From the NCBI GenBank assembly GCA_031425655.1, contig JANPJS010000215.1, positions 1 through 29,956 of the forward strand: 29,956 nucleotides of DNA, written 5' to 3'. The stretch comes from Abditibacteriaceae bacterium. GTDB lineage: Bacteria; Armatimonadota; Abditibacteriia; Abditibacteriales; Abditibacteriaceae. The notes under the pieces are model-generated. The model ran no database searches. It saw only the letters and a list, made by a program, of their open reading frames with translations, and had not been told where the DNA came from. This document shows positions 1 to 29,956 of this stretch, piece after piece (the stretch's first letter is position 1; each line of letters begins with the position of its first letter). The position numbers and the translations under genes were made by a program.

Positions 1-149
1 TGCGGATTAGTTTGTCAAAGATCAAAATCGCCGGATGGCAGAAGACATTTTTGTGTCTCATGCGTTTGCTCTAATGCGTTTGCCCTGCGCCCTGAAGCGT
101 CCGGGAGCAGCGGCTACACTTAAAGGCACCCGCTCGAATTCTAAAGCTC

Positions 150-3100
150 ATGCTCCCTTCTCGAAAACTTCTAATTATCGGCGCCGCCATCCTTGTCATC
201 GCCCTGACTTGTTTCTATTTCGCGCGCCAGTCGCAGCGCGGCTCGTCGCCGTCTTCGCCGCGCTACGCGGAGTTTATTTCGGCGTTTTATTCGGGCGTCA
301 CGGCGTTGGAAACCGGCGAAAACCGCGCTCGCACGCGCTTGGAAAAAGCCACAGAATTGATGCCGAACGAAGCGGCGGCGTGGGCCAATTTGGGCCTTTT
401 GCAGCTTCGCAACAACGAACTCGACCTCGCGCTGCAAAGTTTGAAAAAAGCGCAAGAACTGGCACCGAACAATGCCGCGATTGAAGCATTGCTCGGCCTT
501 GTTTACAGCAAGCGCGGTGAATCGGCGTTAGCAATTGAACACCTCAAACGCGCTATTGAACTCGACCCGAAAAACCTGAAAACGCGCTACGCCCTGATGC
601 AGGAAATCGAGCGCCAGAACGCGCCGGACAGTCTTGCCGAAGCCGCCAAAGTTCTCGATGAAATTCTCAAACTGGTGCCGAACAACTTAGTCGCGCACCT
701 CGACCGCGCGCGATTGGCGGCCAAATCCGGCGATGCTGCGACACTGAAAAAAGAAGTCGCCTGGCTCACCGACGCCGGCAAAAATTGGCCCGCCGAAGTG
801 CAGGAACAGCTTAAAGAATTGCAGGCGGCGACCAATCCGCAACAGGCGGCGTTGCGCGTGCTGTTTTTAGGAAACGTGCTGAAACCGCTGCCCGAATATC
901 AAAAGGCGCTCGCCGAACTTATGACGCCCGCCAACGAATTGGGCGAAATTATTGTTCGCCCGCTTTCGATGCCCGCGCCGCTTGGCAAAGCGGCTGCGCC
1001 CGATTTGGCGTTGAAATTCACGCCGCAGCCGCTCAACGTGCCGGGCAGTTTCCAAAGCGCGGGCGTTTATTGGAAAAATGGCGAAGGCAAGCCCGACGTT
1101 TTGCTATTGAAAGACGGCGTAGTGCGCTACGACAACGGCACCAAATCGCTGCCTTTTCCCGGCGCGCCCGGCAAAGCCTTGCCGCTCGATTGGGATTACG
1201 ATTTTAAAACCGACTTGGCTTTAGCCGGCTCGAAAGGCTTTCGCCTGTTTCGCCAGACCGAAAAAGGCGATTTCACCGACGTAACTGCGAAGACCGGCCT
1301 GCCAGCCGCCGTATTGAGCGCGAATTACACCGGCGCGTGGCCCGCCGACATCGAAATGGACGGCGATCTCGACATCGTGCTGGCCTCGCAAAACGATGCG
1401 CCGGTGCTTCGCAACAACGGCGACGGCACATTCAAAGTGCTGCGTCCGTTCGGCAAAATCGCGAACGTCGCTGATTTCGCGTGGGGCGATTTGGATAACG
1501 ATGGCGACCCGGACGCGGTTTTCGCCAGCGACAAACTGAGGGCGTTTTTTAACGAGCGTTCGGGAGTGTTTACAGCGGTGGAGCCGCCGCGCGAAATGGC
1601 GCAGCCGCTCTCGTTAGATATTGCCGACATGGACGGCGATAGCATGATTGATGTGGTCGTCGCGGCTGCGGGCGATTCTCTGAAGCGGTTTTTTTGGCAG
1701 GATGACCAATGGCAGCGCGCGGAAATTACCAGCGAGGCGCCGAAACAAGACGAGCGCGTTTTTATCGCTGATTTAGACAACAACGGCGCGCTGGATGTAA
1801 TTTTAAGTGGCCCCGCTCAGTCGCAAATCTTGCTCGGCGATGAAAACGGCAAATGGCAGCCGATGGCGTCGGCTTTGGAAACCAGTGTTCACGGGATAGC
1901 GGATAACAACGCCGATGGCCGTCTTGATTTGCTGGCGTTGGACGCTAAAGGCGCGCCGCAATGGTTGATTAACAGCGGCGCGAAAAATTACGGCTGGCTG
2001 GAACTGCGGCCTCGCGCTCAGTCGGGAAATCCGGGCGATCAACGCATCAATTCGTTCGGCATCGGCGGCGAGATTTCGATTCGTTCCGGCTTGCTTTTTC
2101 AAAAACAAGTGATTCAGGCGCCGGTCGTGCATTTCGGATTGGGCGAAAATCAAAGCGCCGAAATGGCGCGCATCGTGTGGCCGAACGGTAGCGTGCGCGC
2201 CGAGTTCGATATCAAAGGCAACCAATCCGTCGAAAATCTGCAACGCTTAACCGGCTCGTGCCCATTCCTTTTCGCGTGGGACGGCCAGCAAATGAGTTTC
2301 ATCACCGATTGCATCTGGCGTTCGCCGCTGGGACTGAAAATCAACGCGCAGGACACCGCCGGAACGATGCAAACTGAAGACTGGCTCAAAATTCGCGGCG
2401 ACCAACTGAAGCCGAAAGATGGCATTTTGAACCTGAGCGTCACCGCCGAACTGTGGGAAACCCATTTCTTCGATCATGTCGGCTTGATGAGCGTAGATCA
2501 TCCACGCGGGACGGAAGTTTGGGTGGATGAGCGGCTCGCCTTTCCTCAGCCGCCGTTGCAGGTTTACGCGACTAAGCCCGTCATTCCGGTGCGCGCCTGG
2601 GACGATAATCGCCGCGAAGTTTCCGAAGTCGTGGCCGCGCGCGACGCAAAATATCTCGACAATTTCGGACGCGGACGCTATCAGGGCGTGACGCGCGATC
2701 ACTGGGTGGAAATCGCGGTTCCCGAAAGCGCGCCGCGAAATGTGCCGCTTTATCTCATCGCGCACGGTTGGATTCATCCGACCGATTCTTCGATTAACGT
2801 CGCCATCGGACAGGGCAAAAACACGCCGCCACAAGGCTTGCGACTCGAAACGCCGGACGCTAAAGGCAATTGGCGCGTAGCCAAACCGGGCCTCGGTTTT
2901 CCCGAAGGCAAAGTCAAAACCGTGGTGATTCGCCTCGACGATGCCTTCGCGCCGAACGCGCCGCGCCGCGCGCGATTACGCACCAATTTAGAAATTTTCT
3001 GGGATTCGTTAGCCGTTGCCGAAGGGTTGCCGAAGGCGCCTTTGAAGCAGCAACGCTTGCCGCTGCGCCGTGCCGATTTGCGCTACCGCGGCTTTTCCGA

Positions 3101-3563
3101 TGTGCGCGCTGCGGATAATTCGTCGCCGGAATTGCCGCAATCGTATGAAAATCTCGATTCGACCGGCCAAAAATGGCGCGATTTAATCGGCTATTACACG
3201 CGCTTTGGCGATGTGCGCCCACTGCTGAAAGGCGTGGACGACCGCTATGTGATTATGAACGCGGGCGACGAAATGAAACTTTCGTTCGATAATCCGGCCC
3301 CGCCGCCCGCCGGTTGGGTGCGCGATTGGGTTTTCATCGGCGACGGCTGGGTCAAGGACGGCAATCTCAACACGGCTTTCAGCAAAACCGTGCTGCCTCT
3401 GCCGTCGCACAGTCGCCCCGATTACACAACGCCGCCGCGCCGTTTGCAAGACGATCCGGTTTGGAAGGCGCACAAAAGCGACTGGGAAACTTATCACACG
3501 CGCTACGTCACGCCACAAAGTTTCGCGTCGGCGTTACATCCGCGCGATTTACGGGAACATTAA
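150..3563 (+). CDS. Membrane-anchored TPR + FG-GAP/VCBS repeat + ASPIC/UnbV-domain protein with a long C-terminal domain
   Basis: 1137-aa ORF. N-terminal hydrophobic anchor (LLIIGAAILVIALTCFYF), TPR-like repeats (AAAWANLGLLQ, ALLGLVYSKRGE), repeated DxDxDGxxD Ca-binding motifs (DIEMDGDLD, DLDNDGDPD, DLDNNGALD), ASPIC-like 'HFGLG...IVWPNG', then a 'GSCPFLFAWDG' C-terminal domain. Confidence 0.85.
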   Translation: MLPSRKLLIIGAAILVIALTCFYFARQSQRGSSPSSPRYAEFISAFYSGVTALETGENRARTRLEKATELMPNEAAAWANLGLLQLRNNELDLALQSLKKAQELAPNNAAIEALLGLVYSKRGESALAIEHLKRAIELDPKNLKTRYALMQEIERQNAPDSLAEAAKVLDEILKLVPNNLVAHLDRARLAAKSGDAATLKKEVAWLTDAGKNWPAEVQEQLKELQAATNPQQAALRVLFLGNVLKPLPEYQKALAELMTPANELGEIIVRPLSMPAPLGKAAAPDLALKFTPQPLNVPGSFQSAGVYWKNGEGKPDVLLLKDGVVRYDNGTKSLPFPGAPGKALPLDWDYDFKTDLALAGSKGFRLFRQTEKGDFTDVTAKTGLPAAVLSANYTGAWPADIEMDGDLDIVLASQNDAPVLRNNGDGTFKVLRPFGKIANVADFAWGDLDNDGDPDAVFASDKLRAFFNERSGVFTAVEPPREMAQPLSLDIADMDGDSMIDVVVAAAGDSLKRFFWQDDQWQRAEITSEAPKQDERVFIADLDNNGALDVILSGPAQSQILLGDENGKWQPMASALETSVHGIADNNADGRLDLLALDAKGAPQWLINSGAKNYGWLELRPRAQSGNPGDQRINSFGIGGEISIRSGLLFQKQVIQAPVVHFGLGENQSAEMARIVWPNGSVRAEFDIKGNQSVENLQRLTGSCPFLFAWDGQQMSFITDCIWRSPLGLKINAQDTAGTMQTEDWLKIRGDQLKPKDGILNLSVTAELWETHFFDHVGLMSVDHPRGTEVWVDERLAFPQPPLQVYATKPVIPVRAWDDNRREVSEVVAARDAKYLDNFGRGRYQGVTRDHWVEIAVPESAPRNVPLYLIAHGWIHPTDSSINVAIGQGKNTPPQGLRLETPDAKGNWRVAKPGLGFPEGKVKTVVIRLDDAFAPNAPRRARLRTNLEIFWDSLAVAEGLPKAPLKQQRLPLRRADLRYRGFSDVRAADNSSPELPQSYENLDSTGQKWRDLIGYYTRFGDVRPLLKGVDDRYVIMNAGDEMKLSFDNPAPPPAGWVRDWVFIGDGWVKDGNLNTAFSKTVLPLPSHSRPDYTTPPRRLQDDPVWKAHKSDWETYHTRYVTPQSFASALHPRDLREH

Positions 3564-3578
3564 AAGTGCGCAAGCATT

Positions 3579-3724
3579 AAATTGGGGTGTTGGGTTTTGG
3601 GTGTTGGGTTTGGGGAAACCGGCGCGATTGAGCAACGAGCTAAGTGTAATAGAGTAGCAAGCCGGATTGTCAACACCCAAAACCCAACACCCGAAACCCA
3701 ACACCCAAAACCCAAAACCTAATT
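3579..3724. repeat. Heptamer-array palindrome (GGGTKTT / CAAMACC units) with a ~55-nt spacer
   Basis: Left arm aattggggtgttgggttttgggtgttgggtttgggg (3580-3615). Right arm is 7 tandem CAAMACC-like units (3671-3719) followed by taatt. The arms are near reverse complements. Confidence 0.95.
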
Positions 3725-3730
3725 CTCGTC

Positions 3731-5539
3731 ATGCACTCTTCAAAAAATCGGCCTCTGGTCGTCCTGATTTTCATCGCTTTGTTGGCTTTGCCCTTCATTT
3801 TGCAGCGCCGCGATGCCCCGCATCAAAACTCCGAGGCGCCGTCGGATGCTACGGCGCTTGAACGCTACGGGTTTCGTTTCGAGGAAGTTTCCAAGGCCTC
3901 CGGCGTGGATTTTACGCACAGCGCGCCGCAGTTGGACGCCAAACTGGACCACATCATGACGCAAGTCGCTTCGATGGGCGCAGGTGTGGCCGTCGCCGAT
4001 TTCGACCGCGATGGCTGGAACGATTTCTACGCGACCGACAGCGGAACCGGCACGAAAAACCGCCTTTATCGCAACAAGCACGACGGCACTTTCGAGGACG
4101 TGGCGACGAGGTTTGGCGTGGCTGATCTCAATGCGCGGCCCGTGGAATTGGGCGTGAGCATGGGCGCGGTTTGGGGCGATTACGACAACGACGGATGGGA
4201 AGATTTGCTGGTTTATCGCTGGGGAAAACCGGCGCTTTTTCATAACGACGGCGGCAAAAAATTCACCGACGTGTCGGCCAAAGCGAATTTCCCGGCGTGG
4301 GTCAACGCCAACAACGCGATCTGGCTTGATTACGACCGCGACGGGCGTTTGGACGTGTTTTTAGCGGGATATTTTCCCGAAACCATCAATTTATGGAAGC
4401 TGCGCGACACGCGCATCATGCCCGACAGCTTTGAATACGCGCAAAACGGCGGGCGCAAATATCTGCTGCGCAATCGCGGCGACGGCAGCTTCGAGGACGT
4501 GACCGCCAAAGCGGGCTTGGATTCGCGGCGCTGGGCTTTGGCGGCAGTCGCGGCGGATTTGCGCGGCACCGGCTATCCCGATATTGTCATCGCCAACGAT
4601 TACGGCGTCACGGAGTATTTCGCCAACGACAAAGGCCGGTTTCGGGAAATCGGCAAGCAAACCGGCATCGGCTTCGCGCCCAAAAGCGGCATGAACGCCT
4701 CGCTCGGCGACGTGATGAATAGCGGAACTCCGGCGATTTATATCTCGAACATTACCGAGCCGAACACGCTGAATCAGCGCAATAACTTGTGGGTTCCGCG
4801 CGACGGCGAAAACGTGCGCTACGACAACATGGCGGACGCAATGGGAATCGGCGACGGCGGTTGGAGTTTCGGCGCCCAATTCGGTGATTTCGACAACGAC
4901 GGCGCGCTGGATTTATATCTCACCAACGGCTACGTTTCCGGCGACCGCAAGGCGACTTACTGGTATGACTACTCGAAGATTACCGGCGCCAACAGCGCCA
5001 TCATCGCCGATGCCAAAAACTGGCCGCCCATCGGCACAATGAGCCTTTCGGGCTATCAATCGAAGCGCGTTTGGAAAAACGACGGCAAAGGCGCCTTCAA
5101 CGAAATCGCGCAGCAAGTCGGTGTGCGCGATCTCTTCGATGGGCGAGCCGTGGCTGTCGCCGATTTGTGGAATCGCGGCGTTTTGGATGTCATCGTCGCC
5201 AACCAAAAAGGCCCGCTGCTGCTTTACAAAAATCATGTCAAACCGGGCCAAAAGTGGATTCAATTCGCTTTGAAAGGCCGCGTCAGCAACCGCGATGCGG
5301 TTGGTGCGCGTGTGACTTTGTTCTGGAATGGGCAAAAGCAAACGCAGTTTCTCACCGGCGGCGAAGGTTTTTGCGCGCAGAATCAAAAGCGCCTGCATTT
5401 TGGCCTCGGCGCCGCGCCGAAGTTGGAAAAAGCCGTGATTCGCTGGCCGTCGGGCGCAAACAGCACCCTTACCGACTTGAAAATTGACCGGATCAACAGA
5501 ATCGAAGAGCGTGTCGAAGGAGCAAAACCCACCGCATGA
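3731..5539 (+). CDS. CRTAC1 family protein (FG-GAP/VCBS repeats + ASPIC/UnbV C-terminal domain), UnbV-like
   Basis: 602 aa, N-terminal TM/signal, multiple DxDxDGxxD repeats (DFDRDGWND, DYDNDGWED, DYDRDGRLD, DFDNDGALD), C-terminal 'SNRDAVGARV...RLHFGLG...IRWPSG'. Confidence 0.9.
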   Translation: MHSSKNRPLVVLIFIALLALPFILQRRDAPHQNSEAPSDATALERYGFRFEEVSKASGVDFTHSAPQLDAKLDHIMTQVASMGAGVAVADFDRDGWNDFYATDSGTGTKNRLYRNKHDGTFEDVATRFGVADLNARPVELGVSMGAVWGDYDNDGWEDLLVYRWGKPALFHNDGGKKFTDVSAKANFPAWVNANNAIWLDYDRDGRLDVFLAGYFPETINLWKLRDTRIMPDSFEYAQNGGRKYLLRNRGDGSFEDVTAKAGLDSRRWALAAVAADLRGTGYPDIVIANDYGVTEYFANDKGRFREIGKQTGIGFAPKSGMNASLGDVMNSGTPAIYISNITEPNTLNQRNNLWVPRDGENVRYDNMADAMGIGDGGWSFGAQFGDFDNDGALDLYLTNGYVSGDRKATYWYDYSKITGANSAIIADAKNWPPIGTMSLSGYQSKRVWKNDGKGAFNEIAQQVGVRDLFDGRAVAVADLWNRGVLDVIVANQKGPLLLYKNHVKPGQKWIQFALKGRVSNRDAVGARVTLFWNGQKQTQFLTGGEGFCAQNQKRLHFGLGAAPKLEKAVIRWPSGANSTLTDLKIDRINRIEERVEGAKPTA

Positions 5540-6456
5540 TTTCCGAACCAACTTCCGCACAAATCGCATCGCCGGTGGCTGATGCGCGCAAGAAATTCGT
5601 TTTCGATGCGCGCTACGGCCCGCCTTTGCTGATTACCAGCATTATTTTAGTGAGCCATGTGCTTTACGGCGTGTTGGAAAGCCCGTGGCACACGCTGGCT
5701 GCTATCGCCACGGCGATTGTCGTCGAAATCCTGCTTAGCCAATTGACTTTCGGGAAATTTCCGCATTTGGCCAGCGCTTATATTTCGGGCATTAGCGTGG
5801 GGATTTTGGTGCGCACGCCGTTTTTCTGGCCTTTCGTGCTTTGCGCGGCGATTTCCGTGGCCTCGAAATACGTTTTGCGCTGGGAAGGCCGGCATTTGTG
5901 GAATCCCTCGAATTTCGGCATCTGCGCGATGCTGTTTTTGGCGCATGACACGCTTTCGACTCTCAGCGTTCAGTGGGACAATCGCAGTTGGGCGATGTAT
6001 GTTATTTGGATGATCGGCGCCTACACGATTTATCGTCTCAAGCGTTTTCACATCTGCGCGACTTACGTGCTGTCGTTTCTCGCGTTCGCCGCGATTCGCG
6101 GAATGCTGACGGGACACGGTTTTGCCATCGAAGTCGCGCCGATTACCGGGCCGATGTATCAATTGTTCACGTTTTTCATGATTACCGACCCGAAAACCAC
6201 GGTGAAAAGCCGAAACGGGCAGATATTGGTGGCTTTTTGCGTGGCTGCGATGGAAATGGTTTTGCGAACCATGCAAATTTATCAGGGCGCCATCAGCGAT
6301 GATGCCTTGCGCGCTTTGGTCACGAATGTCGGTTTGCACGCGCCCTATTTCGCGCTGTTCACAGTCGGGCCGGTCGCCAACGCAATTGACATTTGGAACC
6401 ATAAGCGCCGCGCGCCGCGCGCTGGGGAAGCGCCTCTGGCCTCTGAAGCAGTCTGA
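5536..6456 (+). CDS. RnfD/NqrB-like integral membrane protein (UnbU-like)
   Basis: 306 aa polytopic protein with motifs 'SKY..R..GRHLWNPSNFG' and 'FFMITDPKT'. ATGA overlap with the upstream CRTAC1 gene. Confidence 0.8.
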   Translation: MISEPTSAQIASPVADARKKFVFDARYGPPLLITSIILVSHVLYGVLESPWHTLAAIATAIVVEILLSQLTFGKFPHLASAYISGISVGILVRTPFFWPFVLCAAISVASKYVLRWEGRHLWNPSNFGICAMLFLAHDTLSTLSVQWDNRSWAMYVIWMIGAYTIYRLKRFHICATYVLSFLAFAAIRGMLTGHGFAIEVAPITGPMYQLFTFFMITDPKTTVKSRNGQILVAFCVAAMEMVLRTMQIYQGAISDDALRALVTNVGLHAPYFALFTVGPVANAIDIWNHKRRAPRAGEAPLASEAV

Positions 6457-6568
6457 GAATAACGCCCATGGGTTGGTTGTATAAACGGTGGTTTGTGCAA
6501 CCTCTACCGATTGAGGAATGAACTGGTGGCAAGGGGCCGATGAACTTCTCGCGGAAAAATGGACAGTT

Positions 6569-6775
6569 GTAGGCCAATCGCATTAGAAAATTGGGAGGCC
6601 ACAGAGGGTGTCATTCCGAGCGGAGTTAGCGAGTGGAGCGAGCTAATGGAGTCGAGGAATCTTGCTGTAGCACCGAAAATTAAGATTCTTCGACTGCGTT
6701 ACGCTCGTGCCTCGCTTCACTCCGCTCAGAATCACAACTCATAAGGCCTCAAAAATTCCTATGCGTTTGCCTTAG
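6569..6775. mobile_element. Nested palindromic element: outer GGCAAACGCAT-type IR enclosing a GTCATTC-type long hairpin
   Basis: Outer arms gtaggccaatcgcattagaaaattgggaggcc (6569-6600) / ggcctcaaaaattcctatgcgtttgccttag (6745-6775). Inner arms tgtcattccgagcggagt (6609-6626) / actccgctcagaatcaca (6719-6736) and agtcgaggaatctt (6650-6663) / aagattcttcgact (6682-6695). Confidence 0.75.
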
Positions 6776-6879
6776 GCCAGCAGATTGCAGTTCCAATTTA
6801 TCAATAGGAATGTGTGATACTAACCAATCGCAATCGTTTCTCTTTACTTTACGATCATCATTTTTACACTTAACTGCTT

Positions 6880-7710
6880 ATGGACTTTTCCTGGATGTCA
6901 GAGCCTCAAGGCTGGATTGCGTTTGGCACTCTGGCCGCGCTTGAGATAGTGCTGGGTATTGACAACATCATCTTTATCTCGATTTTATCGGGCAAGTTGC
7001 CTGAACATCAGCGTGCTAAAGCACGCACCACTGGCCTGGCACTGGCCATGATCACGCGCATCTTGTTGCTGTTGTCACTGGCGTGGATCATGAAGGCGAC
7101 TTTGCCACTGTTCACCTTGCCGTTTCTATCAACGACAGCAGCGCCTGTGGCACATGGCGCCCATGAAATTGCCAATATTCCCGCACAGATTTCTGGCCGT
7201 GATCTGATTTTGCTGTTGGGCGGCCTGTTTTTGTTGGTCAAGAGTGTTCACGAAATTCATCATAAGCTGGAAGGCGAAGACGGCAGTGCTGAGAAACAAA
7301 GCAATGGAGCCAGCTACGCCTCAATTCTGGTGCAGATTCTCTTGCTTGACATCGTTTTCTCGCTCGATTCAGTGATCACAGCGGTCGGCATGGTCTCTAA
7401 CGTGAGCATTATGATCTCAGCGGTCGTGGTCGCGGTTGGCGTGATGCTTTTTGCGGCAGGCCCAATTTCTGATTTTGTGGAAAAACATCCGACAGTGAAG
7501 ATGTTGGCTCTCTCGTTCTTACTCTTGATTGGCGTAACGTTGGTAGCCGAAGGTCTGGGGCAACATTTCCCCAAGGGTTATATTTACTTTGCCATGGGTT
7601 TCTCGGTCTTCGTCGAAATGCTCAATTTGCGACTGCGTAAACCGCATGGCCCACCTGTTGAGTTGCGCGAGCCTTATCTACATCATACAGATGAGCATCA
7701 TCCAGAATAA
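6880..7710 (+). CDS. TerC family membrane protein
   Basis: Motifs 'LEIVLGIDNIIFI', 'LDIVFSLDSVITAVG', 'KGYIYFAMGFS'. Confidence 0.93.
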   Translation: MDFSWMSEPQGWIAFGTLAALEIVLGIDNIIFISILSGKLPEHQRAKARTTGLALAMITRILLLLSLAWIMKATLPLFTLPFLSTTAAPVAHGAHEIANIPAQISGRDLILLLGGLFLLVKSVHEIHHKLEGEDGSAEKQSNGASYASILVQILLLDIVFSLDSVITAVGMVSNVSIMISAVVVAVGVMLFAAGPISDFVEKHPTVKMLALSFLLLIGVTLVAEGLGQHFPKGYIYFAMGFSVFVEMLNLRLRKPHGPPVELREPYLHHTDEHHPE

Positions 7711-7735
7711 ACAGTTTGCTCCTTTAATCGTTATG

Positions 7736-7814
7736 CTCAGGACAAACGCATTACTCACGCCGGCGTGAGTCGGAGTTAAGATAGCTTTGCGAAACTTCTA
7801 TGCGTTCGCATTAG
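7736..7814. repeat. Short GGCAAACGCAT-type IR element containing a perfect 18-bp palindrome
   Basis: ctcaggacaaacgcatta ... ctatgcgttcgcattag, with internal actcacgccggcgtgagt (7753-7770). Confidence 0.6.
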
Positions 7815-7886
7815 CAGGATATAATCAACTCAAAAATGCCGGGTTTTACAACCTGAACTCAACCGAAGGAAAATTCAGACTGCATT

Positions 7887-8447
7887 ATGGTTCACGACAA
7901 CCAACAAGACCCAACAACGCCACAGCCCCGCGCCATTCCAGCCTCGCAATTAGCACTGGGAAAATTGATCTTTTTCAGCCGCTGGCTGCAAGCGCCGCTT
8001 TACGTCGGGCTAATTTTGGCGCAGATGGTTTACGTTTATCATTTCATGGTGGAGCTTTGGCATCTTTTCGAGAAAGCCTCGCGCATCACGGAAACCGACA
8101 TCATGCTGACCGTGCTCGGACTGATAGACGTTGTCATGATTGCCAACCTGTTGATTATGGTGATTGTCGGCGGTTACGAAACTTTCGTTTCGCGTCTTAA
8201 TCTCCAAGACCACCCCGACCAGCCGGAGTGGCTCTCACACGTCAATGCGGGCGTGCTCAAAGTCAAACTGGCGACGGCTTTGATCGGCATTTCTTCCATT
8301 CATCTGCTGAAAACTTTTATCAATATTGATGAAGTGCCGGAGAAAAGCGTGCTGTGGCAAATTGTCATTCATGTAACATTTGTAGGCTCGGCGTTGGCCT
8401 TAGCCGTAACTGACCGCATTTCAACGGCGCCCAGAGAAACTCATTAA
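7887..8447 (+). CDS. UPF0114 / YqhA (TIGR00645-type) membrane protein
   Basis: 'SRWLQAPLYVGL', 'GGYETFVSRL', 'LKVKLATALIGISSIHLLKTF' are typical of this family. Confidence 0.88.
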   Translation: MVHDNQQDPTTPQPRAIPASQLALGKLIFFSRWLQAPLYVGLILAQMVYVYHFMVELWHLFEKASRITETDIMLTVLGLIDVVMIANLLIMVIVGGYETFVSRLNLQDHPDQPEWLSHVNAGVLKVKLATALIGISSIHLLKTFINIDEVPEKSVLWQIVIHVTFVGSALALAVTDRISTAPRETH

Positions 8448-8478
8448 GGTCGTAAATCACAGACCAGAAGGCTTTGCT

Positions 8479-9792
8479 TCAACTGTTTTCTGTGTCACTC
8501 ATCTTCGTTACAAGGACTTTGTCCACCCGATGGTTGTCCATATCCACCACTTCAAAACGCAGATTCGCCGCTTCAAAATGGTCGGAGGTCAAAGGGACTC
8601 GGCCCAAATAAGCCATGATGAAGCCGCTGAGCGTGTGAAAATTGCCGGTTGATTCGCCGGGCAATTCGTTGATGCCCAGCAAATGTTTGAACTCGCCAAG
8701 CGACAGCATCCCGTCCATTAGCCACGAGCCGTCTTCCCGCTGCACGGCATCACTCTCGTCAGATTCATCCACCGCCGGCAACGCACCGACAATGGCCTCT
8801 AACAAGTCGTTGAGTGTCACCAATCCTTGTGTGATGCCATGTTCATCCACGACTAATGTGATGTGGGTTCGCGTGGTTTTAAGCGTTTCCATCAGCTTGA
8901 AAGCCGATTGTGTGAGAGGCACGAAAACCGGAGGTAACAGACTCGCAGACAGATCAATCGAGCCTTCTTCAAGGCACTGTTTCAGCAAGTCCTTAGCCCG
9001 CACGAAACCAACAATATGCTCCAAGTCGCCTTGACAAACGGGTAATCGAGAGTAAGCGCTTGAGGCCAGAATTCGTTGATTGTCTTCCAGAGGCCGTCGT
9101 AAATCAAGCCATGTAATATCTTGCCGGTGCGTCATCAGTGAACGCACATCACGGTCGCCCAGCCGGAACACACTCTCAATGATCTCTTGCTCTTTGGCAT
9201 GAAAAACCCCGGCCTGTGCGCCCTGCTCAACCATGACCTTGATTTCTTCTTCGGTAACGGGCGGGTCGTTTGAGGCTTTCACGCCGAACACGCGCAAAAC
9301 CATATCGGTCGAAAAAGAAAGAAAGGAAACAATGGGCGAAGCCGCCGCAGAAATGAAGCTCATCGGGCCGGCGACCAAAGCCGCAATCTTTTCCGGGCTT
9401 TGCAGCGCAAGACGCTTGGGCACCAATTCACCGATGACCAGTGAAAAATAGGTAAGGCCCGTGACCACGACGATTAAACCAACCGTGTTCGCATAGGGCG
9501 CCAGAGCAGGCACTCCTTGCGCCCACGCGGATATTTGTTTGGAAAGTGTGGCACCGCCGAACGCGCCGGAAAAAATGCCGACGAGCGTAATGCCAATTTG
9601 GACTGTAGACAGAAAACGGTTGGGATTTTCGGCTAAGGCCAGTGCAGCCCGCGCTTTGGTATCGCCGCTTTCAGCGGCCTGCTGAAGGCGCGCTTTACGC
9701 GAGGCCACAACCGCCGCTTCGGCCATCGCAAAAACACCATTGGCGAGAATGAGGAGAAAGACAATCAGAACTTCAGAACCGGCGCCTGCCAT
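8479..9792 (-). CDS. Hemolysin family HlyC/CorC protein (CNNM TM domain + CBS pair + CorC_HlyC)
   Basis: 'NGVFAMAEAAVVASRK', 'FLSTVQIGITL', 'GELVPKRLAL', CBS 'VVDEHG..QGLVTLNDLLEAIVG', C-terminal 'FEVVDMDNHRVDKVLV'. Confidence 0.93.
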   Translation of the reverse strand: MAGAGSEVLIVFLLILANGVFAMAEAAVVASRKARLQQAAESGDTKARAALALAENPNRFLSTVQIGITLVGIFSGAFGGATLSKQISAWAQGVPALAPYANTVGLIVVVTGLTYFSLVIGELVPKRLALQSPEKIAALVAGPMSFISAAASPIVSFLSFSTDMVLRVFGVKASNDPPVTEEEIKVMVEQGAQAGVFHAKEQEIIESVFRLGDRDVRSLMTHRQDITWLDLRRPLEDNQRILASSAYSRLPVCQGDLEHIVGFVRAKDLLKQCLEEGSIDLSASLLPPVFVPLTQSAFKLMETLKTTRTHITLVVDEHGITQGLVTLNDLLEAIVGALPAVDESDESDAVQREDGSWLMDGMLSLGEFKHLLGINELPGESTGNFHTLSGFIMAYLGRVPLTSDHFEAANLRFEVVDMDNHRVDKVLVTKMSDTENS

Positions 9793-9965
9793 AGATTTGA
9801 AAATTTCAACGCTGCAAAAACAGTTTGTTTTCTCAATTCACCAACTCCTGTCCTAAGATTTTACTGCACTCCCAGAATCCGGCACGCCATCCGCCGAGTT
9901 GCGGCCCACCGCAGATTGCTGCTATCAAAGCCCTATTCGGTAGGTAACGAATGCTCAGACGGTTT

Positions 9966-10832
9966 CTAAAATTGCGCACGGCTTGGATTTTTGCGCGCCT
10001 CTAACAAAGCGTGGCAGTGCAGCGAAGCGTGACGCACCAGCAATCCCATTTTGGCGTGTTCAGGCACCAAATCTGTTTGCACCTCGAATTCGTCCAGCGC
10101 TTCCGAGGTTGCCGGGCCGATGGAGGCGACGACCATGGCTTGCAAAGCGCGGCGCAGCTCGTCTTCTACGCCTTTTTTCGCGGCCAATTTGAACAAGTGC
10201 CAGACTTGTGTTCCTGTCGTGAAAAGCGCCACATCGAAGTATCCGTTGACGATATTTTCAAGAGCGGCCCGCAGCGGCGCGGGATCATCGGGTAGCGCCC
10301 AGCGATAAACCGGAACGCGCAATACAAGCGCGCCGCGCGCCGCAAGACCTTTGAGTAGAGGCCGGTTCATCATGCCGTATTCCTGCACGGCAACGCGGCG
10401 ACCCGATAAAGGAAATGCTTTCGAGCGCGCATCGAGTGCGGCCAGCAATTCGCGCCAGGTATTCGGCTCGCCGGCGCGCAAATGCACCGTAATTCCCAGT
10501 TCTTTTAGCGCCTGAGCCGGTTTTGGCCCGCGCGCGATGACAATGGTGTTGCGAAGCGCGCTCAGCCAGCGTTCTCGCGGCACACGCGACTCGATTTCCT
10601 GCGTCAGAAGGCGCACGCCGCTGCCGGTGAGGAAGATTGTCAGGTCGAGTTCGCCGGCCAGCAGTGCGCTTTCAAAGACAGCGAATTCGGGGCTGGAGCC
10701 GAGCGGCACTTCGCTGATGCCCGGCGCTACCGTCGCCACGCCTTTGTGCTGCTCAATGAGAGTTTTCATCTCCGTGGCCCGCCGACTTTCAAAGGCGACA
10801 ACACGCAGTCCGGCGAAGTGGCGTTTCGACAT
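9966..10832 (-). CDS. hemD: Uroporphyrinogen-III synthase
   Basis: 'LRVVAFESRRA', 'IFLTGSG', 'ARGPKP', 'VPVYRW', 'SIGPATSEAL'. Start placed at the ATG of MSKRHF (10832) rather than the longer ORF start. Confidence 0.82.
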   Translation of the reverse strand: MSKRHFAGLRVVAFESRRATEMKTLIEQHKGVATVAPGISEVPLGSSPEFAVFESALLAGELDLTIFLTGSGVRLLTQEIESRVPRERWLSALRNTIVIARGPKPAQALKELGITVHLRAGEPNTWRELLAALDARSKAFPLSGRRVAVQEYGMMNRPLLKGLAARGALVLRVPVYRWALPDDPAPLRAALENIVNGYFDVALFTTGTQVWHLFKLAAKKGVEDELRRALQAMVVASIGPATSEALDEFEVQTDLVPEHAKMGLLVRHASLHCHALLEARKNPSRAQF

Positions 10833-10991
10833 TTGTTGGAGCGTTGGCCGAATCGAAAACAGCTTTGCGCTCGAAGCCAAGACACACAAAGAGACTACCG
10901 GCGGCGCGTCACGCGGGAATTTCGCATTTGTTAATTTTGCGTTTCGCCGTGCGCGCAACAGCACAAATTGAGGATTGGGCGTGGCGAAAAA

Positions 10992-12125
10992 TCAGCCGCT
11001 TACAAACTGGCGTTGGCCGAAGAGAAACGAAAAAAGCGCGCAAATCAGCAAGTAACCGGCGGCGGCTATCATCAGCCGCGCGCGATTTTGCATTAACGGT
11101 TGAGCGAAGTGTCCGAGCCGTTGAAAAAACGGAAAAGTCGTTGATAAAAGGCGCGCCGAAGTGTTGGTAAACGGCGGAGTGACGCGCCCGAAACTGAGTT
11201 GCATGAGAATGATGCCGGCCAGCAACATGGAATAGCTTTTCGGCTGCTGTTTCCAATAACGCAGGGCGAAAAACAGCGCGGCCAGCGTTGCGGCGAAATT
11301 GACCAATGTCACGATGTCGAGCGCGCCGCCGCTGATATTCTGCAACTCATTCCACAGCGGCATCCACGGTGCTTGCCACGCGCGGCCAAAATTCGCGTGC
11401 GCGCTGACGCCGGGCGCTCCTCCAAAAAGGCGGCTGAGGTAAAATTGCACGCCAATCAGCGCCAAAAGCGGCAAAAACACGATGAGAATCGAAAGCGCGG
11501 GAGGCTTTGATTCGCTGTGCTGTCTTTGTCGCCACCATTCGCAAAGCAGCGCCGCCGTGATAACCGCGCCCGCATTGCGTGTTAAGGCCGCCAAAACCGT
11601 GAAAACGGCTGTGGGCAGCCATTTTTCGCGCCGCGCCGACCAAAATCCGGCCATCAGGCAGGCGAAATATAATGCATCGGTGTAAACCGCGCTAAAAACC
11701 GCCGAAACCGGGAAAAAGGCTAAAATCCAGACCGCAAATTGCGCCGTGCGACGGTCGTAATCGCGCTGCGTTAAATCGAAGAGAAGCCACAATCCGACGA
11801 GAAACGCGGCGTTGGAAAGCAAGATTCCCCACGCCGCCGCTGCGTTTTCATCGAATGAGAAAGGACGCAGCAAAACAGGATAAAGCGGGAAGAACGGCGC
11901 GGTTTCCGGCGTGTAGCCGTGCTTTGCGATAGCAAGAAAGTGCTTGGAATCGAAAATCGTCCACGGATTCAGCCACCAATTGTCCACGCCGACCCAGGCG
12001 CCTTTTTCAAACTGGCGATAGGGATGATTGAGATGGCCCAAATAAACGAAAAACGCCACCCACAGGCGCGAAAGCAAAAAAGGACGCCACACGGCACGCA
12101 GGTCGTCGAGGCGCAAACCGGACAT
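10992..12125 (-). CDS. GT-C glycosyltransferase (mannosyltransferase/PIG-V-like)
   Basis: 'WTIFDSKHFLAIAKHGY', 'PFFPLYP', 'FSAVYTDALY', 'LAALTRNAG'. The ATG at 12125 overlaps the upstream TGA (TGATG). Confidence 0.8.
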   Translation of the reverse strand: MSGLRLDDLRAVWRPFLLSRLWVAFFVYLGHLNHPYRQFEKGAWVGVDNWWLNPWTIFDSKHFLAIAKHGYTPETAPFFPLYPVLLRPFSFDENAAAAWGILLSNAAFLVGLWLLFDLTQRDYDRRTAQFAVWILAFFPVSAVFSAVYTDALYFACLMAGFWSARREKWLPTAVFTVLAALTRNAGAVITAALLCEWWRQRQHSESKPPALSILIVFLPLLALIGVQFYLSRLFGGAPGVSAHANFGRAWQAPWMPLWNELQNISGGALDIVTLVNFAATLAALFFALRYWKQQPKSYSMLLAGIILMQLSFGRVTPPFTNTSARLLSTTFPFFQRLGHFAQPLMQNRARLMIAAAGYLLICALFSFLFGQRQFVSG

Positions 12126-13054
12126 CAAGGCCGTGGCTCCAGCGTTTCCTGAAGTGCCTGACCAAGCAGATTGAATCCGGCGACGGCTAAAACGATGGCG
12201 CAACCGGGCACGAGAGTGATCCACGGCGCGGCCAAAATATACGGCTGACCTTCGGCGATCATGCCGCCCCACGACGGCACGCCGGCTTCCATACCCAAAC
12301 CCAGATACGATAACCCAGCTTCGAGCAGAATATTGTGCGCCGTCGCCAGAGTCGCCAAAACGATGACCGTCGGCAGCACGTTGGGCAGCAAATGCACGAA
12401 AATAATACGCAGCGGCGAGCAGCCCACGGCCCGTGCCGCTTCGATGAATTCCTGCTCTTTAAGGCTGAGAACCTGGCCTCGCACCACGCGCGCGATGCCC
12501 GTCCAGGTTACGAGCGCGATAGCGATGAGTAGTTTGGAAAGACGCGCGCCGTAAGATTCGCCCGGTAAAACCGTCAATAGCGCGATAGCGAGCAGCACAG
12601 TCGGCAGGCTCATCACGGCTTCGGTGAGGCGTGTGGTGATAACGTCTGTCCAGCCGCCGAAATAGCCGCCGATAAGCCCAACTGTTGTGCCGATAAGCAC
12701 GGCGGTTATCATCGCGCAAAACGCCACGAGCAAAGAAATCTGCGCGCCGTGCAGCGTGCGCGTCCATACGTCGCGGCCTAACGTATCGGCGCCGAGCAAA
12801 AAGCCGTCGCCCGGCGCGTGCGGCTGTCCGAGTTCGCTCACGCCGCGCGGCAGCGAGCCTTGCGGATTGATGTGACGAACGTGTTGTGGGTCGAATTTTT
12901 CGAGCGATGCGGTATAAATCGCCACGACCACCAGCGCCAGCACGATGGCGAGTCCAAGCAGCGCCAGAGGATGCCGCAGCAGCTTGCGCGCGAAACTCTC
13001 GGCTTTGGGCGGCAGTGCGGTTTCAGAATGGGAAAGTGTGGAAGCGGCGTTCAT
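12125..13054 (-). CDS. Peptide/nickel ABC transporter permease (DppC/OppC family)
   Basis: 'LLGADTLGRDVW', EAA loop 'EFIEAARAVG', 'EAGLSYLGLG...PSWG'. Start placed at MNAAST (13054). Confidence 0.9.
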   Translation of the reverse strand: MNAASTLSHSETALPPKAESFARKLLRHPLALLGLAIVLALVVVAIYTASLEKFDPQHVRHINPQGSLPRGVSELGQPHAPGDGFLLGADTLGRDVWTRTLHGAQISLLVAFCAMITAVLIGTTVGLIGGYFGGWTDVITTRLTEAVMSLPTVLLAIALLTVLPGESYGARLSKLLIAIALVTWTGIARVVRGQVLSLKEQEFIEAARAVGCSPLRIIFVHLLPNVLPTVIVLATLATAHNILLEAGLSYLGLGMEAGVPSWGGMIAEGQPYILAAPWITLVPGCAIVLAVAGFNLLGQALQETLEPRP

Positions 13055-13161
13055 TTTGTTTCTATTGTCCTCGCAGTTTAGCCGCCGCGTGCCGGTTTCA
13101 TCACCCGGCAGCGTTTCGCGGGATTGAAAACGCGGTCGCGGCGACAAACACCACGCTCAGT

Positions 13162-13190
13162 TTGCCGCTTTTTCGTGCTTGGGCTAAAAT
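13162..13190 (+). promoter_or_regulatory. Putative sigma70 promoter for murJ
   Basis: TTGCCG-17 nt-TAAAAT upstream of the ATG at 13218. Confidence 0.5.
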
Positions 13191-13217
13191 CGTTGAGGCT
13201 TAACGCCGCTACTTTTC

Positions 13218-14951
13218 ATGCCTGAATCCCACGCTGCCACCGTCGAATCCGCTGTGCCGGTTCCTCAGATTTCCAACCGCATGACGGTGGGCAAAGCTTC
13301 GCTTTTGCTCGCGCTGATGATCGGCATTTCGCGCTTGACCGGCTTTGGGCGCATGGTCGTGACCTCGCATCTTTACGGACAAAATCAGGTCACCGACGCT
13401 TATAATGCCGCGTTCAACATTCCCGATACCATCAGCATTATTATTGCGGGCGGCGCCTTAGCGACCGGATTCGTGCCGGTTTTTACCGAATATCTCTCGC
13501 AGGGTAGGGCCGCCGCCGCGCAACGCACTTTTCGCGCGATGTTCACGCTGCTCATAGTCATTTTCGGCGCCCTGACGCTGGCCATGATTGCCGCGACTTA
13601 TACGCCGTGGGGCACGATGCTGGCGCCGCGCAACGCCACGCCGGAAAATCTCGCACTTTACTGCCATCTGTTGCGCATTTTGCTGGTGGCGCAGTTTATC
13701 TTCGTCATCGGCGGGATGTTTACGGGCACGCTCAACGCGCTGCGCTTGTTTTGGTATCCCGCTTTGCAGCCGGTGTTTTTCAATTGCGGCATCATTTTGT
13801 TCGGCATTTTAGGCCCGAAATTTTTTGGCGCCGGCATCGAATCGCAGGCGTGGGGCGCTTTGTTTGGCGCCTTAGCCGGCTCGCTGATTATCCAAATTCC
13901 GGCGATTTATCGCAATCATCTCTCGCTGAAGCCGCTGTGGGATTTGCGCGATCCCGGCGTGCGCCGCGTGATGCGCTCGCTGCTGCCGATTGTCTTCGGC
14001 TTGGCCAGCGGGCAGATTATCGCCATGAATTTGCCGCGCTTCTTCGGCGCCGGGCTGGGCGAAGGTGCAATTACGGCGCTGGACAACGCTAATCGTTTGA
14101 TGCAGGTGCCGATTGATGTGCTTGCCAGCGGCCCGGCCATCGCGCTTTATCCGACGTTGGCTTTGTTAGCCGCGCAAGGCCGCTTCGAGCAAATGCGTTT
14201 CGAGTTGGCCTCGACGCTGCGCCGCATTTTGGTGCTGACGATGCTGGCCACGGCGCTGCTCGTGGCGTTGCGCGTTCCCCTGATTAAACTGCTGCTGGAA
14301 CACGGCAAATTCGACGCGGCGGACACCAAAGTCACTTCAACCGTTCTGCTTTGCTATGCTTTTGGCATCGTCGGGCTGAGCGTGCAGCGTTTGCTGGCGC
14401 GCGGTTTTTACGCGATGGGCGAGACCAAAGCGCCGGTTGTCATCGGCGTGGCGGCGATGGCGTGGTTTGCCGTCACAGCGTATGGCATTATCCAATTCAC
14501 AGCGAATTCGCCCGACTTAAAAGCGTTCGCGCCGGCGGCTCTGGCCTTGAATGCGGCGCTTTCCATCAATTTGATGGCGTTGTGGATGGGTTTCGTGCTG
14601 CAAAAGCGTTTGGGCGGCTGGGATTTGGGCGAAACTAAAGAAGCCCTGTGGAAAGGCGCTTTAGCTTCGCTGGCCGCTTATTTCGTGGCGCTGGTCGTGG
14701 CTAAACTGGGCTTCTATTTTATGACCTTCAGCCCGATTTCGAACGCGGCAGGCGGCATTAAACTTATGGCTAAAGCCGCGCTCTTTTGCGCCGCGAGCGC
14801 GGCGGGCGGCGGTGCGTTTTTAGTGGCGGCGGCGCTGTTAAGATTGCGCGAAGTGGAAAACCTGACGCGGCGTTTGCCCGGCGCGAAAACAGGCTCTCGA
14901 TTCTTTGAGGAAACCAAGTTTCCCAACATCAACGAAGGCGCAGGACTGTGA
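13218..14951 (+). CDS. murJ: Lipid II flippase MurJ (MviN)
   Basis: 'SRLTGFGR', 'DAYNAAFNIPD', 'GGALATGFVPVF', 'ANRLMQVP', 'RGFYAMGETKAP'. Confidence 0.92.
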   Translation: MPESHAATVESAVPVPQISNRMTVGKASLLLALMIGISRLTGFGRMVVTSHLYGQNQVTDAYNAAFNIPDTISIIIAGGALATGFVPVFTEYLSQGRAAAAQRTFRAMFTLLIVIFGALTLAMIAATYTPWGTMLAPRNATPENLALYCHLLRILLVAQFIFVIGGMFTGTLNALRLFWYPALQPVFFNCGIILFGILGPKFFGAGIESQAWGALFGALAGSLIIQIPAIYRNHLSLKPLWDLRDPGVRRVMRSLLPIVFGLASGQIIAMNLPRFFGAGLGEGAITALDNANRLMQVPIDVLASGPAIALYPTLALLAAQGRFEQMRFELASTLRRILVLTMLATALLVALRVPLIKLLLEHGKFDAADTKVTSTVLLCYAFGIVGLSVQRLLARGFYAMGETKAPVVIGVAAMAWFAVTAYGIIQFTANSPDLKAFAPAALALNAALSINLMALWMGFVLQKRLGGWDLGETKEALWKGALASLAAYFVALVVAKLGFYFMTFSPISNAAGGIKLMAKAALFCAASAAGGGAFLVAAALLRLREVENLTRRLPGAKTGSRFFEETKFPNINEGAGL

Positions 14952-15017
14952 AGTGCGGAATTGCGAGTGCGGAGTGCGGAATTAAAACTCGACACTCCGC
15001 ACTCCGAATTCCGCACT
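14952..15017. repeat. Heptamer-array palindrome (AGTGCGG / ACTCCGC units)
   Basis: agtgcggaattgcgagtgcggagtg (14952-14976) matches the reverse complement of 14993-15017 at 23/25. It begins immediately after the murJ stop. Confidence 0.95.
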
Positions 15018-15033
15018 CGAAAAGGTGGTTATT

Positions 15034-16428
15034 ATGGAATTTCGCATTGAAAAAGACTCGATGGGCGAAGTAAAAGTGCCCGCGAACGCGCTTTACGGAG
15101 CGCAAACGCAGCGCGCTGTGGATAATTTTCCGATTTCGGGCTTGGCCATGCCGAAGTCGTTCGTCCGCGCTCTGGCTTACCTGAAAGCGGCGGCGGCGCG
15201 TGCCAACCGCGATCTGGGTTTGCTGTCCGAGGAAAAAGCCAAAGCCATCGAAGTTGCCTCATTGAAAATCGCCGAAGGGCATTTTTACAATCAGTTTCCG
15301 ATTGACGTTTTTCAAACCGGCAGCGGCACGTCGTCCAACATGAACGCCAACGAAGTCATCGCTTCGCTGTGCGCCAAAGAAGGCGTGGCGGTTCACGCCA
15401 ACGACGATGTGAACAGCGGGCAATCGTCGAACGATGTCATTCCTTCGGCGATTCACGTCGCGGCGGCGATGGAGATCAGCGACAATTTGCTGCCTTCGCT
15501 GCGCCATTTGTTGGATACGCTGCGCTCGCGCGCCGCGCAAACCGACGACGTGGTGAAAACCGGGCGCACGCACTTGATGGACGCCATGCCGGTGCGCCTG
15601 AGTCAGGAAATCGGCGGTTGGGCGGCGCAAATCGAAATGTCAATTGAGCGCGTTTTAGCAACCGTGCCGCGCATTCACGAACTGGCTTTAGGCGGCACTG
15701 CGGTCGGCACCGGCATCAACGCGCATCCCGAATTTGCGCGCCGCGCCGCCGAGCATCTCGCGCAACTGACGCATATTCCTTTTAGTGAAGCGCGCAACCA
15801 TTTCGCGGCGCAATCGGCGATGGACGGCGCCGTCGAACTGTCGGGACAACTGAAAACCCTGGCGACGGCGCTGTTCAAAATCGCCAACGATTTGCGCTGG
15901 ATGAATTCCGGGCCTCAGGGCGGTTTAGGCGAAATCGTGCTGCCTTCTTTGCAGCCCGGTTCCTCGATCATGCCCGGTAAAATTAACCCGGTCATACCTG
16001 AGGCGACGATGATGGCTGCGGCCCAAGTCATCGGCAACGACGCCACGATTGCGCTCAGCAACGCTTCCGGCAATTTTCAACTCAACGTGATGCTGCCGGT
16101 CATCGCGTTGAATTTGTTGCAAAGTATTTCTCTGCTCGGCAACGTCTCGCGCGTCTTGGCCGACAAAGCGATTGCCGGGTTTGAAGTCAAAAGCGATGCG
16201 ATGCTCGAATTGGTAGACAAGAATCCGATTATGGTGACTGTCCTCAACCCGATTATCGGCTACGAAAAAGGCGCCGCCATCGCCAAAAAAGCCTACAAAG
16301 AAGGTAGGCGGCTCAAAGACGTGGCGCGCGAAGACACCGATCTGAGCGAAGCCGAACTCGCCACGCTTCTCGATGCGCGTTCCATGACCGAAGGCGGCAT
16401 CAAAGGCTCCGGCGGCGGAGGCGGGTAG
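15034..16428 (+). CDS. fumC: Class II fumarate hydratase
   Basis: 'FRIEKDSMGEV', 'QTGSGTSSNMNANEV', 'GRTHLMDA', signature 'GSSIMPGKINP'. ATG at 15034 follows AAAGGTGG. Confidence 0.95.
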   Translation: MEFRIEKDSMGEVKVPANALYGAQTQRAVDNFPISGLAMPKSFVRALAYLKAAAARANRDLGLLSEEKAKAIEVASLKIAEGHFYNQFPIDVFQTGSGTSSNMNANEVIASLCAKEGVAVHANDDVNSGQSSNDVIPSAIHVAAAMEISDNLLPSLRHLLDTLRSRAAQTDDVVKTGRTHLMDAMPVRLSQEIGGWAAQIEMSIERVLATVPRIHELALGGTAVGTGINAHPEFARRAAEHLAQLTHIPFSEARNHFAAQSAMDGAVELSGQLKTLATALFKIANDLRWMNSGPQGGLGEIVLPSLQPGSSIMPGKINPVIPEATMMAAAQVIGNDATIALSNASGNFQLNVMLPVIALNLLQSISLLGNVSRVLADKAIAGFEVKSDAMLELVDKNPIMVTVLNPIIGYEKGAAIAKKAYKEGRRLKDVAREDTDLSEAELATLLDARSMTEGGIKGSGGGGG

Positions 16429-16491
16429 TTTTCCAAACTCTGGGCAATTGTTTTGCTGCCGAACTTAGCTGGTTTCTGAATCGGAGGCAAG

Positions 16492-16752
16492 GTGGAAATT
16501 CTTGCAGTTGTTGTCGCGTTAAGTTTCGTGCTCAATATCGGGTCTCGAATTTTGACACGAGATTTTAGCCCTTTGCCACGCCACGGGTCTGTTGCACAAG
16601 AAATCTTTGCGAGGCTCGTGACCATACTTCTACTCGGCACTGCGTTGCTATATGCATCAGGTTCCGTGCCAGTGACGAGTTTGTTTCCCCTGACTGCTAT
16701 CGGCGTTATCGGGTTGAATCTTTACTCGATCTTTTGCAGATTTTCCAGATGA
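16492..16752 (+). CDS. Hypothetical small membrane protein (about 3 hydrophobic segments)
   Basis: 86-aa hydrophobic ORF with GGAGG shortly upstream of a GTG start. No recognised family. Confidence 0.45.
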   Translation: MEILAVVVALSFVLNIGSRILTRDFSPLPRHGSVAQEIFARLVTILLLGTALLYASGSVPVTSLFPLTAIGVIGLNLYSIFCRFSR

Positions 16753-16789
16753 TTGGATTTTATATCTTTGAGAAACTGTCTGAGAATTC

Positions 16790-17004
16790 GTTACAGATTC
16801 ACCTTTCGCAGTGGGATGTGTTAGGTGGATCAACCACTCAGGCATTGAGTCATTCTGAGCTTGCGAAGAATCTCGGCCTCTGCGGTGCTTTTGCTCATGC
16901 TCCGTGCGGAGCCTCTTACGCAGAGATTCTTCGCAAGCTCAGAATGACAGCGTTTCTTGAATTTTCCTGCCTAACACACTCCACTGCGTAAGGTGAGTTA
17001 CAGA
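16790..17004. mobile_element. MITE-like element with 27-bp TIRs and 8-bp flanking direct repeats, containing a GTCATTC-type palindrome
   Basis: GTTACAGA at 16790-16797 and 16997-17004. TIRs 16799-16825 / 16970-16996 (24/27). Inner perfect 26-bp IR gtcattctgagcttgcgaagaatctc at 16849-16874 / 16923-16948. Confidence 0.75.
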
Positions 17005-17016
17005 CTAACACCAAAA

Positions 17017-17156
17017 ACTTTTAATGGGACGCGGAGCTTCGCTACACGGATTTCATGCGCGGATTTTCGCTGATTTTTTCTGTAAAACCGCGCCTTCAAA
17101 GCCGTTTCGGGCGCCCTCTGGGCAGGAAAGCGAAGCTCCGCGTCCTATTAAAAAGT
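17017..17156. mobile_element. Gene-less palindromic element related to the GxxExxY-flanking IRs
   Basis: acttttaatgggacgcggagcttcgct (17017-17043) / agcgaagctccgcgtcctattaaaaagt (17129-17156). The left part continues 'acacggattt...cggatttt', as does the 20731 arm. Confidence 0.75.
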
Positions 17157-17180
17157 GACTCAACTGACGCGAATTGCGAT

Positions 17181-17226
17181 GACAAAAAGGGCACGGTGCG
17201 TTGCAACGCACCATGCCCTTTTTGTC
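17181..17226. terminator. Bidirectional intrinsic terminator
   Basis: gacaaaaagggcacggtgcgtt-gc-aacgcaccatgccctttttgtc, with A/T tracts on both sides, 13 nt downstream of the 17240 stop between convergent units. Confidence 0.8.
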
Positions 17227-17239
17227 TGATTCGCCTTCC

Positions 17240-18364
17240 TCAATAACGCAAAACGGCGGCGATATGCTGGTAAGACGCCAACTCTTCGGCGGCGAAAAAG
17301 CTTAGCTCTCCGCCGGTTTTAAGCACTTGCTCGATCACGGCATCCACGGCATCATCAATGTTCCCGAAGCCTTCACCTTCGGCACTCAAATGCAGCCCGC
17401 TATTCTGCGCGCGGACGGCCTGATGATAATTTTCTTCGACCAAAAGCGTGTCCACTCGTCCGGCTTGCGCGGCTTTCCAGACTTCGCGTAGGCCCGTTGC
17501 CTGACGCCCGGCGCCCGCAGCGTCTTCAACGCGCTGCTTGACGCGGCTTTGGCCGGCTTTCAAGCTTTGCTCCACGAGCGGCCAAATTTTAGAAGACATT
17601 TCCTGCAAGCGCACCTTTTCGTAGTTGCCGTTGAGGCGTGCTACGACGTTGAATTTCGGCTTGCCTTTGTGCGTTGTTGCTTCGTCGAAACGAACCAATG
17701 TGCGTTCCACGCCCGATAAGGCCAGCGGTAGCGGTTCTTGCGCCAGTGCGCTTTCCAAAGCGTGCTGCACGCGATTGAAATATTCGCGCTCTTCCCCATC
17801 GTGGAGCTGCGTCACCTCGACACCAAAGGTGCCCGGCAACTCGCTTTGCACGCCTTCGACTTCTAAATACAGCGGAAAACCGAAGTCCTCGATTTCGCGC
17901 AGATGATCGCGCACGCCTTCGTAAAGATGGCTCACCTTTTCCGTCAGCGACAGCACGAAGTAGCGTGCGCTGCGCGAGCGCGCAACCAGCAAATCGCGCG
18001 TGGCGAAAGTGTGATTCACGCAAACGCGCTCGTCTAAGGGAAAGGGCAAATAGTAAAACCGCGCGAATTCGGCGTTGGCGAAAATCGCCAGCCCGTGCGT
18101 GCCGTGGTCGTAATTCACTTCGCCGATCAGGTTGTGCAGTCGTTCCAGCAAAGGCGCGATTTCTCGCGCCGGAAACTCTTTGAGCAAGCGATCTTCGGCC
18201 TGGCGCAGCAGGTTTTTAACGCGAATCGGCGTTTGCTGGCGCTCATCCGGCGCGTTGCCGTAAATCGGCATCAGAATCGAAACCGACGGATAATCGCGCT
18301 GCGCTTGCAACTGCGCGATTTCATCGGCGGTCAGGCTGGAACTGCGAATCAACACATCTTGCAT
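17240..18364 (-). CDS. Bacterial archaeo-eukaryotic release factor homologue (baeRF3-like)
   Basis: 'YPSVSILMP', 'IRVKNLLRQA', 'GLAIFA', 'RYFVLSL', 'AAQAGRVDTLLVE', C-terminal 'IAAVLRY'. SD AAGGGAG precedes the ATG at 18364. No GGQ motif. Confidence 0.8.
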   Translation of the reverse strand: MQDVLIRSSSLTADEIAQLQAQRDYPSVSILMPIYGNAPDERQQTPIRVKNLLRQAEDRLLKEFPAREIAPLLERLHNLIGEVNYDHGTHGLAIFANAEFARFYYLPFPLDERVCVNHTFATRDLLVARSRSARYFVLSLTEKVSHLYEGVRDHLREIEDFGFPLYLEVEGVQSELPGTFGVEVTQLHDGEEREYFNRVQHALESALAQEPLPLALSGVERTLVRFDEATTHKGKPKFNVVARLNGNYEKVRLQEMSSKIWPLVEQSLKAGQSRVKQRVEDAAGAGRQATGLREVWKAAQAGRVDTLLVEENYHQAVRAQNSGLHLSAEGEGFGNIDDAVDAVIEQVLKTGGELSFFAAEELASYQHIAAVLRY

Positions 18365-18485
18365 GATGTGACTCCCTTTGCTTCGTGAGATGTCGCGCCG
18401 CCCGGCGGCGCGGGGTGTGAGGTTGGAACAGCGAAGAATAGCGCATATCACGGGCCGGAACCCGCGAAGTGGAAATACAGTGGTT

Positions 18486-19265
18486 TTAACAGCAGAAAAT
18501 CGTCAGACGCTTGGGGCCGTGCGCGCCTAAAACCAGAATACGTTCAATGTCGCCGGTGCGACTGGGGCCGGTGACAAAACTCATCAAAGAAGGCAAATCA
18601 TCACCGTATTTGGCGCGCAGAAGCTCAAAAGCGGCAGGTAAATCCGGCAAAATCTGCTCGCGCCGCGCCAAAACGACGTGATGTGGCGTCAAAATCGAAA
18701 GCGCCCGCCCTCCGGCACTGCGCGAAGTGAGAAGCACGCTGCCGGTCTGCGCAATAAGCGCATCGCATTGCGTGATGCCGGCATCGCAGGCTTCGAGCGC
18801 GTTGCGGTCGTAGCCGAATGCGGTCTGCAGAACCGGCAGTTCCAGCGATGGCACAACTTCGGTCAATTCGCCGACGTGAGTAGCGATGCGCTGCCAGCCA
18901 CATTCGTCGCGCAAAGCGCAAAGCGCGTCGGGCAAGGCTTCGATATTTTCCAAGAGATGAAATTCAGCGCGCAGGCCTTCGGCGTTGCGCGCGAAAAGTT
19001 CGGCCCATTCGTCCCACGTTTCGCCGGTTTGCGGCAGCCAGCGACGCCATTGCGGGCCGTTTAAAACGGGAAGAGATGTGCCGCCGGTCTTCCCTCCCCC
19101 GGCCCCTCCCGGAGAGAGGGGAGCGGCGCCTCCCCCTCCGGGGGAGGCTGGGTGGGGGCTTGGGTGAGGGCCATGCGAGCCGGGGTGTGGCGCTGGAATT
19201 TGCAGCGCACGGCGAATCGTGGAAAGCATCGCTTCGCGGGCGCCGAGTTGTTGGTTATTCGTCAT
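18486..19265 (-). CDS. lutC: Lactate utilization protein C (LUD domain)
   Basis: 'IAQTGS', 'GRALSIL', 'FVTGPSRTGDIERILVLGAHGP'. Third gene of lutABC; carries a Pro/Gly-rich insert. Confidence 0.88.
   Translation of the reverse strand: MTNNQQLGAREAMLSTIRRALQIPAPHPGSHGPHPSPHPASPGGGGAAPLSPGGAGGGKTGGTSLPVLNGPQWRRWLPQTGETWDEWAELFARNAEGLRAEFHLLENIEALPDALCALRDECGWQRIATHVGELTEVVPSLELPVLQTAFGYDRNALEACDAGITQCDALIAQTGSVLLTSRSAGGRALSILTPHHVVLARREQILPDLPAAFELLRAKYGDDLPSLMSFVTGPSRTGDIERILVLGAHGPKRLTIFCC
19092..19170. repeat. CCCTCCCC/GGGGAGGG-type palindrome inserted in frame in lutC
   Basis: ccctcccccggcccctcccggagagaggggag-cggcg-cctccccctccgggggaggctgggtggggg. Two small hairpins in inverted orientation, encoding PHPSPHPASPGGGGAAPLSPGGAGGG. 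Confidence 0.75.
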
Positions 19266-20724
19266 TTTTGCCTCCGCGCGACTGCCATTCTTCGTGAAAC
19301 GAGCGTCGTGCCATGCGCGGAAAATCGCGCGCCTCTGTCCACGGTTTCAGCGGGTCAACCGGCGTGCGGTTCACCAGACGATGAAACGGCAGTGCCACGC
19401 GGCCCAGGGCCGTCGCCAATTGCAATAAACGCGGTTTGGTCATCATAAAAGCGAACGCTTTCCACGCCAGATTTTCCAACGCCTGCGGCTTTTCGGTTAC
19501 AGCGTTGCGCCGGCTCTGCAAAAGATGATGGTGCAAATCAATTTTCACCGGGCACGCTTCGGTGCAGGCGCCGCACAGCGACGAAGCGCCCGAAAGATGC
19601 TTCCATTCCTGCAATCCGCGCAGATGCGGCGTGATAACGGCGCCAATCGGGCCTTGATAAGTCGTGCCGTAGGCGTGGCCGCCGACGTTTTTGAAAATCG
19701 GACAAACATTCAGGCAGGCGCCGCAGCGAATGCAGTGCAAAGCATCGCGCTGTTCGGGGTCGGCTAATAAAGTGGTGCGCCCGTTGTCGAGCAACACGAC
19801 GTGCATTTCTTCGGGGCCGTCGCTTTCGCCGTCCCCGCGCGGGCCGGAAAGCATGGTGTTGTATCCGGTCAGCGGTTGACCGGCGCCGGTTGTGGCCAAC
19901 ATCGGCAGAAATAGCGCCAAATCTTCGAGAGTCGGCAGCACTTTTTCGATGCCAAGAATGGCGATTTGCACGCGTGGCAAGCTCATAGTCAGACGTGCGT
20001 TGCCTTCGTTTTCGGTAATCGAAATGCTGCCCGTATCGGCGATGGCGAAGTTGGCGCCCGTAATGCCGACATCGGCTTCCAAGTATTTTTGACGCAGGAC
20101 ATTGCGCGCGATCATCGTCAATTCTTCGGGGCTGTCGCTGGGCGCGGTGCCGAGTTTTTCCTCGAAAATGTCGCTGATTTGACCGCGCGTCAGGTGCATG
20201 GCCGGAAAAACGAAGTGATAAGGCGCTTCTTCGCGCAATTGCACGATGTATTCGCCTAAATCGCTCTCCACAACCTCGAAACCGGCTTCAATCAGCGCCG
20301 CGTTGAGATGAATCTCCTCGCTGGTCATCGTTTTCGACTTGATGACTTTGGCGCCGGCCTTTTTGCAGACTTCGAGGATATAATCGCGCGCTTCCTTGTC
20401 ATCGCGCGCCCAGAAAACGTGCGTGCCGCGCCGGGCGATATTTTGCGCGAACTGGTCAAGATAGCGGTCGAGATGATTGACCGCTTGCCATTTGATTTCG
20501 CCCGCCGCCTGCCGCGCGTCCTGCCACGAAGCGTAGCGCGCCTTGAACTCGTCTCGCTTGAGATAGTAGCCGCTCAGCCCTTTCTGAATCAGCGCGCGAT
20601 GCTTCAAATCGTGCGTCATTTCGTGCGCGTCGTGGAAAAATTGCTTTTTCGCGCTGGCGTGTTCTTCGGAACACGTGTCGGCGGTGTGGCTTTGCGTTGA
20701 AGTTGTTTCGGCTGTGGTGGACAT
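19255..20724 (-). CDS. lutB: Lactate utilization protein B (Fe-S)
   Basis: 'KSKTMTSEEI', 'ESDLGEYIVQL', 'ENEGNAR', 'CIRCGACLNVCP', 'SSLCGACTEACPVKI'. Start at MSTTAE (20724). Confidence 0.92.
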   Translation of the reverse strand: MSTTAETTSTQSHTADTCSEEHASAKKQFFHDAHEMTHDLKHRALIQKGLSGYYLKRDEFKARYASWQDARQAAGEIKWQAVNHLDRYLDQFAQNIARRGTHVFWARDDKEARDYILEVCKKAGAKVIKSKTMTSEEIHLNAALIEAGFEVVESDLGEYIVQLREEAPYHFVFPAMHLTRGQISDIFEEKLGTAPSDSPEELTMIARNVLRQKYLEADVGITGANFAIADTGSISITENEGNARLTMSLPRVQIAILGIEKVLPTLEDLALFLPMLATTGAGQPLTGYNTMLSGPRGDGESDGPEEMHVVLLDNGRTTLLADPEQRDALHCIRCGACLNVCPIFKNVGGHAYGTTYQGPIGAVITPHLRGLQEWKHLSGASSLCGACTEACPVKIDLHHHLLQSRRNAVTEKPQALENLAWKAFAFMMTKPRLLQLATALGRVALPFHRLVNRTPVDPLKPWTEARDFPRMARRSFHEEWQSRGGKNDE

Positions 20725-20730
20725 AGTTTT

Positions 20731-21257
20731 AATGGAACACGGGCTTCGCACACGGAAACGGCAAGGAATTTCACGGATTTTGTAATGGATTTAACGCGGT
20801 TTGTGGGCGTTATCGAGAACTTTTCGTTTGCTTTCCGGCTTGGGGCCGAAGTTGACCAGTAGGCCAACTTCGATTTGCGTGGCTTTCAGATAATTGAGCA
20901 GTTGCGCGGAATGTTCCTCGCAGAGCTTTTCAACAGCCTTAATCTCTACGATAACACAGCCTTCGACCAGAATATCGGCGAAATACTCGCCAACAATCAC
21001 GCCCTCGTAATTCACGTTAATCGGCACTTGCTGTTGAACGCGCAGGCCGCGATTTCTTAATTCGACCAGTAATGCGTTTTCATAAACCCTTTCGAGGAAT
21101 CCATAACCGAGCCGGTTATAAACCGCATAAAAAGCCTCAATAACTCGGCCCGTCAGTTCTCCGTGCTTGAAGTGTTCAGTTCCCATGCCATCACAAAAAC
21201 CAAATTAAAATCCGTGAAAATCCTTGCCGTTTCCGTGTGCGAAGCCCGTGTTCCATT
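20731..21257. mobile_element. 527-bp element: GxxExxY gene flanked by 51-bp inverted repeats
   Basis: 20731-20781 aatggaacacgggcttcgcacacggaaacggcaaggaatttcacggatttt matches the reverse complement of 21207-21257 at 50/51. Confidence 0.85.
20791..21186 (-). CDS. GxxExxY family protein (PD-(D/E)XK nuclease-like)
   Basis: 131 aa with 'LGYGFLERVYENAL', 'ADILVEGCVIVEIKA', 'AQLLNYLKAT..GLLVNFG'. Confidence 0.95.
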   Translation of the reverse strand: MGTEHFKHGELTGRVIEAFYAVYNRLGYGFLERVYENALLVELRNRGLRVQQQVPINVNYEGVIVGEYFADILVEGCVIVEIKAVEKLCEEHSAQLLNYLKATQIEVGLLVNFGPKPESKRKVLDNAHKPR

Positions 21258-21262
21258 GAAAG

Positions 21263-21979
21263 TCATTCGCAAGCCAAAACTTCGGCTAAGTGCAGGCATT
21301 TCATCTTCTTTTTCTGGCGCGAAAGCATTCCTTGAAGGTGCATCAGGCAGCTTGAGTCGTTGGAAACCATGTAATCGGCGCCGGTTTGCAGAGCCGAATC
21401 GCATTTGACTTCGCCCATCGCCACGGAAATATCGGCGTATTTCACGGCGAAGGCGCCGCCGAAGCCGCAACACGTTTCCGCTTCGCCCATTTCGACAAGT
21501 TGCAAATCGCGCACGTTATTCAACAACTCGCGTGGCTGATTTTTGACGCCCAATTCGCGCAAACCGTGGCAGCCGTCGTGGAACGTGATGCGATGCGGAA
21601 AACGCGCGCCAACATCGGTGACGCCGAGCTTTGTCACCAGAAAATCGGAAAATTCCCACACGCGCTCGCTGAGATTGTGCGCTGCATCTTCTTGTGGTGT
21701 GCCCGAAAAAAGCTGCGGGTAAAACACTTTGAGCATCGCCGAACACGAGCCGGACGGCATCACGACGGCTTCGGCGTCTTCGAGAATTTGCATAATCGGC
21801 GCGGCGACTTTGCGCGCTTCGTCCCAGTAGCCGGAGTTGAACGGCGGCTGTCCGCAACACGTTAGGCCTTGCGGCACGACAACGCTGTGGCCCAAGCGTT
21901 CCAACACGCGCACCACGCCCCACGCGGCTTTGGGATAAAACGCATTGGTGTAGCACGGAACAAAAAGCGTGATTTTCAT
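21263..21979 (-). CDS. lutA: Lactate utilization protein A (CCG-domain Fe-S protein)
   Basis: 'LFVPC', 'CCGQP.FNSG', 'PSGSC', 'FHDGCHGLR', 'CCGFGGAF', 'SSCLMHL'. Confidence 0.92.
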   Translation of the reverse strand: MKITLFVPCYTNAFYPKAAWGVVRVLERLGHSVVVPQGLTCCGQPPFNSGYWDEARKVAAPIMQILEDAEAVVMPSGSCSAMLKVFYPQLFSGTPQEDAAHNLSERVWEFSDFLVTKLGVTDVGARFPHRITFHDGCHGLRELGVKNQPRELLNNVRDLQLVEMGEAETCCGFGGAFAVKYADISVAMGEVKCDSALQTGADYMVSNDSSCLMHLQGMLSRQKKKMKCLHLAEVLACE

Positions 21980-22185
21980 TGCTCTCAGTTTAACGATGTG
22001 AACAGTTTTTTCAGCAATTTATTCGCACTCGGAAGAATTTCCGGGACGCGAAGAATTACTTTTCAAGTTCGGCGAATTTAACATGGCGTTAACGGAGCGC
22101 GCTTTGTAGAATTGAAAAGGCTTCCAGCGCACAGAGTTCCATGCGGAACCGTTGCCGCGAAGCACGCACGGCCAAAGAGGTTTTT

Positions 22186-23799
22186 ATGTCGTTTTCATTC
22201 GCTAAGGGCTGTGAGGCAAGCGCTGCATCCTCCGCAATGCACACTTCCGAATTCCAAGACTTTTCCCTCTATGCCGAAGACCGTCCGCAAGAAGAATGTG
22301 GCGTCTTCGGCATTTACGCGCCGGGGGTAGACGTAGCCCGGCGCACTTATTTCGGCATCTTCGCGTTGCAGCATCGCGGGCAGGAATCTGCCGGAATCGC
22401 GGTCAGCGACGGCTCGCAGATGCGTTTGCACACCGACATGGGTTTGGTGTCGCAGATTTTCACGCAGGACACCTTAGACGGGATGCCCGGCTTCATTTCC
22501 GTCGGCCACAACCGTTATTCCACGACCGGCTCGTCCATCGCCTGCAACACGCAGCCGCTGCTCATTGATTCCTCGGATGGCGTTTTGGCTCTCGCGCACA
22601 ACGGCAACCTGGTCAATGCCTCCACGCAGCGCGCCGAATTGGAAGCGCAGGGCGTCGAGTTCCAGACCACGATGGACACCGAAGTTATGGGCCGTCTGCT
22701 CGAAACCTTCTCCGACCGTTCGTTGGAAGAAGCGCTTCTCGAAATGATGCGCCACATTCACGGCGCGTATTCCCTCGTCATGATGACGCACGACACGCTC
22801 ATCGCCATGCGCGACCCGAACGGCGTGCGGCCTTTGTGTTTGGGCCAACTGAGCGAATCCGAAGGCGGCGGTTGGGTCGTCGCCAGCGAAACCTGCGCTT
22901 TGAATGTCGCCGGCGCCGAATTCGTGCGCGAAATCGAGCCGGGCGAGATTCTTTTCATCAATAAAGACGGGCTGGAATCGGTTCACTTCAAGGAAAAGCT
23001 AAATATCCGCGAAGACCGTCCCGCGCTGTGCGTTTTTGAATTTATCTACCTCGCGCGCCCCGATTCGATGTTGCTGGGCACCAACGTGCATCACGCGCGG
23101 CGTCGCATGGGCGAAATTTTAGCCCGACAAGCGCCCTGCGAGGCCGATATTGTCATCGGCGTGCCCGATTCGGGCCTACCGGCGGCCATCGGCTACGCGA
23201 CGGGCAGCGGCATTCCTTATCAGGAAGGCTTGATTAAAAACCGCTACATTCAGCGCACTTTCATCCAGCCCGACCAAACGCAGCGCGAATTGGGCGTGCG
23301 CATGAAATTGACGCCGCTCAAAGATGTATTGGAAGGCAAGCGCGTTGTCGTTGTCGAAGATTCCATCGTGCGCGGCACCACGACCAAACGCATCGTGCAA
23401 ATGATCCGCGATGCCGGCGCGACCGAAGTGCATTTGCGGATTTCCAGCCCGCCGTATCAGTGGCCGTGTTTTTATGGCATTGATACGGCTTCGCGCAAAG
23501 ATTTGATTGCTTTTCAGCGCAGCGTCGAAGAGATTCGTCAATATAACGGCGCCGACTCGCTTTCGTATATTTCGATGGAAAACCTCATCGAAGCCGTCGG
23601 ACAGCCCAAAAGCGTGTTCTGCCGCGCGTGTTTTGACGGCGAATATCCGATTTCCATCCCGCACGACGTAAAATACACCAAGCTGCTGCTGGGCGAAGAC
23701 AACGCAGGCCAAAGCAACGGCCTGGTGTCGTCGGGCGACCCCGGCCCGGAAAGCGAAAGCGACTTGCGCGAGTTGGTCGGCGAAACCGCAGGCGCCTAA
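22186..23799 (+). CDS. purF: Amidophosphoribosyltransferase
   Basis: 'EECGVFG', 'LQHRGQESAG', 'GHNRYSTTG', 'AHNGNL', PRPP loop 'VVEDSIVRGTT', Fe-S cysteines 'CFYGID', 'CRACF'. Start uncertain: 22186 has an AAGAGG SD, 22237 is an alternative. Confidence 0.93.
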   Translation: MSFSFAKGCEASAASSAMHTSEFQDFSLYAEDRPQEECGVFGIYAPGVDVARRTYFGIFALQHRGQESAGIAVSDGSQMRLHTDMGLVSQIFTQDTLDGMPGFISVGHNRYSTTGSSIACNTQPLLIDSSDGVLALAHNGNLVNASTQRAELEAQGVEFQTTMDTEVMGRLLETFSDRSLEEALLEMMRHIHGAYSLVMMTHDTLIAMRDPNGVRPLCLGQLSESEGGGWVVASETCALNVAGAEFVREIEPGEILFINKDGLESVHFKEKLNIREDRPALCVFEFIYLARPDSMLLGTNVHHARRRMGEILARQAPCEADIVIGVPDSGLPAAIGYATGSGIPYQEGLIKNRYIQRTFIQPDQTQRELGVRMKLTPLKDVLEGKRVVVVEDSIVRGTTTKRIVQMIRDAGATEVHLRISSPPYQWPCFYGIDTASRKDLIAFQRSVEEIRQYNGADSLSYISMENLIEAVGQPKSVFCRACFDGEYPISIPHDVKYTKLLLGEDNAGQSNGLVSSGDPGPESESDLRELVGETAGA

Positions 23800-23807
23800 T
23801 TTTCGTG

Positions 23808-24521
23808 ATGACGCCCAAATCCACCGTCGCAGAAATCCGCGCCCGCTTCGACGCCGACGTCGAACGCTTTTCCAATCTCGAAACCGGCCAAGCCGCGACT
23901 ATAGACGCGCCACTTTGCCTTGAATTGATTACGCAAACCGCGCGTGCCGTCACGCCGGGTGCCCGCGCAGTTCTCGATGTCGGCTGCGGGGCGGGCAATT
24001 ACACGCTGAAACTCTTGCAGCAGTTGCCCAATCTCGATTGCACCTTAATTGATCTCAGCCTGCCGATGCTCGAACGCGCACAGCAACGCGTCGGGGCCGC
24101 GACGAGCGGGCAAGTGGAAATTATTCAGGGCGACGTGCGCGAAATCGAATTGGGCGAAGCGCGTTTTGACGTGATTTTAGCTGCGTCCGTCCTGCATCAT
24201 TTGCGAAGCGAAAGCGAATGGCTGAGCGTGTTTGCTCAGTTTCATCGCGCGTTGCGGCCCGGCGGCGGGTTGTGGATTTTCGATCTCGTTGAGCATTCGC
24301 TGCCGCCGGTGCAATCGCTGATGTGGGTGCGTTACGGCGATTATCTAAAGGAATTGGGCGGCGAATCATACCGCGAAAAAGTCTACGATTACGTCGCCAA
24401 AGAAGACACGCCGGCCTCGTTAATTGACCAGTTGCATTGGCTGCGCGAAGCTGGTTTTTGTCGCGTCGAAATCCTGCACAAGAACAGTTGCTTCGCAGCT
24501 TTTGGCGCTGTGAAAGATTAA
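23808..24521 (+). CDS. Class I SAM-dependent methyltransferase
   Basis: Motif I 'VLDVGCGAG', 'DLSLPML', 'FDVILAASVLHHL', 'LRPGG'. Confidence 0.88.
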   Translation: MTPKSTVAEIRARFDADVERFSNLETGQAATIDAPLCLELITQTARAVTPGARAVLDVGCGAGNYTLKLLQQLPNLDCTLIDLSLPMLERAQQRVGAATSGQVEIIQGDVREIELGEARFDVILAASVLHHLRSESEWLSVFAQFHRALRPGGGLWIFDLVEHSLPPVQSLMWVRYGDYLKELGGESYREKVYDYVAKEDTPASLIDQLHWLREAGFCRVEILHKNSCFAAFGAVKD

Positions 24522-24523
24522 AA

Positions 24524-24601
24524 GGTGGTTAGGTTGTTGGGTAGTTGGGTGGTTTTACACTCAACTACCCAACAACCCAACCACCTAACTACCCAACCAC
24601 C
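24524..24601. repeat. Octamer-array palindrome (GGTNGTTR / YAACNACC units)
   Basis: ggtggtta ggttgttg ggtagttg ggtggttt ... caactacc caacaacc caaccacc taactacc caaccacc. Starts 2 nt after a stop codon and abuts the purM ATG. Confidence 0.95.
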
Positions 24602-25636
24602 ATGACTGAAACAGTTTCCACTTACGCCGCTGCCGGCGTGAATATCGAAGCGGGCAACGAAGTCGTGCGGCGCATTAAAAGTCACGTCGGGCGCACGCGA
24701 ACGCCGGGCGTTTTGGGTGCCATCGGCGGCTTCGGTGGCCTGTTCGCGCCCGATTTTAGCGGCATGAGCGAGCCGATTTTAGTTTCCGGCACCGATGGCG
24801 TGGGCACCAAACTCAAACTCGCCTTCACGCTGAAAAAGCATGATACCGTCGGCATTGACCTCGTGGCGATGTGCGTCAACGATGTGCTGTGTGCCGGTGC
24901 GCGGCCTCTCTTTTTCTTAGATTACTTTGCAACGGGCAAATTGGAGCCGGAAGTCGCCGAAGCGGTCGTCAAAGGCATCGCAGACGGCTGCGTGCAGGCC
25001 GGTTGCGCTTTAATTGGCGGCGAAACCGCCGAATTGCCCGGTTTTTACGAGACGGGCGAATACGACTTGGCCGGCTTCTGCGTCGGCCTTGTGGACAAGC
25101 CGAAAATCATTGACGGCACGCAAATTCAGCCCGGCGATGTGATTCTTGGGTTGCCCAGCAGCGGCCTGCATTCCAACGGTTATTCGTTAGCGCGCAAAGT
25201 TTTGGAGCCGCTCGGCTACGAAAACGAGCATTCGAGTTTAGGTCGAACCATTGGCACGGCGATGTTGGAGCCAACGCGCATTTATGTAAAACCGGTTCTC
25301 TCGCTGCTGGAAAAAATCGCGGTGCGCGGCATGGTTCATATCACCGGCGGTGGCTTTTACGAAAACATCCCGCGCGTTTTGCCCGCAGGCACGCGCGCCG
25401 CGATTCAAAAAGGCGCGTGGCCGATCCCGCCCATCTTCGCGCTGATTCAAGAGCGCGCTGCCATCGCCGAACGCGAAATGTTCACGACTTTCAACATGGG
25501 CATCGGCTTGGTTATAATCGTCGCGGCTGCCGACGCCGAGGCCGCAAATGCGCATTTGCAGGCGCAGGGCGAGACGGTTTACACATTGGGCGTCATCGAA
25601 GTTGGCGAGGGCGAGGCGCACGTCGTTTTGCGCTGA
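24602..25636 (+). CDS. purM: Phosphoribosylformylglycinamidine cyclo-ligase (AIR synthetase)
   Basis: 'TYAAAGVNI', 'GGFGGLF', 'TDGVGTK', 'GGETAE', 'SSGLHSNGYSL', 'HITGGG', 'TFNMGIG'. True start at MTETVST. Confidence 0.95.
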   Translation: MTETVSTYAAAGVNIEAGNEVVRRIKSHVGRTRTPGVLGAIGGFGGLFAPDFSGMSEPILVSGTDGVGTKLKLAFTLKKHDTVGIDLVAMCVNDVLCAGARPLFFLDYFATGKLEPEVAEAVVKGIADGCVQAGCALIGGETAELPGFYETGEYDLAGFCVGLVDKPKIIDGTQIQPGDVILGLPSSGLHSNGYSLARKVLEPLGYENEHSSLGRTIGTAMLEPTRIYVKPVLSLLEKIAVRGMVHITGGGFYENIPRVLPAGTRAAIQKGAWPIPPIFALIQERAAIAEREMFTTFNMGIGLVIIVAAADAEAANAHLQAQGETVYTLGVIEVGEGEAHVVLR

Positions 25637-25644
25637 AAACGCGC

Positions 25645-25673
25645 TTGCATCGCCAAGCGACGGCGCGTATAAT
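25645..25673 (+). promoter_or_regulatory. Sigma70 promoter for the tRNA cluster
   Basis: TTGCAT-17 nt-TATAAT about 30 nt upstream of tRNA-Pro. Confidence 0.8.
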
Positions 25674-25704
25674 TTGTAGGGCCGTCTGAGCGGAGCGATA
25701 GATT

Positions 25705-25778
25705 CGGGGCGTGGCGCAGCTTGGTAGCGCGTCTGTTTTGGGAACAGAAGGTCGTCAGTTCGAATCTGGCCGCCCCGA
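25705..25778 (+). tRNA. tRNA-Pro(TGG)
   Basis: Cloverleaf CGGGGCG/CGCCCCG, anticodon arm TCTGT-TTTGGGA-ACAGA, T loop TTCGAAT. CCA not encoded. Confidence 0.95.
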
Positions 25779-25785
25779 TTAGCGC

Positions 25786-25887
25786 AGGGATGAAGGCGGA
25801 AGGATGAGGGATGAAATGCGGTGCTTCGCACCGTTAAGATTTGCGCCGCAGGCGCTTTTCATCCCTCATCCTTCCGCCTTCATCCCT
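25786..25887. repeat. Heptamer-array palindrome (ARGGMKG units), perfect 31-bp IR with two internal hairpins
   Basis: agggatgaaggcggaaggatgagggatgaaa (25786-25816) is the exact reverse complement of 25857-25887. The loop holds cggtgc-ttc-gcaccg and gcgcc-gca-ggcgc. Confidence 0.95.
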
Positions 25888-25893
25888 CAAAAT

Positions 25894-25964
25894 GCGGAGG
25901 TAGCTCAATGGTAGAGCCTCAGTCTTCCAAACTGATGACGCGAGTTCGATCCTCGTCCTCCGCT
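25894..25964 (+). tRNA. tRNA-Gly(TCC)
   Basis: GCGGAGG acceptor stem, anticodon arm TCAGT-CTTCCAA-ACTGA. Confidence 0.95.
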
Positions 25965-25976
25965 TTTCCCCTTCGA

Positions 25977-26049
25977 GCGCCCGTAGCTTAACGGATAGAG
26001 CAAGTGGTTTCTACCCACTCGGTTGGGGGTTCGATTCCCTCCGGGCGTA
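25977..26049 (+). tRNA. tRNA-Arg(TCT)
   Basis: GCGCCCG/CGGGCGT acceptor stem, anticodon arm AGTGG-TTTCTAC-CCACT. Confidence 0.93.
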
Positions 26050-26061
26050 TTGCACTGTTCG

Positions 26062-26090
26062 TTGACACACAGGGCAGGTTTGAGTAGAAT
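26062..26090 (+). promoter_or_regulatory. Sigma70 promoter for the Thr-Tyr-Thr-rpmG-Trp unit
   Basis: TTGACA-17 nt-TAGAAT. Confidence 0.8.
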
Positions 26091-26097
26091 GGGTTGA

Positions 26098-26123
26098 GCG
26101 CGAGGACGTTCGTCGCGCTTTTT
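26098..26123 (+). terminator. Putative intrinsic terminator of the Pro-Gly-Arg transcript
   Basis: agcgcga-ggacgttcg-tcgcgct followed by a T tract. Confidence 0.5.
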
Positions 26124-26165
26124 TGTTGCCTGTGAATCGGTGTTCGGAACAAAAAATAGGTATTA

Positions 26166-26237
26166 GCCGGCGTAGCTCAGCGGTAGAGCAGCGGTTTTGT
26201 AAACCGCCGGTCGGGGGTTCGACTCCCTTCGCCGGCT
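26166..26237 (+). tRNA. tRNA-Thr(TGT)
   Basis: GCCGGCG/CGCCGGC acceptor stem, anticodon arm GCGGT-TTTGTAA-ACCGC. Confidence 0.95.
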
Positions 26238-26290
26238 TCAACGAAGTGAAGCCTAAAAAGCTGTAGCTTCGATGAACCTTTACAACTTAT

Positions 26291-26374
26291 GCGGGGGTGG
26301 CCGAGCGGTCAATGGCAACAGACTGTAAATCTGTCGGGCTTCGCCCTACGGGGGTTCAAATCCCTCTCCCCGCA
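26291..26374 (+). tRNA. tRNA-Tyr(GTA)
   Basis: Anticodon arm ACAGA-CTGTAAA-TCTGT and a long variable arm GGGC-TTC-GCCC. Confidence 0.95.
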
Positions 26375-26458
26375 CTTCAGAATTAAGAGTTTTGAATGCA
26401 GAATTTAGAAATGAAATGCTTTTCTAAATTCTGCATTTAAAATTCTTAATTCACTGAA
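26375..26458. repeat. AT-rich heptamer-array palindrome (GAATTWA-like units)
   Basis: gaattaagagttttgaatgcagaatttagaaa (26380-26411) matches the reverse complement of 26421-26452 at 30/32. It fills the whole Tyr-Thr spacer. Confidence 0.93.
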
Positions 26459-26530
26459 GCCTCTGTAGCTCAGTGGTAGAGCGCCTCCTTGGTAAGGATG
26501 AGGTCGCGGGTCCGATTCCCGCCAGAGGCT
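26459..26530 (+). tRNA. tRNA-Thr(GGT)
   Basis: GCCTCTG/CAGAGGC acceptor stem, anticodon loop TTGGTAA, atypical T loop TCCGATT. Confidence 0.9.
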
Positions 26531-26576
26531 GTGTCGAATGTTACGTGCGCGTCGCGCATTGAGGATCAGGATTTAA

Positions 26577-26738
26577 ATGGCGAATAAGAATCAAACCAAT
26601 TTGTCGCTGGCGTGCAGCGATTGCAAAGAGCGCAACTATCAGACGTCGAAGAACAAGAAAAACGTCAAAGAGCGCTTGCGTCTCAAGAAGTTTTGCCCTC
26701 GTTGCCGCGCACACACCGAACACGCGGAAACGCGCTAA
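26577..26738 (+). CDS. rpmG: 50S ribosomal protein L33 (Zn-binding C+ type)
   Basis: Not in the ORF track (53 aa): [53 protein letters not shown], in the canonical position before tRNA-Trp/secE. Confidence 0.95.
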
Positions 26739-26740
26739 CA

Positions 26741-26816
26741 GCAGTTTTGAATTATAAGTTTTGAGTTTTGAGTTTCCAAATTAACTCAAAACTCAAAATT
26801 TACAACTCAAAACTGC
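26741..26816. repeat. Heptamer-array palindrome (AGTTTTG / CAAAACT units)
   Basis: 26741-26774 matches the reverse complement of 26783-26816 at 31/34. It starts 2 nt after the rpmG stop and ends 5 nt before tRNA-Trp. Confidence 0.95.
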
Positions 26817-26821
26817 CGTTT

Positions 26822-26894
26822 AGGAGAGTAGCTCAATTGGCAGAGCACCGGTCTCCAAAACCGGGGGTTGCGGGTTCGATTCCTGTCTCTCCTG
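26822..26894 (+). tRNA. tRNA-Trp(CCA)
   Basis: AGGAGAG/CTCTCCT acceptor stem, anticodon arm CCGGT-CTCCAAA-ACCGG. Confidence 0.95.
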
Positions 26895-27109
26895 TGAGCG
26901 AACTATCTTTCGAGCCGCTCGGCGGTTCCCGATTGTAAGTTCATGCTGCGAAAGGTTTCGCGGCGCATTTTTAAAATCGAAGTGGCGCAAAGCGTTAACT
27001 TCGCGGACAATGTCCGAATTTCCTTTTGACTCGTGGGAGAGGCACGCAGCGACGACAAAGCGGCAGGAGTTTGAAAAATCTGACGCTTTGACGGGCGCTT
27101 ACGCATAAC

Positions 27110-27436
27110 ATGGCCATCGTTAAGACCACTGCATCCGGCGGCAATTTACCGGAGAAGAAAATCACACCCAGCGCAACGACTGCTAAAACCGCGAGCCGCA
27201 CCGGCGGCGTGGCTGTCAGGCAAGGCGTCAAGCCAGCCGATTCCAAGACATTTCTCAACGATACCGTTGCGGAGTTGCGGCGTGTCGTGTGGCCAACGCG
27301 CGATGAAGTGCGCGCAGGCGTCATCGTCACAATTGGGCTGCTGGTGTTTTTCTCTCTCTACATCTACGGAATTGACCAAGCCGTCGGCAAGCTCTTCATT
27401 TTGCTGGGCCTCTACCCTGAACTGTCGGGAAATTAA
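27110..27436 (+). CDS. secE: Preprotein translocase subunit SecE
   Basis: 'FLNDTVAELRRVVWPTRDE' followed by a single TM, located between tRNA-Trp and nusG. Confidence 0.92.
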   Translation: MAIVKTTASGGNLPEKKITPSATTAKTASRTGGVAVRQGVKPADSKTFLNDTVAELRRVVWPTRDEVRAGVIVTIGLLVFFSLYIYGIDQAVGKLFILLGLYPELSGN

Positions 27437-27549
27437 GACGAAGCCGCGTCGCAAGACGGCGGCTCGTGTGTTGTCGCGTGCCGGATTTTTCGGGTGCGTG
27501 GCCGGTTACGTAGGACACCCGAAGCAATTCGGGCAAGCAGAGGTGAGCC

Positions 27550-28086
27550 ATGCCAAAACAGTGGTATGCCGTGCATACCTATGCCGGCCAAGAAGGCAAG
27601 ATCAAGTCGAATATCGAGCGTCGCATCGAGAAAACGGGCTTGGATTCCAAAGTCGCGCGCGTTTTAGTGCCGACCGAGACCGAAGAGCGTGTCCGCAACG
27701 GTAAGCGCGTCAAGGTGGAGAAAAAAATCTTCCCCGGCTATGTGCTGATCGAGATGGAAATGGACGACGAAACGTGGCATTTCGTGCGCGAAACCGTCGG
27801 TGTGACCGGCTTTCTCGGCCAAGTCACGGGAACGGCGACCAAGCCGCAGCCGCTTCAGCCCGACGAAGTGCGGACGCTATTGGGTGATCGCGGCGAAGTC
27901 GTTCCGCCTTCGCGCATTTTCCACAAAGGTGAGCGCGTTAACGTGGTCGGCGGGCCGTTTGCCGGCAACGAAGGCCGCATCGAAGACATTCACGCCAAAA
28001 CTGAAAAGCTCACGGTGATGATTCCGATTTTCGGACGCGAAACCAAAGTGGACTTGGATTTCTCGCACATCGAGCGCATTAGCTAA
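27550..28086 (+). CDS. nusG: Transcription termination/antitermination factor NusG
   Basis: 'WYAVHTYAGQE', 'KKIFPGYVLIEM', KOW 'GGPFAGNEG', 'IFGRET'. Confidence 0.97.
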   Translation: MPKQWYAVHTYAGQEGKIKSNIERRIEKTGLDSKVARVLVPTETEERVRNGKRVKVEKKIFPGYVLIEMEMDDETWHFVRETVGVTGFLGQVTGTATKPQPLQPDEVRTLLGDRGEVVPPSRIFHKGERVNVVGGPFAGNEGRIEDIHAKTEKLTVMIPIFGRETKVDLDFSHIERIS

Positions 28087-28093
28087 TTAAAAA

Positions 28094-28126
28094 GTGGGAG
28101 GCGGGCTACAACCTGCCGGTGACCAC
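28094..28126 (+). promoter_or_regulatory. Probable L1-binding autoregulatory leader of rplK-rplA
   Basis: GTGG-GAG-GCGGG-loop-CCTGCC-GGTGA-CCAC stem with a purine-rich internal loop just before the rplK SD, matching the usual L1 target architecture. Confidence 0.7.
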
Positions 28127-28141
28127 ACAAAGGAACAGACA

Positions 28142-28567
<426 letters not shown>

Positions 28568-28577
28568 AGGAGCGACG

Positions 28578-29270
28578 ATGGCAAGCAAAAATGGAAAGCG
28601 TTATCGCGCTTTAGCCGAAAAAATTGATTCCACCAAACTGTATACAATGGGCGAAGCGCTGCAACTGGTGAAAGAAACATCCAGCGCGAAGTTCGACGAA
28701 ACCGTTGACGTGACGGTTTTGCTGGGCATTGACGCTAAAAAAGGCGATCAGCAGGTGCGCGGCACCATCACGCTGCCGCACGGAACGGGCAAAACGCCGC
28801 GCGTTGTGGCCGTTGCCAGAGGCGAGCAGGCGACTGCCGCCGAAGCCGCCGGAGCCGACGCTGTCGGCGCCGAAGAACTGATCGCGCAGCTTGAAAAAGA
28901 CGAAGTCGAGTTCGATGTGCTGGTGGCTACGCCCGATATGATGCGTTTAATTTCGCGTCTGGGCAAGAAGCTCGGCCCGCGCATGCCCAACGCCAAAAGC
29001 GGAACGGTCGGCGCCGATTTGGGCCGCATCGTCAGCGACCGCAAAAAGGGCCAAATCGAATATCGCAACGAGCCGAAAGCCGCAGTTGTGCATTCGATTA
29101 TCGGCAAGTCGAGCTTTGAAGCCGACGCGCTCGAAGCCAACGCCACCGCGCTCATTGACGCGTTGCGTCGTGCCAAGCCGTCGTCGGCCAAAGGCACTTA
29201 TTTCAGAGCAATCACGGTGTCCTCGACGATGGGGCCGGGCGTGAAAGTAGACCCAAGCACCGTCCGCTAA
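28578..29270 (+). CDS. rplA: 50S ribosomal protein L1
   Basis: 'KFDETVD', 'VRGTITLPHGTGK', 'SSTMGPGVK'. Confidence 0.98.
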   Translation: MASKNGKRYRALAEKIDSTKLYTMGEALQLVKETSSAKFDETVDVTVLLGIDAKKGDQQVRGTITLPHGTGKTPRVVAVARGEQATAAEAAGADAVGAEELIAQLEKDEVEFDVLVATPDMMRLISRLGKKLGPRMPNAKSGTVGADLGRIVSDRKKGQIEYRNEPKAAVVHSIIGKSSFEADALEANATALIDALRRAKPSSAKGTYFRAITVSSTMGPGVKVDPSTVR

Positions 29271-29294
29271 CGCGGCCACGAGGAGGAAATTCCA

Positions 29295-29822
29295 ATGGTT
29301 GAAAAGCACTATAAGGACAAAGCCGCTCTCGTCGCCGAGTTGCACGAGAAGCTGCAAAGCGCGTCCAGCGTGGTCGTCACCGAATATCGCGGCCTCAAAG
29401 CCGGCGACATGGTCAAGCTGCGTAACGCTTTGCGTGGCGCGCAAATCGAAGTCAAGGTTGTCAAGAACAGCCTGTTGCGTCGCGCCGCTGAAGGCACGCC
29501 GAGCGAAGCGCTCGTGACGGAATTGAGCGGCCCGATTGCTGTGGCGATTGGTTTTGGCGAACCCGCCGAAGCCGCCAAAGCTCTCAGCGACGGAGCCAAA
29601 GGCTTCGAGAAATTTAATGTAACTAAGGGCCTTGTCGAAAAGATGTTGGTGACCGACGAACAATTGGTCGCCATCGGCAAACTGCCCGGAAAAGACGCAA
29701 TGCGAGCGCAGGTCGTCGGAGCCTTACAAGGCCCGTTGGCCGGACTCGTGTTCACGTTGCAGGGCGTTCTTACTGCCTTTGCCGGCACCCTGCAAGCGAA
29801 AATCGAAAAAGAAAGCGCTTAA
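29295..29822 (+). CDS. rplJ: 50S ribosomal protein L10
   Basis: 'EYRGL', 'KVVKNSLLRRA', 'LSGPIA', 'KLPGK'; SD AGGAGG. Confidence 0.96.
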   Translation: MVEKHYKDKAALVAELHEKLQSASSVVVTEYRGLKAGDMVKLRNALRGAQIEVKVVKNSLLRRAAEGTPSEALVTELSGPIAVAIGFGEPAEAAKALSDGAKGFEKFNVTKGLVEKMLVTDEQLVAIGKLPGKDAMRAQVVGALQGPLAGLVFTLQGVLTAFAGTLQAKIEKESA

Positions 29823-29836
29823 TCATGGTCAGCGGC

Positions 29837-29902
29837 GAGTTTTGAGTTTTGTGGTTTTTTGTTTGTATTGTGTTCCAAATACAAAAACAAAAAACAAACA
29901 TC
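29837..29902. repeat. Degenerate GAGTTTT-type array palindrome
   Basis: gagttttgagttttgtggttttttgtttgtattg ... caaatacaaaaacaaaaaacaaacatc. The first units match the element at 26741. Confidence 0.6.
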
Positions 29903-29956
29903 ATATATATCGGGGGTCCCCGCGCCCAAGGGGAAGACGCAACAGGGGCGGGGGGC

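Follow-up and report, generated by a model that had tools for sequence, protein, structure and literature searches.

A GxxExxY nuclease-like gene between phased-word inverted repeats at the lutA-lutB junction of an Abditibacteriaceae bacterium

In the genome of an Abditibacteriaceae bacterium, a small gene for a GxxExxY nuclease-like protein is enclosed by two inverted arms, and the resulting cassette fits between lutA and lutB. The window analysed here is the entire contig C215 (29,956 nucleotides) of the source genome, designated G000. The cassette is very probably a member of a class of units, each consisting of a gene plus its arms, that undergo turnover at the DNA level. We read it as a selfish unit with a nuclease that is predicted to recognize and cut its own folded arms, with copying by the host to follow, and put the probability of this reading at roughly 0.45. 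A published link between GxxExxY genes and flanking repeats was not found in the literature searched. The new elements of the present analysis are a word table for two protein subfamilies, the phylum-wide co-occurrence of the gene with word arrays, matched changes in the two arms, a bias in cassette orientation, and the finding that, within a single genus, sites may be filled, empty or occupied by a different element.

Anatomy of the cassette and its protein

The features of the junction are compiled in Table 1. The cores of the two arms are identical at 50 of 51 positions in inverted orientation (98% over 51 nt, E 6.6e-24, in a BLAST comparison of flank against flank), pairing extends weakly to 66 nt at 89% identity, and the arms enclose a single open reading frame. 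The description given in the initial annotation, a GxxExxY reading frame inside near-perfect inverted repeats, is therefore borne out, as are the two distances it had reported, 5 nt from the lutA stop codon to the arm core and 6 nt from the arm core to the lutB start codon. The cassette is co-oriented with lutA and lutB. Its upstream arm carries AATGGAAC, followed by phased CACGG-type words. Since gene-less copies of the arm end in TTTCAATGG...CCATTGAAA, the lut element probably extends beyond the 51-nt core and comes within 1-2 nt of both neighbouring genes. Outside the arms, CTTTC is found on one side and AAAACT on the other, so that there is no direct repeat around the cassette, in agreement with the earlier remark that no clear target-site duplication is visible.

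Table 1. Coordinates of the cassette and its neighbours in the window
Feature	Position	Strand	Remarks
lutA-like gene, two CCG cysteine-rich domains, intact	21263..21979	-	upstream neighbour
lutA stop codon	21263-21265	-	
Upstream (5') arm on gene strand	21207..21257, weak extension 21196-21261	-	51-nt core
GCGAAGC within upstream arm	21239-21245	+	
GxxExxY / PDDEXK_3 gene, 131 aa	20791..21186	-	profile matches and motif
Downstream (3') arm	20731..20781, weak extension 20727-20792	-	reverse complement of upstream arm, one mismatch
lutB ATG	20722-20724	-	
lutB, intact	19255..20724	-	TIGR00273, 488.8 bits, above cut-off; downstream neighbour
lutC-like gene, LUD domain, last in operon	18486..19265	-	

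The encoded protein matches the profiles PF13366 (PDDEXK_3; E 2.7e-43, 147.5 bits with a cut-off of 22) and TIGR04256 (GxxExxY; E 1.7e-42, 144.4 bits with a cut-off of 35). These are its sole matches in Pfam and NCBIfam. The name-giving motif reads G29-F-L-E32-R-V-Y35. Residues E32, Y35, D71, K83 and Y99 are invariant among 78 sequences, and E81 and Q95 are conserved at a level of at least 90% in the same set. The PD-(D/E)XK core (D71, E81, K83) is thus complete, and it is accompanied by Q95...Y99, a QxxxY motif that we take to be typical of the Cas4/RecB group.

The AF2 model of the protein (pLDDT 94.7) has a restriction-endonuclease-like alpha/beta fold. Foldseek retrieved Cas4 SSO0001 (4ic1) with an E value of 9e-5, Hjc resolvases matched as well (2wcz at E 1.6e-3), and further structural matches include lambda exonuclease and MGME1. 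The superpositions with Cas4 (VIA Z 8.0, rmsd 4.4, 104 residues aligned) and with the nuclease domain of BpuSI (Z 8.3, rmsd 3.1, 97 residues aligned) have Z values in the common range of the tool, and they therefore indicate the fold class only. The set of E, D, ExK and QxxxY residues is common to the window protein and the PD-(D/E)XK nucleases of the Cas4/RecB and Hjc families. Unlike Cas4, however, the protein has 131 residues, lacks the cysteines of the Fe-S cluster and is encoded outside a CRISPR context. The matches in PADLOC are weak (Cas4, E 0.0064; PDC-S02, E 0.006), and neither a PHROGs profile search (E<=0.001) nor a PDB sequence search (E<=1) with the window protein yielded a match.

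PD-(D/E)XK enzymes are hydrolytic and form no covalent intermediate with DNA, and by itself such an enzyme therefore cannot act as a transposase. In the available part of a superfamily survey from 2012, GxxExxY/PDDEXK_3 is entered as 'Unknown' and with 'multiple transfers' (PMC3424549), and the accessible text of one other paper names GxxExxY merely as a domain beside reverse transcriptase.

Packaging of GxxExxY genes and the words of their arms

The inverted repeats at the lut junction are one case of a general packaging. The initial annotation had regarded the repeats as belonging with the GxxExxY gene, and inverted repeats were indeed found around other members of the family. The source genome contains nine GxxExxY genes, seven of which are flanked by inverted repeats with E values from 2e-5 to 7e-24; at the remaining two (C54 and C106) no flanking inverted repeat was found. 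For 1500 random spans of 340 nt from the same genome, the same test gave a flanking inverted repeat at E<=1e-5 in two cases and at E<=1e-9 in none. Across the phylum, 71 near-full-length members from 43 other genomes were collected by a profile search, which does not depend on likeness to any single query, with partial matches and one gene (G002:C110) left out. In this sample, inverted repeats are present at 53 of 71 genes at E<=1e-3 (genes without them being given as 23 of 71), at 45 at E<=1e-5 and at 24 at E<=1e-9.

Each cassette of the source genome has an arm sequence of its own, and yet all share one common build. There is an outer end such as AATRGAAC, TTAACC or TGAACC, and it is followed by two to six short words at regular spacing, examples being CGCCAAGA (three times), CGCAAAG (three times), GACGGGAAG and CACGGATGAA. 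For arms like that of the window cassette, the conserved end is AATRGAAC.

The words were compared between two subfamilies of the protein. Set A comprises 80 loci with proteins that are 56-77% identical to the window protein (record titles name Chloroflexota, Bacteroidota, Acidobacteriota, Planctomycetota, Nitrospirota, Desulfobacterota and others), and set B comprises 80 metagenome loci with proteins that are 51-72% identical to the paralog at C45. Inverted repeats at E<=1e-3 are present at 36 of 80 loci in set A (absent at 44) and at 52 of 80 in set B (absent at 28). Words of the CRCNGAT kind occur in the 200 nt upstream of set A genes 203 times in sense and 59 times in reversed orientation, while downstream the relation is inverted, with 191 reversed and 51 sense words; the far flanks have about 50 words each. 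At least two words are present on both sides at 53 of the 80 loci.

The two subfamilies have different words. Within 150 nt on either side of the gene, GAT-type words outnumber RAG-type words by 307 to 13 in set A, where 76 of 80 loci are GAT-dominant. In set B the relation is the opposite, with 432 words of the RAG type (CRCNRAG), 8 of the GAT type and RAG dominance at 77 of 80 loci. The words recur every 9-10 nt in set A and every 8-9 nt in set B. At a protein identity of 56-66%, non-coding DNA free of constraint would have become scrambled, and the words are therefore under selection. Because the loci within a set are related by descent, the counts show joint inheritance and joint selection of gene and arms; binding is not demonstrated by counts alone.

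On a tree of 79 phylum proteins (47 rows labelled GAT or RAG, 32 unlabelled), word class requires four changes, whereas 500 label shuffles require 10.1 on average and never fewer than eight. The link between protein and words may nevertheless reflect common descent of a unit that is moved by other means, with at least four switches of word class on the tree. The mapping is not one-to-one, as GAT-type words also surround the C126 paralog, which is 44% identical to the window protein.

The association of the gene with word arrays extends to whole genomes. Among 121 genomes of the phylum, 44 contain a GxxExxY gene and 77 do not; at least 10 RAG arrays, each defined as three RAG-type words, are present in 30 of the 44 gene-bearing genomes but in just 6 of the other 77, and the medians are 36.5 and 1, respectively, in counts that ignore the kinship of the genomes. 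As a control, the array pattern was read backwards, which reduced the number of matches from 3738 to 256. Exceptions exist on both sides: 14 of the 44 gene-bearing genomes have fewer than 10 RAG arrays, and one genome without the gene has 90.

The arms are far more numerous than the genes. The 51-mer arm of the window has 32 matches at E<=1e-3 at 28 loci of the source genome, its own two arms included, and most of these copies are gene-less hairpins of 115-135 nt. The nine loci that were folded form hairpins of about this size (~115-135 nt) with short loops and with the ends TTTCAATGGAAC...GTTCCATTGAAA. The initial annotation had assigned the palindrome to the element as its own; the palindrome itself stands, but its exclusivity does not, because the same arm is carried by these 28 loci. 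The arms of all seven cassettes behave likewise and are found at 8-57 loci each. A census of the 6-Mb genome yielded 822 hairpins, of which 49 are GAT-type, 128 are RAG-type and 645 belong to other families, and at least eight further hairpins lie within the window.

With repeats in such abundance, it could be supposed that an ordinary small gene had come to lie between two independent insertions of palindromic repeats. However, chance placement is contradicted by the frequency of flanked genes relative to the random spans, by the individual arm sequence of each cassette, and by the fact that word class tracks protein clade. A coincidence is accordingly rejected as hardly credible.

Turnover of cassettes and hairpins among related genomes

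Comparison with related genomes shows that cassettes and hairpins come and go at fixed positions between genes. The clearest case is a junction on contig C193. In the source genome (C193:13438) this site is empty and the two genes overlap at TAATG. In three other species (G001, G002 and G003), a co-oriented cassette of about 510 nt is located exactly at the stop/start overlap; its ends are AATRGAAC...GTTCYATT, there is no duplication, and the upstream gene now runs into the arm. A genome of another genus (G005) has a gene-less hairpin of a different word family at the same junction. As the whole unit is present in three species and the source genome is devoid of any hairpin at this site, the gene can evidently be gained or lost along with its arms.

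Hairpins without genes are subject to the same turnover. A hairpin on contig C17 of G002 is absent from the orthologous position on contig C72 of the source genome, where 13 nt separate the terminator from the next ATG, and at two more orthologous spacers the source genome and a sister genome have hairpins of different families. None of the filled and empty pairs that were compared revealed a target duplication, and the ends are clean. The empty alleles looked for at the lut junction were thus encountered at other sites. Of the two flanks of the C45 cassette, the three sister genomes have conserved only the downstream one.

At the lut junction itself, the gene is not stably syntenic. It is absent from all eight relatives in which lutA and lutB are linked, and the spacer has a different filler in each of them: 33 nt with a 10-bp stem in G008, a solo arm in G007, and gene-less hairpins of 100-250 nt from several word families in G012, G014, G021, G022, G023 and G024. 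It should be noted that the initial annotation had taken lutABC to be normally contiguous. This holds for the eight relatives, but not for G001, G002, G003 and G017, in which lutA is located elsewhere. Three of these four belong to the same genus as the source organism, and hence there is no sister genome in which this particular junction could be seen empty. A split of lutA from lutBC at a hairpin was also considered; no hairpin remnants were seen at the lutA and lutBC breakpoints in G002, and this idea therefore has no support in that genome. The lut cassette is not a recent arrival, since the closest copies of its protein share 70-78% identity with it.

A more ambiguous history is apparent at the site of the C228 paralog. 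The outer end of the element is common to all four species of the genus, and the gene is found in the source genome alone. G001 and G003 have gene-less hairpins at this site, whereas in G002 a single arm is succeeded by other phased repeats over about 600 nt. This pattern fits loss of the gene and entry of the gene equally well.

A second family of small genes uses the same packaging. The seven TIGR02436 four-helix-bundle genes of the source genome are embedded in the same kind of phased-word arms, made of other words such as GTGAAA, GAGTTTT and GACGAAT, with inverted repeats at E<=1e-7 for four of the seven, weaker ones for two and none for one, and like words fill the lutA-lutB spacer of G012. 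According to the available text of PMC4990558, the four-helix-bundle family is known from rRNA intervening sequences. Because genes of this kind reside in like arms, the hairpin may be the primary unit, and because they have no nuclease fold, the GxxExxY protein may be cargo rather than driver.

It follows that an alternative must be weighed in which the hairpin is the mobile unit and is moved by another function, the small genes being passengers that home into hairpins. The nuclease could, for example, cut gene-less hairpins made of its own words, with the arms serving as homology for copying of the gene. The sharing of the packaging by two unrelated protein families, the excess of 822 hairpins over nine plus seven genes, and the C228 site with its common outer end and its gene in a single species all speak for such passengers, and arms of 40-60 nt are presumably long enough to act as homology. 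The C193 site speaks against them, since the arms there belong to the unit that is present in three species and the source genome has no hairpin at all. Moreover, the subfamily-specific words would still demand that each protein reads its own arms. On balance, we consider passenger genes in independently moving hairpins to be unlikely, though not negligibly so, and prefer the reading of gene and arms as one selfish unit.

Folding of the arms, a possible route of spread and relation to known systems

The complementarity of the arms has outlasted considerable sequence divergence. Five related cassettes were compared, namely the window cassette, the C228 paralog and one copy at an orthologous site in each of G001, G002 and G003. 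Their arms differ by 96 matched double, 73 single and 29 unmatched double changes, and for the pair G002 and G003 the counts are 13 matched, 5 single and 1 unmatched. The proteins of the five are 70-78% identical to one another, and still the window arms agree at 50 of 51 positions, which implies that complementarity has been kept up. Judged by these alignments, it is maintained by selection on the folded form or by copying from arm to arm.

Folding could take place in RNA as well as in DNA. In the predicted fold of the sense-strand RNA, the two arms pair with each other (MFE -230 kcal/mol, z -10.1 relative to 100 shuffles). Among 65 evaluable loci of set A (14 of the remaining 15 having short flanks and one lacking a long reading frame), both neighbours are co-directional with the cassette at 47 and both are opposed at 3, with 8 and 7 mixed cases. 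A scan of positions 20400-22300 for sigma-70-type promoters revealed no promoter-like site, although the phylum may use other promoters, and a terminator scan of the same region gave one terminator-like site, which is fewer than in shuffles and lies inside lutA; at the cassette itself the scan found neither. These features, together with the exact placement between a stop and a start codon and the packaging of four-helix-bundle genes from a family of rRNA intervening sequences (PMC4990558, in its accessible part), could be accommodated by a role at the RNA level. The stem would then, like that of 23S rRNA intervening sequences, be processed in an RNase III-like manner or would insulate or stabilize the flanking messages, and the unit would be domesticated, with a housekeeping or regulatory protein.

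Several observations speak against such a role as the main explanation. Across 36 cassettes, the mismatches between arms comprise 27 that are G:U-compatible in sense RNA, 19 in antisense RNA and 38 transversions; these counts reveal no clear G:U bias and lend no support to a purely RNA-level constraint. The words themselves are conserved across phyla, beyond what pairing would require, an Rfam search of the cassette region gave no match at E<=1, and presence, absence and replacement at orthologous sites are events at the level of DNA. A domesticated RNA function therefore appears improbable as an alternative to the selfish unit. It should be noted, however, that an RNA role and DNA mobility are not mutually exclusive.

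If the cassette is indeed a selfish unit, its spread could be envisaged as follows. The protein would bind the phased words and, because their period is 9-10 nt in the subfamily of the window, would probably do so with several copies side by side on the same helical face. The substrate would be the folded arms, in the form of a DNA hairpin or a cruciform, and the cut would start copying of the unit by host repair or replication. The arms could double as homology whenever a hairpin of the same family that lacks the gene acquires it. The cassette would have no promoter of its own and would be read through from the host operon, and pairing of the 51-bp stem in the transcript would loop it out, so that the lutA stop meets the lutB start. 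Such a cycle would constitute a candidate new route for the spread of DNA without a known transposase.

The closest parallel is the partnership of REP sequences with RAYT enzymes. RAYTs are HUH Y1 enzymes of IS200/IS605 type, and REPs are 20-40 nt long with a GTAG or CGTC end. According to the available parts of four reports, REPs or REPINs together with RAYT (TnpA-REP) have been described as 'REPtrons' (PMC3116915, PMC3337134, PMC3733652, PMC8266576). As in REP/RAYT systems, an enzyme gene lies between its own cognate inverted repeats, many gene-less palindromic copies are dispersed in intergenic DNA, gene and repeat co-occur across genomes, and the repeat sequence varies with the gene lineage. 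The analogy drawn in the initial annotation, a REP/RAYT-like relationship with a different fold, is thus supported as an analogy by the arms, the gene-less copies and the PD-(D/E)XK model.

Membership in REP/RAYT is rejected, as there is neither a HUH enzyme nor a REP with GTAG or CGTC. The enzyme is of the PD-(D/E)XK and not of the HUH Y1 type, and the arms are arrays of 40-60 nt made of phased words of 7-10 nt; the window arm, at 51-66 nt, contains GTAG and CGTC on neither strand. In addition, several subfamilies coexist in one genome (nine genes in the present case), proteins that are 56-77% identical are spread across many phyla, and the cassette resides within operons in the direction of transcription, all of which differ from REP/RAYT.

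Other known elements share single traits with the cassette. Free-standing homing endonuclease genes are small nuclease genes wedged between conserved genes, with presence and absence among relatives, and their enzymes cleave the empty allele of the site in which the gene resides. The cassette likewise leaves the flanking conserved genes undisrupted and varies among relatives, but classical site-specific homing does not involve inverted arms, gene-less copies and many unrelated insertion sites. The gene-less copies resemble MITEs in being short, dispersed, non-coding and bounded by inverted ends. However, the full-length form encodes no transposase of a known class, and assignment to MITEs is rejected since a target-site duplication is found neither at the window site nor in the compared filled and empty pairs. 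The 23S rRNA intervening sequences (Coxiella IVS with the S23p ORF) also have a small reading frame between stem-forming inverted repeats and, in the accessible text of PMC4990558, are regarded as selfish, as is proposed here for the cassette. They occupy rRNA helix 45, are excised from the transcript by RNase III and have another ORF family, whereas the cassette lies in a protein-coding operon between lutA and lutB, and an rRNA-type intervening sequence is therefore dismissed.

Arrays of short phased words in intergenic DNA have long been reported from other bacteria. The available text on Xanthomonas describes GGGAATC heptamer arrays with 70-75 convergent pairs per genome and possible stem-loops (PMC4692102); further intergenic arrays (GGGGAYT) are reported from Nostoc in the same paper, and TAACTGA arrays from Beggiatoaceae and others (PMC4679880). 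In the available parts of both papers, which date from 2015, the arrays are read as simple repeats, as quadruplex-forming DNA or as regulatory sites and no partner gene is named, and the word 'nuclease' is absent from the main texts. For a conceivable link to the STRR repeats of cyanobacteria, the literature searched gave no pertinent information. GxxExxY/PDDEXK_3 is itself a large family, and the phased repeats are given no partner enzyme in these sources. On a wider and still tentative reading, hairpins of phased words, together with the small proteins encoded inside them (the GxxExxY nuclease and, in parallel, the four-helix-bundle protein), would make up an extensive and so far undescribed class of selfish DNA across bacterial phyla. 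It would be a second partnership of the REP/RAYT kind, in which a hydrolytic nuclease reads a subfamily-specific word code on folded DNA, and it might explain much of the otherwise unexplained arrays of heptamers to decamers in the intergenic DNA of many genomes.

The tie between gene and arrays provides a testable function for the family, the protein being a predicted reader of CRCNGAT words (9-10 nt) or CRCNRAG words (8-9 nt), and the 160 loci of the two subfamilies constitute a natural specificity table. For genome annotation, units of this type account for hundreds of hairpins per genome (822 in the source genome), for assembly breaks at such repeats, and for extra small genes in conserved operons.

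Cassette sites and lut genes in related genomes

The sites of two other GxxExxY cassettes of this genome, on contigs C228 and C45, could be compared with the other three species of the genus (G001, G002 and G003). The G002 site orthologous to the C228 cassette (L211, G002:C265:5620-6600) retains a single arm, and beyond it phased, TTATTTTCTGC-like units of about 11 nt each extend over some 600 nt; the long ORF to which these units give rise is spurious. At the C45 cassette (L002), synteny with all three species begins 15 to approximately 100 nt past the 3' arm, and none of them has a region matching the upstream flank.

In the same three species (L011, L012, L013, L028 and L029), and in G017, a relative from another genus (L014), lutA does not adjoin lutBC. 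In G002, lutB is preceded by queF-like and M15-peptidase-like genes, and lutA has a glutaminase-like gene on one side and a sulfite-reductase-like gene on the other; a search for hairpin remnants at these G002 lutA/lutBC breakpoints revealed none.

Gene-less hairpins and the architecture of the arms

Besides the cassette, the window contains at least eight additional gene-less hairpins built of phased words (see table), for example, GGGTGTTGGGTTTT, AGTGCGGA, GGATGAAGG and AGTTTTGAGTT. The outer end of one of them (17019-17153), TTTTAATGGGACGCGGAGCTTCGCT, is of the same kind as the outer end of the cassette arms.

Both cassette arms also contain GCTTCGC/GCGAAGC (window 20743-20749 and 21239-21245), and d(GCGAAGC) is a DNA mini-hairpin of unusual stability. 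In related copies (L206-L208 and copies in this genome), this motif is lengthened by matched pairs, as in AGCC-TTC-GGCT and CGGC-TTC-GCCG, so that the arm carries a small side hairpin of its own.

Gene-less phased-word hairpins of the window and TIGR02436 genes of the genome
Feature	Location
Gene-less hairpin	3582-3722
Gene-less hairpin	14952-15022
Gene-less hairpin	16799-16996
Gene-less hairpin	17019-17153
Gene-less hairpin	17181-17226
Gene-less hairpin	24523-24601
Gene-less hairpin	25786-25887
Gene-less hairpin	26380-26452
Gene-less hairpin	26737-26820
TIGR02436 genes (L190-L196)	contigs C74, C92, C262, C26, C54, C193, C253

Assembly breaks and four-helix-bundle genes

Repeats of the arm family appear to break the assembly of this genome: several contigs (C96, C162, C160, C184, C43 and others) terminate within or beside such hairpins, and orthologous G003 regions join two of its contigs at a hairpin.

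The genome also contains seven genes of the four-helix-bundle family TIGR02436, four of which are bracketed by clear inverted arrays of 6-7-nt words, and these words are of other kinds than those flanking the GxxExxY genes.
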